Shown: piece by piece, positions 1 through 64,000 of the stretch
How the letters are laid out: every line of letters begins with the position of its first letter
Numbering within the stretch: the first letter of the stretch is position 1
From: Candidatus Micrarchaeota archaeon
GTDB lineage: Archaea; Micrarchaeota; Micrarchaeia; Anstonellales; Bilamarchaeaceae
NCBI GenBank assembly: GCA_018812625.1
Contig: JAHJDH010000025.1
Location: 13,726 to 77,725, forward strand
DNA length: 64,000 nt
Reading direction: 5' to 3'
Position numbers and translations under genes: made by a program
Notes under the pieces: generated by a model
Databases searched by the model: none
Told to the model about the DNA's origin: nothing
The model's input: the letters and a program-made list of their open reading frames with translations, nothing else

Positions 1-1
1 A

Positions 2-1063
2 ACAGCACTGGAGATAAATATCCTCACCCTTGAATCATTGAGAAATACAAGCATACAACAAGCTGCAGATATTGAAACTGAAATTTTGGAACTGGAATCA
101 CTAAATGTGACTTTGCAATCGTTTAGAATTTCGCTTGAGGGATATGGAACTGAATTGAATGAAGTAAAAACAACTCAAAGCAATACACTTGGAGAGGTAC
201 TCGATGGACTTACGTCCCTTAATGCATCACTTGTTGAATCCAAAGAAACAATTACTAAATTAAAAGTATTATTTTCTGAGATAAACTCCACCACAAACGA
301 CATAGACAACACTCTTGAAGAGGTTCTTGAGCAAACAAGTTCCGTGGATGCTCTTATTAGTTCGCTTCAAGGAACAGTTGCAGCACAAACGGCAAAGGAT
401 CCTGAAACAATTGCAGCCCCATTATCTGTAAAGGTGGAAAACCAGTATGTGAGAAATAGTTTTGTAGATTTCATTTTACCAAGAGTAATTGCAGTTTCTC
501 TAATGTTTTCCTGCTTTTTGCTTGCTTCAATTAGCGTCGTTCGGGAGAAAACAGGAAAAACAATTGTCCGGCTTTTGATGATGCCAGGAGCTTTGGGAAA
601 TGTAGTTATTGCAAAGATGATATCGATTACTTTGATATCTCTTGGGCAGATTGGTTTGATACTTGTGGTTGCGCTTTTACTCTTTGCAGTTGCCATGCCA
701 GAGAACATAATGATGGTGATTTTAGGAACTGTAATGTCTGCACTTGTACTCTCATCAGTTGGGATAATAGTTGGGTTTTATGCTAGAAGCGAATCTGCAG
801 CAATACAAACATCATTGCTGATTGCAATTCCAATGCTGTTTTTAGGCAACATATTATTTTCTCCGGATTTATTGCCAGTATATACCCAGGCATTGCAACA
901 GTTGCTGCCCCTCTCGCACATAACCAACCTGTTCAAAATAGTCCTGATAACAAACGGAGACCCTTCGACCAATCTTATTGCACTGGGAATTGCATTTGCA
1001 ATTTTGGGGATTGTCCAAGCAATAATTGTAATGAAACGAAGAGATATTAGCCAGTATATTTAG
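2..1063 (+). CDS. ABC-2/YhgE-Pip-like membrane permease, 5'-partial (frame stays open to the window edge)
   Basis: Coiled-coil-like extracytoplasmic N-terminal region followed by about 5 TM helices, as in ABC-2 / YhgE-Pip permeases. The frame has no stop upstream of the TTG at 38, back to position 2. Confidence 0.5.
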   Translation, partial: TALEINILTLESLRNTSIQQAADIETEILELESLNVTLQSFRISLEGYGTELNEVKTTQSNTLGEVLDGLTSLNASLVESKETITKLKVLFSEINSTTNDIDNTLEEVLEQTSSVDALISSLQGTVAAQTAKDPETIAAPLSVKVENQYVRNSFVDFILPRVIAVSLMFSCFLLASISVVREKTGKTIVRLLMMPGALGNVVIAKMISITLISLGQIGLILVVALLLFAVAMPENIMMVILGTVMSALVLSSVGIIVGFYARSESAAIQTSLLIAIPMLFLGNILFSPDLLPVYTQALQQLLPLSHITNLFKIVLITNGDPSTNLIALGIAFAILGIVQAIIVMKRRDISQYI

Positions 1064-1707
1064 GGAAGATAAGGAGTGATTGGAAGTGCGAGTTCGCTGC
1101 GCGGAATCTTGAGAGAATCATGGAATTGTCCGAAAAATATTCTCAGTGTTTCTGGAGGAAGAGAGGTATGGACAAGAGCATCCAGTTGATCAGGAAGGCA
1201 GGTTATTTTTGAAACAAAGAGAACATCCAAAATTGGATAGTTGCGGAAGAGATAAGCAAGATCGTTTTGCGCTCTGATAGAAGTGATATTTTTTGATGCA
1301 ACGGCACGAATTGTTTTTTCTCGAAGTTTTGAAAGTTCTTGTGCATCAGCAGCACATGCATCAATGAATGCGTCCACGGGATGACTAGATTCGTGCATAG
1401 CAAATGAAACAGAAGACATTTGTCGCAGCTTTAATTGGAAATGGGCTTGAATCTCTCTTGCAAACAAATCCTGGATATTTTCAGAGCAGTCTGATTCAAG
1501 AACTCCGCAGAACAGACCAGGCGAACCATGAGTAAGCAGTCTCTCGACATACTTCTGCTCTTGTGCAGAAGTTAAAGAATGCTTTCCGAGGAAACCTTCT
1601 TTGGCCACTTCCAGAAGAGGAGATGTTGGCATTCCGCGTGCAAATGCCTTTGCTTTGGACCTAAATGTATAGGGTTTTCGCAAAGAAGAACAAGAAACCA
1701 TACACAA
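1060..1707 (-). CDS. hypothetical protein (alpha-helical, function unknown)
   Basis: 215-aa ORF with no motif I recognise. It overlaps the upstream gene end by 4 nt. Confidence 0.35.
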   Translation of the reverse strand: MCMVSCSSLRKPYTFRSKAKAFARGMPTSPLLEVAKEGFLGKHSLTSAQEQKYVERLLTHGSPGLFCGVLESDCSENIQDLFAREIQAHFQLKLRQMSSVSFAMHESSHPVDAFIDACAADAQELSKLREKTIRAVASKNITSIRAQNDLAYLFRNYPILDVLFVSKITCLPDQLDALVHTSLPPETLRIFFGQFHDSLKIPRSELALPITPYLP

Positions 1708-1773
1708 TAATATATCTAGTGCGACTTAAAAAGGTTCGTGCTTTTTTTAATCCCTTTTCTCCTTCTATCAGGT

Positions 1774-2910
1774 ATGAAAGATTTCAAGGTCACACCATGG
1801 GAAGTGAGTGGTTCTATTGATTATGAAAAACTCATCAAGCAATTCGGCACAAGCAGGATAGATGAAAAACTAACTGAAAGGTTGGAACGCACTTGTGGAT
1901 CTTTGCACCCGATGCTTCAAAGAGGTTTTTTCTTCTCTCATAGAGATTTGAACCTAATACTTGATGATTATGAAAAAGGAAAGGGTTTTTTCTTATACAC
2001 GGGGAGAAAACCAAGTAAAGGGATGCATATTGGACATATGGTTCCTTTAACATTGACAAAATGGCTACAGGATAAGTTCAAATGCAACTTGTATATTGAG
2101 ATCACAGATGATGAAGGATTCCTGCATAAACGGGATTACACGTGGTCAGATGTCCAAAATGCAGCTACAGAGAACATAGCGGATATTGCAGCACTTGGTT
2201 TTGATCCAGATAGAACTTTTATCTTCAAAGACAGTGAATATATCAAGAATATGTATCCACTACTTCTTCGAGCTGCAAAAAAGATTACAGGGTCCACAGT
2301 AAAGGCAGTATTCGGATTTGACGATTCTACCAATATTGGGCTTTCAATGTATCCTGCAATTCAAACAATACCTTCAATGTTTGAGAAAAAAAGGTGTTTG
2401 ATCCCGTGTGCTATTGATCAGGATAATTACTGGAGGATACAGCGGGACATAGCAGAAGGTCTTGGTTTCCACAAAACATCTGCAATACATAGCAGGTTCC
2501 TTCCGCCATTACAAGGAGTTGAGGGAAAAATGAGCTCCAGTGCAGGAGCGCAAACTGCAATACTGCTTACCGATGATGAAAAACAGGTAAAGAAGAAAAT
2601 CAACAAATATGCATTTTCTGGTGGAAAGGATACAGTTGAAGAGCACAGAAAACTTGGAGGAGATCCTACAATAGATGTTCCGTTCCAATGGCTTTCAATA
2701 ATGTTTGAAGGCGACGATAAAAAACTTGCGCAGATACGCGAGGATTATACATCTGGAAAAATTCTTTCTGGAGAGATGAAAGGAATTCTTATTGAAAAAG
2801 TGAATGAGTTTCTTGTAGATCATAGGACAAGAAAGGAAAATGCAGAAGTAAAAAAGATGATGTACAGCGGAAAGCTTGCAAAAAAAATGTGGGATACTAT
2901 CCATGAGTAG
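1774..2910 (+). CDS. trpS: tryptophanyl-tRNA synthetase, archaeal/eukaryotic type
   Basis: HIGH-like motif 'KGMHIGHMVPL' and KMSKS-like 'GKMSSS'. 'AFSGGKDTVEEHRKLGGDPTIDVPFQWL' closely matches the eukaryotic/archaeal TrpRS signature. The N-terminal 'DFKVTPWEV' resembles TrpRS. I chose the start at M13 (1774). Confidence 0.85.
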   Translation: MKDFKVTPWEVSGSIDYEKLIKQFGTSRIDEKLTERLERTCGSLHPMLQRGFFFSHRDLNLILDDYEKGKGFFLYTGRKPSKGMHIGHMVPLTLTKWLQDKFKCNLYIEITDDEGFLHKRDYTWSDVQNAATENIADIAALGFDPDRTFIFKDSEYIKNMYPLLLRAAKKITGSTVKAVFGFDDSTNIGLSMYPAIQTIPSMFEKKRCLIPCAIDQDNYWRIQRDIAEGLGFHKTSAIHSRFLPPLQGVEGKMSSSAGAQTAILLTDDEKQVKKKINKYAFSGGKDTVEEHRKLGGDPTIDVPFQWLSIMFEGDDKKLAQIREDYTSGKILSGEMKGILIEKVNEFLVDHRTRKENAEVKKMMYSGKLAKKMWDTIHE

Positions 2911-3325
2911 TGCAAAAAAACTACGAGAGCGGCCAGAGGTGCCTAAGGCTCTTATTTGCGGTATGTTGAGCGATGGGGGAAGAGTATTATTTTTAGTTAA
3001 AAAAGACCAGCATGGAGTTGAGCGACTGGAGCTTCCCTGGGTATACTCATACCAAACAACTAATCCAGTATCGCAGCTTGGAGAGATCTTTCTCAAACAA
3101 ACAGGAATAGATGCTGAAGTCGGAGAAATTAAACTTGAAGCAAAACATAATGCAGGCTCAAGGCGGAAAAAAAACTGGATATCGTGTTATGTGTTTGAAA
3201 TTAAAGCAAAGAATAAGCAGGCACACCCAAGCAGCGAATTTGTTGGTTTTCGATGGGTAGGCCTAAAAGAAGTAAAAAAAGAGAAACTTGGAAGAATGAC
3301 TGAATGGATCATGAAACTAATTTGA
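2903..3325 (+). CDS. NUDIX-fold protein with degenerate Nudix box
   Basis: 'GGRVLFLVKK...ELPWV...LGEIFLKQTGIDA' resembles a Nudix box, but the REx2EE positions are altered. The start overlaps the trpS stop. Confidence 0.4.
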   Translation: MSSAKKLRERPEVPKALICGMLSDGGRVLFLVKKDQHGVERLELPWVYSYQTTNPVSQLGEIFLKQTGIDAEVGEIKLEAKHNAGSRRKKNWISCYVFEIKAKNKQAHPSSEFVGFRWVGLKEVKKEKLGRMTEWIMKLI

Positions 3326-3710
3326 ACTTGAATCCATAGTGGACCAGCCCTTCTGGATCATCCCTTTGGATAACCCTAAATACCTGCTCAACTTTTGATC
3401 CAATTTTAACATCAGCTTTAGTGACATCTACAACTTGTGCAGTAAGTCTTGCCCCTTCCTTAAGTTCGATCACAGCCAGGATATATGGAATCTGATCCTC
3501 AAATCCTTGGGGAGGTGCATTTACTTCCGTAAATGAGAAGATCGTACCTTTTCCAGAATATCGGACATCGACGAGTTTTCCTTTTCTTCTGCAAGCTGGA
3601 CAGATACTGCGCTTTGGGAAGTAATTCTTAGAGCAGGTTTCGCATTTTACTCCAAGAAGTCGGTATCTCTCTGGAATCCTTCTCCAGGTAAGTGGAATTG
3701 CTTCTTTCAT
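3309..3710 (-). CDS. DUF35-type Zn-ribbon/OB-fold protein (thiolase/HMGCS-associated scaffold family)
   Basis: C-x2-C-x10-C-x2-C zinc ribbon 'CETCSKNYFPKRSICPAC' followed by an OB-fold-like segment 'GKGTIFSFTEV'. Confidence 0.65.
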   Translation of the reverse strand: MKEAIPLTWRRIPERYRLLGVKCETCSKNYFPKRSICPACRRKGKLVDVRYSGKGTIFSFTEVNAPPQGFEDQIPYILAVIELKEGARLTAQVVDVTKADVKIGSKVEQVFRVIQRDDPEGLVHYGFKFKLVS

Positions 3711-3719
3711 GATATCACG

Positions 3720-4382
3720 TTATTGCATGGTGTTTTTATGTTTTTCGTGGTGCTCTTTGAAGGTCTTTATCCCATTGTCAGTAAGTGGATGATGCCAAAG
3801 CTTCTCAAGTACTGCTGCTGGAACAGTTGCAATGTGAGCTCCGGCCCTTGCAGATTCAAGTATATGCACAGGGTGCCTGATAGATGCAACTATTACTTCT
3901 GTACTAAAGTCATAATTACCATAGATGTCCATGATATCTGAGATAAGATCAGTGCCAGTTTCTGAGATATCATCAAGCCTTCCAACAAATGGAGAGACGT
4001 ATGTTGCTCCTGCTTTGGCAGCAAGTAAAGCTTGAGATGCTGAGAAAACAAGTGTGACATTTGTCTTGACGCCTTTTTGAGAAAGAGCGCGAACAGCTTT
4101 CATTCCTTCTTTGGTCATTGGAATTTTAATTACAACATTTGGACCCCAGGTAGAGAATTCTTCTGCTTCTTTGATCATATCTTCTGCAGTTTCGGCAATT
4201 CCCTCAACTGAAACAGGACCATCGACTACTTTAGAAATTTCTTGAATTACTGTTTTGTGGTCTTTGCCAGCTTTCATAATTAGTGATGGGTTTGTTGTAA
4301 CTCCATCACACATCCCAAGAGCAACTGCTCTTCTTATTTCTTCAACGTCCGCTGTATCAAGGAAAAATTTCATATTCATCAC
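3720..4382 (-). CDS. tal: transaldolase (fructose-6-phosphate aldolase-type, short form)
   Basis: '[11 protein letters not shown]...GVTTNPSLI' and 'VIKIP.T.EG' are hallmark motifs of short transaldolases. Confidence 0.9.
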
Positions 4383-5341
4383 TTTTTCATTTTCATAGAT
4401 TCTTCTACGGTTTTTGCAATGCCATCAGTATCGAGCATGTATTTTTTTAGAAGTTCATTCGCACTTGCAGATTCACAGAACCGATTATAGATACCATGTC
4501 GTTTTACTGGAATTGGATATTTCTCGGAAACTGTTTCCGAAATTGCGCTTCCAAGACCGCCAACAACCTGGTGATCTTCAACAGATACTATCAATCCGCA
4601 GTCTTTTGCATATTTCAAAACTGCATCTTCATCAATTGGTTTAATTGTATGGCAATCAACAACTGCAGCATCAATTCCTTTTTCTTTGAGTTTTTCTGCT
4701 GCCATAAGCGCATCATAGACTACAATACCATGAGCAAATATTGCAACATCAGAGCCTTCACGATAAACATTTGCTTTGCCAATCTCAAATGGATCATCTG
4801 CAGTAGTGAAAACAGGAACCTTTTGCCGTGAGGTTCTTATGTAACAAGGAGTTTTGATTGCTGCGGCTGCTAGTGTTGCTTTGCATGTTTCTTCAGCATC
4901 TGCTGGAGACATAACGATAATATTGGGAAGAGAGCGCACGATTGCAATGTCTTCAAGAACCTGGTGTGAGGCGCCATCAGGACCAACAGTAATTCCAGTG
5001 TGTGATGCGTGGAAATTTACATTAACATCATTATAACATACTGAAACTCGGATTTGATCCCAGTTTCTCCCTGGAGAAAACGCACCAAATGCAGAAACAA
5101 AAACAGTTTTGCCAAGACTTGCAATTCCAGATGCAACGCCGACCATATTTTGCTCTGCAACGCCGACCTGGACAAATCTCTTTGGATATTTTTCTGCAAA
5201 CCAGTTGGTTCGAGTTGACCCAGAAACATCTGCAGTGAGTGCCCATACATTTTCATCTTTTTCTCCAAGCTCGAGCAAGCCTTTTCCAAACCCATCACGA
5301 GTGGGTTTTCTGGTCTCTGGATTATGTAAATCAGCGATCAT
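4379..5341 (-). CDS. transketolase, C-terminal (pyrimidine-binding) subunit
   Basis: Split archaeal transketolase C-terminal half. The 4-nt overlap with tal and with the N-terminal subunit indicates an operon. Confidence 0.9.
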
Positions 5342-6207
5342 GCTTCTCCCTCCTCAATCAGTTTTTTCATATTTTCAAGCTCTTTGAGAGCCTTTTCCAT
5401 ATCTTCTTTGCTTGGGGGCTTTCCATGCCATTCAAAACTGTATTCCATAAAGGAAACTGCTTTTCCTGGGATAGTGTGTGCAATAATCATTGTAGGTTTT
5501 TCATATACAGCTCTGCTTTCATTGCATGCATTAATGATTTGCTGGATATTATGTCCATCAATATCTATCACATGCCAACCAAAGGATTTGAATTTTTCAG
5601 CCAGAGGCTCAAGAGGCATAACATCCTCAGTATAACCATCTATCTGGATATTGTTTCGATCCATTATTACAGTTAGATTCCCAAGTTTGAGCTTTGCTGC
5701 AAGCATTGCCGCTTCCCAGCTTTGGCCTTCTTGTTGCTCTCCATCTGAAACCATACAGTAAACTCTGGATTTCTTCTTTTCAGTTTTTGCAACTAGAGCC
5801 ATACCAATAGCCTGAGAAAGCCCCTGGCCAAGAGGACCAGAAGAAGTTTCGATTCCAGGAAGCAACGTCCTGTGAGGATGCCCCTGAAGGCGAGTGCCAA
5901 GTTTACGGAGGGTCATGAGCTCTTCTTTTGGGAAATAGCCAGAATTTGCAAGTACTGCATACAAGACGGGGCAGACATGTCCGTTTGAAAGAACAAAACG
6001 ATCTCGCTCTGGCCAATCCGGATTGTCTGGATCATGATATAATACATTGGAGTAGAGTGCTACGAAGATATCAGCAAGTCCAATAGAACCTGCAGAGTGT
6101 CCGCTTTTAGCCTCGTATATCATTTTGACAACATCCTGACGGACCTCATTCGCAATCAAATTCAGTTGCTTTATGTTATTTATTTTTTTTCGTCTCATTC
6201 TTGGCAC
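5338..6207 (-). CDS. transketolase, N-terminal (TPP-binding) subunit
   Basis: 'GHSAGS...GHPHR...GPLGQG' are TPP-binding motifs of the transketolase N-terminal half. Confidence 0.9.
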   Translation of the reverse strand: MPRMRRKKINNIKQLNLIANEVRQDVVKMIYEAKSGHSAGSIGLADIFVALYSNVLYHDPDNPDWPERDRFVLSNGHVCPVLYAVLANSGYFPKEELMTLRKLGTRLQGHPHRTLLPGIETSSGPLGQGLSQAIGMALVAKTEKKKSRVYCMVSDGEQQEGQSWEAAMLAAKLKLGNLTVIMDRNNIQIDGYTEDVMPLEPLAEKFKSFGWHVIDIDGHNIQQIINACNESRAVYEKPTMIIAHTIPGKAVSFMEYSFEWHGKPPSKEDMEKALKELENMKKLIEEGEA

Positions 6208-6833
6208 CCACGTGTAGCAGTTTTCTTGAGGTTTTCAATATTTGTTTTTACTTCACCAGAAAAAATGGCACTTGCAGCAGCAAGATAATTTGCTCCAGCA
6301 ACATATGCACCATGAATGGTTTGTAGGCAGACGCCCCCATCCACTTCAATATTCATATCTGGTTTTAATTCCCGGATTTTTCTTATTTTTTCTTCCATAT
6401 TTGCCAGGTATGTTTGTCCAGAGAAACCAGGGCGAACAGTCATTACTAAAACTTCTTCAATATTGGACAGATAGGGCATGAGCTTTTCAACGGGGGTCTC
6501 GGGATTTATTGCAAGACCAAGCTTCCCACCTGCTTGTTTTACAGTTTTTATGAGTTTGTCAAAATCATTGATTGTCTCAACATGCACAAGATGCATGTGT
6601 GGCCCTGGAGTTTTTTCAATCCATTTTTCAGGATGAAAAACCATCCAGTGAAATTCATAATTTGCATTTGGCAGATCATGCAATGATTCGAGGCCAATGG
6701 TTTTGTTGGGAACAAATTCACCATCCATGATATCAAGCTGGATTATATTGACATGATCCTGGATAAGGGCGATACGTGAGAGAAGCTCCTCCCTACTTTT
6801 GACTAAGATTGCTGGTATTATCTCAAGCTGCAT
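6195..6833 (-). CDS. rpe: ribulose-phosphate 3-epimerase
   Basis: 'IIQLDIMDGEFVPN', 'HLMV-like HVET' and 'VDGG' motifs on a TIM-barrel epimerase. Confidence 0.85.
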   Translation of the reverse strand: MQLEIIPAILVKSREELLSRIALIQDHVNIIQLDIMDGEFVPNKTIGLESLHDLPNANYEFHWMVFHPEKWIEKTPGPHMHLVHVETINDFDKLIKTVKQAGGKLGLAINPETPVEKLMPYLSNIEEVLVMTVRPGFSGQTYLANMEEKIRKIRELKPDMNIEVDGGVCLQTIHGAYVAGANYLAAASAIFSGEVKTNIENLKKTATRGCQE

Positions 6834-7096
6834 TGTCCTCTCCCGCGCGAGTAATTAGACCCGTAAATAAGATAGATTATGAGTTAATAAAAAGATACCG
6901 CATAAACTGTGGTTCGAGGTAGTGATAATGGTTCTGAGGGGAAAATGATGGAAACGTTTAAATACTTAATGGGTACTCAAATAGGATGCGAAAAAAATAT
7001 TAACAGAAATGTTGTTAGACATAAGTTTTTTGTCAGAACAAAAATTGTATTTGTTCTTAGTAGAATAATGAAAAAAAATTTATAGGAAGATGAAAA

Positions 7097-7519
7097 ATGG
7101 AACTACAACACATACATTTAACTGTGAACGCAAAAATCGACCCGTCTTTCAAGGCGTTGCCTCGGGAAGAAGCAAAGCGTTTCGTGGACATGTTGCTAAA
7201 AGAAATTGGCATGAAGCCACTTGGGGACATTAATTGGGCTGATGCCGAAGACTTAGATTTTCCAGGCCAAAGTTTTGTGCAGATGATAACTACTTCTCAT
7301 TGTTCACTGCATTTCTTTGACCACGATGGGGAAGATAATGAAGTTTACTTTGACCTTTATTCCTGCAGAAGCTTCGACACCGATAAGGTGATAAGCCTCC
7401 TAAATGACAAATTTGGACTTCGTAGTTGGCATGGAGTGTTATTTACACGTGCCACAGGCGAAGAACCAGAAATAAAAAAGATTAGTGGTCAAAAACAAAA
7501 AATGGAAATAATTAACTGA
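7097..7519 (+). CDS. speH: pyruvoyl-dependent S-adenosylmethionine (or arginine) decarboxylase proenzyme, SpeH family
   Basis: 'TTSHCSLHFF...YFDLYSCRSF' parallels SpeH 'ESHxxIHTWPE...IDLFTCG'. That includes the serine that becomes the pyruvoyl group. Confidence 0.55.
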   Translation: MELQHIHLTVNAKIDPSFKALPREEAKRFVDMLLKEIGMKPLGDINWADAEDLDFPGQSFVQMITTSHCSLHFFDHDGEDNEVYFDLYSCRSFDTDKVISLLNDKFGLRSWHGVLFTRATGEEPEIKKISGQKQKMEIIN

Positions 7520-7544
7520 TTTTTTTCTTATTTTTATTTATCAA

Positions 7545-8711
7545 TCATTGATTTTTGTAGATATGAACTACAGCAGTAGCGCCGCTTCCACCAACATTGT
7601 GACTTAGTGCAACATTAGCATCTTTGACTTGCCTGCCTTCTGCTTCCCCACGAAGTTGCCAAACACATTCGACTGCTTGTTTAACTCCAGTTGCACCGAC
7701 AGGATGACCACATGCTTTTAGACCGCCAGAAGTATTAATTGGAATCTCGGCACCTATGGCAGTTCTCCCATCAAGAGAGGCCTGTCCTCCTTTTCCTTTC
7801 TCAAAGAATCCAATATCTTCAATTGCCATGATTTCAGCAATAGTAAAGCAATCGTGAACTTCGGCAAGGTTGATGTCTTTGGGAGTTACTTTGGCCATTT
7901 CAAAGGCTTTTTTAGCAGCAACCTGAGTTGCCCGAAGCCCAGTCAAAGATTGTCTGGAGTGTAGCGCGATAGTATCGCTAGCCTGAGCGCTTGCAGTAAT
8001 TTCGATTGGTTTTTTTGTAAAGCTCTCTGCCATATCCATAGGAGCAAGAATTACACCAGCCGCACCATCAGTTATTGGAGAACAGTCGAAAACCTTGAGC
8101 GGATCAGCAATCATTTTGGATCCTAGCACTTGTTCCATTGAAATTTCTCTTGGAAATTGTGCATACTTGTTGTGAACTCCGTGTTTGTGGTTTTTTACAG
8201 CAACTGACGCCATCATTTCTTCAGTAGTGCCAAAATCTTCCATGTGCCTTCTTGCCATAAGAGCATAAATAGCAGGAAACGTCGCTCCGAGGAATAGTTC
8301 CCACTCCTGGTCCCCAGCACCACCAAGAATATCACTTACAGTATTGACGCCAAGCTCTGTCATTTTCTCAACACCACCAACTACTACAATGTCATGCATT
8401 CCGCTAGCTACTGCCATAACTCCTTGGCGAAGTGCCAGTGAACCAGATGCACATGCGCCCTCAACACGGGTGATGGGAATGGGATTTAGACCCATATAAT
8501 CAGCAATAAGGCCTCCGATGTGTTCTTGGCCGATTAATCGTCCGGATGCCATTGTTCCAATATATCCAGCATCAATCGCGTCTCCGCTAATGCCAGCATC
8601 AGTAAGTGCTTTGACACCTGCCTCGACAACAAGCTCTCGAAAACCCTGTTCCCAATTTTCACCAAATTTGGTCATTCCAGCTCCGATAATTCCGACTCGT
8701 CTCATAAACAT
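7545..8711 (-). CDS. thiolase (acetyl-CoA C-acetyltransferase, archaeal type)
   Basis: 'GACASGSLAL' holds the active-site Cys. The C-terminal 'GHPVGATG' and 'NVGGSGATAV' are thiolase signatures. Confidence 0.85.
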   Translation of the reverse strand: MFMRRVGIIGAGMTKFGENWEQGFRELVVEAGVKALTDAGISGDAIDAGYIGTMASGRLIGQEHIGGLIADYMGLNPIPITRVEGACASGSLALRQGVMAVASGMHDIVVVGGVEKMTELGVNTVSDILGGAGDQEWELFLGATFPAIYALMARRHMEDFGTTEEMMASVAVKNHKHGVHNKYAQFPREISMEQVLGSKMIADPLKVFDCSPITDGAAGVILAPMDMAESFTKKPIEITASAQASDTIALHSRQSLTGLRATQVAAKKAFEMAKVTPKDINLAEVHDCFTIAEIMAIEDIGFFEKGKGGQASLDGRTAIGAEIPINTSGGLKACGHPVGATGVKQAVECVWQLRGEAEGRQVKDANVALSHNVGGSGATAVVHIYKNQ

Positions 8712-8759
8712 TACACCTTAAGAAGGATAAATTATTGCCGTGAGCAATTTAAAAAAGTA

Positions 8760-9014
8760 TTATCTGGAGCTGGTCCAGCGTTTCTTGAAAAATGGGAGGG
8801 TTAATGTAGATAAAACAAAGGCTAAAGTCGGAACAAAAGACGCTAGATAAGGATTTGGAGCTTCGATGATAAGGAACAGTGTTAATGATAAAAAATAGGT
8901 CCCACCTGCGATTATGATACGACGAAATAAGCTGGTCTCCCAAGCCTTGTCTGATTCGACGCGAATGTTGCGCTCTTTGAGAGCAGCTATTTCAAGCTCA
9001 AGTTTTTTCATCAT
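8760..9014 (-). CDS. small membrane protein, hypothetical
   Basis: 84-aa ORF with a coiled N-terminus and two predicted TM helices. No homology recognised. Confidence 0.3.
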   Translation of the reverse strand: MMKKLELEIAALKERNIRVESDKAWETSLFRRIIIAGGTYFLSLTLFLIIEAPNPYLASFVPTLAFVLSTLTLPFFKKRWTSSR

Positions 9015-9063
9015 AAAATGATTTGTTGAAAAATATTAAAAACAAACTATTCAGTATAGACAT

Positions 9064-10455
9064 ATGGTTGTAAATTTTGTCAATACTTATTCTGACGAAA
9101 AGGGAGAAGAATGTGGAGTACTTGCTATCTACTCTAAAACAGGAAAAAATGTCGCTCCTCTCCTATACCGTGCACTAATCGCATTGCAGCATAGAGGACA
9201 GGATGCTGCAGGATTTGCTGTTCATGATGGAAAAGGGATTCAAATAAGAAGAGGGGTTGGCCTGGTTGACCAAGTATTTGAGCCTGGAGACCTGGCACTT
9301 GAAGGGGATTTGGGAATTGGACATACCAGATATCCAACGATAGGTAAATGTAGAATGTGTGATGTCCAACCCTCAATTAAGGATAATATTGCAACTGCAC
9401 ATAATGGACATGTTGCAAATTACGAGGTTGTGAAAAAAGATCTTGAAGAAAAGGGGTATGTATTTTCAAGTACTGTTGATTCAGAGCCGATTCTTTATGT
9501 TTTGCATAATTTGAAGGATGCAGAACTTGGTGCAAAGCATGTGATGGAAAACTTCGAAGGATCTTTTTCTGACGTCGTGATTATGGATGATAAGTTATAT
9601 GTTTTCAGAGACCCGCATGCAATAAGGCCGTTGGTATGGGGAGAGAATGAAGACTTCATATGTTTTGCATCTGAAACAGTCGCGCTTGATGTGAACAACA
9701 TCCCGTATAAGGGAGATGTAAATGGTGGAGAATTTATCACAGTAGAAAAGGGGAATATAGTTTCAAGAAAGCAACTAGTTGAAAAGGAAAAGAAACATTG
9801 TGTGTTCGAGTATGTGTATTTTTCAAGACCAGATTCCATAATTAACGGAGTAGAAGTTTATCAGGCTAGAACAAGACTTGGAGAAGTTTTAGCACAAGAA
9901 TCCCCAGTTGAAGCAGATGTTGTTGTTCCAGTTCCAGATACATCTAGAACTGCGGCAGCGAGCTTTGCAAGAAGTTTGGGAATTCCTTATGAAGAGGGAT
10001 TGATAAAAAACAGATACATAGGAAGAACATTTATCATGCCAAGTCAGGAACAACGAATCAATGCCGTGAAATTAAAACTCAACCCACTCAAATCAGTAAT
10101 TAATGGAAAATCAGTTGTTTTGATTGATGATAGTATTGTGCGTGGAACTACATTGAAGGAGATTGTAAGGCTTGTTCGAAAATCGGGTGCAAAAGAAGTG
10201 CACCTAAGAATTACTTGCCCCCCTGTAAAGGCCCCATGTTTCTATGGAGTGGATATGCCAACTTACAAAGAATTAATCGCCAATAATAAAACAGTTGAGC
10301 AAATCAAAGAATATCTTGATGCTGACAGCCTAAATTATATTTCGATTGATGGATTGAAAAGGGCAGTTGGAATTCCTATTTGTGATGGTTGTTTAAGTGA
10401 AGAATACCATTCAGATTACGTAAGAAACCTTGCAAAAGAAGAAAAATTAAAGTGA
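9064..10455 (+). CDS. purF: amidophosphoribosyltransferase with N-terminal propeptide
   Basis: 'CGVLAIYS' is the Ntn catalytic Cys after a 16-aa propeptide. PRTase motif 'VVLIDDSIVRGTT'. A C-terminal Cys cluster is present. Confidence 0.9.
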   Translation: MVVNFVNTYSDEKGEECGVLAIYSKTGKNVAPLLYRALIALQHRGQDAAGFAVHDGKGIQIRRGVGLVDQVFEPGDLALEGDLGIGHTRYPTIGKCRMCDVQPSIKDNIATAHNGHVANYEVVKKDLEEKGYVFSSTVDSEPILYVLHNLKDAELGAKHVMENFEGSFSDVVIMDDKLYVFRDPHAIRPLVWGENEDFICFASETVALDVNNIPYKGDVNGGEFITVEKGNIVSRKQLVEKEKKHCVFEYVYFSRPDSIINGVEVYQARTRLGEVLAQESPVEADVVVPVPDTSRTAAASFARSLGIPYEEGLIKNRYIGRTFIMPSQEQRINAVKLKLNPLKSVINGKSVVLIDDSIVRGTTLKEIVRLVRKSGAKEVHLRITCPPVKAPCFYGVDMPTYKELIANNKTVEQIKEYLDADSLNYISIDGLKRAVGIPICDGCLSEEYHSDYVRNLAKEEKLK

Positions 10456-12041
10456 TACTTATGGTTGTTGTTGAATTTAGTTATGAAGAAATGAAAAAAT
10501 TAGTAGACTTGCCTCTTGAAGATATGGTAGAGGGTTTGAGTAGTTTGGGAGCTCCTTGTGAATATGAAAAGAACACAAAAAAGATACTCGCAGAGCTTAC
10601 ACCAAACAGGCCGGATTGGTATTCCATGGAAGGTTTATCCAGAGCGCTTAAAGCATATTACAAAAACGAGCATCCAAACTACACTGCAAAAAAATCAGAT
10701 TATAAGGTAATAGTAGACAAATCCGTGTCAAAAGTTAGGCCATATACTGTTTGTGCAGTAGCTAAGGGAATTAAATTCAATGATCAGAGAATCCGGGATG
10801 TTGTGCTACTCCAGGAGAAACTGCTAGGAACTCTGGGAAGACGAGTGAAGAGATTTGGGATTGGAGTATATCCACTTCATGCTATCAGTTTCCCAGTTAA
10901 ATACACGACAATGAAGCCAGAAGAAATAAGATATGTCCCTCTTGGACACGAAGAAGAAATGAGTGCAGATATGATTTTAGAGGAACATAAAAAAGGAAAA
11001 CAATATGGCCATCTGATTAAGGATTTTGAAAGATATCCAGTATTTGTTGATGCTGAAAAAAAGATAATGTGTCTTATTCCAATAGTAAATTCTGCTGAAA
11101 CTGGAAAGGTTGATGAGAAAACAAAGGATCTTTTTGTCGAAGTAACTGGAAATGATATTCATTCATGCAAAGCAGCATTGAATATTTTGGTTTGTACATT
11201 TGCAGATATGGGAGGAGAGATTCAGGAAGTAACGATGGAATATGAAAAAGAAACATTCAGAACTCCGGATCTTAGTGAAAGAAGAATGAAACTAGAGCTT
11301 CCTGAAGTTACTAAAATACTCGGCCTTGAATTAAAGGAAAAAGAGGCAAAAAAATTATTGGAAAGAATGGGATATAAGTATGAAAAAGGAGATGTTGTTG
11401 TCCCACCATATCGTGCAGATATTCTAGGTAATATTGATATTATAGAGGACATTGCCATTGCTTATGGGTATAATAATTTTGAAAAAACACTTCCGGATTT
11501 CTTTTCCCCAGGTGAGAGGATTGAACCGTTTGAGCAGGGAGACCAAATAATGCGTGGAATGGGTTTTGTTGAGCTTAGTACATTCATTTTAACAAATAAA
11601 GAAAAACTTGCAGTGGTGGGTTATGATAAGGATGTAGTGGAAATATCAAACCCCAACTCAGTGGAGTTTACAGTAGTAAGACCAACGCTTATTGCAGACA
11701 TGTTAGACACGTTCTCAACTAATAAAATGAAGGGACTGCCTCAAAGATTCTATGAATATGGTATTGTCCAAGAAAAAGAAACTAAGAAAAAACTAGTTTT
11801 TGGTGTTATGGATAAAACAGTAAAATTTTCTGATGTTCGTGGTTGTTTGCAAACATTGGGACGTGAGCTTGGGCTTGAAATTTCATTAGAAAAATTCAAA
11901 GGAAAATTGTTTGAAGAAGAAATTTCGTGTAAGGTTCTAAGCAAAGGAAGGGAGATCGGAGTTTTTGGCAAGGTAAAGGCTAGTGTTCTTGAAAAGTTTG
12001 GCCTTGGGTTTGATACCTATGTTTGTGAAATAGAGATCTGA
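10452..12041 (+). CDS. pheT: phenylalanyl-tRNA synthetase beta subunit (archaeal)
   Basis: 'NRPDWYSMEGLSRAL' is B3/4-domain-like. The layout matches archaeal PheT, about 530 aa. The start overlaps the purF stop. Confidence 0.8.
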   Translation: MILMVVVEFSYEEMKKLVDLPLEDMVEGLSSLGAPCEYEKNTKKILAELTPNRPDWYSMEGLSRALKAYYKNEHPNYTAKKSDYKVIVDKSVSKVRPYTVCAVAKGIKFNDQRIRDVVLLQEKLLGTLGRRVKRFGIGVYPLHAISFPVKYTTMKPEEIRYVPLGHEEEMSADMILEEHKKGKQYGHLIKDFERYPVFVDAEKKIMCLIPIVNSAETGKVDEKTKDLFVEVTGNDIHSCKAALNILVCTFADMGGEIQEVTMEYEKETFRTPDLSERRMKLELPEVTKILGLELKEKEAKKLLERMGYKYEKGDVVVPPYRADILGNIDIIEDIAIAYGYNNFEKTLPDFFSPGERIEPFEQGDQIMRGMGFVELSTFILTNKEKLAVVGYDKDVVEISNPNSVEFTVVRPTLIADMLDTFSTNKMKGLPQRFYEYGIVQEKETKKKLVFGVMDKTVKFSDVRGCLQTLGRELGLEISLEKFKGKLFEEEISCKVLSKGREIGVFGKVKASVLEKFGLGFDTYVCEIEI

Positions 12042-12107
12042 TAGCTAGATAGACATTTCAAAATTAATGTTTATTAAAACTAATTGGCTCTGGATATACG
12101 GATGTGA

Positions 12108-12533
12108 ATGGTTAGTAAAAAAACACAAATAAAATATTGTGTATCTGATGCGTTGTTGCTAGCTTCCATAGAGCGTGCTGGAGAGAAAAATGGAGTTAGT
12201 ATCATAGGTATAATCGCCATAGGGGACTACATCAACCATAGCATATTCACTGAGAAGGAGTTAGAGGAGGGATTGTGGAGATTGACTGAAGGAGGATGGA
12301 TTGTGGAGGCTGGTGAGCGATTTAAGGTGAGCAAAAAGTTCAAGGATCAGAAAATACAGTATATCTCTCCAACAGGTCGTCATTCGGTCAGGAAGTTGTG
12401 CCCACAGGTCAGGAGATTGTTGGAAGTTGATTTAAGTTGTAAAAAAGGCAGTCCTTCTGGTAACTTAAAATATCCGAATTTTACATCTGAAAAGTTTATT
12501 AAAGCAGTAAAGAAATACCAAAGTGAGTTTTGA
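12108..12533 (+). CDS. hypothetical protein
   Basis: 141-aa ORF with no recognisable motif. Confidence 0.35.
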   Translation: MVSKKTQIKYCVSDALLLASIERAGEKNGVSIIGIIAIGDYINHSIFTEKELEEGLWRLTEGGWIVEAGERFKVSKKFKDQKIQYISPTGRHSVRKLCPQVRRLLEVDLSCKKGSPSGNLKYPNFTSEKFIKAVKKYQSEF

Positions 12534-12822
12534 AAGAAGAATAGACAGACCCCACAGTTCCACTATTCAAGCTCTTCAACAGATTCTGTGAGCACTTTGT
12601 ACACTTCAATGGATTTTCCAAAGCGTTTGAAGAAGGAATCCATAATTTTCTCCAGTTTTGTTGGAACCATCAAAGTAGATTTGGTTTTCCAATATTCTTT
12701 TTTTAGCGGTAGTTTATGCAAATGGTAGTAAAAACGTCTTTTTGTTCTGTTGAACTTTTTCTTATTTATTGCTTTAATATCGTAAAAATACAAAATAAAC
12801 ATATACATCCCTATACTATTAC

Positions 12823-12842
12823 TATGTAACTATAGTTACATA
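12823..12842. promoter_or_regulatory. perfect 20-bp palindrome TATGTAACTATAGTTACATA in the convergent intergenic region
   Basis: Read directly: the sequence is self-complementary over 20 bp. It lies 60 nt beyond the acdA stop, after a GC hairpin plus T-tract terminator candidate (12881-12896 on the other strand). Confidence 0.5.
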
Positions 12843-12904
12843 AAAATAAAAACAAACAACATAACTTCTAATAGTGGAAGTGTGGTCCCCCACACCCTAC
12901 AGAA

Positions 12905-14296
12905 TTATTCTTTTTTCAATTTTTCATAATATTCAGAATAAGTCACGAGTCTCTTTATTGCCCGCACAGCTGCTTTTGGTGAGTTATAGCTAGGAACTCC
13001 ATTGCTTTCTAGTATTTTTCTATATGCTTCAGTATATGTCCCACCAATAGAAATGGTGGCAATTGGTTTTCTTCTATCATCTGAAGCCTTTGTTAACACA
13101 TGAATTATCCGCTCATCAACTGGGGGTGTTTGCATCAACACTATTATCAATAAAATATCAATTTCATCTCCAGCCATGAAAATATCTATTGCTTTTTTGT
13201 ATGCATCAACTCCAGAATCAGCTACTAAATCAAGGGGGTTCCCAACATTTCCATAAGAAGGCAAAATCTCCGAAATCTTCTTCTTAGTATCTTCGGAAAA
13301 GTCAGCTAATTTCAAATCCATTTGTTCAACAGCATCCGCTGTAATAATTCCAAGACCCCCTCCATTGGTGATTATACCAACTCGGTTGTTTTTTGGCCTT
13401 GGTTGATTGAAAATTTTAACTATATCAAATAATTCATTGATTCCATCTGCTTCCACAACTTTTGCTTGTTTGAATGCAGCATTATATGCAGTGTAGCTGC
13501 CCGCAATGTTTCCTGTGTGTGATTTGGCAGCTGCAGCTCCTCCTGCTCCCTTTCCACCTTTCAAAACAATTATTGGTTTTTTCTTATTCACCCTCTTCAT
13601 TACTTCAAGAAGCCGTTTTCCATCCTTTACTCCTTCGATATAAAGTAGGATGACCTCTGTATCATCATCCTCTCCTAAATATTCTAAATAATCACACTCG
13701 TCCAGCACTGTGGCATTTCCATAAGATATGAATTTTGCAATTCCAACCCCATAATAGGCAGCAAGATCAAGTACTGCAGAACCTACCGCTCCACTTTGAG
13801 AAACAAACGAAATTTCTCCTGCTTTGGGTCTTTCTAATTTATACATTGGCAAGAACATACTGTCTGTTTTGGTATATGGGTTAAAGACACCTAGGCAGTT
13901 TGGGCCTATAATTGGTGTGTTGTTCTTTAGCGCAACTTCTCTAATATATTTAGCAATATCATTCTCTCCGATTTCCTCAAAACCACTCGTAACAATTACA
14001 ATCCCGCCAACTTTCTTTTTGATGCACTCATCCAATATCGACGCTACTGTCTTAGAAGGCGTTGCAATAATCGCACAGTCAACATTCCCCTTAACCTTTC
14101 CAATATCAGAATAGCACGGAACACCCAAAATTTTCTTATATTTCGGGTTTATTAAATAAATCTCGCCTCGGAATTTTCCATCAATAAAATTCTTTGAAAT
14201 TACATTTCCTACTTTATTTGTTGTGGGCGTTGCTCCAATTATCGCAACTGATTTCGGATAAAAAATTTTATCGAGATTTTGAATTATTTTTTTCAT
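12905..14296 (-). CDS. acdA: acetyl-CoA synthetase (ADP-forming), alpha subunit
   Basis: CoA-binding 'VAIIGATP...G', succinyl-CoA-synthetase-like flavodoxin domain, and 'GNIAGS' with the His-loop region. About 460 aa. Confidence 0.8.
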   Translation of the reverse strand: MKKIIQNLDKIFYPKSVAIIGATPTTNKVGNVISKNFIDGKFRGEIYLINPKYKKILGVPCYSDIGKVKGNVDCAIIATPSKTVASILDECIKKKVGGIVIVTSGFEEIGENDIAKYIREVALKNNTPIIGPNCLGVFNPYTKTDSMFLPMYKLERPKAGEISFVSQSGAVGSAVLDLAAYYGVGIAKFISYGNATVLDECDYLEYLGEDDDTEVILLYIEGVKDGKRLLEVMKRVNKKKPIIVLKGGKGAGGAAAAKSHTGNIAGSYTAYNAAFKQAKVVEADGINELFDIVKIFNQPRPKNNRVGIITNGGGLGIITADAVEQMDLKLADFSEDTKKKISEILPSYGNVGNPLDLVADSGVDAYKKAIDIFMAGDEIDILLIIVLMQTPPVDERIIHVLTKASDDRRKPIATISIGGTYTEAYRKILESNGVPSYNSPKAAVRAIKRLVTYSEYYEKLKKE

Positions 14297-14300
14297 AGTA

Positions 14301-14924
14301 TCACCTGCTAAACCTCGCATCTACAATATCACAACCCCGATCATCACAAACAACTGGGTTAAGATCCAGTTCTCCCAGGTTTTCCTTTTCCATAAATGAG
14401 CATGTCTTAATTACAAGTTCAATAATGGCTTTTTTGTTGATTGGTTTTCTTCCTCGTGCACCATCTATTATTGGATGGCTTTTAAGCTCTGAGATCATTT
14501 CCTGAATTTCATTTTGACCAAGAGGACAAATCCTTGCACTAACATCCTTGAAAATCTCAACATATATCCCCCCAAGCCCTAGAACAATCATATGCCCAAA
14601 CTGCGGGTCTCTTTTTCCACCCACAATAAGTTCAACGCCTTTTCTTGCCATTTTCTGAACTAAAATTCCATCAACTTTTTTTCCTTTGGTGTTTTTCATG
14701 ATATCTTGGTAGCTGTGGCGAAGAATATCTTCATTGGATATTCCAACTTTGACCCCACCTACATCTGTCTTGTGTTCTATCTCTGAGGAAACAACCTTCA
14801 ATACAACTGGGTATTTGATTTTTTTTGCAGCTGCCACTGCTTCTTTTTCATTTTTTGCTAAAAAATAGGGCAATAATTCAAAACCATTTTTCTCAAGTAT
14901 TCTAAAATCATCAACAATTGTCAT
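14301..14924 (-). CDS. acdB: acetyl-CoA synthetase (ADP-forming), beta subunit (ATP-grasp)
   Basis: 'PVVLKVVSSEIEHKTDVGGVKVGI' is an ATP-grasp signature. It sits immediately upstream of acdA. Confidence 0.8.
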   Translation of the reverse strand: MTIVDDFRILEKNGFELLPYFLAKNEKEAVAAAKKIKYPVVLKVVSSEIEHKTDVGGVKVGISNEDILRHSYQDIMKNTKGKKVDGILVQKMARKGVELIVGGKRDPQFGHMIVLGLGGIYVEIFKDVSARICPLGQNEIQEMISELKSHPIIDGARGRKPINKKAIIELVIKTCSFMEKENLGELDLNPVVCDDRGCDIVDARFSR

Positions 14925-14930
14925 GCAAGG

Positions 14931-14969
14931 TACTATGCTTCTGCATATTTATTCTTAATGCTCATTGGG
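14931..14969. repeat. 39-bp perfect direct repeat, copy 1 (partial duplicate of the HD-gene 3' end), just upstream of the acdB start
   Basis: Identical to 16564-16602. On the minus strand it reads '...PMSIKNKYAEA*', the C-terminus of the HD protein. Confidence 0.8.
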
Positions 14970-14988
14970 AAGCGTCAACAACTATTAA

Positions 14989-15405
14989 TTAAAACTCTGA
15001 ACTGGCCCGCTTACTTGTTGTCATGGCCTTTAAAGCGAGTCTATTATCACTACATTCAAGTATCAAATATGCCTGTGATAATGATATGTCCGCAAGAACT
15101 GCATGTCTTATAGATATATTCTTATCTCTAATATCCCTTGAGATGTCTGCTATTGCGCCTATTTTATTATCAAGAGTTATCATTAGAACTTCTTCGTCTT
15201 TTGCTTGAATATTTAACTTATCAAAGGCATTTCGAGCTTTTTTCAGGTCATTCTTTGGGAGGAGTATGAATGCTCTTTTTCCACAATTAATCGGAGGAAG
15301 TATCATTACGCGCAGTCCTATTGTATCAAGTAATCTATAGATCTCAGCCACTCTCGTATATGTAGAATTGAAAAATGATAATTTTATCAGTATTTTATTT
15401 TCCAT
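14989..15405 (-). CDS. ACT-domain protein
   Basis: Two beta-alpha-beta-like segments ('VLMITLDNKIGAIADISRDI') typical of ACT regulatory domains. Confidence 0.4.
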   Translation of the reverse strand: MENKILIKLSFFNSTYTRVAEIYRLLDTIGLRVMILPPINCGKRAFILLPKNDLKKARNAFDKLNIQAKDEEVLMITLDNKIGAIADISRDIRDKNISIRHAVLADISLSQAYLILECSDNRLALKAMTTSKRASSEF

Positions 15406-15524
15406 AAATCTAACCCGCAAAATTGTTCCAGGTAAAACCTTGACAAAACTGTTATTTAAATATTTTATATGGATTTTTTGACAAATGCATAATAATTAAA
15501 AGAATAATAAGCGATAGTAAGAAA

Positions 15525-16496
15525 ATGGAGAAAATTGATAAGAAAGATAGGATCCTACTTTATGAACTTTCAAAAAATTGCCGTCAAAGTTATGGTGTTC
15601 TTGCAAAGAAGGCGAGTATCTCCAAACAAATGGCTCACTATAGAATAAAACGCCTTATCAGATTAAAGGTTCTCAGGGATACGATCCTTACAGTTGATGT
15701 TGGAAAATTGGGTTATCAGAATTATGTAGTTTATTTTCAATGGGGCAATCGTCAGCTAGAAAAAGAATTTATTAATGAAATTCTAAACCATCACTCAGTT
15801 AGATATGCCGCTGGTGGGTCCGGAAAGATCAACTTCGTCGTAACATTCAATGCAAAGAACCCTATGGAGTTCCAAAAGATGTGGGACGATATCCTCTCTA
15901 AATATGAAGGAGTAATTAGGGTATGCTCTATTCAAGTTATTACAGAATACCATGGTTTTGAGAGCAGCTCGATTATTGGAAAGCAAAATACTGAAAATAC
16001 TGGGCCCTACTTAATCAGTGGCGAGACCCGGGTCAGGATTGATGATTATGATAAAAAAATCTTAATGGTCCTAACCGAAGATGCAAGGGCCTCTCTTCTT
16101 TCTATTGCTAGCAGTACTGTGTTGTCCCCAGATACAGTAAAAAACAGAATCAAACGAATGGAGACTGAAGGTCTGATCCAGGGGTATGGGTGGTTATATG
16201 ATCTCAAAGCTGTTGGTTTGAGGTGGTACGAAATACCTCTTTCACTAATTAATATGACCGGGCAAACCTGGAGGTCTTTGTATAACTATTGTAGAAGTAA
16301 TCTCAATATTGTTCTTTTTGTCAGGTCCATCGGTAAATTTGAAATTATGATCTTGTTCGAGGTGAAGGATGATGCTGAGTTTGATGTAGAGCTAACCAAA
16401 CTCTTTAATTTATACTCAAAAAATATCCGGGATTTTGAAATAATGAAGGTTGATGAGATATACAAATTTCGCTTTCTTCATGATCCTAATTTTTAG
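15525..16496 (+). CDS. Lrp/AsnC-family transcriptional regulator with two tandem HTH-RAM units
   Basis: 'DRILLYELSKNCRQSYGVLAKKASISKQMAHYRIKRL' and the second unit 'DKKILMVLTEDARASLLSIASSTVLSPDTVKNRIKRME' are AsnC-type HTH motifs. Each is followed by a RAM-like domain. Confidence 0.7.
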   Translation: MEKIDKKDRILLYELSKNCRQSYGVLAKKASISKQMAHYRIKRLIRLKVLRDTILTVDVGKLGYQNYVVYFQWGNRQLEKEFINEILNHHSVRYAAGGSGKINFVVTFNAKNPMEFQKMWDDILSKYEGVIRVCSIQVITEYHGFESSSIIGKQNTENTGPYLISGETRVRIDDYDKKILMVLTEDARASLLSIASSTVLSPDTVKNRIKRMETEGLIQGYGWLYDLKAVGLRWYEIPLSLINMTGQTWRSLYNYCRSNLNIVLFVRSIGKFEIMILFEVKDDAEFDVELTKLFNLYSKNIRDFEIMKVDEIYKFRFLHDPNF

Positions 16497-16563
16497 CTGC
16501 ATCTTCAACGAAATTTTCACATTTCCTATCCAGGTAGAATGATGGGATACTTTCTCTATCTCA

Positions 16564-16602
16564 TACTATGCTTCTGCATATTTATTCTTAATGCTCATTG
16601 GG
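16564..16602. repeat. 39-bp perfect direct repeat, copy 2 (functional 3' end of the HD gene)
   Basis: Identical to 14931-14969. Confidence 0.8.
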
Positions 16603-17678
16603 GAGACATCCAAAAGTGTTGGAAATCCATATGTTTCTGAAAGTATTGCAACTTTCTCTTCAGTCTCAAGTACCTTTACCATGTCCCATTTTTTTGCAAG
16701 CTCTTCAAAACCAACACTTGTTTCTACTGCTCCAACATAATCCCGCATTCCCATGTAGCTTGATATTCGTAGCTGGCCTCCTGGGTGCACAAACGAATCT
16801 ATTGTAGCTCGTGCCTCTGAAGCACTTATGTTATGTGTTCCTGTGATGAAGCACTGAACTGTAAGTGGGTCGAGCTCCATTCCAGAAACTGCCATTGCAT
16901 ATGCTGCAGCAGTTCTAAATGACGTTATCCAGTTGGTTTCTCTATAATGCCTTGGAAGAACTGCTGAAATAAAATCTGCTGTCTTTGCAATCCTTGCATG
17001 AAGGGGCAAGTTCATTCCTTTAATCAACACCGGATAGCTTGGAACAAAACTATCCTTCCCATTAAACATCACATGGTGCAATCCGACCATATCCAGGAGT
17101 GTTCTAACCTGCTCATCGCCATCAAACAACCTTACGAATCTGGTTCCAGCAGAAATATGTTCGTCTCTGAGTATCCTTCTTTCTATATCATTCATTTTGC
17201 TTCCTTCAAATAATCGTACAAAAAACAAGTCTATTCCAAGTTCTTTTACTATCAATGCCATTGGAAGAAATGTTTTTCCCATATCATGGATCATCCCACC
17301 AACAAAACAAAGATCTGGATCCAAATCCTCTGCTTCTGGGAGGTTTTGTTTTTTTGCTTCACTTGCAATCAAGTATGCTATAAATGCTACTTCGACACTA
17401 TGTCTTCTAGTATATCTCCACAGTTCATTTTCGCCTTCTCTCTCAGATAGCCTGCTGGCAGAAGCCTTTATGAGCTCAGATATTCCTTTCCTTCCATCTC
17501 CACGTTCCTCCATCTCAGATATTCCTTTCCTTCCATCTCCACGTTCCTCCATAATTCTTCGAACAACGTGTGATCGTGTAAGGCCTTCTAATGCTGGTTC
17601 AGACTTGGCAAATGCCCTAAACAATAGTGTTTGTAATGTTCTTGCACGTGCATGATTTTTGTAATCTAGACTGGGCAT
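16566..17678 (-). CDS. HD-domain phosphohydrolase, HD-GYP-like with a degenerate GYP motif
   Basis: 'H..E' and 'HDMGK' metal-binding motifs. 'HHVMFNGKDSFVPSYP' resembles HD-GYP 'HHExxDGxGYP' with an insertion. I chose the start at MPSLDYK (17678). The gene carries an in-frame 13-aa tandem duplication. Confidence 0.6.
   Translation of the reverse strand: MPSLDYKNHARARTLQTLLFRAFAKSEPALEGLTRSHVVRRIMEERGDGRKGISEMEERGDGRKGISELIKASASRLSEREGENELWRYTRRHSVEVAFIAYLIASEAKKQNLPEAEDLDPDLCFVGGMIHDMGKTFLPMALIVKELGIDLFFVRLFEGSKMNDIERRILRDEHISAGTRFVRLFDGDEQVRTLLDMVGLHHVMFNGKDSFVPSYPVLIKGMNLPLHARIAKTADFISAVLPRHYRETNWITSFRTAAAYAMAVSGMELDPLTVQCFITGTHNISASEARATIDSFVHPGGQLRISSYMGMRDYVGAVETSVGFEELAKKWDMVKVLETEEKVAILSETYGFPTLLDVSPMSIKNKYAEA
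17475..17552. repeat. 2 x 39-bp perfect tandem repeat inside the HD gene (encodes MEERGDGRKGISE twice)
   Basis: 17475-17513 equals 17514-17552 exactly. Confidence 0.9.
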
Positions 17679-17734
17679 GGGGTTAATAGTGTAAAAGAAT
17701 AATAATTTAAACAATTCTGTGGTTTTTTCCACAT

Positions 17735-18268
17735 ATGCCGATATATACCAAGTTTGGTGACAAAGGAACAACTTCTCTTATTGGCTCAGGTACAGTCCCA
17801 AAAGATCATCCTCGTGTTGAAGCATATGGGAGTATTGATGAACTTAATTCTGTTCTTGGAATTGTAATTGCGTTTAGTGAAACAAAATCCATTACTGATT
17901 CTCTCAAAAAAATCCAAAAAGATTTATTCATAATTGGCACTGAGCTTGCTTCAAAAAAACCTCCAACAAAAACCATCAGCCCAGCACGTGTTGGTGAGCT
18001 GGAGCAGGAAATCGACGAACTTGAATCCAACCTACCTCCTCTAAATCACTTCATTCTTCCAGGTGGAAGTAAAACTGCATCTCTTCTTCATCATGCGAGA
18101 ACTGTTTGCCGTAGAGCCGAGAGAAACGTCGTCTCAATTTCACAAAAAGAAAAAATCAATTCAAGTTCTATCAGTTATCTTAACCGTGTTGGCGATCTTC
18201 TTTTCGTGTTGGCACGTACTGTAAATTACAAAAAGAAAGTCGATGAGGTTCTTTGGAAGGGCCATTGA
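17735..18268 (+). CDS. ATP:cob(I)alamin adenosyltransferase, PduO/MMAB type
   Basis: 'YTKFGDKGTTSL...RVEAYGSIDELNSVLG' is the canonical PduO-type N-terminal signature. Confidence 0.8.
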   Translation: MPIYTKFGDKGTTSLIGSGTVPKDHPRVEAYGSIDELNSVLGIVIAFSETKSITDSLKKIQKDLFIIGTELASKKPPTKTISPARVGELEQEIDELESNLPPLNHFILPGGSKTASLLHHARTVCRRAERNVVSISQKEKINSSSISYLNRVGDLLFVLARTVNYKKKVDEVLWKGH

Positions 18269-18446
18269 AATCAAATTCCGTCGGAAAAACTGTTTATATA
18301 TGTTTCTGTACATCTATATTCAGGTATGGTGGGTGAAAATTCTAACGTGTTCTATTTGCCTAAATCTACTGTTATCCCTCCAATTCAAAAAAACAAATCC
18401 ATTTCTACATCTAAAATGCGCTTATTGATACTATGAGGAAAACTAT

Positions 18447-21400
18447 ATGGCTGGAAAACCAAGAGGTCCGAAACAACTGTCTCATGCTGAAAAAGACCTA
18501 ATTCCAACTTCTCTGGCAAAGGCTAAAAAATTCGGCTCGCGCGATACTCAAAGCGAATCCTATTGCATTCTTCCAGCTCATCTTTGTCAAGATATTCTAT
18601 CTACAGTATATGATGCTATTGTTGTAACCAATTCTAAAGGCAGAATTGTTTCATGGAATCCTGCTGCAACAAGGGTTTTTGGTTATGATCCTGACGAAGT
18701 TGTTGGGGAGCCAATATCCATCATAATGCCTCCTGACTCCAAAGAGGCATTTAGATTAAGATCACAAGAAAACGGATTTGCTCCTCCCCATTCTTTTGAT
18801 AAACCTGTGGAGCTCTCCGGTCTTGCCAAAAACGGAAGTATTGTTCCAATAGAACTTACCATTGTTCCCTGGAATCGGGGAGATGAAGTATATTTTGTCA
18901 GTACTATCCGGGATATTAGTGAAAGAAAAGGAGCAGAGCTCTTATTACTGGAGAGTGAGCAACTTCAATCTGCCTTATATGGTGTCATGCGTGAGGGCGT
19001 ATGCATTCATGAACTAATTTTTGATGATGATGGAGTTCCTATAGATTATCAGATACTTGATGCTAATCCGGCATATTCCAAACTAACCGAAATTCCTTCT
19101 AGTGTTGCAGTAGGTTCTCTTGCTTCTGAGCTCTATGGGCCTGGTCCCCCATTCCTTGATATTTATGCTGAAGTTGCAACTACTGGAGTTTCCCAGGATT
19201 TTGAAATCACATGGACGCCTCAAAACAAAACATTTCATGTTTCTGTTTTTTCACTTAGAGCAGATCAATTCGCAACGGTGTTTGCTGATATTACTGCAAG
19301 AAAACGTGCAGAAGAAGCTCTAACGAGTAGTGAAACAAGATACCGGACTCTTTTTGAAAGCACTCACGATGCCAGTATGACTCTGAGTCCTCCTACTTGG
19401 AAATTTACTAGCGGTAACCACGCAGCATTGAATTTATTTGGTGTTGAAGATGTCGAATCATTTACTTCAAATCCTCCCTGGGCATATTCTCCTAAATTTC
19501 AACCTGATGGTCAATCTTCCCGCGAGAAGGCAAGGGAAATGATACAAAAAGCCATGTCTGATGGTTCTGCATTCTTTGAGTGGACTCACAAAAAACCCAC
19601 TGGCCAAGAGTTTCCAGCCACAGTCTTACTCACACGCATGGAATTAGATGACAAGCTCATGCTTCAGGCTGTGGTAAGAGACATTACTGAACAGAAGCTG
19701 GCCGAAGAATCATTAGCCCGAAACGAAGAGAGGATGACAAAAATAGCTCAGGTCTTTTCAACTCTTGGAAGCAACACTGGAGAAAACATTCAGAAACTAA
19801 CTGCACTTTGCGGCGAACTCCTTGATGCTGATTGTGCGCTCTATAATTGTCTTGAGGGGGATGTGCTTTGTTCTTTGGGAACCTGGAATGTTCCTGATGA
19901 TTATGAAGTAGTCTCTCAGGCAGAAGGCCATATCTGCTCTGATCTTATTTCCTATCCTCCAGACGGTGGCCAGCATGTTGTTTCTAATCTTCTATCTTCG
20001 TCATATGCGGAAACTGATTCCAATGTAAGAAAGTATGGTCTGAAAACTTATCTTGGAAATTTGATCAGGTGTCAAGGCGAGCCCATCGGGACATTATGTG
20101 TTGTTTATACTTCTGATTATAAACCATCCAAAGCAGATCGAAAAATTCTCAGTATTATTGCTACTACCATCTCAGGCGAAGAGGAGCGCAGAATGGCCGA
20201 ATTGGCTCTTCGTGAGAGTGAAGAGCGATTCAGAGATCTTACTGAAGCTTTGCCTCAAACTGTTTATGAAACTGATCTGGAAGGACGCATCTCTTATGCT
20301 AACCCTCAGGCTTTCGAGACCTTTGGCTATCCCCCATCAATTATTGAAAGTGGCATAACTCTTGCCAATCTCATTTCTCAAAAAGACTGGCCTCGCCTTT
20401 CTGATTCCATATCTGCTCTTCGCTCTGGGGGGCACACTTCTGGAAAGGAATATCTGGCTGTTAGATCAGATGGCACAACATTTCCCATTGTAGTTTATAC
20501 TCGTACTAAAAAAAGAGATAATCGTATCATTGGTTTTAGGGGAATTGCAGTAGATATTACTGAGCGCAGAAAATTAGAAGTTGAGATGCAAAGAAATGCC
20601 AAAATGAAAGCAGTGGGTCGTTTAGCCGGCGGAATCGCGCATGATTTTAACAACCTGCTCATGGTCATGGTTGGAAATGCTTCTTTGGCCGGAGTGCTAA
20701 CCGAACCGAGTGATGATGAAGAGCGGGCAAAAGTTCTAAGCGAAATCGAGAGGGTCGGGAAAGAGGCAAAGGCACTAACTGATCAGCTTCTTACCTTTGC
20801 CAAAGGGGGAAGCCCTGTCAAAGAAACAGCATCTATGGTTGAACTTCTCGAAGAAACCTCGCAACTTATGCTCAGGGGATCCAATGTTATTGCAAAACAT
20901 AATCACCCAAGCGATCTTTGGCCTGTTGATATTGACCGGAGCCAAATTGGCCAGGTTGTTCAAAATCTTGTTGTGAACGCAGATCAATCCATGCCAGAAG
21001 GCGGCACAATACTTCTTTCTTCTCGCAATATATCCAATCCCCCAAACTTGCCTCTAGGTGATTATATAGAGCTATCATTTACTGATACTGGAATCGGAAT
21101 CCGTTCAAATGAACTGGAAGAAATCTTCGAACCGTTTTACACAACTAAAGATAAGGGACATGGTCTTGGTCTTGCAACTACCTACAGAATAGTCAAAAAT
21201 CATGGCGGAGATATTCATGTAAAATCAAAATTGGGCAAAGGATCAACATTCACGGTCTACCTTCCTGCGAAACCCGGAGCAGTACCTATTCCAAGCTACA
21301 CCCCACCTTCTAATTTAACTACTGGCAATGCCAGGATATTGCTGATGGATGACGAGCCTTCTGTTCGAAATTCCGCATCGCGAATGCTCCAAAGACTTGG

Positions 21401-21710
21401 ATATTCGTGTACGTCTGCTATTGATGGTGCTGATGCTATAGAGCAGTATCGCAGTGCTCTTTCTGACAATGCTTTTGATCTGGTTATTCTGGATCTAACT
21501 GTGCCTGGTGGAATGGGTGGCGTCGAGGCTCTAAAAAGACTTCAGGAAATAGATCCTAATGTTCTGGCTATTGCTTCTAGCGGGTATACAAATGATGATA
21601 CGATGGCTCATCCAAAGACCAGTGGGTTTGCCGGTGTGCTTCCCAAACCCTATAGTCTTCAGAGAATCTCAGATATAGTTGCACAAACCCTCAGAAAACA
21701 AACTTCTTAA
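18447..21710 (+). CDS. hybrid sensor histidine kinase: multiple PAS/GAF domains + HisKA + HATPase + C-terminal receiver
   Basis: H-box 'AHDFNNLLMVMVGN', N/G boxes 'NLVVNADQSM' and 'DTGIGI...GHGLGL', REC 'ILLMDDEPSVRN...DLVILDLTVPGGMGG'. Several PAS-like repeats with 'RDITERK' junctions. Confidence 0.85.
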   Translation: MAGKPRGPKQLSHAEKDLIPTSLAKAKKFGSRDTQSESYCILPAHLCQDILSTVYDAIVVTNSKGRIVSWNPAATRVFGYDPDEVVGEPISIIMPPDSKEAFRLRSQENGFAPPHSFDKPVELSGLAKNGSIVPIELTIVPWNRGDEVYFVSTIRDISERKGAELLLLESEQLQSALYGVMREGVCIHELIFDDDGVPIDYQILDANPAYSKLTEIPSSVAVGSLASELYGPGPPFLDIYAEVATTGVSQDFEITWTPQNKTFHVSVFSLRADQFATVFADITARKRAEEALTSSETRYRTLFESTHDASMTLSPPTWKFTSGNHAALNLFGVEDVESFTSNPPWAYSPKFQPDGQSSREKAREMIQKAMSDGSAFFEWTHKKPTGQEFPATVLLTRMELDDKLMLQAVVRDITEQKLAEESLARNEERMTKIAQVFSTLGSNTGENIQKLTALCGELLDADCALYNCLEGDVLCSLGTWNVPDDYEVVSQAEGHICSDLISYPPDGGQHVVSNLLSSSYAETDSNVRKYGLKTYLGNLIRCQGEPIGTLCVVYTSDYKPSKADRKILSIIATTISGEEERRMAELALRESEERFRDLTEALPQTVYETDLEGRISYANPQAFETFGYPPSIIESGITLANLISQKDWPRLSDSISALRSGGHTSGKEYLAVRSDGTTFPIVVYTRTKKRDNRIIGFRGIAVDITERRKLEVEMQRNAKMKAVGRLAGGIAHDFNNLLMVMVGNASLAGVLTEPSDDEERAKVLSEIERVGKEAKALTDQLLTFAKGGSPVKETASMVELLEETSQLMLRGSNVIAKHNHPSDLWPVDIDRSQIGQVVQNLVVNADQSMPEGGTILLSSRNISNPPNLPLGDYIELSFTDTGIGIRSNELEEIFEPFYTTKDKGHGLGLATTYRIVKNHGGDIHVKSKLGKGSTFTVYLPAKPGAVPIPSYTPPSNLTTGNARILLMDDEPSVRNSASRMLQRLGYSCTSAIDGADAIEQYRSALSDNAFDLVILDLTVPGGMGGVEALKRLQEIDPNVLAIASSGYTNDDTMAHPKTSGFAGVLPKPYSLQRISDIVAQTLRKQTS

Positions 21711-21735
21711 TTAGTTTACAATAAATTATTTATCG

Positions 21736-21906
21736 ATGGAAAAATTATATCTACCAATCTCTTTCATTTCTTTTGGAATCGTGATTCTACTTATTGCAAT
21801 TACTGGAATGATGGGCCCATTCAGTGTCTATCTCCTTGTATTTGGCACTATCTTTGTTATCGCCGGATTTCATTTTTGGAAAAAGAACCTAAGCCCTTCC
21901 TCCTAA
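21736..21906 (+). CDS. possible 56-aa two-TM membrane peptide (below the ORF-track cutoff)
   Basis: ATG at 21736. 'MEKLYLPISFISFGIVILLIAITGMMGPFSVYLLVFGTIFVIAGFHFWKK' is hydrophobic. It converges on and overlaps the next gene's end by 18 nt. Confidence 0.2.
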   Translation: MEKLYLPISFISFGIVILLIAITGMMGPFSVYLLVFGTIFVIAGFHFWKKNLSPSS

Positions 21907-23388
21907 TCTCAGTGCAGCTAATAATGCAAAAATTGAGAATATTAAAATTGCTGACATGCAGCTTCCGCTTCCAGATGGTACGTTTCCGTATGTTTCTGGA
22001 ACAGTGACCTCTCCTCCTTCTGCGAAACTTTGCATCTCAGCAGCAGTTGCAGTGCCCACACTGTCTGCTCCTGGAGATACTCCAGGATAAATATACAAAT
22101 GTTGTCCTCCGTTCACTTGTGCTGCATTTTCCGGAGCTTCAATAAGTCCCGAGAGAACTGTTCCTTTCATTACAATTAATGTTTCTGGCATGCTCTCATC
22201 CTCCGGAACAATAACCTTGAACTCTGTTCCTTTTACTACATGATATCCAAGCCTCCCCAAAACTCTAAAGTCATGTTTTACTTCAACTTCTATTGCTCCC
22301 TTTTTGAGCTTGATTTCATTTTTGAAATACTGAATCCTAAATGGCCCTTTCAAAACAACTGCCGTATCATCACTATACATTATTGTAACTGTTTCTCCGC
22401 TATGAACTTCAAATTCATCTCCTTCCATTGTTTCATATGCATTGTATCCCTCATCCCAATCACTTCCAATAATCTGGCCATTTCTCCAAAGAGTTGCTCC
22501 TCCTTTTTTAATTAGTAAATTTGTTAGGTTTGGTGATGGGTAAACTGTTACTGTTTTTGTTCCAAGTCTTCTTCCTTCAGAATCGTATGCAGTTGCAGTA
22601 ATGATTGTAGATTTGCCTTCAGTTATTTTTACTCCTTCTAAACTAAATTTATTTGAATTTGAATCAAAACCCGCTTGCATTGGCGTTGCAAGTGTGGTAC
22701 TTATTGTTACTCTACTAACCTGGTGTGAAGAGCTGGAAGCAACACTTCCCTCAACATCAACAAGTACGTATCCTTGTTTTCCAGTATCAAACCTTGCTCC
22801 ATTTGTTGGAGAATCTATTGTAACACTTAATGGATCTGCATCCTCGCAGTTTGTTCCTGCAGAATTACATTTCCATACGCATTGGCCTTTTGTGTAGCCG
22901 CATACATATCCATCTGAACTGCTATTGTCCTCTATACATCTTCCATCGTAGTAAAGCGATGGTAGATTATTTTCGTATTGGCATGCAGAAGGACAAGAAA
23001 CATCAGCACAAACTCCTTCTGGTATCTCTTCTTCATAATCATTTTTCGGCCCATCTGAAAATGGCGAAGGGCTTCCTTCCCAATGGCTTCCGCATTCATT
23101 CATGCACGTGCCCATACATCTGGCAATACTTTCCTTGTTATATCCGCTTCCTGATTCTCCTGCATACTGCATACAGGCAACATCATCTGATCCTTTTACG
23201 GATCCTAAAAACAGAAGCATGCACCCTGGCATTTTGTCGCATTCATTGACCTTGCCCGGCAGGAGTTCCATTATTGCGCCTCCATGCTTGTAGCAGCATG
23301 TGTTCATGCAAGAATCAAGGCATTGTGAAAATGCAGGAGTTACTAGTGCCAGTATTATCAGTATTATGATGAAAATGCGCATGGGCAT
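21889..23388 (-). CDS. secreted Met/Cys-rich surface protein with C-terminal TM anchor
   Basis: Signal peptide 'MPMRIFIIILIILALVTPAFS'. The N-terminal 120 aa is dense in Cys and Met ('CLDSCMNTCCYKHGG', 'CMGTCMNECG'). Central beta-rich region. C-terminal 'SAILIFSIFALLAALRLGGRA' anchor. Confidence 0.6.
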   Translation of the reverse strand: MPMRIFIIILIILALVTPAFSQCLDSCMNTCCYKHGGAIMELLPGKVNECDKMPGCMLLFLGSVKGSDDVACMQYAGESGSGYNKESIARCMGTCMNECGSHWEGSPSPFSDGPKNDYEEEIPEGVCADVSCPSACQYENNLPSLYYDGRCIEDNSSSDGYVCGYTKGQCVWKCNSAGTNCEDADPLSVTIDSPTNGARFDTGKQGYVLVDVEGSVASSSSHQVSRVTISTTLATPMQAGFDSNSNKFSLEGVKITEGKSTIITATAYDSEGRRLGTKTVTVYPSPNLTNLLIKKGGATLWRNGQIIGSDWDEGYNAYETMEGDEFEVHSGETVTIMYSDDTAVVLKGPFRIQYFKNEIKLKKGAIEVEVKHDFRVLGRLGYHVVKGTEFKVIVPEDESMPETLIVMKGTVLSGLIEAPENAAQVNGGQHLYIYPGVSPGADSVGTATAAEMQSFAEGGEVTVPETYGNVPSGSGSCMSAILIFSIFALLAALRLGGRA

Positions 23389-23523
23389 AATATAATCATG
23401 AATCTTATAGCCTTTTCGCAAGATCTTTTACTTTCTTGCATGGTATTGCTGCGAATCTAATCCATGCCATACAATTAGAATTGGAGAAAAAAAGTTATGA
23501 AAATTTTGGTAGAGCAGTATCAA

Positions 23524-23766
23524 TTATTTTTTTCCTTTTTTTAATGCTAGAACTAAGTGCAGGATAACCAGCAAGATGAATGGAATCGTTAGTGCCTCAT
23601 GCATCACAAAAGCAGTACTTTTTGATATGAGGCCAAATGTGATGCTATCAATAATCTGGAATTTCGTGATTCCATATCCCGAGATTATCATGAGTAATGT
23701 GACTGCAGCAAGAAGCCATTGGACTATAGTTTTGATTTTCGTTCTATCAATCGATGAAGCTTTCAT
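23524..23766 (-). CDS. small 2-TM membrane protein with a His-x13-His helix (candidate minimal b-type heme-binding unit)
   Basis: TM2 'AFVMHEALTIPFILLVILHLVLAL' has His residues 14 positions apart. That is the spacing of bis-heme ligands in cytochrome b / ferric-reductase helices. It overlaps the MsrP-like gene by 20 nt. Confidence 0.45.
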   Translation of the reverse strand: MKASSIDRTKIKTIVQWLLAAVTLLMIISGYGITKFQIIDSITFGLISKSTAFVMHEALTIPFILLVILHLVLALKKGKK

Positions 23767-24421
23767 TCAAATTTCCCTCGTCTGAATATCCTCTTCTCTC
23801 CCAATATCCCTGGTAGTTCTCATTATCTGAAAACTCGATCTCAGTAATCCATTTGATCCACTTGTATCCCCATTTGCTCTCAGCTACAAGTTGGAATGGA
23901 TACCCTCTCTCAGGCGGGATAGTCACATTGTTCATACTGTGGGCCATAATGATATCATTATCATAGAAGTATTCAATTGGAAACGAGGTTGTATATCCGT
24001 CTTGGGCATGGAATATGATTGTGTTCGCATTTTCCTTTGGGCTTGCCTTGGATATGATGTCTCGGACAAGAATTCCCTCCCAGAGAATATTTACGCTCCA
24101 GCCTTCTACACAGTCGAGTCTTACTACCTTTTCGTAGCTTTGAAATCCATCAACAATCTCAGTGTAGGTATATTCTGTTGGATTCTCTACAAGGCCACTC
24201 ACTTTCAACTTGTAACTACTTTCATTGATGTACTGTGGGCCCTTTATCGAGTTCTCTCTAAAATTATTAATCGAAGAAAGATCTTCTCCTTCATATTCTT
24301 TTACTTGCACTCCTTCAAGTCTCTCTGGTGAAATGCTCTCTTGAACGCATCCATATACAAGAATAAGAATCCCTACAAAAAGAAGGATTTTTGTGAATCC
24401 AAGACTACTGTTTCTATCCAT
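23747..24421 (-). CDS. MsrP/YedY-like molybdopterin-oxidoreductase-domain lipoprotein
   Basis: 'DCVEGWSVNILWEG' matches the MsrP 'RCVEAWSMVVPW' Mo-ligand Cys motif. 'GYPFQLVAESKWGYKWIKWI' matches '[20 protein letters not shown]'. N-terminal lipobox-like 'LVYGC'. No twin-arginine motif. Confidence 0.65.
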   Translation of the reverse strand: MDRNSSLGFTKILLFVGILILVYGCVQESISPERLEGVQVKEYEGEDLSSINNFRENSIKGPQYINESSYKLKVSGLVENPTEYTYTEIVDGFQSYEKVVRLDCVEGWSVNILWEGILVRDIISKASPKENANTIIFHAQDGYTTSFPIEYFYDNDIIMAHSMNNVTIPPERGYPFQLVAESKWGYKWIKWITEIEFSDNENYQGYWERRGYSDEGNLNESFID

Positions 24422-24486
24422 GTTTTCTATATCTTCCTTTGTTTTATTAATTAATTCTATTCCTGTAAAAAAATTAAAAAGAAAAG

Positions 24487-25122
24487 TTATTGATCTGGTC
24501 CTGGAACACAGTAGCTGTCAACACAAACATTTCCTTCACTACAACCCATATCTGTAGTACACTCAACGCAGATATGATATTCTGCAGATATATCGCCATC
24601 ACTGTGACCCGTCATTATGCAGTCTCGCTGTCCTGCTTCACAAGTCGGGCAGTCTATTTCACAGTGCATCATGTTGATAGTGCACTCTGGAAATTCCTCA
24701 TACAATTCTGTTTCTGAATAGCAGTTGCCATTGAAACAATGATTTCCTTCTGGACAGGAACTTGAAAATACACATTCTTGAGTAACACAGAATCCATATT
24801 CGCACTCTTCATCCTTTGACCATGCGCAATCATAATCATCTTCGCATTCTGCTCCCCATTTTACTTCCCCAGAAACAGGCGCAGTTTCTCCAGTTCCAGA
24901 ATCTTCTTCATCTTCTTCGCCTGGAGTTTCTTCTTCAACTGGAACATCCTCAACAGGAGTACTATCCTCGTCTACTTCCTGAGTGTCATCCTCTGCGTTT
25001 TGAGTATCCTCATCAGTTTCAACAACTACATCTCCATCTACAGTTGTTTCTGAGCTGGTTACACATCCTAGCAGCATGCTTGAGCAAAATACAAAAATCA
25101 ATAAACCATATATCGTTCTCAT
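24487..25122 (-). CDS. secreted lipoprotein with an acidic linker and Cys-rich C-terminal domain
   Basis: 'LLGC' lipobox-like, a D/E-rich tract of about 70 aa, then 24 Cys in 110 aa. Confidence 0.5.
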   Translation of the reverse strand: MRTIYGLLIFVFCSSMLLGCVTSSETTVDGDVVVETDEDTQNAEDDTQEVDEDSTPVEDVPVEEETPGEEDEEDSGTGETAPVSGEVKWGAECEDDYDCAWSKDEECEYGFCVTQECVFSSSCPEGNHCFNGNCYSETELYEEFPECTINMMHCEIDCPTCEAGQRDCIMTGHSDGDISAEYHICVECTTDMGCSEGNVCVDSYCVPGPDQ

Positions 25123-25308
25123 TGTTTCACCTCGCTATCTAAAAATTTACGAATGAAAACAAGTAAAAACATGCCTAATACAAGAAACCTGATTATTCTT
25201 TGGTTGGGCTTCCTTTCTTCAGAATTATCGTGCTTGGATCTGTCCAGCTGCAATATGCTTCTTCTCTTCCCTAAAGCACAGAAACCAGTTAAGTTTGGCA
25301 CAGGACCA

Positions 25309-25905
25309 TCACTGATCACAGTTTTTCTTGCATTCGTCTTCTTTATCATAGCAGACCAAGAAGCAGCTATCTTTCTTCTTTTTTGCCGCATCATCGCACC
25401 AATAATGATCATCAGAGCCCGGGGTATGCGCTGTGAGGCAATCTGCCTCCTCGCTTTTCATGATATTGTAGCATGATTCCTTGCATGATGATTCGGTTGC
25501 TGCACAGCCTTCCCTGCATTTTTTTACTGTACCGTTGGCTCTCCAGTCAGAGAGTATCTCGTCGATAGCCCTACCAGTCTGGTCTCCGGTAACTTTAAGG
25601 ATGCAACTGTATTTTGCAGCTTCATCTGAACTAAGGTCACAGTATTTTAAGCTCCTTTTATCCGATGCATATTCTCCTACGCAATTGTTCCTGTCAGCAG
25701 CCTGGAGGCATACATTCGGGTTTTCCATCTTGCTGGCAACTTCGGCAAAACATCTGTTGATATCATTCTTTTCCTCAAGGCCATTACACAATGCAGGATT
25801 GTTGCTGTCTATTGCCTGGTCAATTTTTTCATTGACTGGATTGGTGCAGCCATATAGTAGCAAAAACACAAGAAATATTGGTATAATGAGAATCCTGGAG
25901 TTCAT
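25309..25905 (-). CDS. secreted Cys-rich lipoprotein
   Basis: 'LLYGC' lipobox-like signal, followed by 18 Cys and many Lys/Asp. Confidence 0.5.
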   Translation of the reverse strand: MNSRILIIPIFLVFLLLYGCTNPVNEKIDQAIDSNNPALCNGLEEKNDINRCFAEVASKMENPNVCLQAADRNNCVGEYASDKRSLKYCDLSSDEAAKYSCILKVTGDQTGRAIDEILSDWRANGTVKKCREGCAATESSCKESCYNIMKSEEADCLTAHTPGSDDHYWCDDAAKKKKDSCFLVCYDKEDECKKNCDQ

Positions 25906-26021
25906 AGTCCAGAATCAGCAATCATGATTTAATTTCTTTCTGTCTCTTCAGCCCAGAAAACTATGACAGATCGCACGTAGGCAAGATTTTGCGCTCATTT
26001 TGGAAGCTTGGCAATTATGGT

Positions 26022-26717
26022 TCACCATATAAAAGGAATCAGACGGTATCTTGTTTTTCTGCAGTATTCCACATATCCAGGCAGGTCGCGCCTGAGCACT
26101 TCCTCCTCATTCAAAATGCGCAATACTATAACTGGGATAAGCAGAATAAATGCGGGCACAGCTACATAAGAGCCAAGTGCAATTGGGGTTGCCATATACA
26201 TGACCAGTGTCCCGACATACATCGGATGCCTGACAACAGAATATGGTCCGGTTGATATGACTCTCTGGCCTTTGTCGACCTGGACTGTGCGCCCAGCGTA
26301 ACCGTTTTCCCTGAACACCAAAAAGATTAGCAAGTACCCTAGGAAGACAAAAACATCTGCGACGATGGAAATTTCATGTGGCACAAGAGACCATCCAAAA
26401 CGGTAATCAAATCCTGGGATGAGGAAGGCAATTATGAACATCAACGCTGATACTTTGATGATGAGCCCCTGCCTGGCCTCACTTTCCTTTGTTCTCATTC
26501 TCCGCTCCAAGAATGCCGGGTCCTTTTTCAGGAAATAGAGAACTACAAAAGAGGCAGGCACAACCAATATCGCGATATATACCCAGGCCTGCCAGTAGTC
26601 GAGGGTGCCAGCCGGTCCAAATAGAAAAATCCCCAGGATAACCGGTGTTGCTAATAAAGCAAGAAAGATTTTCTTCTTCAATGCAGTCGCATCCATGAAG
26701 TCAATTTCCTTTAACAA
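26022..26717 (-). CDS. isoprenylcysteine carboxyl methyltransferase (ICMT)/phospholipid methyltransferase-family membrane protein
   Basis: Multi-TM protein with C-terminal 'VISTGPYSVVRHPMYVGTLVMY', the ICMT/PEMT SAM-binding signature. Confidence 0.7.
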   Translation of the reverse strand: MLKEIDFMDATALKKKIFLALLATPVILGIFLFGPAGTLDYWQAWVYIAILVVPASFVVLYFLKKDPAFLERRMRTKESEARQGLIIKVSALMFIIAFLIPGFDYRFGWSLVPHEISIVADVFVFLGYLLIFLVFRENGYAGRTVQVDKGQRVISTGPYSVVRHPMYVGTLVMYMATPIALGSYVAVPAFILLIPVIVLRILNEEEVLRRDLPGYVEYCRKTRYRLIPFIW

Positions 26718-26786
26718 TATAAAAATCTGCTGTGCATGGAAGAGCCAGAACTAACTCCTAATATTCCAAAGCGAACATGTATTTTG

Positions 26787-26857
26787 TGTCAGACCGCACG
26801 TCAACCTTCACCGTTTTTGCCGTGGCCGGGTTTCCCCTGGTCTGATTAATACTGACA
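26787..26857. other. GC-rich nested inverted-repeat element in an AT-rich intergenic region (candidate structured RNA or terminator)
   Basis: TGTCAGACC...GGTCTG...CTGACA arms enclose a 43-nt GC-rich core. It lies between the pckA 3' end and the ICMT-like gene's 5' end. Confidence 0.3.
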
Positions 26858-26993
26858 TACTAATCAAACACTAGCTTAGGGCTAGACTCAGTGATCACCT
26901 TGATCATCATCCACAGACTAATTATGATCTTTTGTCTTTTAATTCTGCTCATTCTGCTGGCATTCTCACTTCTCGGGAAATGATCAATGAAGA

Positions 26994-28496
26994 CTAGATA
27001 CAATCCTGGATTTCCATCTCGAGTCCTTTGAACTTGTGCAGCCACTTTTGCCTCTCATCTTTGAGCTCCTGCGTTAGTTTTTGATAATCTTCAGAAGAAT
27101 AGTGGCCATTTGGCTCTAGTCTCGAAATATCAATTCCAGGGCAGCTTTCCATAACTTCGTAGCCCCAATCTGGATCTTTTTTCCATTTGATGCTCTCTCT
27201 TGCTATTTCTCTGATTATGGATGCCGAATCCCTCACAGTTATCTTTTCTGTCTTTTTTGTTCCTCCCTCACCAATCTTTCCAGTATTCAGAAGAAAACAT
27301 TTGATGTGGGGGTTTCTCTTTAGTATCTCATAGAATCGATTTCCTTCTTCATGCAGTGGGCCTATGATAAACGGATTTGTTCCAACTACCCTCCTTGTTT
27401 TTCCAGGGTCCACATCTGAAGCAGAGCTTCCAATGGACTCGCCAAGCATAAAGAATGCTGCTCCTTGCTCTGCACTAAGCCTTGCAACAGGAGGAACAAT
27501 CGTATTCCTTCGTGTTATGAAAAGCACAATATCTGTTTTTGGAAGATCAATCTCAATATCCGTATGTCTCATTTCATTTCTTGGAACTACTGCCCTTCCA
27601 TTTGCAGTGTCTGTTGTATCAAAGAAGTCTATGGTTCCATCGGGAAGTACTGCCACGTTTTCAAACAATGCGCTTTTGCCTATTGCAGCTTCATACAAAA
27701 CCCCCTGATTCTCTGCTTCAAGTCCGTCTGTTTTGATGTAGAAGTTTTTTTCAGTGCCAATTGCAGACGAATCTTTATCAAGTAGAACAACATCATCCTG
27801 GCGTATTGCAACTCCTTCTCGCTTTAGAGCATCGAGCCAATGATGGTGGCAGGTTAATGTAGTTTTTCCAGTTGCACTAAGACCAAAGAGCAACACTCCT
27901 TTTTCTTGCAGCTCTCCATTATCAGCAATAACCCTGATTAATTTTGATCCAGCATGCAGTCCAAGTCCCCCCCGCTGCTTTGCAGCAAACATTGCAAGCC
28001 TTAGGTTTGCCTTTTTCAGCTCTCCCGTATAATCTGAACCCAAAATAAATGTAATTTTATCTTTGGGCTCACAAATAATTTTTGTTTCTGGCCATTCTGG
28101 GATTTGAACTGTGATAAAATCCGGATGATCAATCTTCACTTCTTTGAACAGCATCATTCCCCACATTCGTGCTATGTGTGCATACTCTGCAGATACATAC
28201 GCCCTGCAGAAAAATGGTTTTGTAAGGCACATCTGCCGGTCGAGCTGAATGAGCTTTTTGTTTGCAACATATTCCACTACTTTCTGAATTGTTCTCACTT
28301 GTTCTTCTGTTGCTTTGCCCTCTATTACCTGGGTATGCTTGGCACTTCTTCCCTTTAGTTTTGTCTTATAGCAAACACTGCCAAACTTAGTTTCTTTTCC
28401 CTCTCCTTTAGCCATTTCTCGAAGTTCATCTTCTGAAGGGTTAAATATGATTTCTGCATTTTCAATAAGTCTCTCAAGTTCCTTTTTGAAGCTCAT
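26994..28496 (-). CDS. pckA: phosphoenolpyruvate carboxykinase (ATP)
   Basis: Kinase-1a P-loop 'FGLSATGKTTLT', 'RNTIVPPVARL' and C-terminal 'NTGKIGEGG' motifs of ATP-dependent PEPCK. Confidence 0.85.
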   Translation of the reverse strand: MSFKKELERLIENAEIIFNPSEDELREMAKGEGKETKFGSVCYKTKLKGRSAKHTQVIEGKATEEQVRTIQKVVEYVANKKLIQLDRQMCLTKPFFCRAYVSAEYAHIARMWGMMLFKEVKIDHPDFITVQIPEWPETKIICEPKDKITFILGSDYTGELKKANLRLAMFAAKQRGGLGLHAGSKLIRVIADNGELQEKGVLLFGLSATGKTTLTCHHHWLDALKREGVAIRQDDVVLLDKDSSAIGTEKNFYIKTDGLEAENQGVLYEAAIGKSALFENVAVLPDGTIDFFDTTDTANGRAVVPRNEMRHTDIEIDLPKTDIVLFITRRNTIVPPVARLSAEQGAAFFMLGESIGSSASDVDPGKTRRVVGTNPFIIGPLHEEGNRFYEILKRNPHIKCFLLNTGKIGEGGTKKTEKITVRDSASIIREIARESIKWKKDPDWGYEVMESCPGIDISRLEPNGHYSSEDYQKLTQELKDERQKWLHKFKGLEMEIQDCI

Positions 28497-28550
28497 GTCT
28501 TGTTTTAGTTCCCCTTGTTTTTAATTCTCTTCCATTCAAATTATCGTCTG

Positions 28551-30839
28551 ATGCTCAAATCTATTCGCCTTGTTAATTGGAGGTCTCACAAAGACTCAGT
28601 TCTGGAGTTTCGCAGTGGCACCAATCTTCTTATAGGTATAATGGGTGCTGGCAAATCCAGCATTCTAGAGGGCATTAGCTATGCGCTATTTGGTACGTTC
28701 CCAGCACTTGAGAGGCGGAAACTTAAACTAGAAAACCTGATGCGCTTTAATGAAGCAAATTCAAAAGTTGTTCTTGAGTTTGATTGGGAAGATGAAACCT
28801 ATAAAATTGAACGTGAAATAGAGCGGACAAAAAGGGGAACAACTACAACCGCCGAGGTCTTCAAAAACAATTTGCTTGTAGAGCACGGAACCTTCGCCGT
28901 AACAACATTTATTGAAAATCTGACTAATGTTGATTATGATCTTTTTACTCGTGCCATCTATTCCGAACAGAACAATATTGAATATTTTCTAAATTTGGAT
29001 CCAAGAAGGAGAAAGCAGGAAATTGATACTCTCCTTGGGCTTGACAAGTTTGAAACTGCCCGCTCAAACATAGTAACTGTTATAGGAAAATTCAGAACAA
29101 AAAAGAAAACCCTGGAAGAGAGGTTTTCAAAAGAAAAGCTTGCTGAAATAGAATTCAAAGAAAAAGAGCAGCTTCAAAAGATTTCCAGCGCCGAAGTCAA
29201 ACTCAGAGAGCTTCTTGTAGCTCTGGATGAAAATCAAAAGCAGCTTGCATTGCTTCTTGAGTCCTTTAACTCAATGAAAGCCCAAAAAGAAAAATTCGAA
29301 TCTCTTGAAAAACAATCTATTTTTCTTTCTGCAGAGTGCACATCCATCGAAAAGCAAATCATTCCAATTCCCGAAATGGCTATTGAAAGTGCAAAAGAAA
29401 AACTCATATATCTTCAAAAACAGAAGGAACAACATTCCCTTTCTCTAAGATCTCTTGATCAAAAAATTTCTGATTTATCCAAAGAAGCAGGTTCCATATC
29501 TGCAAATCTCAAAACTGGAGCCGAATCCAATTCCCGTTGTCACAATATGAGGAAAGAGCTTGCTGCTCTTCTTGATGATCGGACTATTGAAACTCTCAAA
29601 GCTGAGCAAAAAGAAGTTTCACAAACTCTTCTTTCATCCAAGTCTGAACTAACTTCACTAAAGCAGCAGATCGAAGAGCTTCAAGAGCTTCTCGTCAAAC
29701 TCAAAGCTGATCTTTCCAAGTGCCCACTTTGCTCAAGCAATCTCACTGATCAATCAATTTCTCATATCAAAGAAGAGCGTGCGGAGTTGATTTCACAAAA
29801 AGAAAAACGAATTGGAGAATTGTCCTCTCTTGTAGCTCAAAATCAAAAACAAAACGAGTTGCTTGAAGAAAAAATACGCAAAGCCACCTCTCTTTCTGAA
29901 AATCTTAGTTCAATTGCTCCAGTAGATTTAGAAAAAATGAAATCCCATGCACTTGAACTTGAAAAGCAATCCACAATTCTTCTTTCTGAAAAAAGTATTT
30001 TAGTAGAAACTACGGATGTTCTTGGAAAAGAATCTGAAAAACTACGTCTTGAAGTCTCAAAATATGAGGATATACTAAAGAAAACCAAACTTCTTGAAGA
30101 GACATCAAAAAAACTTGCAGAAGTAAAATCCCAACTTTCCCATCTTTTATTTGATAAAGAAGCATTTGAATCAATACGAGTCAAAACTGAATCTGCCAAA
30201 CTCGATCTTGAGAAATTAAATTCATCCAAAACAATGCTTGAAACTGAGCAAAGAATTACTAAAGATCATCTCAAATCCATTTCAGAAGAGCTGAATTTGC
30301 TTCGCACTATAAGCTTAGATATCCAGAACTTGTATGAACTTGAGGATCAGCTCCTAATTTATAAAAATGCTCTTCTTGAAACCCAAACCAGCCTTCGAAG
30401 CAGCCTTACAGATGCAATTAATGGTGCTATGAATGAGATCTGGCCTATTTTTTATCCATACAACAATTACAAGGCTCTTCGTTTGTCTGTTAGTGAAAAA
30501 GACTATCTATTTGAAGTTAATGACGGAGCTTGGAAATCTCTTGATATTATCGCAAGCGGAGGAGAGCGTGCTAGTGCTGCGCTCACATTACGTGTTGCAC
30601 TTGCCATGGTTCTCACGCCAAAACTCAGCTGGCTTATTCTTGATGAACCAACGCATAACCTGGATTCACAGGCTGTTGAGATGTTATCATCTGCTCTTCA
30701 ATTTAAAGTTCCAGAAGTAGTCAAACAAACCTTTGTTATCACTCATGACGAAGCATTTATGGGATCTGATTTTGCATCAAACTATAGGCTCACTCGAGAT
30801 AAAGAAAATAATGGAGAAACAAAAGTAGAATCTGTTTAA
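28551..30839 (+). CDS. rad50: Rad50-like DNA double-strand-break repair ATPase
   Basis: Walker A 'GIMGAGKSSILEGISYALFG'. Long coiled coil with central zinc hook 'KCPLCSS'. Signature 'SGGERASAALTLRVALAM'. Walker B / D-loop 'LILDEPTHNLD'. H-loop 'FVITHD'. Confidence 0.8.
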   Translation: MLKSIRLVNWRSHKDSVLEFRSGTNLLIGIMGAGKSSILEGISYALFGTFPALERRKLKLENLMRFNEANSKVVLEFDWEDETYKIEREIERTKRGTTTTAEVFKNNLLVEHGTFAVTTFIENLTNVDYDLFTRAIYSEQNNIEYFLNLDPRRRKQEIDTLLGLDKFETARSNIVTVIGKFRTKKKTLEERFSKEKLAEIEFKEKEQLQKISSAEVKLRELLVALDENQKQLALLLESFNSMKAQKEKFESLEKQSIFLSAECTSIEKQIIPIPEMAIESAKEKLIYLQKQKEQHSLSLRSLDQKISDLSKEAGSISANLKTGAESNSRCHNMRKELAALLDDRTIETLKAEQKEVSQTLLSSKSELTSLKQQIEELQELLVKLKADLSKCPLCSSNLTDQSISHIKEERAELISQKEKRIGELSSLVAQNQKQNELLEEKIRKATSLSENLSSIAPVDLEKMKSHALELEKQSTILLSEKSILVETTDVLGKESEKLRLEVSKYEDILKKTKLLEETSKKLAEVKSQLSHLLFDKEAFESIRVKTESAKLDLEKLNSSKTMLETEQRITKDHLKSISEELNLLRTISLDIQNLYELEDQLLIYKNALLETQTSLRSSLTDAINGAMNEIWPIFYPYNNYKALRLSVSEKDYLFEVNDGAWKSLDIIASGGERASAALTLRVALAMVLTPKLSWLILDEPTHNLDSQAVEMLSSALQFKVPEVVKQTFVITHDEAFMGSDFASNYRLTRDKENNGETKVESV

Positions 30840-31729
30840 CTGTAAATCTCTTCTTCAAGTCTTGTAACAATGTCAAGTTCATCAGAAGCTTTCTTTCCTG
30901 TTTTGCCCTGATACCATTCATCACAGCTCTTTTCATTTTCAGCTGCATAGCATGCAAGAGATACATATACATCTTCTCTTGAAGCTATATCAAGAGAAAA
31001 CAAATATTGTAGGACGCTCTTGAACTCCTCAATAACATATGATCTTTTTCTAGATGCTCTCATTCTTCGAAGATCTGTTAGTTTCATGTCATTTTCTCCA
31101 AGAAGAATATTGTTGAGGGTAAATCTCCCCATGATAAGGTTATTAGAATGCAATGCGGATATTTTTTCAGTAATAAGGGTAACTAATCTGCTTTTGCTTT
31201 CTCTGTCAAGTCCATCTACATCAACATAATGGACCCCACCCTTTGATATTCTTGTATCAAAAGCCCAAGATTCGCTATCTACTTTGGAAATTACATAATC
31301 TGTTCCCAGCTCAGTTCGAAGGAATCCTACAATATTTTCAAGCGCTCCTTTGATCTTACCATATGCATTGTAGATGGCCTGGGCAATCTCCTTTACTGTT
31401 TTTCTTAAAATATAAGTTGTATTTTGATGAACAAAACTAATGCTGTCTGCTCCGTCTCTTGCTGCAATTCTATAAAGTGCAGTAAGATTTTCTCCTGCTC
31501 TAAATTCCATCTTCTTTATTCTAATGCTTGGCGAACTGCTCTTATTCCATCCATATTCAACGGTTACCATATCCTTTGATTCTTTTTTCTTTGAAGATAT
31601 TGGAACTTCTTTAGTAAACTCTGGCAATTGCTCATCCTCACGTTTTCCTGCTTCTAGAATTGTAAGTCTTTCTGCAGCATCTGGTACATGTAATTCTGAG
31701 TACTCCGTTTTTTTCATCCTATCGGTCAC
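30836..31729 (-). CDS. atypical kinase-fold protein (Bud32/RIO/Kdo-kinase-like) with substituted catalytic loop
   Basis: 'LHSNNLIMGRFTLNNILLGENDMKLTDL' aligns to the 'HGDLxxxNILL...IDF' catalytic / DFG region. The catalytic His-Gly-Asp is replaced by Met-Gly-Arg. Confidence 0.4.
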   Translation of the reverse strand: MTDRMKKTEYSELHVPDAAERLTILEAGKREDEQLPEFTKEVPISSKKKESKDMVTVEYGWNKSSSPSIRIKKMEFRAGENLTALYRIAARDGADSISFVHQNTTYILRKTVKEIAQAIYNAYGKIKGALENIVGFLRTELGTDYVISKVDSESWAFDTRISKGGVHYVDVDGLDRESKSRLVTLITEKISALHSNNLIMGRFTLNNILLGENDMKLTDLRRMRASRKRSYVIEEFKSVLQYLFSLDIASREDVYVSLACYAAENEKSCDEWYQGKTGKKASDELDIVTRLEEEIYS

Positions 31730-31789
31730 CTGGGCTAACTACGTTTATATATTTTAGGCCACAAAGTATTTATAAATCTGTGTATCTAC

Positions 31790-32533
31790 CTAATCTGTCT
31801 CTATTCTTGGCGCAAGGAAATACACGACGTGTGCTCCTTCAATATCATATTCAAGCTTCAATGGTCTATCCGTCTCTAGGTTTATCTTTACCTGAGAATT
31901 GGAATTAGTTGCCTTTACCATATCCTCTAGATATTGCAGCGGGAATGTTGCCTTAGATCCATTTTCTGTTTTGATTTCTGAAACTTCATCCCCCCCCTTT
32001 TCAAATTCAGCTCTAACATCTCCATTTTCTCCTCTGACATCAACAACAAACTGTTCTGGAGTTAGCTGAAGCCTCACATGCGAACTTATGAGCTTTGCAT
32101 CTTTGAGAGTTTCTTTGATGGCGTCTGCCTTTACAATGGCATAATTTCCAAATTCGATCTTTGGCTCTTTCTGTACTCTGTCTCCTGTCTCTATTAATGG
32201 AATTTTGAAAGTTCTCTTGTGCTTTTCGCCAAGAAACCTCACGACTAGTCTTCCTTCTTCTGTTGAAAGCTCTACTCTCTCCCCCCGTTTTCCTCTTCCT
32301 AAAATATTTGCAAATTGTCCAATATCAATTCCAAGTTTCATTTCTTCTGGAACGCTATACTCGACAAATGCCTCTTTAGGCATTCGAAATGATACCATTG
32401 AAATCTGTGATGGATCCATTGCCTTTAGAACAAGTCCTTCATTTCCAAGTTCAAATTGTCCCTCTTCGACCAAACAAACAATAGAATCAATTGCGGATTT
32501 TAGTGCTGGGGCCTCCTGAATTACTAATTTCAT
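31790..32533 (-). CDS. pcna: DNA polymerase sliding clamp PCNA
   Basis: About 247 aa with two-domain clamp pattern and C-terminal 'FPLQYLEDM'. This is archaeal PCNA length and motifs. Confidence 0.8.
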   Translation of the reverse strand: MKLVIQEAPALKSAIDSIVCLVEEGQFELGNEGLVLKAMDPSQISMVSFRMPKEAFVEYSVPEEMKLGIDIGQFANILGRGKRGERVELSTEEGRLVVRFLGEKHKRTFKIPLIETGDRVQKEPKIEFGNYAIVKADAIKETLKDAKLISSHVRLQLTPEQFVVDVRGENGDVRAEFEKGGDEVSEIKTENGSKATFPLQYLEDMVKATNSNSQVKINLETDRPLKLEYDIEGAHVVYFLAPRIETD

Positions 32534-32729
32534 AATATACCTCTCGTTTATTTATTGGAAAAAAACCCTAATATACCTTGCGGCTATCCCTTTTTTCCTT
32601 CTCCTCTCTAAAATCTCATAAAATCAGGTATCTAGCGGCAACTCGGTAGCTACTCTTGTCATCATTGATCAGTCTGGGACGGTGTCGTCATCGCTGCCTA
32701 TTTGTATTTTAGGCGGGCGATTTTAAAAA

Positions 32730-33737
32730 TCATTCAATTTTATGCTGACGGACTTTTATCCCGGCTTCCTTGAGCAATTCCATTGGAACCTTTGCAACTG
32801 GGTAGTCTACATTGTACACGACTTCTTTGATTCCTGCATTGATGATCATCTTAGTGCATATGATGCATGGGGAAAACGTTGTATATATCGTGGTATTCTT
32901 GATACTGATTCCATGGTATGCTGCCTGAACAATCGCGTTTTCCTCCCCGTGACTGCAAACACAATCTTCAAGGCCTTTTCCAGATTCAGTAAAATTATTG
33001 CATCTTGGACACCCTCCATCAGAACAATTTTTTATCCCTCTTGGAGTTCCATTATAACCTGTCGAAACAATTCTCTTGTCCTTGACAATTATTGCCGCGA
33101 CTTTTCTTTTCATGCAATTGGATCTTGTTGCAACGACCTTTGCAATGCTCATAAAATATTCATCCCAGCTAGGCCTGATAAGTTTAAACTCATCTGAGAG
33201 CTCAGCTAGGGTTGCGTTTATTTGGTCATGTAACATATCCATGCTTCCAGCATTATTGATTTTCTTGTCTGCAAGTGCAAATGTCCCCAAGAGATTTTGT
33301 TTTGTTTTATCCTCGTTTTCCATTTCTATTTTTTCAATCTCAACAAAAGCATCAAATGTCTGAGGGTCTTCCTCTCTCTGTCTTTTCTTGGTCCTTTCAA
33401 ATCTAACTTCCTGAGGGGCAGTTATGTGGATGAGATAAAATCTTCCTAATTTTTTCAGTTCCTCTACTTCTGCCGGATTTCTAATTGAATCAATTACATA
33501 GTTCTTGTCTTCCTGAATCTTTTCAACCATGCGTTGTCCAAGTGCACCCGGTCCATGTGCCTGCCGAAGAGCATTCCCCTTTTCTATTAAATTTTCTCTT
33601 GTAATTGCCTTTCCTTCTGCTCTAAGTTCCTCGCGAATTATATCTGAAAGCGAGTAAAAATAGAAACTTTTTTTCTTCAGGTGTTCTGCAACTGTGCTTT
33701 TTCCAGCGCAGTTTTCTCCAGTAAGTCCAATGATCAT
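32730..33737 (-). CDS. fusion protein: N-terminal P-loop (d)NMP/dephospho-CoA-kinase-like domain + C-terminal dCMP deaminase
   Basis: N-terminus 'IGLTGENCAGKSTVAEHL...VIDSIRNPAEVEEL' is P-loop-kinase-like. C-terminus 'CSHGEENAIVQAA...PCIICTKMIINAGIKEVVY' is the zinc-binding H-x-E / PC-x2-C cytidine/dCMP deaminase motif. Confidence 0.65.
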   Translation of the reverse strand: MIIGLTGENCAGKSTVAEHLKKKSFYFYSLSDIIREELRAEGKAITRENLIEKGNALRQAHGPGALGQRMVEKIQEDKNYVIDSIRNPAEVEELKKLGRFYLIHITAPQEVRFERTKKRQREEDPQTFDAFVEIEKIEMENEDKTKQNLLGTFALADKKINNAGSMDMLHDQINATLAELSDEFKLIRPSWDEYFMSIAKVVATRSNCMKRKVAAIIVKDKRIVSTGYNGTPRGIKNCSDGGCPRCNNFTESGKGLEDCVCSHGEENAIVQAAYHGISIKNTTIYTTFSPCIICTKMIINAGIKEVVYNVDYPVAKVPMELLKEAGIKVRQHKIE

Positions 33738-33836
33738 AAAAATCCTCCAAAACAATATATATTCGACATGGATTTAAATCAAAGCTCAGTCTCATCCTTG
33801 GAGAATAATTAAATCACTAACCTATGAATTAATCTC

Positions 33837-34421
33837 ATGAAAATTACAACTGAGGGCTCATCTTTAATGGCCTTAAAGGATTACAACACCAGCCATTTCT
33901 TTGGAGGTTTTATTTTTCTGGCAGTTGGAATTGTTGCTTTATTGGCATTTTTGCCTTCTGGTGAGATTCTCCCAATTGCATTTACCGGGATTTTTGTCCT
34001 GGCGGGCCTTGGCATTCTTGCCTCAACAAAACTTGTAAATATAACTCTGAACAAGGGAACTAGCAAAGCAAGATTCTCTCTCTGGAGCATCATAAAGCAA
34101 GAAGCTCGGGAGGTAAGCCTGCAGACTATCACAGGAATTACTCTTGAAAAAGAGCACATCAGTTCCAGAAGATCAACCCGGCGTCAGTTCATTATCAATT
34201 TTGTTCTTGAAGGCGGCGAAGCGTTGCCATTTGAATTTGGCTCTTTATCTGGCGGGATGGACATTCTTACCAATCCAGAAGAAGGGATTCGGAACAAGGC
34301 AAAAGAGGTCGCGGCATTCCTCAATGTTCCACTCAAGGAAATTGGTCCTCCTTCTGCTGCAGAAACTCTCTCAGCTGTTAAGGACGTAATTATGTCTAAG
34401 ATGGAAAAACACAAGCAATAA
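33837..34421 (+). CDS. hypothetical membrane protein
   Basis: Two N-terminal TM helices, then a soluble C-terminal domain. No motif recognised. Confidence 0.35.
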   Translation: MKITTEGSSLMALKDYNTSHFFGGFIFLAVGIVALLAFLPSGEILPIAFTGIFVLAGLGILASTKLVNITLNKGTSKARFSLWSIIKQEAREVSLQTITGITLEKEHISSRRSTRRQFIINFVLEGGEALPFEFGSLSGGMDILTNPEEGIRNKAKEVAAFLNVPLKEIGPPSAAETLSAVKDVIMSKMEKHKQ

Positions 34422-34423
34422 TC

Positions 34424-34978
34424 CTAATTGATTTTTTTCACACCTGAATACTGGAATATTGCAATAACCATTCCAACGAGAATTATCTTAATTACTCTTG
34501 GAACTTCAGAGAAGAATAATCTGTAATTTTCTGAAATTGTGCACATTGGAATAAACCAGGAACTGAATCCAAACAAGTGTCCAACTGCAAGCGACCAGAA
34601 TATCGCCAAGGAGAAAAATGCAGCTCCATTTATCTTTGCTTTGTTGATCAAAAGTACAATTCCTGCCCAGAGCGATATCCACAAGATGCTTGCAATCACG
34701 GGGCCCAAATATCCGCTTTCAACAAAAATAAATCTGGCCAGTGGGTTTCCCTCTCGGTATGGATCAAGAAATGTTCCCTTTGCTGTAACAAGGATATCCA
34801 AAGTTCCAAAAACAATCCAGAATACAATTGGCGGAGCATATGTCCACAATTCCTTCTCAAGCCCATTTTGCAGATATAATTTTATCCAAATAATAATACT
34901 GACAATAATCGAAGATAATACCAGAAGCTGGAGAATCAGCACTTCCCCACTTCCAACGATATCAAAATAATGGCACAT
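34424..34978 (-). CDS. hypothetical polytopic membrane protein
   Basis: Five to six TM helices with a 'REGNPLARF' loop. Family unknown. Confidence 0.35.
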   Translation of the reverse strand: MCHYFDIVGSGEVLILQLLVLSSIIVSIIIWIKLYLQNGLEKELWTYAPPIVFWIVFGTLDILVTAKGTFLDPYREGNPLARFIFVESGYLGPVIASILWISLWAGIVLLINKAKINGAAFFSLAIFWSLAVGHLFGFSSWFIPMCTISENYRLFFSEVPRVIKIILVGMVIAIFQYSGVKKIN

Positions 34979-34982
34979 AAGA

Positions 34983-36722
34983 TCAGAAGAATTTCAAAAT
35001 CATTTTTTTCATTTCTTCAAAGAGTTCTTTCTCTTCCTTGCTGAGCATGTCTATCCTCTCATTCCAAACATCTATCTCGTCTTTGGTCATGTATGTGTAG
35101 AGGACATCTCCTTCTGCAGCATCCTTTGGAATAGTCATCCCCTCGCAGGAAATTGCAAGTTCATCTCCAACAGAAGCTTCCAAAACTTTCTCCTTATCTT
35201 TTTGGATTTCCCGAACCTGGCCAACAATTTCTCCAGATTTATTCATAAGCCTGTAATTCTTTTTCAATCTTCCAGCAAGAACATTAACTCCAAAAATCGC
35301 TGGTTTTGATACTCGAAATACATATCCGTTCAGTATTTTGATCTTGCCCGGGCATGTGAGCTTTGTCAGAGCTTCTTTTTTCATATTCTCTTTTTCTGTT
35401 TTTACCCACTGTTGATATTCTTCAATTACTTTGTATACAATATTGCTATAGATGACAGGAACATTTGCATTTTTGCTCTCTTCTCTTGCTTCTTCTAAAA
35501 CCTTAACATTAAATCCAAGAATGGCCCTGAGGAATCTATCTTCCTGAGCTCCAGCTGCCAGTATGTCTCCTCTGGTAATATTTCCAACTGCAGCATCCTT
35601 TACATTGATATTTGCATTTTTCAAAAGCGAGAGTAGAGCTTCAACCGAACCAAGGCTGTCTGCTCTGAGAATAACTCCGGCCTCATCACGCTTCTGGAAA
35701 ATAACTTTTTTGAATTGTGTTTCTATTGCAATTCTATCTTTTTCAAAATCATGAATAACTTCAATTGGAGAACCTGGAATTGCATCTTCAAGTCCTGGTG
35801 CGCAGATTTTTACTCCAGCAGCAGCAATAACTTCCTCTATATTGAGAAACTTGTCTCCACCGCTAAGATTTGGCTCAAGCAAACTCCTTACCTTTGTTTT
35901 CTTAATTCCATTTGGAGTCATGTATGCAATCTCATCATTTTTCCTGATGATCCCATCATACACAATAACATCAACAGTAGTTCCAAGTCCTTTCTCGTCC
36001 TTTACTTCGATAATACTGCCCTTCCCCCGTCCATTTTCCTCAATTTCAAGGCGCGCTCCAAGGAATTTTTGGGAAAGGCCCCCAATAATCACTAATAATT
36101 CGCTCAGTCCCTCTTTGGTCTTTGCACTAATCGGTATGATCCCTATTTGCTTAGAGAAATCTTCCACACGGTCGAAGCGTTCACTGTCAAATCCATGCTC
36201 TGAGATTTTCCCCATGATCTCGTACATTTTTTCGTCAAGTCTTTGTTTGATGTGCTCTGGCTGTTTTGAGTAAGATTCCAAAAATGAAGTTGTACCATAA
36301 CTTTTCCATCCGCCCAAAGCATCTATTTTGTTTGCTACGAGGATGAAAGGAGTTTTATGTTGTTTGAGTATCCTGATGCTCTCAATTGTTTGCGGCTGGA
36401 ATCCCTGATTAATATCAACCAGTAAAATAACAAGATCAGCAAGACTGCCTCCTCTATCCCGAAGATTTCCAAAAGCTTCATGTCCTGGAGTATCTATGAA
36501 AAGAAGTCCTGGAATGGTGATTTTAAGTTTCATTTTTTCAGCTAAATCTTTTGCAACTGCATCAATAGATTTTTTTGACACATAGCTTGCTCCTATCATC
36601 TGGGTAATGCCACCTGCTTCTTTCTTTACAACTGCAGTTCCACGGATACTATCGAGGAGGGTAGTTTTGCCATGGTCAACATGAGCAAGAAGACAAATTA
36701 TTGGGGATCTTGTAAATTTCAT
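34983..36722 (-). CDS. infB: translation initiation factor aIF5B (IF2 family GTPase)
   Basis: G1 'AHVDHGKTTLLD', G3 'DTPGHEAF', G4 'NKID'. Four-domain aIF5B length of about 580 aa. Confidence 0.9.
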   Translation of the reverse strand: MKFTRSPIICLLAHVDHGKTTLLDSIRGTAVVKKEAGGITQMIGASYVSKKSIDAVAKDLAEKMKLKITIPGLLFIDTPGHEAFGNLRDRGGSLADLVILLVDINQGFQPQTIESIRILKQHKTPFILVANKIDALGGWKSYGTTSFLESYSKQPEHIKQRLDEKMYEIMGKISEHGFDSERFDRVEDFSKQIGIIPISAKTKEGLSELLVIIGGLSQKFLGARLEIEENGRGKGSIIEVKDEKGLGTTVDVIVYDGIIRKNDEIAYMTPNGIKKTKVRSLLEPNLSGGDKFLNIEEVIAAAGVKICAPGLEDAIPGSPIEVIHDFEKDRIAIETQFKKVIFQKRDEAGVILRADSLGSVEALLSLLKNANINVKDAAVGNITRGDILAAGAQEDRFLRAILGFNVKVLEEAREESKNANVPVIYSNIVYKVIEEYQQWVKTEKENMKKEALTKLTCPGKIKILNGYVFRVSKPAIFGVNVLAGRLKKNYRLMNKSGEIVGQVREIQKDKEKVLEASVGDELAISCEGMTIPKDAAEGDVLYTYMTKDEIDVWNERIDMLSKEEKELFEEMKKMILKFF

Positions 36723-36843
36723 TTTGATTCACCACAATCAGTTAACTTAGTCTTAATCAAACCTCTTTTATTTATTGTATTTTTCTTGATTTCTCTCTAC
36801 AACTCAATATAATACTATTCAATACATTTATAAACATTTTCAC

Positions 36844-36860
36844 ACACATATCATATGTGT
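36844..36860. promoter_or_regulatory. 17-bp palindrome ACACATATCATATGTGT upstream of a small ORF
   Basis: Perfect 8-1-8 inverted repeat, 17 nt upstream of the ORF at 36877. Confidence 0.4.
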
Positions 36861-36876
36861 TCGAAGGCGATCAGCT

Positions 36877-37125
36877 ATGCAAAGAAAGATTCACACTGTT
36901 TTAGGAAGATTATCAAGCAAAAAAGCACTTGAGAGGAAAGCAGCCATCAAAGAAATGGTAGCTTTGATTTCTCACGAAGATGCCCATCTTGCTCGTCTCT
37001 CTCTGCATTATGTTTCTGTACATGATCCTTCTTTTACTGTTCGAAATTTGGCTCGTCAAGCATTTTATCGCATTGGAGAGCCTCCTTCTAATGAAATTGT
37101 ATGGGATAAATCATATCGCTTCTGA
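36877..37125 (+). CDS. hypothetical small protein
   Basis: 82-aa helical ORF preceded by the palindrome. Confidence 0.3.
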   Translation: MQRKIHTVLGRLSSKKALERKAAIKEMVALISHEDAHLARLSLHYVSVHDPSFTVRNLARQAFYRIGEPPSNEIVWDKSYRF

Positions 37126-37163
37126 TTTTAAACATTTCCTTCCATTAATTATAATCGAGAATT

Positions 37164-37652
37164 ATGTTCTTTAGATCAAAGAAGAAGCCCGGCCAGTCTG
37201 CAAAAGACCCAAGAGCTGCGATACTGGAAAGCAAGCGTGCAATAGGTGCTTCTCTTCGTGAAAAGACCGTGGTTTTCATAGTTGAAGATACTCAATTTGC
37301 TATTCTTACTCCACTTATCCAATCTGGGGTATTTCGAGGCATTGTTGGACCTAAAAGCAGGGTTTTGACTTATACTGGCTTCTTCTCCGATAATCTTTCT
37401 GCTGATGTTTTAGTCCTGAAACCTTCTAGCCGCATTGGAGAAAACCTTGCTCTTTTTACCGATCGTCTGATTGATTTTAAGTCATCAAATCCAAACTCTG
37501 CAGTCATTGTTTGCGCCACTGATCCAGAACTCTCGAAAAGGCTTATTCCTCACTATCAAGCTGGTCAAATTGATTCACTTGAAAAATCCGGCAGTGATGA
37601 TTTCCAGATTCTTTTTAATGCATCAAAAATTCTTGAAAGGTTACAAAGATGA
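37164..37652 (+). CDS. pseudo-receiver (REC-like) domain protein, paralog 1
   Basis: 'TVVFIVEDTQ...ADVLVLKPS...SAVIVCATD...AGQIDSLEK' follows the beta1/beta3/beta4/beta5 pattern of CheY-like receivers. Lys replaces the phospho-acceptor Asp. Confidence 0.4.
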   Translation: MFFRSKKKPGQSAKDPRAAILESKRAIGASLREKTVVFIVEDTQFAILTPLIQSGVFRGIVGPKSRVLTYTGFFSDNLSADVLVLKPSSRIGENLALFTDRLIDFKSSNPNSAVIVCATDPELSKRLIPHYQAGQIDSLEKSGSDDFQILFNASKILERLQR

Positions 37653-38116
37653 GACAAAAATTTTCACAGCATACTGCTTCTAGACTACGTTTTTCAGATC
37701 CACTACTCGAATCAGCACACGGCAGAACAATCGTTTTTGTTACAGAAGAGTCAAATCTTCGCTCTGAAGCTAAATTAATGCCTCATTTTTTTCAGCGCAC
37801 AGGAGCGTCAAGTTCCAGCAAGGTTCTTGGTTATTCCCACTTCTACGATTGTCCTGAGGGGATTACAGCTGACATCTTGATTCTTAGAAGCTCCAAGCTT
37901 TTTCCACTTCATTTAGGCAAGCTCCATAAAGCTCTTGAAGCTTTTAGGGGCCCTAATCCAAAGGCTGCTGCTATTATTTCTCTTCTTGATACATCTCTTC
38001 TATCATGCTTTGAACATTTTGCTTCAGCCGGCCTTGTTAATTTTGTTGAAACTACTCTTGCAGACGATCCAGCACTGATAAAGGCGGGTTTGGAAATCCT
38101 CGAACGCATGCAGTAG
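37649..38116 (+). CDS. pseudo-receiver (REC-like) domain protein, paralog 2
   Basis: Co-linear similarity to the preceding ORF ('TIVFVTEES...ADILILRSS...AAAIISLLD...ILERMQ'). 4-nt overlap. Confidence 0.4.
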   Translation: MRQKFSQHTASRLRFSDPLLESAHGRTIVFVTEESNLRSEAKLMPHFFQRTGASSSSKVLGYSHFYDCPEGITADILILRSSKLFPLHLGKLHKALEAFRGPNPKAAAIISLLDTSLLSCFEHFASAGLVNFVETTLADDPALIKAGLEILERMQ

Positions 38117-38154
38117 TCTTTTAATCCTATTTCATCAACTATAGTTTCTACTCC

Positions 38155-38319
38155 GGGCCCGTAGTCGAGTCCCAGCTTTTAGAAAAAAGCCGGACCAAAA
38201 CTTTTTGGTTAAGCGACAATGGTTAAGACGCTACCTTGACATGGTAGAGATGTTGTGGATCGCCACAATCCTCTTCCACAAAGTGGTAGAGATCCCCAGT
38301 TCGATCCTGGGCGGGCCCA
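38155..38319 (+). tRNA. tRNA-Val(GAC) interrupted by two non-canonical introns (D-loop and variable region)
   Basis: 5' acceptor GGGCCCG pairs with 3' CGGGCCC + A73. T-arm is CCCAG-TTCGATC-CTGGG. Anticodon arm is CTACC-TTGACAT-GGTAG. Removing about 50 nt (38171-38220) and about 42 nt (around 38248-38289) gives a canonical 73-nt tRNA. It has U8, A14, G18G19, A21, U33, A37 and T-loop UUCGAUC. Confidence 0.6.
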
Positions 38320-38338
38320 TTTTCTTTATGGTGGTTCT

Positions 38339-38770
38339 ATGTTTGGTCTGTTTGGCGGAAAAAAACTGAGTGTGAAATTAGATAAAACTGAATTCAAACC
38401 TGGAGAAGAAATTTCTGGAATCATAAAGCTTGAAACAAAATCTCCTCTTCCAGCTGACCGGTTGAGGGTGGCATTGTCCTATAATGCGCCTGATAAAACA
38501 TACACCACTCCTATTGAGACAGAATTTGTATCTACTGAGATTCAAGGCAGTTCCGAGTTTGTTTCCGGTGAATTTCATTTTTCAATTTCCATTCCTGCTA
38601 TTGCTCCAGAAATTGAATATCCTGGAGATGATCCACAGATGGCAGATGCTTGGAAAAATGATGACGTTCTTGGCGCAAATTCTTTTTTCGTTCTGGCATT
38701 TCTTGAATTTCCAAAAGACAAGCCACTAAAGTCAAAGTATGCCGATATCAAAATTCACTATAACGAATAA
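38339..38770 (+). CDS. hypothetical beta-rich protein
   Basis: The ORF-track start at 38255 overlaps the tRNA, so I trimmed the start to MFGLFGG at 38339. Beta-sandwich-like composition. Confidence 0.35.
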   Translation: MFGLFGGKKLSVKLDKTEFKPGEEISGIIKLETKSPLPADRLRVALSYNAPDKTYTTPIETEFVSTEIQGSSEFVSGEFHFSISIPAIAPEIEYPGDDPQMADAWKNDDVLGANSFFVLAFLEFPKDKPLKSKYADIKIHYNE

Positions 38771-38821
38771 TTTTGCAAGCTTATTTATCCTTTCCTCATG
38801 CCAATATCTCAAGTGGTAACT

Positions 38822-39400
38822 ATGAAAATTATTGATTTGTCTATTTATCTGGATAATGATACTCCTACATATCCTGGTGATGATGTTCCAGAAATACTCC
38901 AATCCACAACTATTGCAAATCATGGCTGGAATTCAAAAAAATTATTAATTTCTTCTCACATTGCAACTCATATTGATGCCCCTTTTCATATGTTTGACGA
39001 TGGCAAAAAACTCGATGAGTTTCCTCTTGAAACCTTTGCTGGCTCTGGGGTTGTGCTTGATGTTAATGCTCCAAAGTTGAATCTAGTTAAGAAAAACGAT
39101 ATCCTTCTTTTTTCAACAGGACTTGCACATGATGATTATCCAAGCGAATCTTTAGTCTCTGCTGATCTTGGAAAAAAAATAGTTGCACTAAAGCCAAAAA
39201 TAGTTGGTTTTGATTCATTTAGTCCAGATGTTTCTCCATTTGAAATTCATCATCTGTTTTTCAAGAATAATATTCTTATTGCAGAAAATTTAACTAATCT
39301 CAAAAAACTGATTGGAAAGAGGTGTGAGTTCTATATCCTTCCACTTAAAATAAAAAATGCAGATGGAGCTCCATGTCGTGCAATTGCAATTTTAGATTAG
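38822..39400 (+). CDS. putative cyclase / kynurenine-formamidase-like metal-dependent hydrolase
   Basis: 'DTPTYPGD...ISSHIATHIDAPFHM' resembles the HxGTHxDxPxH motif of the cyclase family. Confidence 0.6.
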   Translation: MKIIDLSIYLDNDTPTYPGDDVPEILQSTTIANHGWNSKKLLISSHIATHIDAPFHMFDDGKKLDEFPLETFAGSGVVLDVNAPKLNLVKKNDILLFSTGLAHDDYPSESLVSADLGKKIVALKPKIVGFDSFSPDVSPFEIHHLFFKNNILIAENLTNLKKLIGKRCEFYILPLKIKNADGAPCRAIAILD

Positions 39401-40095
39401 CTCATATAATACTTTCTTTTTGTTTTATCAAACTTTTCAATTGCATATCTAAGCATTGTTCTTGGCATTTTTTTGTAATATCTTTTGAGGAATCTTTCTT
39501 CTGTATCCTGGTTTCGTTTTCCAATTTCCCGGAGCATCCAACCTACTGCTTTGTGAATTAAATCCTCTTCATCATACAAAAGCATTTTTGCAATTTTTAA
39601 ATTCTCCTCAAACCTATTGCTCCTGATAAATGTGTATGTTGCAACGACTGCAATTCTTCGCTCCCACATATTTTTTGATTGTGCTAATTCGTAAAGTATA
39701 TCTGGTTTTTTATCAAGAAGATATTTACCAACAATTTCATGTGCCGACAAATCAACCAAATCCCAATTATCAATCCCATCAGTATTTTTCAAATAAAATT
39801 CGTAGATTTCCTTTTGTTCTTTTCTATCTGCACGCTTGAATCTATCAACTAAAATAAGCAATGCTGCAAGACGATATTCATGGATTTCATTTGCAAGGAG
39901 CTTTTCAAGATCTTTAAAATTTAGGCCTGTGTAATTCTTTGCAATCTTTCTAATCTCGGGAACTTGCAAACCAAGAAACACATCTCCTTCTCCATATTCT
40001 CCTCTTCCTGTTTTGAAATATCTTGAGAGTTGTTTTGCTTTTTTTGGGTTTGACAAGTTCTGCAGATCATCAGTAATCATAACCAGAATTTGCAC
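39397..40095 (-). CDS. DNA alkylation repair protein (AlkD/AlkC-like HEAT-repeat glycosylase family)
   Basis: 'KKAKQLSRYFKTG...EYRLAALLIL...MWERRIAVVATY...IHKAVGWMLREIGK' are characteristic helical repeats of the family. Confidence 0.65.
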   Translation of the reverse strand: MQILVMITDDLQNLSNPKKAKQLSRYFKTGRGEYGEGDVFLGLQVPEIRKIAKNYTGLNFKDLEKLLANEIHEYRLAALLILVDRFKRADRKEQKEIYEFYLKNTDGIDNWDLVDLSAHEIVGKYLLDKKPDILYELAQSKNMWERRIAVVATYTFIRSNRFEENLKIAKMLLYDEEDLIHKAVGWMLREIGKRNQDTEERFLKRYYKKMPRTMLRYAIEKFDKTKRKYYMS

Positions 40096-40111
40096 AGATG
40101 ATTTTAATTGC

Positions 40112-41707
40112 TTATTTTTTCCGTGCTGCTTTCAAAAATTCTACAAACAATGGAGCTGGAGACTCTAGTCTGCTCTTTAGCTCAACATGCGCCTGGGATG
40201 CAACTCCAAATCCTTTGCTCCATTCTGTAATTTCAACAATATTATTTTTTGGATGTGTTCCGGAAATGACAAGTCCCTTTTCTTCAAGAGTTTTCACATA
40301 TTCTGAATTTACTTCATATCTATGCCTGTGTCTTTCTGATACTTTGCTCTCTCCATATGCTCTGCGTGCAATAGTATCCTCTTTCAAAATACAATCATAA
40401 GCACCAAGCCTGAGAGTCCCCCCCATCTTTGCTATCTGCTGCTGTTCCGGAAGAAAATCAATTACTGGGTGCGGTGTTTTTTTATCAAACTCCTTTGAAT
40501 TTGCTTCTTTGAGTCCGCAAACATTTCGTGCATATTCAATTACCATGAGCTGAAGTCCAAGGCACAATCCCAAATATGGGACATTGTTTTTTCGTGCATA
40601 TTCAATTGCCCTTATCTTTCCTTCAATCCCCCTGGTTCCAAATCCACCAGGCACTACAATCCCATCATACTCTGCAAGAGTTGGCGTAACATTATCCATG
40701 CTCTCAAGATCACTTCCCTCAATCCATCCAATCTCAAGTCCGCAGTTAAGTGCAGCTGCACTGTGGACCAGTGCTTCTTTAACACTGACATAAGCATCTT
40801 TTACTGCCGTATATTTGCCCACAATAGCAATTTTGAGAGGTTTTTCTTTTGGCTTTATAATCTGGCTTACCTTCTTTTGCCATGTTTTCAAATCTGCATC
40901 CTTTTTCTTGAGATCCAGCTTCTTTGCAAGCACATCATACAGTCCTTGTCTATCAAGAACTATTGGAAGCTGATAAACTGTTTGAAGAAGAGGATCATCA
41001 AAAACTGCTTCTTCTGGAACATTACAATAAGTACTGATTTTTCTTCTTGATTCGCTTGTTAATTTTTCCTGCTCACGGACAACGATTATATCTGGTTGAA
41101 TCCCAAGACTCTGCAAAAGTCTTGTTGCATGTTGAGTTGGTTTTGTTTTTTGCTCTCCCGGACTTAAGCTTGGAACATATGTCAATTGGATAAATGCCAT
41201 GTTGTCCTTCTCGAAATTCTGCTGCCTCATAGCCTCGACAAAGTATCCATTTTCAAGATCTCCGATTGTTCCACCGATTTCAATTAGTACAATATCTGCA
41301 TCTGTTGCAGCTTCTGCTACTCGTCGTTTAATCTCATCTGTTAAATGCGGAACGATCTGCACATCACGTCCAAGATAATCTCCACGCCTTTCTTTTTCTA
41401 AAACTGTTTTGAAAAGTTTTCCACCAGTAATAGAACAGAGTCCTGTTAGTGACTGGTTCAAAAATCTCTCATAAGTTCCAAAGTCCATGTCAACTTCTGT
41501 TCCATCATCCAGGACAAATACTTCTCCATGTCTAAATGGATTCATTGTTCCGCAATCAACATTCAGATACCCATCAAACTTTACTGGGACTACTTTGTAT
41601 CCTCTTGACTGAAGGAGCTTTGCTATAGAAGAAGAGACGATGCCTTTTCCAAGGCCAGACATGATTGAACCAGCAATTACAATAAACTTTGTTTTTTTCT
41701 CAGGCAT
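40112..41707 (-). CDS. pyrG: CTP synthase
   Basis: N-terminal 'KFIVIAGSIMSGLGKG'. GATase 'GLCLGLQ' holds the catalytic Cys. 'HRHRYEVN' is present. Confidence 0.9.
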   Translation of the reverse strand: MPEKKTKFIVIAGSIMSGLGKGIVSSSIAKLLQSRGYKVVPVKFDGYLNVDCGTMNPFRHGEVFVLDDGTEVDMDFGTYERFLNQSLTGLCSITGGKLFKTVLEKERRGDYLGRDVQIVPHLTDEIKRRVAEAATDADIVLIEIGGTIGDLENGYFVEAMRQQNFEKDNMAFIQLTYVPSLSPGEQKTKPTQHATRLLQSLGIQPDIIVVREQEKLTSESRRKISTYCNVPEEAVFDDPLLQTVYQLPIVLDRQGLYDVLAKKLDLKKKDADLKTWQKKVSQIIKPKEKPLKIAIVGKYTAVKDAYVSVKEALVHSAAALNCGLEIGWIEGSDLESMDNVTPTLAEYDGIVVPGGFGTRGIEGKIRAIEYARKNNVPYLGLCLGLQLMVIEYARNVCGLKEANSKEFDKKTPHPVIDFLPEQQQIAKMGGTLRLGAYDCILKEDTIARRAYGESKVSERHRHRYEVNSEYVKTLEEKGLVISGTHPKNNIVEITEWSKGFGVASQAHVELKSRLESPAPLFVEFLKAARKK

Positions 41708-41716
41708 AGGAAAAAT

Positions 41717-42823
41717 GTGGCGGAAACAGTTTTTAAACTTAACAATCCTTCTCTACCTGTGGTAAAGAAAAGATCTCAAAAAGCCGGACTCCCTCCAGGA
41801 ACCCCAGTTCTTACAGAAGATGATACAGAACCCTCAAAGATCACTATCCTGGATTATGACTCAAAAGATTTTACTGAGATCAAGCCAAAATCCATAGATG
41901 AATGCATTGCCTATATGAAGAGGAAGAAGAGCGTCACATGGATTAATGTTGATGGCCTTCAGGACATCTCAATGCTCCAGAAGCTTTGTGAGGAGTTTGG
42001 TATACACCCTCTTGTTCTTGAAGACATACTGTCAACTGACCAGCGTCCGAAAGTCGAAAGTTATGATACTTACCTCTACATTGTATCGCGCATGCTTGAT
42101 ATAGATGGCAAGAAAAACCAAATCAGTTCAGAGCAGATCAGTATCATACTTACGCCTACCTTTGTAATCTCAATACAGGAGAAAAAAGGCGATATTTTTG
42201 AATCCATCCGAAACCAGATAAGGACCAACAAGGGAAAGCTTCGAAAAACTGGTCCTGATTTTCTTGCATACTCTATTCTGGATCGGATTGTGGATCATTA
42301 TTTCCTGATTCTTGAGCAGCTTGGCGAGAGGATTGAATTTATGGAAGAAGAGCTTGTACGCTCTCCATCTCCAAAGACTCTCCATCAAATTCATAGGATG
42401 AAGAGAGACATGGTGTTGCTTCGAAAATCTATCTGGCCTATGAGGGAGCTTATTAACGGGCTTGATCGTGAGGGGCAGAGCAGCAGCCTATTGATAAAAA
42501 AAGGAACTGCTATCTATCTGCGTGACCTTTATGACCATACCATCCAGGTGATCGATACAGTAGAAACTTACCGCGATATTGTCTCTGGCATGCTTGATAT
42601 ATATCTCTCCAGCATCAGCTACCGCCTCAACGAGATCATGAAGGTGCTGACCATTATTGGTACTATATTCATCCCGCTCACATTTGTCACCGGGCTTTAT
42701 GGTATGAACTTTCGCTTCATGCCGGAACTTGAGCATCCGTTTGGCTATCCTTTGGTTCTTTTCCTTATGATGATCATGAGCTTCATCATGCTCATTTATT
42801 TCCGCAGAAAGAAATGGATATAA
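41717..42823 (+). CDS. corA: magnesium/cobalt transporter CorA
   Basis: Cytoplasmic domain + two C-terminal TM helices with a 'YGMNF' pore motif. Confidence 0.85.
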   Translation: MAETVFKLNNPSLPVVKKRSQKAGLPPGTPVLTEDDTEPSKITILDYDSKDFTEIKPKSIDECIAYMKRKKSVTWINVDGLQDISMLQKLCEEFGIHPLVLEDILSTDQRPKVESYDTYLYIVSRMLDIDGKKNQISSEQISIILTPTFVISIQEKKGDIFESIRNQIRTNKGKLRKTGPDFLAYSILDRIVDHYFLILEQLGERIEFMEEELVRSPSPKTLHQIHRMKRDMVLLRKSIWPMRELINGLDREGQSSSLLIKKGTAIYLRDLYDHTIQVIDTVETYRDIVSGMLDIYLSSISYRLNEIMKVLTIIGTIFIPLTFVTGLYGMNFRFMPELEHPFGYPLVLFLMMIMSFIMLIYFRRKKWI

Positions 42824-42824
42824 A

Positions 42825-43787
42825 TTGTCTCTTCGATGGTTTTCTATGCTCCAGAGAATATTCTTTTTTCTGATTCTTATTGCCCTTACTGCAGGCACCT
42901 GGTTTGTTTCACAACAATATCCTCATCCGATGCTTGATAGTGCCATCAATACTTTGATTGCACTTACAATACTCTATCTTGTTTTCAAATTGGTTCTTGA
43001 TAAGGTAGTTGCTGACAAGCTGGATGATCCCAAGCTTCGGTATTCCTTTCGAAAGGCAGTATCCTTTGCATATGTTATCGTCCTTTTTATTGCAGTTATA
43101 ACAATATGGATTCCAAATCCGGAAGCTCTTTTTGTTGCATATGGACTTATGGCAGCTGGAATTGCAGTTGCCCTCTCAGATTTGTTCAAGAATCTGGCAG
43201 GTGGAGTAATCATCTTTTTCACAAAGCCTTTTTCAGTTGGAGACCGTATTGAAATTTCTGGCGAGTTCGGCGACATAATAGATGTGGATATTATGTATAC
43301 CACTCTTATGGAAATCCGTGAGTGGGTTGACGGAGATCAGGCAACAGGAAGACTTAATATTGTTCCAAATGGCCTGATCCTCACATCTGTAGTAAATAAT
43401 TATACCAAGGACAACGAATTCATCTGGGATGAAATCATGATCCCAATCACCTATAACAGCGACTGGAAGGCAGCCTCAAATCTTATGCTTGATACTGTAA
43501 AAAAGGAAACAGAAACAATAATCCAGAAGTCAAACAAGGAATATTCCCATCTGCTGGAAAAATATTATCTGCGAAAAAAACCGGCCGAGCCAGGAGTATT
43601 CATGAAGCTTACCGATAACTGGATCCAGCTTGCTGTTCGCTACATGACTCCTGCACGGGAAAGGCGTACTCTTCACAATCAGCTTAGTAAAATCCTTCTT
43701 ACAAAATTCGAGAAATCCAAAAAAATCAAGATTGCATCTGCTACCTATGAGATCGTGGGCCTTCCACAAATCCGGCTAAAAAAGTGA
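42825..43787 (+). CDS. mscS: small-conductance mechanosensitive channel (MscS family)
   Basis: Three TM helices, then 'PFSVGDRIEISGEFGDIIDVDIMYTTLME', the MscS beta-domain signature. Confidence 0.8.
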   Translation: MSLRWFSMLQRIFFFLILIALTAGTWFVSQQYPHPMLDSAINTLIALTILYLVFKLVLDKVVADKLDDPKLRYSFRKAVSFAYVIVLFIAVITIWIPNPEALFVAYGLMAAGIAVALSDLFKNLAGGVIIFFTKPFSVGDRIEISGEFGDIIDVDIMYTTLMEIREWVDGDQATGRLNIVPNGLILTSVVNNYTKDNEFIWDEIMIPITYNSDWKAASNLMLDTVKKETETIIQKSNKEYSHLLEKYYLRKKPAEPGVFMKLTDNWIQLAVRYMTPARERRTLHNQLSKILLTKFEKSKKIKIASATYEIVGLPQIRLKK

Positions 43788-43791
43788 GCTT

Positions 43792-44763
43792 ATGGTGCTT
43801 ATCGAGCTGGCCATACTTCTTTTTTCTATTATCATCCTCTCGCGCTCTTCAGAGATGGTGATATCCAGTTCTGTTCGGCTCTCAAGATTCTTTAATTTGA
43901 ATCCTGTTGCTATGGGATTTCTTTTGGTTGCTGTTGCAACCAGCCTTCCAGAACTTTCTGTTTCAGTCACATCATCTCTTGCAGGAGAAGGGGCAATTTC
44001 AGCTGGAAACGTGTTCGGTTCAAACATTGCAAATATCTTTATTGTTTTGGGCGTTGGCGGTCTTCTTTATGGCATGAAAATCAGCCAGTCAAACCTAAAG
44101 GATATTGCAATTGTCCTTCTTTTGACCACCCTTATATCCATCTATATAATCTATGGAAGTTCTGTAAGTCTGCAGGCCCTCGGAATTTTTGAAGGGGCCA
44201 TACTTATTCTGATATTTTTGGGCTATGTCTGGTGGACTTTGAAAATGAAAAAGCAATCAAATGGAAACCATCAAACTACTGTTTCCAAAGCAAAGGCTCT
44301 TCGGGCATTCATTAGTTTTTTCATCGGAATTTTTTTAGTAATCATAAGCTCTGCATTTGCTGTTGGTTCTGCAGTTACGATTGCCACAAGCCTTGGTCTT
44401 GCTCAAAGCTTCATAGGAGCTACAATCATAGCTCTTGGAACGTCCCTTCCCGAGCTTAGCACCGCACTTCAAGCTCTTCGAAAAAAACAATATGGTCTTG
44501 TCCTGGGCAATGTAGTAGGAAGCAACATGGCCAATCTCACCATGGTCCTTGGTGTTGCCTCAACAATAAATCCAATTTCAGTTCAGCTTCCAGTCTTCAT
44601 AGCTGCTTTGCTTTTTGCAGTTGTCGCCAACACCCTGCTTTTCTACTGCGCGGCAGTAAACAAAGGGATCGGAAAATTTACCGGAGCGGTTTTTGTTCTA
44701 ACCTATGTAGTCTATATTATTGCGATCTTCGGTCTTCATGCAACTGAAGTGAGCGTGATTTAA
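43792..44763 (+). CDS. Na+/Ca2+ exchanger (CaCA family)
   Basis: Two alpha-repeat motifs: 'GNVFGSNIANIFIVLGV' and 'GNVVGSNMANLTMVLGV'. Confidence 0.8.
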   Translation: MVLIELAILLFSIIILSRSSEMVISSSVRLSRFFNLNPVAMGFLLVAVATSLPELSVSVTSSLAGEGAISAGNVFGSNIANIFIVLGVGGLLYGMKISQSNLKDIAIVLLLTTLISIYIIYGSSVSLQALGIFEGAILILIFLGYVWWTLKMKKQSNGNHQTTVSKAKALRAFISFFIGIFLVIISSAFAVGSAVTIATSLGLAQSFIGATIIALGTSLPELSTALQALRKKQYGLVLGNVVGSNMANLTMVLGVASTINPISVQLPVFIAALLFAVVANTLLFYCAAVNKGIGKFTGAVFVLTYVVYIIAIFGLHATEVSVI

Positions 44764-44780
44764 ATTTTTGTCATCACATT

Positions 44781-45542
44781 ATGATCCTCATGAGCGAAGA
44801 ATCCCAGTGCTTTGTCTGTTCCAAATCAATTACTGATGCTTACTATGTCAATGGTATTCCTCTCTGTTCTACCTGCAGCACCCAAAAGTCTGCTGAATCT
44901 GAAAAACGCTACTGTGTAAGGTGCAATGCATCATCATTCAATTCTATAATCCTCTACACCCAATATGGGCTTCTTTGCTCTTCCTGTCGGGCAGAAGCAA
45001 GGCTTATTGAGAAGCCAAACGAGTCTGTTCAAATTAGAAGACTGGTGAATGGAGCCATAGTCAAATTCTACAAAAGCGGAAGGGAAGATGATTATTATGA
45101 AGAGTACTCATCTTTGCCAGCAGTACAGACTCTTATACATATCGCCCTCATTGTTTTGCTTTCTGTTCTGTCTGTCTTCTCTGGTAATATTTTTCTTCTG
45201 ATATTTGATGTGCTTCTGGATATTTTCCTGATATTTCTTCTTGTTTCTTTTGTATGGATACGGATAAAGATTTATGACAACGAAATCCGCTGTCTTTACG
45301 GACCTTTTACATATTCAATCAACAAGTGTGATCTAGATCAAGTTGAAATCATCAAACCACATAACTATCTTGCATATGGTCTTAGTATCCGTCGAAATAA
45401 ATATGGCTGGCTGTTGAAATTTTTAAGAGGTCCCGGGCCCGGCATTTTAATAAAAAAGAAGTCTGGCTTCTTCCGTTCAGTTTTCATAAGCAGTAGCGAT
45501 CCAGTCAATCTGCTTCAGAACATTGCTAAGAAGTTGTGTTAG
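44781..45542 (+). CDS. hypothetical protein: tandem CxxC zinc ribbons + TM segment
   Basis: 'CFVCSK...CSTCS' and 'CVRCN...CSSC' Cys pairs. Central hydrophobic stretch. Confidence 0.35.
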   Translation: MILMSEESQCFVCSKSITDAYYVNGIPLCSTCSTQKSAESEKRYCVRCNASSFNSIILYTQYGLLCSSCRAEARLIEKPNESVQIRRLVNGAIVKFYKSGREDDYYEEYSSLPAVQTLIHIALIVLLSVLSVFSGNIFLLIFDVLLDIFLIFLLVSFVWIRIKIYDNEIRCLYGPFTYSINKCDLDQVEIIKPHNYLAYGLSIRRNKYGWLLKFLRGPGPGILIKKKSGFFRSVFISSSDPVNLLQNIAKKLC

Positions 45543-45585
45543 GATATCTGCCTGCTTTTAATATTTTGACATTCTATTCATTTTT

Positions 45586-47280
45586 ATGTCTCTAAGAACT
45601 CTTTTGTCTTTTTCTATTGTCCTAATCTTTCTTCTTGGCTGTGTATCCGGGCCTGCTGATGATTCTCTTCCAAGAGATCTTGAAATCCGAATAAATGACG
45701 GCAAGGCAATTACCACATCTTCAAATGTGGAACTTTTACTTTTTGCCAGGAATGCAGCTGCATGCAGACTCTCAAATGATGGAGCTACCTGGAATGCCTG
45801 GGAAAATTACTCTCGCGAAAAATCATGGGTTCTTGAAGAAGCCGATGGCATAAAGCAGGTATCCTATCAGTGCCGCAGTTTTGGCGGAGGATTATCTCCG
45901 ATTGTTTCATCTTCGATAGAACTTGATTCAACCCCACCAACCATAATACTATCAAGTCCAGTTGCTGGACAAACATATTATGACTCATTGGAGCTTGTTT
46001 TCAAGGTAATCGATCCGGCATCAGATAAGGTTCTCTGCAGTGCGGTTATAGGAAACGATATTCTTGATCTTGGGGTTCTTCACACTGATGTGCAGCAGAG
46101 TATTCTCATAGGCCTTTCTGAAGGAGAAAAGACTATTACGCTCAACTGCAGCGACAAAATTCACACTTCTGCTGCTAATGTCAGCATTATCCTGAAAAAG
46201 AAGCCTTTTGTTTCATTTGCTATAAATGGCGGCTCTGATTACACAGATAACAAAAATGTTACTCTTGATCTCCTATCTACAACAGCTTCTCAATGCAGGT
46301 TCTCACGTGATAACCTACAATGGGGAGATTGGGAAGAGTATCAACCTGTTATGAAATGGGTTCTGCAAGGAAGCGATGGCAAAAAGAAAGTATATGTTCA
46401 ATGCCGGGATTCAAACAATGTGGAATCTGATACCATTGATGATACAATATCTCTTGATACAAAGCCTCCTCCATACATTTCTCTAAAAATAAATAATGGA
46501 GTTGAATGGACCTCTTCTTCTGATGTCACTTTGGGTCTCTATGCATACTCTGCTTCAGAATGCCGTCTTTCTCATGATGATCAGAATTGGGGATCCTGGG
46601 AACCATACTCCACAAAGAAAAACTGGAAACTCAGCAGCGGCGAAGGGGAAAAGACTGTCTATTACGAATGCAAGAATAAAACCGGCGGCGATCTTGGTAT
46701 TGCATCTGCTCAAATAAGCTATTCTGCAATCCCCCAGATGCCTCCCTCATCGCTTAGCATCAAAATTAATGATGGTGATGAATATGCATCATCAGAAAAT
46801 CTTCAGCTCTCTCTTGGTGCAACCGGCGCATTCGAGTGCCGTCTTCGCGAAGGCAACCTGGACTGGAGTGCTTGGGAAAACCATATTTCCACAAAAACAT
46901 TTACTATAAGTGGAAATGATGGGGCAAAAACAATCTACTATCAGTGCAGGAATAACCATGGCACTACAACTGTCTTTGATCGTATCTATCTTGATCGCAA
47001 GCCTCCATCTGAACCAAAAAGCCTCAAAGCAGAAGCAAGCCCATACTCTGTTGTCCTTAGCTGGTCTGCAGCATCTGATTCTGGAAGTGGTGTGGAATCA
47101 TATTCTGTTTATCGGAAAGTTGACAGCACATGGAGATGGGTTGGTTCCGTATCTGGACTCAGTTACAAGGATGAGAAAATTGTTTCAGGAGAAACTTATG
47201 ATTACAAAGTGCTTGCGCTTGATTATAATAGAAATTCCGGCTCTGCATCACAGGTGAGTATTTCGGTTCCCGAGGAGTAG
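45586..47280 (+). CDS. secreted lipoprotein-like surface protein: four to five tandem ~80-aa modules + C-terminal fibronectin type III domain
   Basis: 'LLGC' signal. Modules share 'INxG..(T/A)SS..V.L.L.A..A..CR.S.D...W..WE.Y...K.W.L....G.K.VYYQC'. The C-terminus 'SLKAEASPYSVVLSWSAASDSGSGVESYSVYRK...YDYKVLALDYNRNSG' is FN3-like. Confidence 0.6.
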   Translation: MSLRTLLSFSIVLIFLLGCVSGPADDSLPRDLEIRINDGKAITTSSNVELLLFARNAAACRLSNDGATWNAWENYSREKSWVLEEADGIKQVSYQCRSFGGGLSPIVSSSIELDSTPPTIILSSPVAGQTYYDSLELVFKVIDPASDKVLCSAVIGNDILDLGVLHTDVQQSILIGLSEGEKTITLNCSDKIHTSAANVSIILKKKPFVSFAINGGSDYTDNKNVTLDLLSTTASQCRFSRDNLQWGDWEEYQPVMKWVLQGSDGKKKVYVQCRDSNNVESDTIDDTISLDTKPPPYISLKINNGVEWTSSSDVTLGLYAYSASECRLSHDDQNWGSWEPYSTKKNWKLSSGEGEKTVYYECKNKTGGDLGIASAQISYSAIPQMPPSSLSIKINDGDEYASSENLQLSLGATGAFECRLREGNLDWSAWENHISTKTFTISGNDGAKTIYYQCRNNHGTTTVFDRIYLDRKPPSEPKSLKAEASPYSVVLSWSAASDSGSGVESYSVYRKVDSTWRWVGSVSGLSYKDEKIVSGETYDYKVLALDYNRNSGSASQVSISVPEE

Positions 47281-47330
47281 TCTAAGATTTTGCAATAGAA
47301 AAAGTTCTATTGCTCTATCTAAAAAAAGAA

Positions 47331-48020
47331 CTAGATTCTGTTGAGTGCATCTTTGATATCTTCGATGGACATCTTGGTTACGATCATAGGAATTCTCTCG
47401 CGGTCAGAAATTTTCATTGCAAGTTTGTCTACTTTTCTTGGATCAATATTATGCAGAACAATTGCCGATGGCTTTGAAGGGCTTACTCTGACAACTACAA
47501 AAGGACTTCTTCCAGTGCTAATTCCTGTGAAGATAAACACCCTTTGGTTTACATTTCCATAAAGATTCTGGAAGTATGAAAATGGCATATCAAGAATCAC
47601 TTTGATGCTGTCAATTAGAGTGTATCCATAGATTTTCTTTGACTCAAGCATGTCTTCGTTTGTAAGCACATTGCCCCCAATAAGTCCTGAAAAATCCTTT
47701 AATGAAATTGACCTTGCAAATTCATGAACTTCAAAATATTCACTTACTGGCTTTTCCTTTTCCCTGAATTTAGAAGCAATGTGGCCTCCTTTCCTATTAT
47801 CAATATCAAAGAGGGCAGTAACAAATCTTTTTACAACATGCGTTCCTGGGGACTTTCTTCTACTTCCCTCATAATCGCTGATTGTTGAAACGGTAATGCC
47901 CAGGTGTTTAGCCAGTTCAACTTGAGAGATGCTGAAAATTTCTCTCCATTTTCTCATGGTTGCACCTGGATCATCAGAAAGAGAAATTTCTCCTGCAATT
48001 TCCATTTTTATTTTTTCCAA
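47331..48020 (-). CDS. XRE-family HTH transcriptional regulator (archaeal, extended C-terminal domain)
   Basis: 'SQVELAKHLGITVSTISDYEGSRRKSP' is an XRE-type HTH. The C-terminal 150 aa is uncharacterised. Confidence 0.55.
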   Translation of the reverse strand: MEKIKMEIAGEISLSDDPGATMRKWREIFSISQVELAKHLGITVSTISDYEGSRRKSPGTHVVKRFVTALFDIDNRKGGHIASKFREKEKPVSEYFEVHEFARSISLKDFSGLIGGNVLTNEDMLESKKIYGYTLIDSIKVILDMPFSYFQNLYGNVNQRVFIFTGISTGRSPFVVVRVSPSKPSAIVLHNIDPRKVDKLAMKISDRERIPMIVTKMSIEDIKDALNRI

Positions 48021-48176
48021 GTTCCCAACTCATAAAATGGAGATCTATAATTAACGTCTCCCTTCTAACTTAGCTTTACTGCTTAGGTTTTAAAACAATT
48101 TCGACTATCGTCATTCTTTACTTCGGCACTTTTCTCTATGATAAAATTTTAATACTATTACTTCCAACAACAGTTC

Positions 48177-48644
48177 GTGGCATATAATCTTATTGGCGAT
48201 TTTTACAGCTTAATCAATGTTGGTCTTTTCGACAGTGCATCAATCTTACTTATCATATGCTTTATCATATGGGAAATTCCAAGATCTGTGAAACTTATTT
48301 CTGAAGAATATACTAAGGATCTATATCCTGAGCATGGAAGGGTAGTTGACTTTGTCCTTCTTGTTCTTGGACTTGCCGCAGTCTTTCTTTTTATGTCAGA
48401 TTCATCTGCAATTCTAAAATTCATGAAAACTCCTGGCATAATAGCATTTTTCCTTATATTGTTAATCGTAATTCCGCTGATCATTTTCATCGGATTTCTC
48501 AGAAGATTCTTTGGAACTCTTGAGCACAAAGAATCCATCACTATTTTCCTTGTCCACGGATTTTTGGATCTTATGCACACTCTCTTTTACATCTCTCTTT
48601 CTCTCCTTATTATCCCATCAATTGGCTTCCTTCTCTTCGCCTGA
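48177..48644 (+). CDS. hypothetical membrane protein
   Basis: Four predicted TM helices. Confidence 0.3.
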   Translation: MAYNLIGDFYSLINVGLFDSASILLIICFIIWEIPRSVKLISEEYTKDLYPEHGRVVDFVLLVLGLAAVFLFMSDSSAILKFMKTPGIIAFFLILLIVIPLIIFIGFLRRFFGTLEHKESITIFLVHGFLDLMHTLFYISLSLLIIPSIGFLLFA

Positions 48645-48701
48645 GCCTCCATTGCAGGTTTTAAAGCTTTTCTAAACATAGTTTTCTTCGGTGTTCCTAT
48701 T

Positions 48702-48944
48702 ATGCCTCCAAAGAAAAAAAGAACAAAGAAGAAAATTGTCACAAAAAAGAAGGTTGTAAATGTGAAGAAAGAAGAAATTCGAGATGCACACCTTCCAGGA
48801 TACTTGCTTATTGCATTTGGTCTCTTGGGTCTTGGTATTAACTTTGACTTGTTTGCAGGCCTAACATGGGTAAAAGCATATCCACTTCTAGCAGTTCTCT
48901 TCGGAGTAGTTGCATTAGTCAAACTTGCAATTTCCCGGGACTAA
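48702..48944 (+). CDS. small membrane protein with Lys-rich N-terminal tail
   Basis: 'MPPKKKRTKKKIVTKKKVVNVKKEE', then two TM helices. Confidence 0.3.
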   Translation: MPPKKKRTKKKIVTKKKVVNVKKEEIRDAHLPGYLLIAFGLLGLGINFDLFAGLTWVKAYPLLAVLFGVVALVKLAISRD

Positions 48945-49699
48945 TCAAGATACTCGACTGCATTTTTGAAAATTCGAAGCCCCATGGGCTCTTTTACTTT
49001 TCCTCTAATCCAATATGGGCAGTTTTCAATAATATTAAATGCCTCAGGGTGTGGCATCATTCCAAATATCCTTCCTGTTTTGTCGCAGATTCCTGCAATA
49101 TTCAAAACAGATCCATTGGGGTTGTGTGGGAATCCTGCGAGCTTTCCATCCTTATCCGTATATTGAAATACTATCTGATTATTCTTTTTCAGCTCTTCAA
49201 GAACAGCATCATCATTCGGTATAAACTTGCCTTCTCCATGCCTTACTGGTGCAAGAAGATACTCAAGTCCTTTTGAAAAGACACATGGAGACTTTGTATT
49301 TGTCTTTAGTACGACCCAACGGTCTTCATAATGCCCGGAATCATTTCCAATTAGTGTTACTCTTTGATTGAAATCCGGCTCAGGTAGTAGTCCCATCTTA
49401 ACTAGCACCTGAAATCCATTGCAAATTCCCAAAACCAATTTGTCTGCTTTAATAAAATCCTCAAGTTCATCTCTTAGCTTGAATTTCATTTTATTTGCAA
49501 AAACTTTTCCAGAGCCCAGATCATCTCCAAATGAGAATCCTCCGGGGATAAATAGCATATTGTATTCTTCAAGAAGCCCTGGATTATCTAGCACTTTATT
49601 CAGGTGAAGGATGTCTGCACGTCCTCCACTCTTTTCAATAGCGTTCTTGCTTTCATGTTCGCAATTGATCCCATATCCATAAAGTACCAGAGCCTTCAT
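48941..49699 (-). CDS. purQ: phosphoribosylformylglycinamidine synthase subunit PurQ (glutaminase)
   Basis: 'PGGFSFGD', 'LGICNGFQVL' with the catalytic Cys, and 'NPNGSVLNIAGI...GMMPHPE' match PurQ closely. Confidence 0.8.
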   Translation of the reverse strand: MKALVLYGYGINCEHESKNAIEKSGGRADILHLNKVLDNPGLLEEYNMLFIPGGFSFGDDLGSGKVFANKMKFKLRDELEDFIKADKLVLGICNGFQVLVKMGLLPEPDFNQRVTLIGNDSGHYEDRWVVLKTNTKSPCVFSKGLEYLLAPVRHGEGKFIPNDDAVLEELKKNNQIVFQYTDKDGKLAGFPHNPNGSVLNIAGICDKTGRIFGMMPHPEAFNIIENCPYWIRGKVKEPMGLRIFKNAVEYLD

Positions 49700-49725
49700 A
49701 CATACCACTTTCTAGATTAGATATT

Positions 49726-50100
49726 TTAGACCTTTCGAAGCCCCCTAATTCCCTCAAATTTCCATGGGCTTCTCGTAAATATAAATGCATCATTTGCTAT
49801 GCAGATTGAAGCAGTTAAGACGCTTCCAACTGGTTTTGGCAGTTCTCCCTTGGCTTTGATCTCCTTATTTATCTTTGTTGCAATCACTGCAGCTTTTTTG
49901 TCAAATGGAAGTATTGTGACACTATTTGAAAAGTTGGTTATTACCTCTACTTTTTTTATTGTCTCAAGAAGCTGCATCATACTCATGCTTGTAATGCAGA
50001 TTTCTTCTCGATCTGCATAATATTTCAGTTTTTCAATAGTGCCTGGGTCTCCCCGAAGAAAATCAAGGGCAGTCTCATAATCAAGACAGATCTTTTCCAT
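49726..50100 (-). CDS. vapC: PIN-domain toxin (VapC-like)
   Basis: 124 aa with acidic residues at PIN positions ('DYETALDF...E...D'). Immediately downstream of the antitoxin. Confidence 0.55.
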   Translation of the reverse strand: MEKICLDYETALDFLRGDPGTIEKLKYYADREEICITSMSMMQLLETIKKVEVITNFSNSVTILPFDKKAAVIATKINKEIKAKGELPKPVGSVLTASICIANDAFIFTRSPWKFEGIRGLRKV

Positions 50101-50104
50101 AGTC

Positions 50105-50332
50105 TCACTGCTCTATCCAGTTGTACTCTTCGCGTTTGATTCTGTTAACTTCACGTCTTGCAATATCCTTATCTTCAATGCTTCCAGCAAGGCTGATAAT
50201 CGTGCTTTCCTGTTTCCTTTCCTTTAGCAAAAATCGCAGAACCTGACTAAAACTCATGTCTTTGGATGATTTTAATCTCTTAAGCTCGTCGTAAACATCA
50301 TCCATAATCGTTATTACCCGTACCATTTCCAT
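50105..50332 (-). CDS. vapB: VapB-like antitoxin (archaeal COG1753-type)
   Basis: 'ITIMDDVYDELKRLKSSKDMSFSQVLRFLL' is the conserved N-terminus of this archaeal antitoxin family. Confidence 0.55.
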   Translation of the reverse strand: MEMVRVITIMDDVYDELKRLKSSKDMSFSQVLRFLLKERKQESTIISLAGSIEDKDIARREVNRIKREEYNWIEQ

Positions 50333-50549
50333 CCCCTTTTTTGTGAAATTTTAGCCAATAATTCCATGTAAATGCATGCACTAAATACATTTATATGTTT
50401 TACCTCGTGTTTTCTCAACGTGTTCCTTTCTGCATTGTTTTATGTTTCTAATATTCTTCTCATAAAAACAAATTCTTTTAAACTCGAAAAAGCCGAAACA
50501 GTATACTCCTCCCGTAAAATGAGGAAACGCGACTAAAGGTGAAAAATAT

Positions 50550-51635
50550 ATGGAAGATTTAGTAAGATCTGTAATGGGCGAAGCTGCTCCAGAAAAGGAA
50601 TCTCAGAGTGCAGAATCAATGAGTTCTGAGACAATTAAGATTGTAACCGTTGGTATTGGTGGTGCTGGAAACAACACTATCAATAGATTGATCAAATCAG
50701 GAGTTAAGGGTACTGAACTTGTTGCAATAAACACCGACAAGCAGCACTTGAATATAGTTCATGAAAGATCAAAGAAAGTTCTTATCGGAAAATCCGTAAC
50801 AAAAGGTCTTGGTGCAGGAGGCTACCCAGATGTTGGTGCCAAATCCGCAGAAGTAGATAGGCCCTTAATTGAAAGAGAACTCGAAGGTGCACACTTAGTA
50901 TTTATCTGCGCTGGTATGGGTGGTGGAACTGGTGGTGGAGCTGCTCCTATTGTATCCCAGATTGCAAAAGAACAGGGTGCAATTGTAGTTGCTATGGTTA
51001 CCTATCCATTTGCTCTTGAGAGAGCCCGTAGAAAGAAAGCAGAAGAGGGTATTAAATTACTCAAAAAGAACTGTGACTCAGTCATTATTCTCGACAACAA
51101 CAGATTGGTTAAATTGGTACCAAACCTTCCAATGGCAGAAGCATTTGCAGTAGCAGACGAAATTCTAGCTAGAGCAATTTCTGGTCTTGTTTGGACAATT
51201 ACACAACCATCACTCATTAACATCGACTTTGCAGACGTCAGATCCATTATGGAAGGCGGAGGAGTCGGATTCATTGCAGTTGGTGAAGGAAAGGGCAACG
51301 ACAAAGTTACTGGTGCTGCTCAAGGTGTTATCAAGAACAGACTTCTTGATGTTGACTTTGAAGGTGCTAAAGGCGCTCTTATCCACATCAGTGGAGGATC
51401 TGATCTTACCCTTGGTGATGCCATTAAAGCCGGTGAAATTATTACCGAGAAAATGGATGCTGAGGCCAATGTTAAATGGGGCGCCCGAATCATGCAGAAC
51501 TACGAAGGCAAACTCGAAATCGTTGCAATCGTAACTGGCGTTACTGGCGCATCTGTTGCAGGTCAATCAATGGTGGAGGAAGAAGAAGTATCAACTCAGC
51601 CAGAATACTCCCGAGACCTTGAAATGCTCGGATAG
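50550..51635 (+). CDS. ftsZ: cell division GTPase FtsZ
   Basis: '[13 protein letters not shown]' and the tubulin signature '[14 protein letters not shown]'. Confidence 0.9.
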
Positions 51636-51685
51636 TTTTCTTTTTTTTTATTTTCCTTTTATTTTGTGCTTCGAATTAAATCTCT

Positions 51686-52420
51686 TTGCTCCTCAAATTC
51701 TCTTGTATGAAACTCAAAATCATCTCCAATCCTGGCAAAGATTGGACTTCTAAGATTGCACAAGATGTTCGATCTTTTCTAACAGACAATAATCATTCTA
51801 TCGTAGAAACAGGAGCTGATGCAACCATCTGCATTGGTGGCGATGGTACAATTCTCTATGCCAATTACCAGAAAAAAGTCGAAGGACCAATTCTTGGAAT
51901 TGGAACAAAAAAGAGCTACATCTGCCAACTAGAGAGGAAATCCTGGAAAGAGAACATTCTCCAAACCCTCTCTGGAAATACTGTTTCAATCATGTCTATT
52001 AAAGCTTCAATTGATGGTAGGCAGTTCACTGCACTAAATGATTTTGTTATCCATGCAAAAAACTACCGTGTCATTGAAATAGCTGTTGCTGATTCTGATC
52101 AAATTTCTCTTTTCCGAGGTGATGGATTGATTGTATCTTCTGCGCTGGGCTCTTCTGCATATGCCTATTCTGCTGGTGGAACTCAGCTTCCCCCAGATGA
52201 ACAAAAAATAGTGGTTGTTCCAATTGCCCCATACAAAAGAGCATTTGCTCCAGAAGTGCTTCCTTCAACTATTAAGCTTTCAATTTATTCAAAACAAGAA
52301 TGTGCTTTCATATCTGATGGTGTTTTAGTTTCGGATTTGCCTTCTGGCACCAAAGTAAACATTGAAAAAGGGGATGACATACTATTTTTCGCAGGAGTTG
52401 GTCACTATAAACAGAGATGA
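51686..52420 (+). CDS. nadK: NAD kinase
   Basis: 'CIGGDGTILYA' is the GGDG motif. 'NDFVI' and 'DGLIVSSALGSSAYAYSAGG' are also present. Confidence 0.8.
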   Translation: MLLKFSCMKLKIISNPGKDWTSKIAQDVRSFLTDNNHSIVETGADATICIGGDGTILYANYQKKVEGPILGIGTKKSYICQLERKSWKENILQTLSGNTVSIMSIKASIDGRQFTALNDFVIHAKNYRVIEIAVADSDQISLFRGDGLIVSSALGSSAYAYSAGGTQLPPDEQKIVVVPIAPYKRAFAPEVLPSTIKLSIYSKQECAFISDGVLVSDLPSGTKVNIEKGDDILFFAGVGHYKQR

Positions 52421-52841
52421 AATATTTGAACAGGGATTTGTTGATGTCAAGGTCCACGTAACTGGTCTTCGCCAATGCCATCGACTTGCAGTAGTTAAAG
52501 AAGATACGAATCGTGGAATTTTTACTTATCTTGAATCAAAGCATTATATTCCAACTTCAGAGTTAGTTCGAATTTCAGAAATACTGCAGCTTCCAATAAA
52601 ACACAATGCAACAGTTGTTTTTCCAAAGGGAAAGATGCCAAAAGATTTTCTTGAGAAAAAAGCAGTGGTAACTGTTGAAGCAGAAACTATAGAAGCTGAA
52701 ATCGAAGAGGATGAGCCTGAAGAAGATACTTCACAATCTACAAAATCAGAAGAACCTCCAGCTGAAGAAACTACTGAAGCAAAAGAATCTTCATTTCTCG
52801 AGCAAGTAGCAGTTACTCCAGAAGAACCCAAATCAAACTAA
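52374..52841 (+). CDS. hypothetical protein with acidic low-complexity C-terminal tail; start uncertain
   Basis: The only ATG lies 47 nt inside nadK, so a TTG/GTG start near 52398 is possible. The C-terminus is an E/T/P-rich tail. Confidence 0.3.
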   Translation: MTYYFSQELVTINRDEIFEQGFVDVKVHVTGLRQCHRLAVVKEDTNRGIFTYLESKHYIPTSELVRISEILQLPIKHNATVVFPKGKMPKDFLEKKAVVTVEAETIEAEIEEDEPEEDTSQSTKSEEPPAEETTEAKESSFLEQVAVTPEEPKSN

Positions 52842-53719
52842 TTCTTTTCTTTTAATATTGCGATTACTTCCTCGCCTATTCTGTTCTGCGCCTCCTTTGT
52901 GGCAGCTCCAATATGCGGAGTAAATGAAACATTATCAAGCTCAAGAAGTTTTCCAGAATATGGTTCATTTGGATAAACATCTAATGCAGCGCCAAGGAGC
53001 TTTCCGTTTTTGCATGCTTCATAAAGAGCGCCTTCATCAATAATTTCTCCTCTAGATGTGTTTATGATATATGCCGTATCTTTCATTTTTGCAATGCTTT
53101 CTTTGTTAATCATCCCTATGGTATTAGGAAGTGCTGGAACATGAAGAGAAATCACATCTGCTCTCTGTAGGAACTGATCAAAATCTTCTACATATTCTCC
53201 AATTTCATCACTTATTCTGGGATGTGGGCTGAATGCAATGATTTTCATTCCAAGGCCATGTGCTTTTTTAGCCAGCATTGAGCCAATTCTTCCATAACCG
53301 ATTATTCCAAGGGTTTTTCCAGAAATTTCATACCCTGTAAGATGCTTTTTATCCCATTTTCCGTTTTTCATCTGCCATTGTGCTTTTTGTACGTTTCGAA
53401 GTCCTGAAATCATTACTCCAAGAACGAGCTCTGCAACTGCATTAGCAGATGCTCCAGGCGTGTTTCTCACTTCTATTCCCTTTTCTTTGCAGGCATCCTT
53501 GTCAATATTGTCTATTCCAACTCCAGCACGGATTACTAACTTGAGCGTTTCAGTATTTTCAATCAGATCCTTGGTTACTTTGGTCGCACTTCTAACAATC
53601 AATGCGTCTGCATCTCCTAAAGCTTGCTTGAGATCTTCTGGTTTGTATTTGACCTGTCCAATCTCTTGGATTGCCAAAACCACACTCTCCTCCATATTAT
53701 CTGCAATTACGATTAGCAT
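52838..53719 (-). CDS. D-isomer-specific 2-hydroxyacid dehydrogenase (phosphoglycerate/glyoxylate reductase-like)
   Basis: NAD-binding 'GIIGYGRIGSMLAKKA' and catalytic 'R...E...H' arrangement ('NTSRGEI', 'HIGAAT'). Confidence 0.8.
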   Translation of the reverse strand: MLIVIADNMEESVVLAIQEIGQVKYKPEDLKQALGDADALIVRSATKVTKDLIENTETLKLVIRAGVGIDNIDKDACKEKGIEVRNTPGASANAVAELVLGVMISGLRNVQKAQWQMKNGKWDKKHLTGYEISGKTLGIIGYGRIGSMLAKKAHGLGMKIIAFSPHPRISDEIGEYVEDFDQFLQRADVISLHVPALPNTIGMINKESIAKMKDTAYIINTSRGEIIDEGALYEACKNGKLLGAALDVYPNEPYSGKLLELDNVSFTPHIGAATKEAQNRIGEEVIAILKEKN

Positions 53720-54026
53720 AATTGAAATATACTAGAAATTCTTTTTATTGTGTTGTAGTCTACTAGTTTTCTCCTTTGAAATTGATACATAGTCTTATAA
53801 ATTCAAATATCCACTATAAATTCACAAACATTTACGACCAGTGTTGTTAATTTGTTATAATCTCAGTAGAAATAATGATATCTTCCATGGTATTTGTCGT
53901 ATTTCCCCACTGTAACATAATAATTGTGTAAAATTGCACAATGTTTATATAGAAACGTGTGAATTTCCCAGGATTCTCCGCGAAACATATATATACTTCC
54001 CATCCTAATATATATCAGGTGGGGGG

Positions 54027-54323
54027 ATGGCAATGTTCAATGAAACAAGGAGGAATACAAAAAGGTTGTTGGGTTTGACATGTGCATTGGAGCTTGGAAC
54101 AAACTCAGATGAGCTGAAATATGATTTTATGCTCAATACTGCAAAACAGCTCCAAGCTGCACTTGGAAATAACCACGTTCCGCTGACAACTGCGGAAAAA
54201 GTCAGAATAGTAAAATCAATTACGCGTGCCAAGGTGGTGGCCTACAGAAAAGGTGCAAGTGATGATTACAGGACATTTAGAGCCTTGAACTTGATCAGCA
54301 CTGATCTTGTGAAAATGCTCTGA
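54027..54323 (+). CDS. hypothetical small protein
   Basis: 98-aa ORF preceded by a 300-nt AT-rich region carrying a TATA-like 'ATATATATAC'. Confidence 0.3.
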   Translation: MAMFNETRRNTKRLLGLTCALELGTNSDELKYDFMLNTAKQLQAALGNNHVPLTTAEKVRIVKSITRAKVVAYRKGASDDYRTFRALNLISTDLVKML

Positions 54324-54342
54324 TGCCTCAAGGTGATAAAAA

Positions 54343-54747
54343 ATGAAATCAGTTACCATAGTTTCAGAAGACCGAGTAGGTCTTCTGGCAGATATATCGT
54401 ACATCCTTGGAAAGTCCAGCGTAAATATCGATGGGCTTCATGTTGATGTAATAGGCGGCAAGGCAGTGATCTCCATGGAGGTCAAAGACCCTAAAAAGGC
54501 CGATGACATCCTTATTAGGAATGGATTCAAGACTACTGATCCAACAGCGATCGTAATCAAGGTATCCAATAATTCTATGGAGAAGATTACTGAAATGCTT
54601 GAACTTGAAAAAGTAACCATTAAGGGACTTAACAAACTGTCTTCAGATTCTAATGAAGGAATCTTTGCAATCAATGTAGACAAGCCAAGAAAAGCAACAA
54701 AGATGCTTTCTCCATTTCTCTTAGGAAATCAGGATGCTATATATTAG
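54343..54747 (+). CDS. ACT-domain protein
   Basis: 'VTIVSEDRVGLLADISYILGKSSVNIDGLHV' is an ACT beta-alpha-beta. There is a second half-repeat. Confidence 0.5.
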   Translation: MKSVTIVSEDRVGLLADISYILGKSSVNIDGLHVDVIGGKAVISMEVKDPKKADDILIRNGFKTTDPTAIVIKVSNNSMEKITEMLELEKVTIKGLNKLSSDSNEGIFAINVDKPRKATKMLSPFLLGNQDAIY

Positions 54748-55841
54748 CTTGTGATTTCCTCTATTCTTTTTTCTTTCTCTGCTTGTTTTACTTCTTTTGC
54801 AATTCTTCTACCAAAGCTCATACTCTCTCTATATAAGTATTCAGAATATGGAGTAAATCTGGTCCCAGGGGATCCTGGCATTCTAAGAGAAACATCAAAA
54901 CAAACGAATTTTTCCCCTTCTTCTTCAACAAATGCTCCTTGAAGAGCAAACGGTCCAACAAGCCCGTGTTTGTATTCTTTTTGAACTGCCCGTGCAAAAT
55001 TATCTCCAAGCTCAAAGACCTGCTCAAGCAGAGATTCTCTGAGTGTACATGCAATGTGCCCTACTTCGATTGTTGATGGCTGTGCCATTTTCAAAAGCTC
55101 TAGCTGTACATCTGCTGGCATTCTCAGGTATCCGTCAATGTTTGTCTGCCTTCGCGTATCAATTCCGAGAAGTTCCACTTCATCAAGAAGCGGGGAATAG
55201 AAGAAATTCAGATTAAAATGAGCTCCAACAATGTATTCTTCAATTGTTGCTTTTTTCAAATCCTCCTCAGTAATCTTCCCCATCATGAGCATATATTTAC
55301 TTTTTTCTTTATAGTCCTCATAATCTCGAGCAAGGAAGAATGCTCTCTCATAGCTTCTCTTGGCCTCACTCACCTTCACAATACAAAGTCGATCTATCTT
55401 ATCTGGAGAATCGAACTTCTTTGGAGATCTCACACCTGCTTTTTCCATGAGGTGGTACTGGTTCTTTTTTGCATCCCGCTCCTCTGCTCTAAGCAGGTAC
55501 TTATTTCCAAAAACAGGAACATTAAACTCATTTTCAATAGCATCATATCCAACATATACTGCAAATGATCTATTTGGAACAAAAATTGAATTTCTTTCTT
55601 TGAGGTAGTCTTGCCTTTCAATAATTTCATTGAATTTATTCAAAAGAAGCAGCTCATCAACAACTCCAACTTCAGTGTCTCCTCTCATTCTGGTTTTATA
55701 TGGTCCGAGGTATGTCTTTTCCCTGCCTTTTTGGGCAACTACGACAGTATCAAATCCTTCGGCTTTAGCTCCTTCGCACACATCAAGAGCAGAATGGCTT
55801 CCTAAGGTAGCAATAGTATGAGTCATATGCTGATTTTGCAA
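54744..55841 (-). CDS. purP: 5-formaminoimidazole-4-carboxamide ribonucleotide synthetase PurP (formate-dependent, archaeal)
   Basis: N-terminal 'IATLGSHSALDV' + ATP-grasp body. About 360 aa. Pattern of archaeal PurP. Confidence 0.75.
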   Translation of the reverse strand: MQNQHMTHTIATLGSHSALDVCEGAKAEGFDTVVVAQKGREKTYLGPYKTRMRGDTEVGVVDELLLLNKFNEIIERQDYLKERNSIFVPNRSFAVYVGYDAIENEFNVPVFGNKYLLRAEERDAKKNQYHLMEKAGVRSPKKFDSPDKIDRLCIVKVSEAKRSYERAFFLARDYEDYKEKSKYMLMMGKITEEDLKKATIEEYIVGAHFNLNFFYSPLLDEVELLGIDTRRQTNIDGYLRMPADVQLELLKMAQPSTIEVGHIACTLRESLLEQVFELGDNFARAVQKEYKHGLVGPFALQGAFVEEEGEKFVCFDVSLRMPGSPGTRFTPYSEYLYRESMSFGRRIAKEVKQAEKEKRIEEITS

Positions 55842-55903
55842 TCCACATTTTAAAAACCACGCCGGTTATGAATGTTTATATACATTCATGGAGACAAGAT
55901 TTT

Positions 55904-56719
55904 ATGAAAAAGTTGCTCATCCTTCTTTTACTGCTTACTATCTCGAATGCCGAGTTTGTCATCGAACGGGTAGATGTAACTATTAGTGATATTGGTCCTG
56001 ATGGAGGCGCAAAAGTTCATGAGAACATTAAAATGATAACCTATGGAGACCATTCCAATTCTGTTTATGATAGTGGAATTACAAACAACAGACTTTCTTT
56101 TTGGTCTAATAGTACTGGATTAAAGGATGTTAAGATACACGTGAATCCTGCACTTGTTGATATACGTGATTTCAGATTGCGCCCTCAGCCAAGATCCAAA
56201 TGCAATCCGATTCAGGGAATTTGCCATGGAGAGCTTATCCTTGACTATTGGGCATATCCTGCATTTGAAAATGAAACTGCTATCTATGGAACCGGTCTGT
56301 TTGAAGTTGATCAATACAAACCAAGAACTAGAAGATATACTATCAATCCAGCTGCTCTTGCATTTACAAAAACTCCTGAAGATAACATAGTTCTTGAGAA
56401 GCAGGTTTATCTTATCGTGGAGCTTCCAACTGATAGTGTCACTTTGGATGTCAATCCTCTTCCGGAAGAAGAAGAGCTTGATCTTCCAACTCACATAAAC
56501 CAGTTGTCCTGGAACGACGTGGTTTTAGTCAAACTGTCTCTTATATTTGATGTTGAGGGAAGCATTGACGAGGAAGTAACCGATTTCTTTAGCAATATTG
56601 CAAAAGGAATAAGTGATACGCTATCAAGTCCGCATGGGCTTCCGTTAATCGGTCTTTTAGTCTTGGTAGTCGGATCATACCTGTATATTATAATGGCAAA
56701 GCGAAGAGGCGAGGAATAA
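55904..56719 (+). CDS. secreted surface protein with signal peptide and C-terminal TM anchor
   Basis: 'MKKLLILLLLLTISNA' signal. C-terminal 'LPLIGLLVLVVGSYLYIIMAKRRGEE' anchor. Its stop overlaps the pheS start. Confidence 0.5.
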   Translation: MKKLLILLLLLTISNAEFVIERVDVTISDIGPDGGAKVHENIKMITYGDHSNSVYDSGITNNRLSFWSNSTGLKDVKIHVNPALVDIRDFRLRPQPRSKCNPIQGICHGELILDYWAYPAFENETAIYGTGLFEVDQYKPRTRRYTINPAALAFTKTPEDNIVLEKQVYLIVELPTDSVTLDVNPLPEEEELDLPTHINQLSWNDVVLVKLSLIFDVEGSIDEEVTDFFSNIAKGISDTLSSPHGLPLIGLLVLVVGSYLYIIMAKRRGEE

Positions 56720-58065
56720 TGTATAAAGGAGAAGACAAAGTCGTAGAACTACTTTCAAAAAACAAGAAAATGTCTGTCAAAGAGATATCTGAGCAAACTG
56801 GAATGAACGAAGATAGTGTGAGGAGGATCATCGAATCACTCAAATCTCTTGGTTCAGTTGAAACCGAACTTCATGAATCAATTACTGCCATTCCAAATAA
56901 GGAATTTGAAGAATATCATACTGGTGGGTTTCCAGAACTTTCTGTTTTCAAAAAAGCACTTAACAAACTACAGGTAAAGGATCTTTCTTCAGATGAGCGT
57001 TCAATTGGACTTAGGTGGGCAAAGGTAAAGGGTTTTGTTCAAATAGAAGAAGGCAAACTTATTCCTTCAAAATCTGAAGAAGATGTTTCTGCATCAATGC
57101 AAAAACTAAAGGTGGTGTATGAAGATCTTAAACAGTCTGGAACAACAACAGATGTAGTTGCTCTGGACGAATTATATAAAAGACATCTTCTTGAGAAAAA
57201 AACCGAAAAAACTATCCATGTCAAATTCATTGGCGTAAAGTCATCAAGTTCTGGCTTCAATGTTAATGTTCCTTCTGCAGATGCTCCTATTGGAAAAAGT
57301 CATCCAATTACCAAAATGTCACACAAAATAAAATCCATTATGGCTGAGCTTGGTTTTCAGGAAATGGAGGGAAGCATTCTTGAGAGTTCTTTCTGGAACT
57401 TTGATGCGCTCTTCCAGCCACAAGATCATCCAGCTCGGGAACTTGCAGATACATTTTATCTTAATCATAAAAGTCCACTCCCAAATAAAGAGCTAGTTTC
57501 GAGGATAAAGAAAGCTCACGAAGAAGGCTGGAAATACAAGTGGGATCCTAAAGAAGCAGAAAAATCTGTACTTAGAACCCATACAACTTGCTTATCTGCA
57601 AGGAACCTTGCTGCTCTAAAAGATAAGAAACCAAAGAAGTTTTTTGCAATCGGGAAAGTTTTCCGAAACGAAGCAACTGATTACAGCCATCTTGCAGAGT
57701 TCCATCAGGTCGAGGGAATTATTGCATGGGAAAATGCCAAATTCACTGATCTTCTAGGAATTCTCAAGGAATTTTATCGTAAACTTGGATTTGAAAAAAT
57801 CAGATTCAGGCCAAGTTTCTTCCCTTATACAGAACCTAGTTTAGAAATTGAAGTTTACTTTGAAGAGAAAAAGCAATGGTTAGAGCTTGGTGGAGCAGGA
57901 ATCTTCCGTCCAGAGGTCAGTATTCCACTTGCTGGGGTTTATCCTGTTCTTGCATGGGGTCTCAGTCTTGAGCGTCCTCTGATGCTCGCTCTTGAGCTTG
58001 ATGACATTAGGACATTCTATAAAAATGATGCGGACTTTCTTATATCCGCAAGGTTGGATGTATGA
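56719..58065 (+). CDS. pheS: phenylalanyl-tRNA synthetase alpha subunit (archaeal, N-terminal winged-helix)
   Basis: Class II motifs 'FQPQDHPARE', 'LRTHTT' and 'FRNEATDYSHLAEFHQVEG'. C-terminal 'GAGIFRPEV'. Confidence 0.85.
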   Translation: MYKGEDKVVELLSKNKKMSVKEISEQTGMNEDSVRRIIESLKSLGSVETELHESITAIPNKEFEEYHTGGFPELSVFKKALNKLQVKDLSSDERSIGLRWAKVKGFVQIEEGKLIPSKSEEDVSASMQKLKVVYEDLKQSGTTTDVVALDELYKRHLLEKKTEKTIHVKFIGVKSSSSGFNVNVPSADAPIGKSHPITKMSHKIKSIMAELGFQEMEGSILESSFWNFDALFQPQDHPARELADTFYLNHKSPLPNKELVSRIKKAHEEGWKYKWDPKEAEKSVLRTHTTCLSARNLAALKDKKPKKFFAIGKVFRNEATDYSHLAEFHQVEGIIAWENAKFTDLLGILKEFYRKLGFEKIRFRPSFFPYTEPSLEIEVYFEEKKQWLELGGAGIFRPEVSIPLAGVYPVLAWGLSLERPLMLALELDDIRTFYKNDADFLISARLDV

Positions 58066-59984
58066 AGCTAAAAACTATTATAATCGGACTTGTAGTAATC
58101 CTGGCTTTGGTATTCCTTGGCCTAGTCGGTACTCTTGCAGTACTATTTCTATCTGATGTTGAAATAAGTCCGGTTGCAGAACAGTCTCCAGCTGCATTTG
58201 AGGTAACAGAAGTTGGAACTGCAGCTGATAATGCATATGCAGTATTTGATTTTCGTGGAAACGGAAATATCACTGCACTTGCATATGAGAAAAAACCAAC
58301 TAAAAAAATAGTTGTGATAAACGACAGCAGGTCCATTGATGCAACTTCACTTCCAACTCTTATTGATGATCTTCGGGAACTTGAGAAATATGGATATTCT
58401 CTAACAATTACTGATGAAACTTCAATCGGAGAAGGCATTTACATTATTCCAACCGGTGCAATCCCTTCATACGCATTATTCAATTTAGAGCTTGGAACCT
58501 CAAACGGAACTATCATTTACATTGGTGAAAAAGATCTCCTTTTGAGCAAGGGCATCAAGCGCCAAAACTGGCATGAATCATTAACTGAGGAGAAGAAAGC
58601 TCGTCTTATCCAATATGATGGGACTCTTGATGATTTTATTGCCGCAGATAATGTTTCATTACCTGAAATGATTCTCTATCAGCAGTGGGCTTTGGAATCC
58701 AATTCTACAATGAATGTAGCTGATGCTGGAGTAACTACCATTACCGTACCTATGGAAAATGCAACTTACCTGCGTATTATCTATGAACTTGATGGCGAAC
58801 TATATGGGATCGTTGATTCTGGTTCGCTAGAATTCACTTCTCAGAATCTTTATCCTGATCCGCCATCTTCTTTTATGTGGCATGCGTCAACTCTTGAATT
58901 TGACCTCAACAAGACAATCGGAACTGCAACAATGTCCATCAAAAAAGATGGCAAAGTAATTGAAAAAGAATTCCTGCGCAGAGTAACTGACGATAATGTC
59001 TTTATCAAGAAAATGAAATATGATGAGCCTGGAGATTATATTATTTCAGTTGAAGACAATGATGCTGAAATTGCAAGCGGGATTCTGCACATCAAAGATC
59101 TTCAAATAGATCTTGTTTCAAGGCAAGGGGTCTCTTATGTGTTTGATATTTACATTGATGGGGCTCCTGTAAAGGACACAGAAGTATATGTTAGTCTTGG
59201 AGATTCGGAAAAACAAAAATTCTATGTTAGTGGTGGGCAGCTATCTGTTATTGCAAAGCTGGATAAGGGGGAAAATGTCTTCCATATTGAGCTTTTGGGT
59301 TCTGACATTCCATATCATTACAACAATGATCAGCAGGGATTCTTTGACATTTACCTGACATATGGTCTTCCTGGCCTTGTGATCATTCTTGTTGTTTATT
59401 TTGGAGCAAGGTTTACCAGAAAACCCAAATACAGTCTGCGTTTTGGGGACAGTGCAACTGCAATACGACAGGAGATCAATGTTCCTCTCAGCCGTACTGT
59501 TGAGAGTTTCAAAAAAATAAGAGCAGACATGCGTCTTGGCCACTCTCCTCTTACTCCTCATGAATTTTCAATGTCACTCAAACGCTACCTTACAAACGGT
59601 GCAGATGTTACTGAAGGAAATGTGGAAGAGATTCTCAAGAAATTAGTGACTACTGGTACTCTTGAGAGCCATCGGGATTATTACCAACTCAAAGGAGAAG
59701 GAAATGTCAAGCGCAATACCCTGCGAAGAATGGCGCGAGAAAAACTTATTGAAAGCGGTACAATGTTTACTGATGATGGGGAGAAGTTTATCACAAAAGA
59801 CTTTGAAATTGGATTCTTTGGTCAGAAGTTTAGCAAAAAGGGAATAGTTATTGTCGATGATTCTTCAGAAATTAAGGAGATTTTATCTGGGTTGAGTAGC
59901 CTTGAGAATTCCAGAATCAAAATCCTGCAGGCCAATAACATGCTAACATTTATTCCAATTGATAAGCTCAGCGATGTCCTATGA
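58062..59984 (+). CDS. large hypothetical membrane protein (N-terminal TM, about 400-aa ectodomain, second TM, about 190-aa cytoplasmic tail)
   Basis: 4-nt overlaps with pheS (ATGA) and with the next gene. TM helices at about aa 5-30 and 440-460. Confidence 0.45.
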   Translation: MKLKTIIIGLVVILALVFLGLVGTLAVLFLSDVEISPVAEQSPAAFEVTEVGTAADNAYAVFDFRGNGNITALAYEKKPTKKIVVINDSRSIDATSLPTLIDDLRELEKYGYSLTITDETSIGEGIYIIPTGAIPSYALFNLELGTSNGTIIYIGEKDLLLSKGIKRQNWHESLTEEKKARLIQYDGTLDDFIAADNVSLPEMILYQQWALESNSTMNVADAGVTTITVPMENATYLRIIYELDGELYGIVDSGSLEFTSQNLYPDPPSSFMWHASTLEFDLNKTIGTATMSIKKDGKVIEKEFLRRVTDDNVFIKKMKYDEPGDYIISVEDNDAEIASGILHIKDLQIDLVSRQGVSYVFDIYIDGAPVKDTEVYVSLGDSEKQKFYVSGGQLSVIAKLDKGENVFHIELLGSDIPYHYNNDQQGFFDIYLTYGLPGLVIILVVYFGARFTRKPKYSLRFGDSATAIRQEINVPLSRTVESFKKIRADMRLGHSPLTPHEFSMSLKRYLTNGADVTEGNVEEILKKLVTTGTLESHRDYYQLKGEGNVKRNTLRRMAREKLIESGTMFTDDGEKFITKDFEIGFFGQKFSKKGIVIVDDSSEIKEILSGLSSLENSRIKILQANNMLTFIPIDKLSDVL

Positions 59985-61234
59985 GGCTTATATTCCTTCT
60001 TATTCTCTGTTCGCTTGCATTTGCTCAGCCGCAGGTAGGAAATATCATGGACAATAATACTGATACTGCAGCTGCTTTCGAAGGATTATACAACGAATCA
60101 ATTGCAAAAAATTCTTCATTCCTTGTTACCTTTGGCAATTCTTCTAGTAGGAACGTATCTGTTTCCTCCAGCATTGAAATTGTTGGCATGAATCTTCTGC
60201 TTGACAATATGACCTATCCACTTGCTGATCTTGCAGTTATTACTGCTCGAGGATATGATGCCGGAGGGCTTCGTGCAAAGCCGGCAGAGGGTTATCTTGA
60301 CTTTGACTGTACTTATGAATGGCTTATGGGAGGAGCGCAGTATGCATGGCGCTGTGATTTTGATCTTGATAGCTGTGCCGAAATTGTCAACCGTTCTTCT
60401 GTTGATTATGATATGAATGTTACTTTTATCTTCAAGGATACCAATGAGTCAGTTTCTTTTTCTTCAAATATTATTGAAGTTCCTCTTTCAGTTCGAGATG
60501 CAATGCGAAACTCTTCTGGTATGGATTATCTTAATGTCTCTATTGATGGTGACGTTCTATTTAATTATGAATTCGATGACCGAAGCGGATTTGATTGTGG
60601 TGGCAGTACCTATTTCAATGAAACAGCCAATATCTCTTATTCTCTCAACCAATCATTTCTGGTTGCAGGAGAACATAAACTTTTTTTCCTCAGGTCCCCC
60701 ATTCTCCATGAGCAGTGGTTTCGAAACAATCAGTTCAATGTTGTCGTCTTGTCCCAAAGTCCAATTTACCTTTCAAATACTTCCATGAACGGAAACCAGA
60801 CCAAAAGCAGAACCCTTCGCGAGTTTAACACAACTACTGACAGATTTGGAATTGTGAATATTGTCTCAAACCTTACCAATGCAACCGATTGGTCAGAGAG
60901 CAGGAACATATCAACTCCTCTTCCTCTTGAAGCATACAATCATTCATTTTCATTTATCTACGAGTTCAATCATACCTACCAAGGGCTTGGCGAAAATAAT
61001 TTGACTCTTTTTGTTGCTGATAGTTTTCTTGGAGAATCTAGTTATGAAACAACTATCCTGAGCAGAATGCTTTCCTATGATGGAAACAAGACACAAAGCG
61101 GGGTATATGATCCGGCAGTAACCCGTCCAAGTGTTGAATTTAATAAAGGAGAATTATCGCATCTTGAAATAGGGCTTGGATTTTTAGCAGTGCTTCTGCT
61201 TCTGACATTTATAAATTTCTGGATAACAAGATAA
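59981..61234 (+). CDS. secreted, N-glycosylation-sequon-rich surface protein with C-terminal TM anchor
   Basis: Signal 'LILCSLAFAQP'. More than 25 N-x-S/T sequons. C-terminal 'IGLGFLAVLLLLTFINFWITR'. Confidence 0.5.
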   Translation: MRLIFLLILCSLAFAQPQVGNIMDNNTDTAAAFEGLYNESIAKNSSFLVTFGNSSSRNVSVSSSIEIVGMNLLLDNMTYPLADLAVITARGYDAGGLRAKPAEGYLDFDCTYEWLMGGAQYAWRCDFDLDSCAEIVNRSSVDYDMNVTFIFKDTNESVSFSSNIIEVPLSVRDAMRNSSGMDYLNVSIDGDVLFNYEFDDRSGFDCGGSTYFNETANISYSLNQSFLVAGEHKLFFLRSPILHEQWFRNNQFNVVVLSQSPIYLSNTSMNGNQTKSRTLREFNTTTDRFGIVNIVSNLTNATDWSESRNISTPLPLEAYNHSFSFIYEFNHTYQGLGENNLTLFVADSFLGESSYETTILSRMLSYDGNKTQSGVYDPAVTRPSVEFNKGELSHLEIGLGFLAVLLLLTFINFWITR

Positions 61235-61359
61235 TTATTCTAGAGGTCCTCTGGCAAGAACTATACCTGGGATCTCTGGAGTTTCAGTTGGCCTTTCTGG
61301 CAATTCTTTTTCTTCCATGTTACTTACTCTCATTCCACGCTTAAAAATGTGCGTGGTTT

Positions 61360-62133
61360 TTACTGAAGTTCATACGTTAATCCACATTTTTCCACAAGTT
61401 CAATTATCTTTTTTTTCTGCGAGCTGTTGGTCTCTTTTTTCAGTATAATTACCTTCTCAATTTTTTCAACGTTTTTTTCTACTGCCTGCCTGAATACTGG
61501 CTCATCCAGCTCATCAATAGCATATTTGGGAGCAATATGGCCAACTGCCAGCTCTGTTTCAAGAAGCAATTTTGTAAACTCTCTGGAGTAGTGTCCTCCT
61601 CCAATTCCAAGCACACTTTCGAATTTTTCATCTTTTTTCAAAAATTCAGATACTGCTTTTGCAACGACTTCTGCTGCTTTCTCGTTTTTCCATTCTTCTT
61701 CAGTGCTTCCAATTTCAACAAACATTATAGGAACGCTGCAGGTAGGTCCATGATGATCTGCCTCAATGAATAGTGGCCAGTCTAAATCCAAATTAGCTTT
61801 TTTCAGCTCTATAACTAGCAATTTCAATTTGCTTCCATATGCAACATTCAGTGTTTTTGGACTTCCTCCAAATTTTGCATCCTTCCAGTTTCCTGGAAAA
61901 TGCGCTGTTATCATTTTTCCTCCGGCTTTGCTCTTATGCGTACTCAAAACAAGGATAAGATCAGTATCAAAATCAGTCGGAACATCGAGAACAGTTTCTG
62001 CATTTGTTTCAATCAGTTCTATTTCTCCACATTTCCATTTGCCATCTTCCGTTTCAACAAATCCGTGATTTTGAATAAGTTTTTCAGCAATGTTCTTGCT
62101 TGCTACATTATTTGATGTAAATAAGATTATCAT
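61360..62133 (-). CDS. dtdA: D-aminoacyl-tRNA deacylase, archaeal DtdA type
   Basis: 'FIEADHHGP' and an overall length of about 255 aa match DtdA. I chose the start at MIILF (62133), which gives a 4-nt overlap with the upstream gene. Confidence 0.6.
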   Translation of the reverse strand: MIILFTSNNVASKNIAEKLIQNHGFVETEDGKWKCGEIELIETNAETVLDVPTDFDTDLILVLSTHKSKAGGKMITAHFPGNWKDAKFGGSPKTLNVAYGSKLKLLVIELKKANLDLDWPLFIEADHHGPTCSVPIMFVEIGSTEEEWKNEKAAEVVAKAVSEFLKKDEKFESVLGIGGGHYSREFTKLLLETELAVGHIAPKYAIDELDEPVFRQAVEKNVEKIEKVIILKKETNSSQKKKIIELVEKCGLTYELQ

Positions 62134-62693
62134 GCGCTCACCAGGAAAAATATCGTACATACTACTGGCACTGTTAGGTTATCATCAAGCCTAAGCGGAA
62201 GACTTTCAGCTATTGCCGCGATTATAGCCAGTGGTACTATCGCCTCTCCAATAAAGAAATATGCCGGGAGCGATGCTATGAAAAACGCTACAGTTCCTTC
62301 AACTGTTTTTTCTTTGTTGTATGGGATTTTATGTTTTCCACTCATCCCAATTATTGTTGATGCTCCATCTCCTATTGCCAGTATGAAAATAACTACTGCA
62401 ATCTCATTTGGGCTGTGGAGAAATGCAAGCGGAATCAGCACGCCAATTGCATAACACGCCGAGCCAAAACCTCCAAGATCTATGTTTTTTCTTTCAAATC
62501 TCCTGATGAACCATTCTACAAGTCCTATTTTTGCCCCAAGAGCCCGGATGTTTATGATGAGCATTCCAATTATCACAACAAAGAAAACTGCTGCAATCAT
62601 GAATTCTCGTCCTATGTAGAGCAGCAGCAGAATAGCTACTATTCCAACCAGAAAATGCATGAGCTGCCTTTCAATTTCTTCCTTCATCATCAA
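62130..62693 (-). CDS. CTP-dependent polyprenol (dolichol) kinase-like membrane protein (SEC59/DUF92 family)
   Basis: Polytopic. 'LAIGDGASTIIGMSGKHKIPYNKEKTVEGTVAFF' resembles the CTP-transferase 'GD..A...G...G...K(S/T)xEG' motif. Confidence 0.45.
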   Translation of the reverse strand: MMMKEEIERQLMHFLVGIVAILLLLYIGREFMIAAVFFVVIIGMLIINIRALGAKIGLVEWFIRRFERKNIDLGGFGSACYAIGVLIPLAFLHSPNEIAVVIFILAIGDGASTIIGMSGKHKIPYNKEKTVEGTVAFFIASLPAYFFIGEAIVPLAIIAAIAESLPLRLDDNLTVPVVCTIFFLVSA

Positions 62694-63141
62694 TCACAAT
62701 CAATGTTATGTAGTATGAGATAAGCGCAACTGGGAGCGCTGCTGCAATGTCCCAAAACAAATGCACTCCAAGATTAATTCTTGTAAATGACACAAACAAG
62801 GCAAATAAAAGGTAGGCTGGAAATATCTTTTTCCGAATAAAAGCCGTCATAAGGGTAAATGCTGCAACTGCATGAGTGCTTGGAAATGAGTAGCTCTCAG
62901 GGCACCAATCCTCTCCAATACACGGCCTGTCAAATGCCATTGATTCTTTTATCACAAGGCCCGCAATTACTGCAATCACAATGGCCAGGATAATCTTTCC
63001 CCTCTTTTTTCCTTCCTTTTCACCTATGATAACCAGTACAAAAAGGAGTATTCCATAAACTATACTGTCGTTTAGGAACATTCCAATCGTTTTTATCAGT
63101 TCAATATCAACTGATTGTACAAACTCGGTTATCGAGGCCAT
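62671..63141 (-). CDS. PAP2-family lipid phosphatase (dolichyl/undecaprenyl pyrophosphate phosphatase-like)
   Basis: PAP2 motifs 'KxxxxxxRP-like', 'SFPSTHA' and 'RINLGVHLFWDI' (SR-x5-H-x3-D). Confidence 0.75.
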   Translation of the reverse strand: MASITEFVQSVDIELIKTIGMFLNDSIVYGILLFVLVIIGEKEGKKRGKIILAIVIAVIAGLVIKESMAFDRPCIGEDWCPESYSFPSTHAVAAFTLMTAFIRKKIFPAYLLFALFVSFTRINLGVHLFWDIAAALPVALISYYITLIVIDDEGRN

Positions 63142-63254
63142 TAGTTCTTCCTTCTATTCATAAACTTATAAAATAGTGACCTCTGTGATCGTCTAATTCA
63201 AGAAGCAAAAACAGAAAAAATTAATTATTCTCTTAATCTGTTCTAGTAGCAGTT

Positions 63255-63635
63255 TTAGTCCTTCTTTATTGCCTTTATCAGATCTTTATCGAAAGAAAGA
63301 GCATTTGTTTTGCTTTTTTTAGTAAGATAAACTACTGAAATGTCTGGATAACTTAGCTTATTTTTGGCCGATACAAACTTTTGCAAAATTAGTTCAAGTT
63401 CAGAATTGTTGAGATTACCAATAACAAAAGAACGATTCGATCTAATTTTTTCATACGCATCACTTTTTTCTCGGTTTCCGCCCTTGTAATTAATGACAGT
63501 AAGCGTTTCGTAGAGAATGATGTTGGATATGAAGATTTTATCGGTTGTTTTGGTAAATATCTCCTTTGCTTCAGAATGGTTTATGTCATTTGGTAAAAAT
63601 AAAGAAACTAAAAAAGAACTATCTGCCACTATCAT
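63255..63635 (-). CDS. vapC: PIN-domain toxin (VapC-like)
   Basis: 'MIVADSSFLVSLF' is an N-terminal PIN Asp-containing strand. Paired with the upstream antitoxin. Confidence 0.55.
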   Translation of the reverse strand: MIVADSSFLVSLFLPNDINHSEAKEIFTKTTDKIFISNIILYETLTVINYKGGNREKSDAYEKIRSNRSFVIGNLNNSELELILQKFVSAKNKLSYPDISVVYLTKKSKTNALSFDKDLIKAIKKD

Positions 63636-63641
63636 ATCTGC

Positions 63642-63875
63642 TCACCCATAAATTATTCTGTCTATATTTTCAGATATATTTTCTTTTGGTTTGTTTTTGT
63701 ATTTTTTCTCCAGAGTTTTAAGATAAGCTAATATGTCTTTTTTTGTTTCAGTTTTTTCGTTTTCTCCTTGATTTAACATTTCTCTAATAATCTCGCTGTA
63801 ACTAGCATTTTTCAGTTTTTTTAATCCAGACAGTTTTTCATAAACATCATCTGCCAAATTCACTAAATGACTCAT
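63642..63875 (-). CDS. vapB: VapB-like antitoxin (same family as 50105-50332)
   Basis: 'LADDVYEKLSGLKKLKNASYSEIIREML' is homologous to the other antitoxin's N-terminus. Confidence 0.55.
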   Translation of the reverse strand: MSHLVNLADDVYEKLSGLKKLKNASYSEIIREMLNQGENEKTETKKDILAYLKTLEKKYKNKPKENISENIDRIIYG

Positions 63876-64000
63876 GAATAGTATATATATGTATACATAT
63901 ATAAATGTTTTGTTAAACCTCTAAATTTGAAATGCTTTTGGGATCATATATCGACAAAATAGAACACTGCAAGGCTTGAGATGCTCAGCACAATAAGATA

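Follow-up and report, generated by a model that had tools for sequence, protein, structure and literature searches.

A conserved gene pair in a Micrarchaeota archaeon encodes an MsrP-like surface enzyme and an 80-residue protein resembling half a cytochrome b

Five genes lie close together on the minus strand of a 64-kb stretch of DNA (the window, meaning the whole stretch analysed) from a Micrarchaeota (DPANN) archaeon, and a preliminary description had read them as one redox-maintenance or metal-handling module built around an MsrP-like enzyme. The locus raises the question of which of these genes belong together and what their products do. All five open reading frames were found again, with exported or membrane-bound products, and are listed here together with the signals around them:

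25309..25905, minus strand: neighbour, 198-aa lipoprotein-like protein with 17 Cys, outside the conserved unit
24487..25122, minus strand: neighbour, 211-aa acidic lipoprotein-like protein with 20 Cys, outside the conserved unit
24422..24486, minus strand: putative archaeal terminator and promoter (T-run and AT-rich box), read from the sequence
23747..24421, minus strand: enzyme gene, 224 aa, Pfam PF00174 (Oxidored_molyb)
23524..23766, minus strand: small membrane protein gene, 80 aa, Pfam PF01292 (Ni_hydr_CYTB)
23480..23523, minus strand: putative archaeal terminator, T-run cttttttttct, likewise read from the sequence
21889..23421, minus strand: neighbour, ~500-aa surface protein, outside the conserved unit

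The 20-nt overlap reported for the enzyme gene and the small gene is real (23747-23766), and the two are therefore probably co-translated. In the intergenic region ahead of them, a T-run comes immediately past the stop codon of the 211-aa gene and is followed by an AT-rich box, aattaattaataaaa, approximately 25-40 nt ahead of the enzyme ATG. The T-run 3′ of the small gene would serve as a terminator ending a bicistronic unit, and the presence of T-runs behind both the 211-aa gene and the small gene suggests that the pair forms such a unit of its own.

The 224-aa ORF matched Pfam Oxidored_molyb in a profile search (E=6.6e-35), and its best Foldseek matches were SorA, YedY/MsrP, nitrate reductase, SoxC and sulfite oxidase, with E values from 1e-12 to 1e-7. 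Its segment RLDCVEGWSVNILWEG aligns with RMRCVEAWSMVVPWIG of YedY, by which C104 falls on Cys102. Taken together, these results bear out the earlier assignment of a sulfite-oxidase (SUOX) fold with an aligned Mo-ligand Cys, and Cys104 is the predicted Mo ligand. The first of the two motifs described before was found as C104-VEGWS-VNIL-W114-E-G116, ending in W-x-G and not in W-G as had been written, while the second, G173-Y-P-F-Q-L-V ... W184-G-Y-K-W-I-K-W191, was present as described; both were invariant or nearly so in 18 homologs. The enzyme has more than 8000 homologs, the best 120 of which showed 60-100% identity. MsrP was its best NCBIfam match with 74 bits, short of the equivalog cut-off of 207 bits, and the SorA equivalog model was far below its cut-off (62 vs 600 bits); by sequence comparison SorA and YedY lie at about the same distance from the family.

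The 80-aa protein matched PF01292 with 32.6 bits (gathering cut-off, 30.1) over profile positions 97-165 of 179, corresponding to the C-terminal half (TM3-TM4), and was below the cut-off for DUF4405 (20 vs 26.7 bits). The Pfam scores of both proteins are more than chance. As had been suggested from its H-x13-H spacing, this is a cytochrome-b-type two-helix protein, and its H-x13-H helix is the counterpart of TM4 in the prokaryotic cytochrome b561 family (PF01292; FdnI, HyaC, PhsC, CybB). TM4 in that family gives one ligand to each of two hemes, as in the FdnI structure. His56 and His70 were invariant in 20 and in 36 homologs, as were G30, G32, I33, G45 and K49. Unlike cytochrome b561, it consists of TM3-TM4 only and lacks the His of TM1 and TM2, so that two chains would be needed to ligate the hemes; dimerisation and binding of two b hemes are predicted. 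AlphaFold2 gave a helical hairpin (H8-34, H36-42, H49-79) with only moderate confidence for the monomer (pLDDT 77), and a fold search with this model returned nothing significant. The protein has at least 1421 homologous clusters at 90%, and a profile search for the family gave a tight set of 222 clusters at 50% identity, nearly all of 60-110 aa. A half cytochrome b561 with two TM helices and two His has been noted earlier in archaea (PMC5898192). FezC is likewise a small cytochrome, whose heme sites were modelled by homodimerisation and which binds heme b when purified (PMC11334425). The genomic contexts of FezC and of the arCOG04002/DUF4405 half-cytochromes, namely aldehyde:ferredoxin oxidoreductase/ferritin in Thermococci, flavinylation (ApbE) clusters or ferrosomes, differ from that of the window pair, and none includes a SUOX enzyme.

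The preliminary description had staked its proposal on the small gene accompanying MsrP-like genes in related genomes. Among 80 related loci, the small gene was directly downstream of the enzyme gene on the same strand in 36, and in 4 others, from Methanobacteria and unclassified methanogen-lineage (Methanobacteriota/Euryarchaeota) MAGs, the partner was fused to the enzyme N-terminus; in half of the loci, including 20 of the 29 from Dehalococcoidia, no partner was present within 4 kb. Paired loci span DPANN archaea, Thermoplasmatota, Methanobacteria and Chloroflexota/Dehalococcoidia, and include a Candidate Phyla Radiation (CPR) bacterium and an Acidobacteriota genome. In the reverse direction, all four further homologs of the small protein that were checked lay directly behind a PF00174 gene of 227-229 aa. 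Adjacency and fusion of the two genes are conserved across many phyla, and the proposal survived on this point. The genes are widespread in anaerobic sediment and groundwater organisms, and no description of the pairing of such an enzyme with a half-cytochrome was found in the literature searched.

The neighbourhood of the pair also speaks to its substrate. An msrB gene was located within 4 kb of the enzyme gene in 9 of the 80 loci and msrA in 7, with tight enzyme/cytochrome b/msrB/msrA operons in Woesearchaeota, and one Komeilibacteria (CPR) locus carries an in-frame msrB-TM-enzyme fusion. Other neighbours at the four reverse-check loci were genes for KatG, rubrerythrin, rubredoxin, DJ-1/PfpI and thioredoxin-domain proteins. 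The msr neighbours and the fusion lend independent support to the methionine-sulfoxide idea put forward from the window.

The enzyme N-terminus, MDRNSSLGFTKILLFVGILILVYGC, has a single Arg, lacks RR and ends in a lipobox-like G-C, and N-termini of lipobox or anchor type without RR were seen in 114 of 115 homologs, confirming the Sec/lipoprotein-type signal claimed in place of a Tat signal. One variant has a Pro/Thr-rich linker and a C-terminal anchor, and the charge distribution of the fused forms supports an outside topology, so these features indicate that the enzyme domain lies on the outer side of the membrane. Because a Tat signal is absent, the predicted export route does not sit easily with an enzyme that receives its Moco in the cytoplasm. 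The 64-kb window showed no recognisable gene for Moco or heme synthesis or for Tat, which is a weak test, and many hosts (CPR, DPANN, Methanobacteria) are generally considered to be without Moco and/or heme synthesis and quinones.

With a probability of roughly 0.55, we read the pair as a sulfoxide-reductase system of MsrPQ-like type at the cell surface, fed through a minimal electron wire that is probably a homodimer holding two hemes. The lipobox-type signal or anchor would hold the enzyme on the outside of the cytoplasmic membrane, and Cys104 would be the ligand to Mo (or W) in its pterin cofactor. Two hairpin copies may pair via their second helices, with one heme near the outer face bound by His56/His56′ and another near the cytoplasmic face bound by His70/His70′, the two positions being 14 residues, or roughly 21 Å, apart along one helix. 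Such a transmembrane wire would be reduced by a donor in the cytoplasm or membrane and would in turn reduce the enzyme, presumably bound at the conserved outer loop (G30, G32, I33, G45, K49). The oxidised substrate, which the enzyme would reduce outside the cell, would most likely be the methionine sulfoxide of surface proteins or else a related S-/N-oxide.

The resemblance to E. coli MsrP-MsrQ (YedYZ) extends to an extracytoplasmic SUOX-fold enzyme with its Mo-ligand Cys in a C-V-E-(G/A)-W-S hairpin, to a membrane b-type cytochrome with bis-His ligation (predicted here) encoded directly downstream, and to the linkage to oxidative-stress repair; we also take the N-N-F-x-E motif to be common to the window enzyme and YedY. 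Unlike MsrP (334 aa), the window enzyme has 224 aa and a Sec/lipobox instead of a Tat signal, and it lacks the insertion of YedY between residues 136 and 180 and the ~80-residue C-terminal extension. MsrQ, a six-helix protein of ferric-reductase type, is absent beside the enzyme, and the two-helix cytochrome b561 half takes its position as partner. For archaeal MsrP, the electron donor has been stated to be unknown and MsrQ to be absent (PMC8773360).

The same components could run in the opposite direction, as an extracytoplasmic dehydrogenase of sulfite (or another oxyanion) that delivers electrons through the small cytochrome b into the membrane or the cell, serving detoxification or energy supply. 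The sulfite dehydrogenases SorAB and SorT gave the best PDB sequence and fold matches of the window enzyme, with SorA marginally above YedY. Invariant Tyr212 aligns with SorA Tyr236, and invariant Arg55, where YedY presumably has Tyr, would be in register with what we take to be SorA Arg55 if the alignment is extended ungapped; on the strength of Arg55 and Tyr212, the pocket appears partly sulfite-oxidase-like. SorA differs in its long loop behind the Cys, its dimerisation domain and its soluble c-type cytochrome partner, whereas the short C-VEGWS loop of the window enzyme resembles YedY, as presumably does the N-N-F-x-E motif, which we take not to match SorA. The window enzyme has no dimerisation domain, the part of sulfite oxidases that carries their third active-site Arg, and the surrounding genes are msrA/msrB and those for peroxide defence rather than for sulfur oxidation. 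Most hosts are strict anaerobes or symbionts in which no high-potential acceptor chain is known. On balance we regard this function as unlikely.

No likelier is a function outside Moco chemistry, in which the exported SUOX-fold domain binds a free pterin or another metal via Cys104 and the small protein acts as an anchor or signal relay. It would suit the occurrence of the module in lineages that are generally considered to be without Moco and heme synthesis, and the N-terminal motif region of the enzyme model has low pLDDT. PruR, a minimal stand-alone SUOX fold exported by a Sec-type (possibly lipoprotein) signal, binds non-Moco pterins, and PruR structures appear among the fold matches; yet PruR-type proteins have Trp at the Mo-ligand Cys and a truncated hairpin, and the PruR partner is a diguanylate cyclase/phosphodiesterase sensor and no cytochrome (PMC11194511). 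In the window enzyme family, by contrast, the Cys is invariant, as is the complete CVEGWS hairpin, and the fold search placed Moco enzymes well ahead of PruR. The partner, for its part, scores above the cut-off of a heme-binding family and its two His are invariant, and the msr context points to redox chemistry.

Rather improbable, in our estimate, is a respiratory role as terminal reductase for small S-/N-oxides (DMSO, TMAO, free MetSO) in redox balancing or energy. The pair offers a membrane-integral electron route and is common in anaerobic habitats, and work cited in PMC6211008 reports that E. coli YedY reduced DMSO and TMAO in vitro. Against this, a two-helix wire has no quinol site and no obvious coupling mechanism, and the repeated linkage to msrA/msrB and peroxide defence fits repair better. 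Many hosts are also not known to have quinones.

The flanking genes remain. Against a window background of 1.3% Cys, the ~500-aa surface protein (510 aa from a start at 23421, 499 aa from 23388) carries 19 Cys, 18 of them within residues 1-200, and 10 Met within residues 1-130, which confirms its Met/Cys-rich N-terminal region; it also has a signal peptide and a C-terminal hydrophobic anchor. The other two are Cys-rich as claimed, their 20 and 17 Cys making the range of 18-24 slightly high. Pfam gave no family for the 211-aa protein and only sub-threshold FecR and Big_7 matches for the ~500-aa protein, and neither Pfam nor NCBIfam gave a significant family for the 198-aa protein. That the five genes constitute a single system for maintenance or metal handling, in which the Cys/Met-rich proteins would be dedicated clients or Cu/Mo carriers, is very unlikely despite their common strand, close spacing, exported or membrane-bound products and high Cys/Met content. 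Lack of conservation largely refutes it: the three flanking proteins were without homologs throughout the 80 loci, other Micrarchaeota included. In a close relative only the pair is kept and, adjoining the small gene, a homolog of the ICMT-like gene of the window. The T-runs set the pair apart from both neighbours, and no evidence for Cu/Mo handling was found.

The conserved unit is two genes, not five. If its reading as an MsrPQ-like sulfoxide-reductase system is true, the pair would be part of oxidative-stress defence, like MsrP-MsrQ of E. coli but with a much smaller partner.

All five genes that the preliminary description had placed on one strand in 21889-25905 were found as minus-strand ORFs, in a window with a GC content of about 39%:

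25905-25309, minus strand, Cys-rich flanking gene (198 aa)
25122-24487, minus strand, Cys-rich flanking gene (211 aa)
24421-23747, minus strand, enzyme gene (224 aa)
23766-23524, minus strand, small cytochrome b gene (80 aa)
23421 (or 23388/23382)-21889, minus strand, Cys/Met-rich flanking gene (about 500 aa)

The 20-nt overlap claimed between the enzyme gene and the 80-aa gene is real and lies at 23747-23766. Proteins identical to the 224-aa and 80-aa products have been deposited from MAGs labelled "Candidatus Micrarchaeota archaeon", which assigns the window to a DPANN archaeon, and the locus of the pair is present on two independent assemblies. The flanking proteins contain 19 (about 500 aa), 20 (211 aa), and 17 (198 aa) Cys residues; the background Cys content of the window is 1.3%. 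A public gene call (25119-25349, minus strand, 76 aa) sits between the genes of the two Cys-rich lipoproteins, overlapping the 198-aa gene at its end and meeting the 211-aa gene at its start; its product is basic and partly hydrophobic, and the call may be spurious. On the plus strand, a 1087-aa protein is encoded at 18447-21710, with its end some 180 nt away from the 3′ end of the convergent surface-protein gene; PAS-like repeats in multiple copies, a histidine-kinase core and a receiver domain at the C-terminus were recognized in it by eye. Across the window (1-64000), neither a tRNA gene nor an Rfam family at gathering score was detected; ten unannotated window ORFs gave a single Pfam match, an HD domain (16566-17771), and a 564-aa lipoprotein-like ORF (45586-47280) was assigned to no family.

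The 224-aa product of the enzyme gene is a protein of the sulfite oxidase (SUOX) fold. It matched Pfam Oxidored_molyb (PF00174) with 120.6 bits (cut-off 24, E = 6.6e-35) over profile positions 7-169 of 169, and was thus above gathering score along the whole domain. With the AlphaFold2 model (pLDDT 72.5) as query, 46 chains in the PDB matched at E<=1e-3, and every one except a single chain was SUOX-fold; SorA, YedY/MsrP, nitrate reductase, SoxC and sulfite oxidases ranked first, PruR was lower, and SorT was also among them. Both motifs listed in the preliminary description were recovered, CVEGWS-x4-W-x-G starting from Cys104 and GYPFQLVAESKWGYKWIKW at residues 173-191. Since the HMMER alignment set RLDCVEGWSVNILWEG of the enzyme opposite RMRCVEAWSMVVPWIG of YedY, Cys104 is the counterpart of the Mo ligand Cys102 of YedY, and C104 with the full CVEGWS hairpin was invariant in 18 homologs. 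Cys104, the predicted Mo ligand, would bind a Mo/W-molybdopterin. PruR is a Sec-exported SUOX-fold protein that can bind a non-Moco pterin and lacks the Cys (PMC11194511); proteins of the PruR type have Trp in its place and a truncated hairpin, whereas in the window enzyme the Cys is present and the CVEGWS hairpin is complete. Another candidate class, the "sulfite oxidases" found among archaea in Thaumarchaeota and Lutacidiplasmatales, was set aside as a different clade, described as SO/NR-sister (PMC9287336).

The best curated family was the NCBIfam MsrP equivalog NF003767, for which the enzyme scored 74.2 bits, below the cut-off of 207, and its PDB sequence scores against SorA and YedY were nearly equal. 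The enzyme thus belongs to a distinct, shortened SUOX clade and is no MsrP ortholog; the internal insertion and the C-terminal extension of YedY are both missing from the window enzyme. Tyr212 aligned with SorA Tyr236, and the invariant Arg55 lies within an N-N-F-R-E motif, which we take to resemble N-N-F-Y-E-F of YedY. From this alignment and motif, the pocket may be a hybrid of the reductase and sulfite oxidase types. Arg55 could be equivalent to SorA Arg55 or to YedY Tyr47; the PDB alignment meant to place it stopped short of N-N-F-R-E.

The 80-aa protein scored 32.6 bits against Pfam Ni_hydr_CYTB (PF01292, prokaryotic cytochrome b561; gathering score 30.1), with the match limited to profile positions 97-165 of 179, corresponding to TM3-TM4. 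While a PF01292 cytochrome b561 has four TM helices and four heme-ligand His per chain, the 80-aa protein has two helices and two invariant His. A precomputed PF01292 match was present in most of its homologs; DUF4405 (PF14358) gave 20 bits for the window protein, under the cut-off of 26.7, although a few homologs do carry PF14358. The His-x13-His pair pointed out in the second helix was confirmed as His56 and His70, which were invariant together with Gly30, Gly32, Ile33, Gly45 and Lys49 in alignments of 20 and 36 homologs. A helix-1 His occurs in many homologs but is not conserved, the window protein having Gln16. The AlphaFold2 model was a hairpin with a short loop helix, for which a PDB fold search yielded generic helical hairpins, none of them at E<=0.001. 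Heme b is the predicted ligand.

Used alone as query in a word-index search, the 80-aa sequence found only 3 close relatives, and it was an alignment built from neighbouring ORFs that opened up the family. At 90% identity, the resulting profile matched at least 1421 clusters, nearly all of them about 80 aa long and inconsistently annotated as cytochrome b561, formate dehydrogenase cytochrome b subunit, DUF4405 or "dolichol kinase". In a search of 1.84 billion representatives, only 222 clusters were found, nearly all 60-110 aa in length; the proteins form a discrete family of their own and are no gene-call fragments of full-length cytochromes.

The enzyme family is very large and highly conserved: more than 8000 proteins matched the enzyme, the best 120 of which were all at least 60% identical, and 80 genome loci with enzyme homologs (56-70% identity) were retrieved for comparison. 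Their archaeal hosts were Micrarchaeota, Woesearchaeota, Aenigmatarchaeota, Nanoarchaeota, Thermoplasmatota, Methanobacteria, Methanocellales, Methanophagales and Archaeoglobaceae, and their bacterial hosts Dehalococcoidia, other Chloroflexota, WOR-3, Atribacteria, Acidobacteriota and, from the Candidate Phyla Radiation (CPR), Komeilibacteria and Peregrinibacteria. Such identity over two domains suggests that the enzyme family spread horizontally among anaerobic sediment and groundwater organisms.

When the small-protein HMM was run over every ORF of the 80 loci, the small gene followed the enzyme gene immediately and in the same orientation in 36, and was fused to the enzyme N-terminus in another 4 (two Methanobacteria and two unclassified methanogen-lineage MAGs), so that the small ORF is indeed kept beside MsrP-like genes in relatives; in half of the 80 loci no partner was found within 4 kb of the enzyme gene. 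The proportion by lineage is listed below.

Loci with the small cytochrome b partner, by host lineage
Thermoplasmatota: 8 of 9
Woesearchaeota: 4 of 4
Micrarchaeota: 4 of 5
Methanobacteria: 5 of 5
Other Chloroflexota: 5 of 7
Dehalococcoidia: 9 of 29

The reverse test gave the same association, as 4 of 4 metagenomic small-protein homologs lay directly behind a 227-229-aa Oxidored_molyb gene. Fused forms consist of the two-helix H-x13-H domain, a K/R-rich linker, a third helix and the enzyme domain; in the fused genes (L018:3704-4642, L056:3659-4609, and those of L019 and L023) the third helix has no lipobox Cys. To our knowledge, Methanobacteria are regarded as methanogens without cytochromes, which makes the fused forms noteworthy.

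None of the three Cys/Met-rich flanking proteins had a homolog in any of the 80 related loci or a family match. T-runs, noted by eye from the sequence, follow the stops of the upstream 211-aa gene and of the small gene, and an AT-rich box, likewise noted by eye, precedes the ATG of the enzyme gene. The conserved unit is thus the bicistronic pair, and the five-gene "module" of the preliminary description is a local coincidence. Its interpretation is supported in part: the enzyme and mini-cytochrome are a real and conserved pair, probably MsrPQ-like, and the Cys/Met-rich genes are no part of it.

Other neighbours recurred in some lineages. An ICMT/PEMT-family membrane methyltransferase is encoded at window 26022-26717 (minus strand), about 1.6 kb upstream of the enzyme gene and past both Cys-rich genes; one adjoins the small gene in a second Micrarchaeota locus (L003:4834-5499), and two lie near the fused gene of a Methanobacteriota locus (L056:4757-5458 and 6241-6927). 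Thirteen Dehalococcoidia/Chloroflexota loci without the small cytochrome (L005, L012, L020, L024, L025, L036, L041, L052, L054, L055 (4643-5173), L060, L078 and L082) have directly downstream a conserved multi-helix membrane protein of about 176 aa with no His pair, which may be shared synteny of that clade only.

Genes for methionine sulfoxide reductases were found within 4 kb of the enzyme gene, msrB in 9 and msrA in 7 of the 80 loci, from at least five separate lineages, and operons of enzyme, cytochrome b, msrB and msrA with abutting or overlapping genes occur in Woesearchaeota and Thermoplasmatales. The Mo-domain gene, small cytochrome b and msrB, usually with msrA, stand together at L015:1509-3223, L033:4001-5243, L044:4001-5820 and L075:1-1696 (in L075 with msrA on the opposite strand), and at L017 and L029 the Mo-domain gene is followed by msrB and msrA with no cytochrome. 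A Candidatus Komeilibacteria (CPR) locus, L026:3128-4899, contains msrA, an in-frame fusion of msrB, a TM helix and the MsrP-like domain with no intervening stop, and the small cytochrome b gene; the fusion is a single example and could be a sequencing error. Metagenomic copies of the pair (L085:21-2222, L086:1-1819, L083:1-2246, L088:3493-5574) adjoin oxidative-stress genes, with a KatG-type peroxidase directly upstream and rubrerythrin, rubredoxin, Rieske and Usp proteins; further neighbours are DJ-1/PfpI, FMN reductase, cupredoxin and a thioredoxin-DsbH protein. In two contexts a ZIP metal transporter gene lies directly downstream. The msrB/msrA neighbours, the msrB fusion and the stress-gene contexts support a predicted role in the repair or detoxification of oxidised sulfur compounds, with methionine sulfoxide in surface proteins as the simplest candidate, by analogy with MsrP. 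The pair is probably an MsrPQ-like system with predicted methionine sulfoxide reductase activity.

With one Arg and a G-C lipobox-like end, the N-terminus of the 224-aa protein agrees with the lipoprotein-type signal ascribed to it. No RR was present in the window protein, and RR followed by hydrophobic residues, the Tat feature of MsrP, was found in only 1 of 115 homolog N-termini. About half of these N-termini end in a lipobox-like G-C and the rest resemble uncleaved anchors, with no correlation between N-terminus type and presence of the partner. Positive charges in the fused proteins lie ahead of helix 1 and between helices 2 and 3; MsrB, a cytoplasmic enzyme, is joined in frame in the Komeilibacteria locus to an N-terminal helix followed by the enzyme domain; and a 294-aa enzyme homolog (P0105) carries, at its C-terminus, a Pro/Thr-rich linker and a hydrophobic anchor with KRK as its last residues, as archaeal surface proteins typically do. 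Together these features place the enzyme domain, as predicted from sequence, outside the membrane. A Moco enzyme destined for the outside normally receives its cofactor in the cytoplasm and is then carried across by Tat in folded form; members of this family have Sec-type signals or are integral membrane fusions, and nonetheless keep the Mo-ligand Cys. As far as we know, many of the hosts are regarded as lacking Moco synthesis (CPR, DPANN), heme synthesis or cytochromes (CPR, DPANN, Methanobacteria), and quinones. Genes for Moco, Tat or heme were not recognized within the 64-kb window, a finding that says little about the whole genome.

In the mechanism we propose, two hairpins would pair through their second helices, His56/His56′ binding an outer heme and His70/His70′ an inner heme. 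Along one face of the helix, His56 and His70 are separated by 14 residues, or about 21 Å, which is the usual spacing for di-heme b cytochromes. Electrons taken up on the cytoplasmic side would be relayed to the Mo centre of the enzyme, which would sit on the conserved outer loop. The heme binding, the dimerisation, the electron donor and the substrate in this scheme are putative. Archaeal two-helix, two-His "half cytochrome b561" proteins are on record (PMC5898192), and for FezC, which binds heme b when purified, the heme sites were modelled by homodimerisation (PMC11334425).

The pair would work like E. coli MsrP-MsrQ, but differs in its equivalog score, in the absence of a Tat signal and in its partner. 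MsrQ is a six-helix ferric-reductase-type heme/flavin protein, whereas the gene downstream of the enzyme here encodes an 80-aa PF01292-type hairpin, and neither an adjacent MsrQ nor any larger cytochrome is present at the locus. We know of no repair system for oxidised methionines outside the cytoplasm other than MsrP-MsrQ. Both genes of the pair are already in databases under generic names. No description of the MsrP-like/half-cytochrome pairing was found in the searched literature; Kappler (2008), as cited in a review, states that "YedY-like" group 1B enzymes use a different cytochrome (PMC7759655), and this group could cover the pair.

The fused forms, cytochrome b-TM-enzyme and MsrB-TM-enzyme, would support Sec threading or membrane insertion of the enzyme, and export other than by Tat would mean that the cofactor is received outside the cell, scavenged, or is other than Moco. 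The pair could represent a widespread class of surface pterin enzymes that dispense with folded Tat export, being Sec-threaded or membrane-inserted, with a cofactor obtained in one of these ways and powered by a homodimer of 80-residue di-heme hairpins, the smallest known transmembrane electron wire, in hosts without quinones and often without Moco or heme synthesis (CPR, DPANN, Methanobacteria). We consider this full reading rather unlikely, at roughly one chance in four; if true, it would name the electron donor of archaeal MsrP-like enzymes and imply a new route of extracytoplasmic cofactor insertion.

For annotation, the Cys/Met-rich neighbours are lineage-specific and should not be counted in the system. 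The 80-residue half-cytochrome, which is conserved and in some loci fused, makes a concrete candidate electron source for archaeal MsrP-like enzymes, and if it forms a dimer around two hemes, it would be a minimal natural transmembrane electron wire, relevant to bioenergetics and protein design. A Sec-type signal together with an invariant Mo-ligand Cys in lineages of reduced biosynthesis (CPR, DPANN) raises the question of how and where the cofactor is inserted. With its biochemical steps all predicted, the pair would supply a specific answer to a question explicitly left open, and it poses a puzzle of cofactor logistics.

Follow-up and report, generated by a model that had tools for sequence, protein, structure and literature searches.

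Introduction

The closest described counterpart of the gene reported here is found in ARMAN-2 (Candidatus Micrarchaeum acidiphilum), in which, according to Fujishima et al. (2011, PMC3239211), 56% of the tRNA genes are disrupted and a three-unit epsilon2 splicing endonuclease (EndA) cleaves both strict and relaxed bulge-helix-bulge (BHB) motifs in vitro. Structures of epsilon2 endonucleases have been published (Hirata et al. 2012, PMC3488258; PMC12397907), and a review covers this class of enzyme (PMC6379350). The ARMAN-2 introns are canonical as well as non-canonical, sometimes occur several to a gene, and are bounded by both strict and relaxed (hBH/BHL) motifs; the examples illustrated are T-loop introns (53/54, 59/60) and one intron at 37/38, and no D-loop intron at 15/16 of a tRNA-Val gene was found in the text consulted. 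A second group with comparable genes is the order Thermoproteales, for which PMC4033280 describes tRNA genes with as many as three introns and with relaxed HBh'/hBH motifs, and summarises under 'intron transposition' the occurrence of similar introns at different positions (Sugahara et al. 2008; Fujishima et al. 2010). The canonical archaeal intron, located at 37/38 and presented by an hBHBh' motif, was described by Marck and Grosjean (2003), as cited in PMC4033280 and PMC3239211.

Here we describe a tRNA-Val(GAC) gene from Candidatus Micrarchaeota archaeon that is interrupted by two inserts, located in a 64-kb window, by which we mean the whole stretch of 64,000 nt that was analysed. We regard it as very probably a functional chromosomal gene with two introns of the endonuclease type (BHB class). 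Its host belongs to the same phylum-level lineage as ARMAN-2, and a two-intron tRNA gene is expected in Micrarchaeota, where disrupted tRNA genes and an epsilon2 endonuclease have already been published (PMC3239211). The likeness to Thermoproteales lies in the number of introns (one orthologue of the present gene, L007, has three), in the relaxed form of the motif, and in the recurrence of similar introns at different positions, here within Micrarchaeota (29 of 34 positions shared between intron 1 of L095 and intron 2 of L092). Unlike the genes of Thermoproteales, the window gene comes from DPANN and not Crenarchaeota, an epsilon2 rather than an (alpha-beta)2 endonuclease is to be expected, and its host is a mesophile with a low-GC genome and A/U-rich intron hairpins. 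The second of the two introns resembles the canonical 37/38 intron in its outer helix, which is the anticodon stem, in its use of anticodon-loop bases for the central helix, in its 3-nt bulges, and in the inner helix formed by the intron, but departs from it through an A35.A mismatch in the 4-bp central helix and through a first 10 nt that duplicate the start of the 3' exon and give rise to a competing fold.

Methods

Hidden tRNA genes were sought on both strands of the window using a custom scan, which required a T-arm (5-bp stem, TTCRANN loop) with a 7-nt strand after it and, no more than 700 nt upstream, a perfect complement of that strand plus T8. Relatives of the neighbouring aIF5B gene were collected by searching a single genome from each species, and a metagenome scan using the middle exon (exon 2, as a 21-22-mer) as query added 20 loci, 17 of which could be parsed as orthologues of the tRNA gene. 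An unconstrained scan of the locus for BHB motifs returned many chance motifs, so a BHB match alone is weak evidence, and splice sites were therefore set first from intron-free orthologues; those of intron 1 were fixed in this manner independently. Comparisons between introns at different positions were made among the tRNA-Val orthologues.

Results and discussion

Gene identity and genomic context

The gene spans 165 nt at window positions 38155-38319 on the plus strand, where the sequence can be read directly as GGGCCCGTAGTCGAG, an insert of 50 nt, TGGTTAAGACGCTACCTTGACA, an insert of 42 nt, and TGGTAGAGATCCCCAGTTCGATCCTGGGCGGGCCCA. The acceptor stem is a perfect 7 bp (GGGCCCG/CGGGCCC), the T-arm is CCCAG-TTCGATC-CTGGG, and the anticodon loop is TTGACAT. 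Removal of the 50 nt (38170-38219) and the 42 nt (38242-38283) leaves a 73-nt tRNA that ARAGORN calls as tRNA-Val(gac) and that is identical at 73/73 positions to L005 1777-1849, a syntenic, intron-free gene which itself scores 67 bits against Rfam RF00005 (gathering score 29). The identification of a tRNA-Val(GAC) from these arms, and of a 73-nt tRNA obtained by two deletions, had been made in the initial annotation, and both are borne out. The product contains all of the conserved tRNA bases, namely U8, A14, R15, G18 G19, A21, U33, R37, Y48, G53 T54 T55 C56, R57, A58, C61, and the discriminator A73; one D-stem pair, G13.A22, is non-Watson-Crick.

All three exons lie on the plus strand. Exon 1 (nt 1-15, 38155-38169) comprises GGGCCCG, U8 A9, the D-stem 5' strand GTCG, and A14 G15, and matches the intron-free genes of L004 and L005; its end could equally be placed at 38170 owing to a one-base ambiguity (T). 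Exon 2 (nt 16-37, 38220-38241) holds the 3' part of the D-loop, the D-stem 3' strand, CTACC, and the loop bases TTGACA, with the anticodon GAC at 38238-38240, and is identical to the intron-free orthologues. Exon 3 (nt 38-73, 38284-38319) consists of GGTAG, the variable loop AGATC, the T-arm, CGGGCCC, and the discriminator A, and is identical to L005. Upstream, an A/T-rich candidate for an archaeal TATA element, TTTTAAT, is situated at 38119-38125 (plus strand), 30-36 nt before the mature 5' end, and a comparable A/T box (CTTTTAATCC, TTTTTATTC or TTTTAAAT) stands at equal distance in most orthologues, irrespective of whether they have introns. A candidate stop for transcription is the T-rich tract TTTTCTTT at 38320-38327 (plus strand), which adjoins the discriminator base; T-rich tracts are also found 3' of the gene in many orthologues.

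Standard searches did not recover the locus. ARAGORN reported 0 tRNA genes across the entire 64-kb window and so left the unspliced locus undetected, while Rfam gave 0 matches in the window at gathering thresholds and, at E <= 5, nothing at the locus and only sub-threshold C/D-box-like matches elsewhere. The custom acceptor and T-arm scan of both strands of the window returned 38155-38319 as its sole match, and no other hidden tRNA genes. The 165-nt RNA folds at -62.6 kcal/mol, compared with -44.3 +/- 4.2 for shuffled sequences (z = -4.3). A split or permuted tRNA gene was considered and ruled out, given that the three exons are colinear on one strand within 165 nt.

The tRNA gene adjoins a gene for aIF5B (34983-36722, minus strand), and the window also holds genes for CTP synthase, CorA, FtsZ, a class-I aminoacyl-tRNA synthetase, and further housekeeping functions. 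The aIF5B protein is 99% (L001) and 96% (L002) identical to that of Candidatus Micrarchaeota MAGs, and its archaeal relatives at 59-78% identity (L003-L011) all belong to Micrarchaeota or to 'Candidatus ainarchaeum'; host GC is 39%. To judge by the aIF5B relatives, the host is a member of Candidatus Micrarchaeota (DPANN) and not of Thermoproteales, which had been named as an example of the few lineages with tRNA genes of this kind. A Pfam scan of 10 ORFs of 320-417 aa, from among 51 large ORFs in the window, found no splicing endonuclease (EndA).

Orthologue series

A tRNA-Val(GAC) gene is present upstream of aIF5B in nine of the relatives L001-L011; in the other two, L009 and L011, the tRNA-Val exon motif was looked for and not found. 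The genes of L003, L004, and L005 are uninterrupted and 73 nt long, are called as tRNA-Val(gac) by ARAGORN, and score 57-67 bits against Rfam RF00005. Together with the metagenomic loci, the series amounts to 27 orthologues with 0, 1, 2, or 3 introns each. An intron occupies the D-loop site in 16/27 orthologues and a second intron is carried by 13; both are absent from L003, L004, L005, and L096, intron 1 is missing from L087, L089, and L092, and L007 has three introns. L002 and L086 share intron 1 and the complete exon sequences with the window gene but do not have intron 2. Intron presence is, as read from these gene sequences, variable among close relatives, and the usefulness of the introns as a phylogenetic marker, which had been proposed, is limited by the absence of intron 2 from L002 (96% identical in aIF5B) and L086. 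Across the 27 orthologues, the introns vary from 0 to 214 nt in length and also in sequence, while the exons of the window gene are 73/73 identical to those of L005 at an aIF5B identity of only 77%, a combination of exon conservation and intron variability that speaks for selection on the exons.

The D-loop intron

Intron 1 (50 nt, 38170-38219, plus strand) interrupts the D-loop at 15/16 (or 16/17), a position set by the intron-free orthologues. Within it are hairpin I (38172-38193), hairpin II (38194-38209), and a copy of the start of exon 2, TGGTTAAG, at 38206-38213, followed by CGAC (38214-38217) just before the last two intron bases. The CGAC pairs with the D-stem strand GTCG (38164-38167, nt 10-13) to form a 4/4 central helix with the bulges AG|T and AA|T, and this GUCG:CGAC helix is present in the MFE fold of the precursor. 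The helix pairs at 3-4/4 positions in 16/16 carriers of a D-loop intron, even as the introns range from 34 to 133 nt and fall into at least six unrelated sequence types, and it shows compensatory changes (GTCC:GGAC in L010, GTCT:GGAC in L006, and GTCG:TGAC or CGGC elsewhere). As 4/4 pairing at a place specified beforehand has a probability of roughly 0.02 for each independent intron, the helix at intron 1 is not a product of chance.

No orthologue has an exon-exon outer helix at intron 1, which makes the motif a relaxed one. The 'type-B' first introns (L085, L091, L094, L098) have a clean inner helix of 5-6 bp; in the window gene, the inner helix next to the bulge is just 1 bp, 4-5 bases are unpaired between the central helix and the local hairpins, and two local hairpins, set in a three-way junction that GUCG:CGAC closes, take the place of the inner helix. 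On the modelled folds, intron 1 is a non-canonical intron with an HBh'-like BHB that fits the relaxed form only. The first of the two TGGTTAAG copies was also considered as the exon and was ruled out, as the intron-free orthologues read GTCGAGTGGTTAAGACG, which identifies the downstream copy as exonic.

The anticodon-loop intron

Intron 2 (42 nt, 38242-38283, plus strand) begins with TGGTAGAGAT (38242-38251), which duplicates the opening 10 nt of exon 3, and continues with a 7-bp apical hairpin, GTTGTGG-ATCG-CCACAAT (38252-38269); CTCTTCC then pairs back to GGTAGAG, and ACAA (38278-38281) lies opposite TTGA of the anticodon loop. Because of the 10-nt repeat, there are 11 placements of the intron, from 37/38 to 47/48, that are equivalent in sequence. 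Among these, BHB-like pairing was found only at 38241|38242 ... 38283|38284, corresponding to 37/38, where the anticodon stem CTACC:GGTAG provides an outer helix of 5 bp, the central helix pairs at 3/4 positions (TTG:CAA, with an A.A mismatch at the fourth), the bulges are CA|T and AG|T, and the inner helix has 2+4 bp. RNAfold renders the central-helix region of intron 2 as a 6x6 internal loop.

The orthologues bear on this placement in two ways. The second introns of L087 (17 nt), L008, L092, L010, and L007 are unrelated in sequence, lack a repeat, and are positioned at 37/38 or 38/39 (a one-base ambiguity); the central helix is complete (4/4), forming a strict BHB at 37/38, in L087, L089, and L092, and pairs at 3-4/4 positions in 11/13 carriers representing 9 distinct intron sequences, with 2/4 Watson-Crick/GU pairs plus one mismatch in L008. 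Homologous introns in L093 and L095 begin with TGGCAGAGAT or TGGCAGGGAT where the exon reads TGGTAGAGAT, and since the upstream copy (GGCAG) would break the anticodon stem, the exon must be the downstream copy. The homologous introns of relatives can be placed only at 37/38 to 40/41, and the extended arm is the free MFE structure in every homologue if the exon-3 GGUAG is taken as the boundary of the arm. Intron 2 is thus almost certainly not in the variable loop, its best placement being the canonical site 37/38.

With the first 10 nt of exon 3 repeated at the start of intron 2, the anticodon region has two nearly isoenergetic folds. The whole precursor folds at -62.6 kcal/mol with the anticodon stem built from the intron copy and at -61.2 kcal/mol with the exon copy, so that the two are 1.4 kcal/mol apart; for the arm in isolation, the difference is 0.2 kcal/mol. 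The precursor RNA is predicted to be bistable, with only one of the folds presenting the splice sites.

Direct repeats

Two direct repeats accompany the introns, the 8-nt TGGTTAAG at 38206 and 38220 and the 10-nt TGGTAGAGAT at 38242 and 38284. The initial annotation had noted such repeats at the junctions, each one base shorter than found here, and had assigned GGTTAAG to both junctions of intron 1, whereas the two copies are found close to its 3' end, at a distance of 14 nt from each other. The uncertainty in splice sites that it attributed to the repeats applies to intron 2, with its 11 placements, but amounts to one base (T) at intron 1. Nor are repeats of this kind typical of BHB introns, as had been suggested: they are absent from the five unrelated types of second intron at the same site and from the type-B first introns, and were ruled out as a general feature of BHB motifs.

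In L089, the repeat similarity extends over 18/19 nt (ACCTTGACATGGTAGAGAT vs ACCTTGAAATGGTAGAGAT), which hints at a local duplication of the 3' side of the anticodon arm. An origin of intron 2 by simple tandem duplication of the 3' half of the tRNA was considered and is unsupported beyond the 10-nt repeat (18/19 in L089), there being no similarity between the remainder of intron 2 after its first 10 nt and the T-arm/acceptor part of exon 3 (local score 9-10, against 9-10 for shuffled sequences). A flanking direct repeat would permit the exact deletion of intron 2, and the pattern in L002 and L086 would fit such a loss; homologues of intron 2 occur in lineages more distant than these two.

Alternative explanations

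Three other accounts of the locus were weighed against that of a functional gene with introns at 15/16 and 37/38. The initial annotation took both introns to be non-canonical, which holds for the one in the D-loop; the second would on that account lie in the variable loop (about 47/48) and be excised via a BHB formed on the GGTAGAGAT repeats. This placement yields the same mature sequence at the DNA level, agrees with the free MFE of the whole precursor in building the anticodon stem with the first GGUAG copy, and would suit an insertion at 47/48 with target duplication, to which the layout of a 10-nt repeat, 32 nt, and a second 10-nt repeat also conforms. We nevertheless consider it improbable, as the placements from 38/39 to 47/48 show no BHB-like pairing (the central helix scores 0-3/4, and none combines central-helix pairing with an exon-side outer helix of more than 2 bp), the upstream copy in L093 and L095 (GGCAG) breaks the anticodon stem and cannot be exon, and all other orthologous second introns are unambiguously at 37/38 or 38/39. 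BHB motifs had been anticipated at both junctions, and the pairing at the junctions gave a relaxed one at intron 1 and a BHB-like one at 37/38, with none in the variable loop. The two placements differ in the 5' exon fragment they would generate, which would end in ...GGUAGAGAU after a cut in the variable loop and in ...UUGACA after a cut at 37/38.

A decaying or non-functional tRNA pseudogene, from which the insertions are never removed, would account for the failure of ARAGORN and Rfam to recognise the locus and for the weakness of the intron 1 motif. It is hard to reconcile with 73 exon positions identical to those of an intron-free orthologue at 77% aIF5B identity, with insertions exactly at the homologous intron sites of 16 and 13 orthologues, respectively, and with covarying junction helices and a conserved promoter-like box, which random insertions would not keep, and we hold it to be very improbable. 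Less credible still is that the 42-nt block escapes splicing and stays in the tRNA as a long extra arm of the class-II-like kind. The MFE fold does form two hairpins from the block between the anticodon arm and the T-arm, the place of a long variable arm; tRNA-Val, however, is a class-I tRNA, and the block is missing altogether from L002, L086, and many others, whose exons are identical. We know of no precedent for a 42-nt extra arm with two hairpins.

Proposed maturation and significance

For the favoured explanation, a functional gene with introns at 15/16 and 37/38, a course of maturation can be proposed from the sequence and its predicted folds. In the precursor, the D-stem strand GUCG (nt 10-13) would pair with CGAC of intron 1 to form a 4-bp central helix, with the 5' cut falling within AG|U, next to a local A/U-rich hairpin, and the 3' cut within AA|U. 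At intron 2, the anticodon stem would serve as outer helix, UUG(A) of the loop would pair with (A)CAA of the intron between the bulges CA|U and AG|U, and the 5' end of the intron, GGUAGAG, would pair with CUCUUCC to form the inner helix. A broad-specificity endonuclease, presumably of the epsilon2 type of Micrarchaeum/ARMAN-2, would cut all four sites, and an RtcB-type ligase would join the three exons. Broad specificity would be needed because the intron 1 motif is relaxed, and the description of the precursor as a demanding endonuclease substrate was apt in that the enzyme must tolerate a motif without an outer helix. CCA is not encoded in the gene and would on that account be added after transcription, a CCA-adding enzyme completing the 3' end. 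Splicing, the exact cut sites, and aminoacylation of the resulting tRNA-Val(GAC) are likewise predictions from the sequence.

The gene itself is unsurprising for its lineage, and the most useful by-products of the analysis are the comparative series and an intron module shared between positions. An essential tRNA gene of this kind goes unnoticed by standard tRNA finders in DPANN genomes, which inflates the apparent number of 'missing tRNA' genes in such MAGs. The precursor offers a well-defined natural substrate for the broad-specificity epsilon2 endonuclease, combining a relaxed D-loop junction that lacks an outer helix with a 37/38 junction whose central helix contains a mismatch. The series of 27 orthologues with 0-3 introns forms a compact set for the study of intron gain, loss, and movement, in a second lineage besides Thermoproteales.

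Intron families

In the window gene, the module in intron 1 consists of the A/T hairpin GCTTTT-AGAA-AAAAGC followed by GACCAAAAC, and a regex search of the window for the module found no copy besides this one. In general form, GACCAAAA(A)CU stands after a GC-clamped A/U hairpin, CUUUU-loop-AAAAG, which in brief notation gives CUUUU...AAAAG and GACCAAAACU. The module occurs at three positions of tRNA-Val (15/16, 37/38, and the T-loop), being found in the D-loop introns of L007 and L095, the anticodon-loop introns of L007, L010, and L092, and the T-loop intron of L007. The 29/34 identity between L092 intron 2 and L095 intron 1 corresponds to a score of 48, against 11.3 +/- 2.4 for shuffled sequences (z = 15); against shuffles, L007 intron 1 and L007 intron 3 give z = 12, and window-type intron 1 compared with intron 2 of L092 or L007 gives z = 6-8.6. 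Similar introns at different positions, the mark of transposition of the Thermoproteales type, are thereby found among the tRNA-Val orthologues.

Taken jointly, these observations allow the tentative suggestion, which we rate as possible rather than probable, that the introns belong to families in active turnover in Micrarchaeota, the module being a small mobile RNA or DNA element with splice-competent ends, and the 37/38 intron arising by local duplication and being lost exactly by way of the same repeat. The 37/38 intron of the window family would be born by duplication of the 3' side of the anticodon arm, with a repeat of 10 nt in the window gene and of 18/19 nt in L089, in which the self-complementary UUGA of the anticodon loop would supply the central helix, and the repeat would later allow exact loss of the intron by recombination or slippage, as may have happened in L002 and L086. 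If true, BHB introns would have a concrete mechanism of birth and death in a group other than Thermoproteales. In L007 and L010, the module is found at both ends of a long second intron, in inverted orientation.

Intron variation at the tRNA-Val(GAC) locus

Comparison of the window's tRNA-Val(GAC) gene (38155-38319, + strand) with its orthologues in two relatives, L002 (966-845) and L086 (8080-8201), revealed a presence/absence polymorphism. In these relatives, in which the neighbouring gene aIF5B is 96% identical to that of the window, the exons and D-loop intron are the same as in the window, but the 42-nt second intron is exactly absent. The first 10 nt of this intron are repeated as the first 10 nt of exon 3, a direct repeat that would permit its precise deletion. 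The orthologue in L007, a Micrarchaeota MAG, contains three introns, located in the D-loop (133 nt), at position 37/38 (214 nt), and in the T-loop at 59/60 or 60/61 (approximately 53 nt), resulting in a gene of 473 nt (5611-5139, on the minus strand of the locus) that was matched by neither ARAGORN nor Rfam.

An intron module, made up of a GC-clamped A/T hairpin (CTTTT-loop-AAAAG) and GACCAAAA(A)CT, is common to window positions 38176-38200 and to introns of the tRNA-Val orthologues in L007, L010, L092, and L095, where it occupies three different tRNA positions. In L007 and L010, inverted copies of the module form the ends of the long introns. A search of approximately 300 kb of Micrarchaeota sequence found no copies of the module outside of tRNA-Val introns.

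Genomic neighbourhood of the tRNA-Val gene

The 5′ flank of the gene is kept among close relatives. The sequence directly 3′ of the discriminator base (window 38320 onward) is wholly different among three groups, namely the window, L002/L086, and L081/L084; this pattern suggests that the 3′ end of the tRNA is a rearrangement or insertion breakpoint. In two other relatives, L087 (1704-1817) and L089 (6208-6321), a 114-nt candidate tRNA is found 13 nt downstream of tRNA-Val, with the acceptor GCAGGGG/CCCCTGC and the anticodon loop CTCAAGA (CAA, Leu), and the insertion past its anticodon loop looks like another 37/38 intron.

Matches to Rfam archaeal C/D-box sRNA families in the window, at 32641-32695 (−), 26427-26482 (+), 20688-20741 (+), and 42806-42878 (+), were sub-threshold (19-25 bits versus gathering scores of 42-50) and may be true divergent C/D sRNAs or chance matches. 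A mechanically called ORF with a GTG start (38255-38770, +) overlaps the tRNA gene in its 3′ half; the true start of the ORF is most likely the ATG at 38341, which would leave an intergenic gap of approximately 220 nt around the tRNA. Just upstream of the tRNA are two small, adjacent, and overlapping ORFs of 162 and 155 aa (37164-37652 and 37649-38116, both +), which look like tandem paralogues with common motifs such as (V/I)VF(I/V)(V/T)E(D/E).
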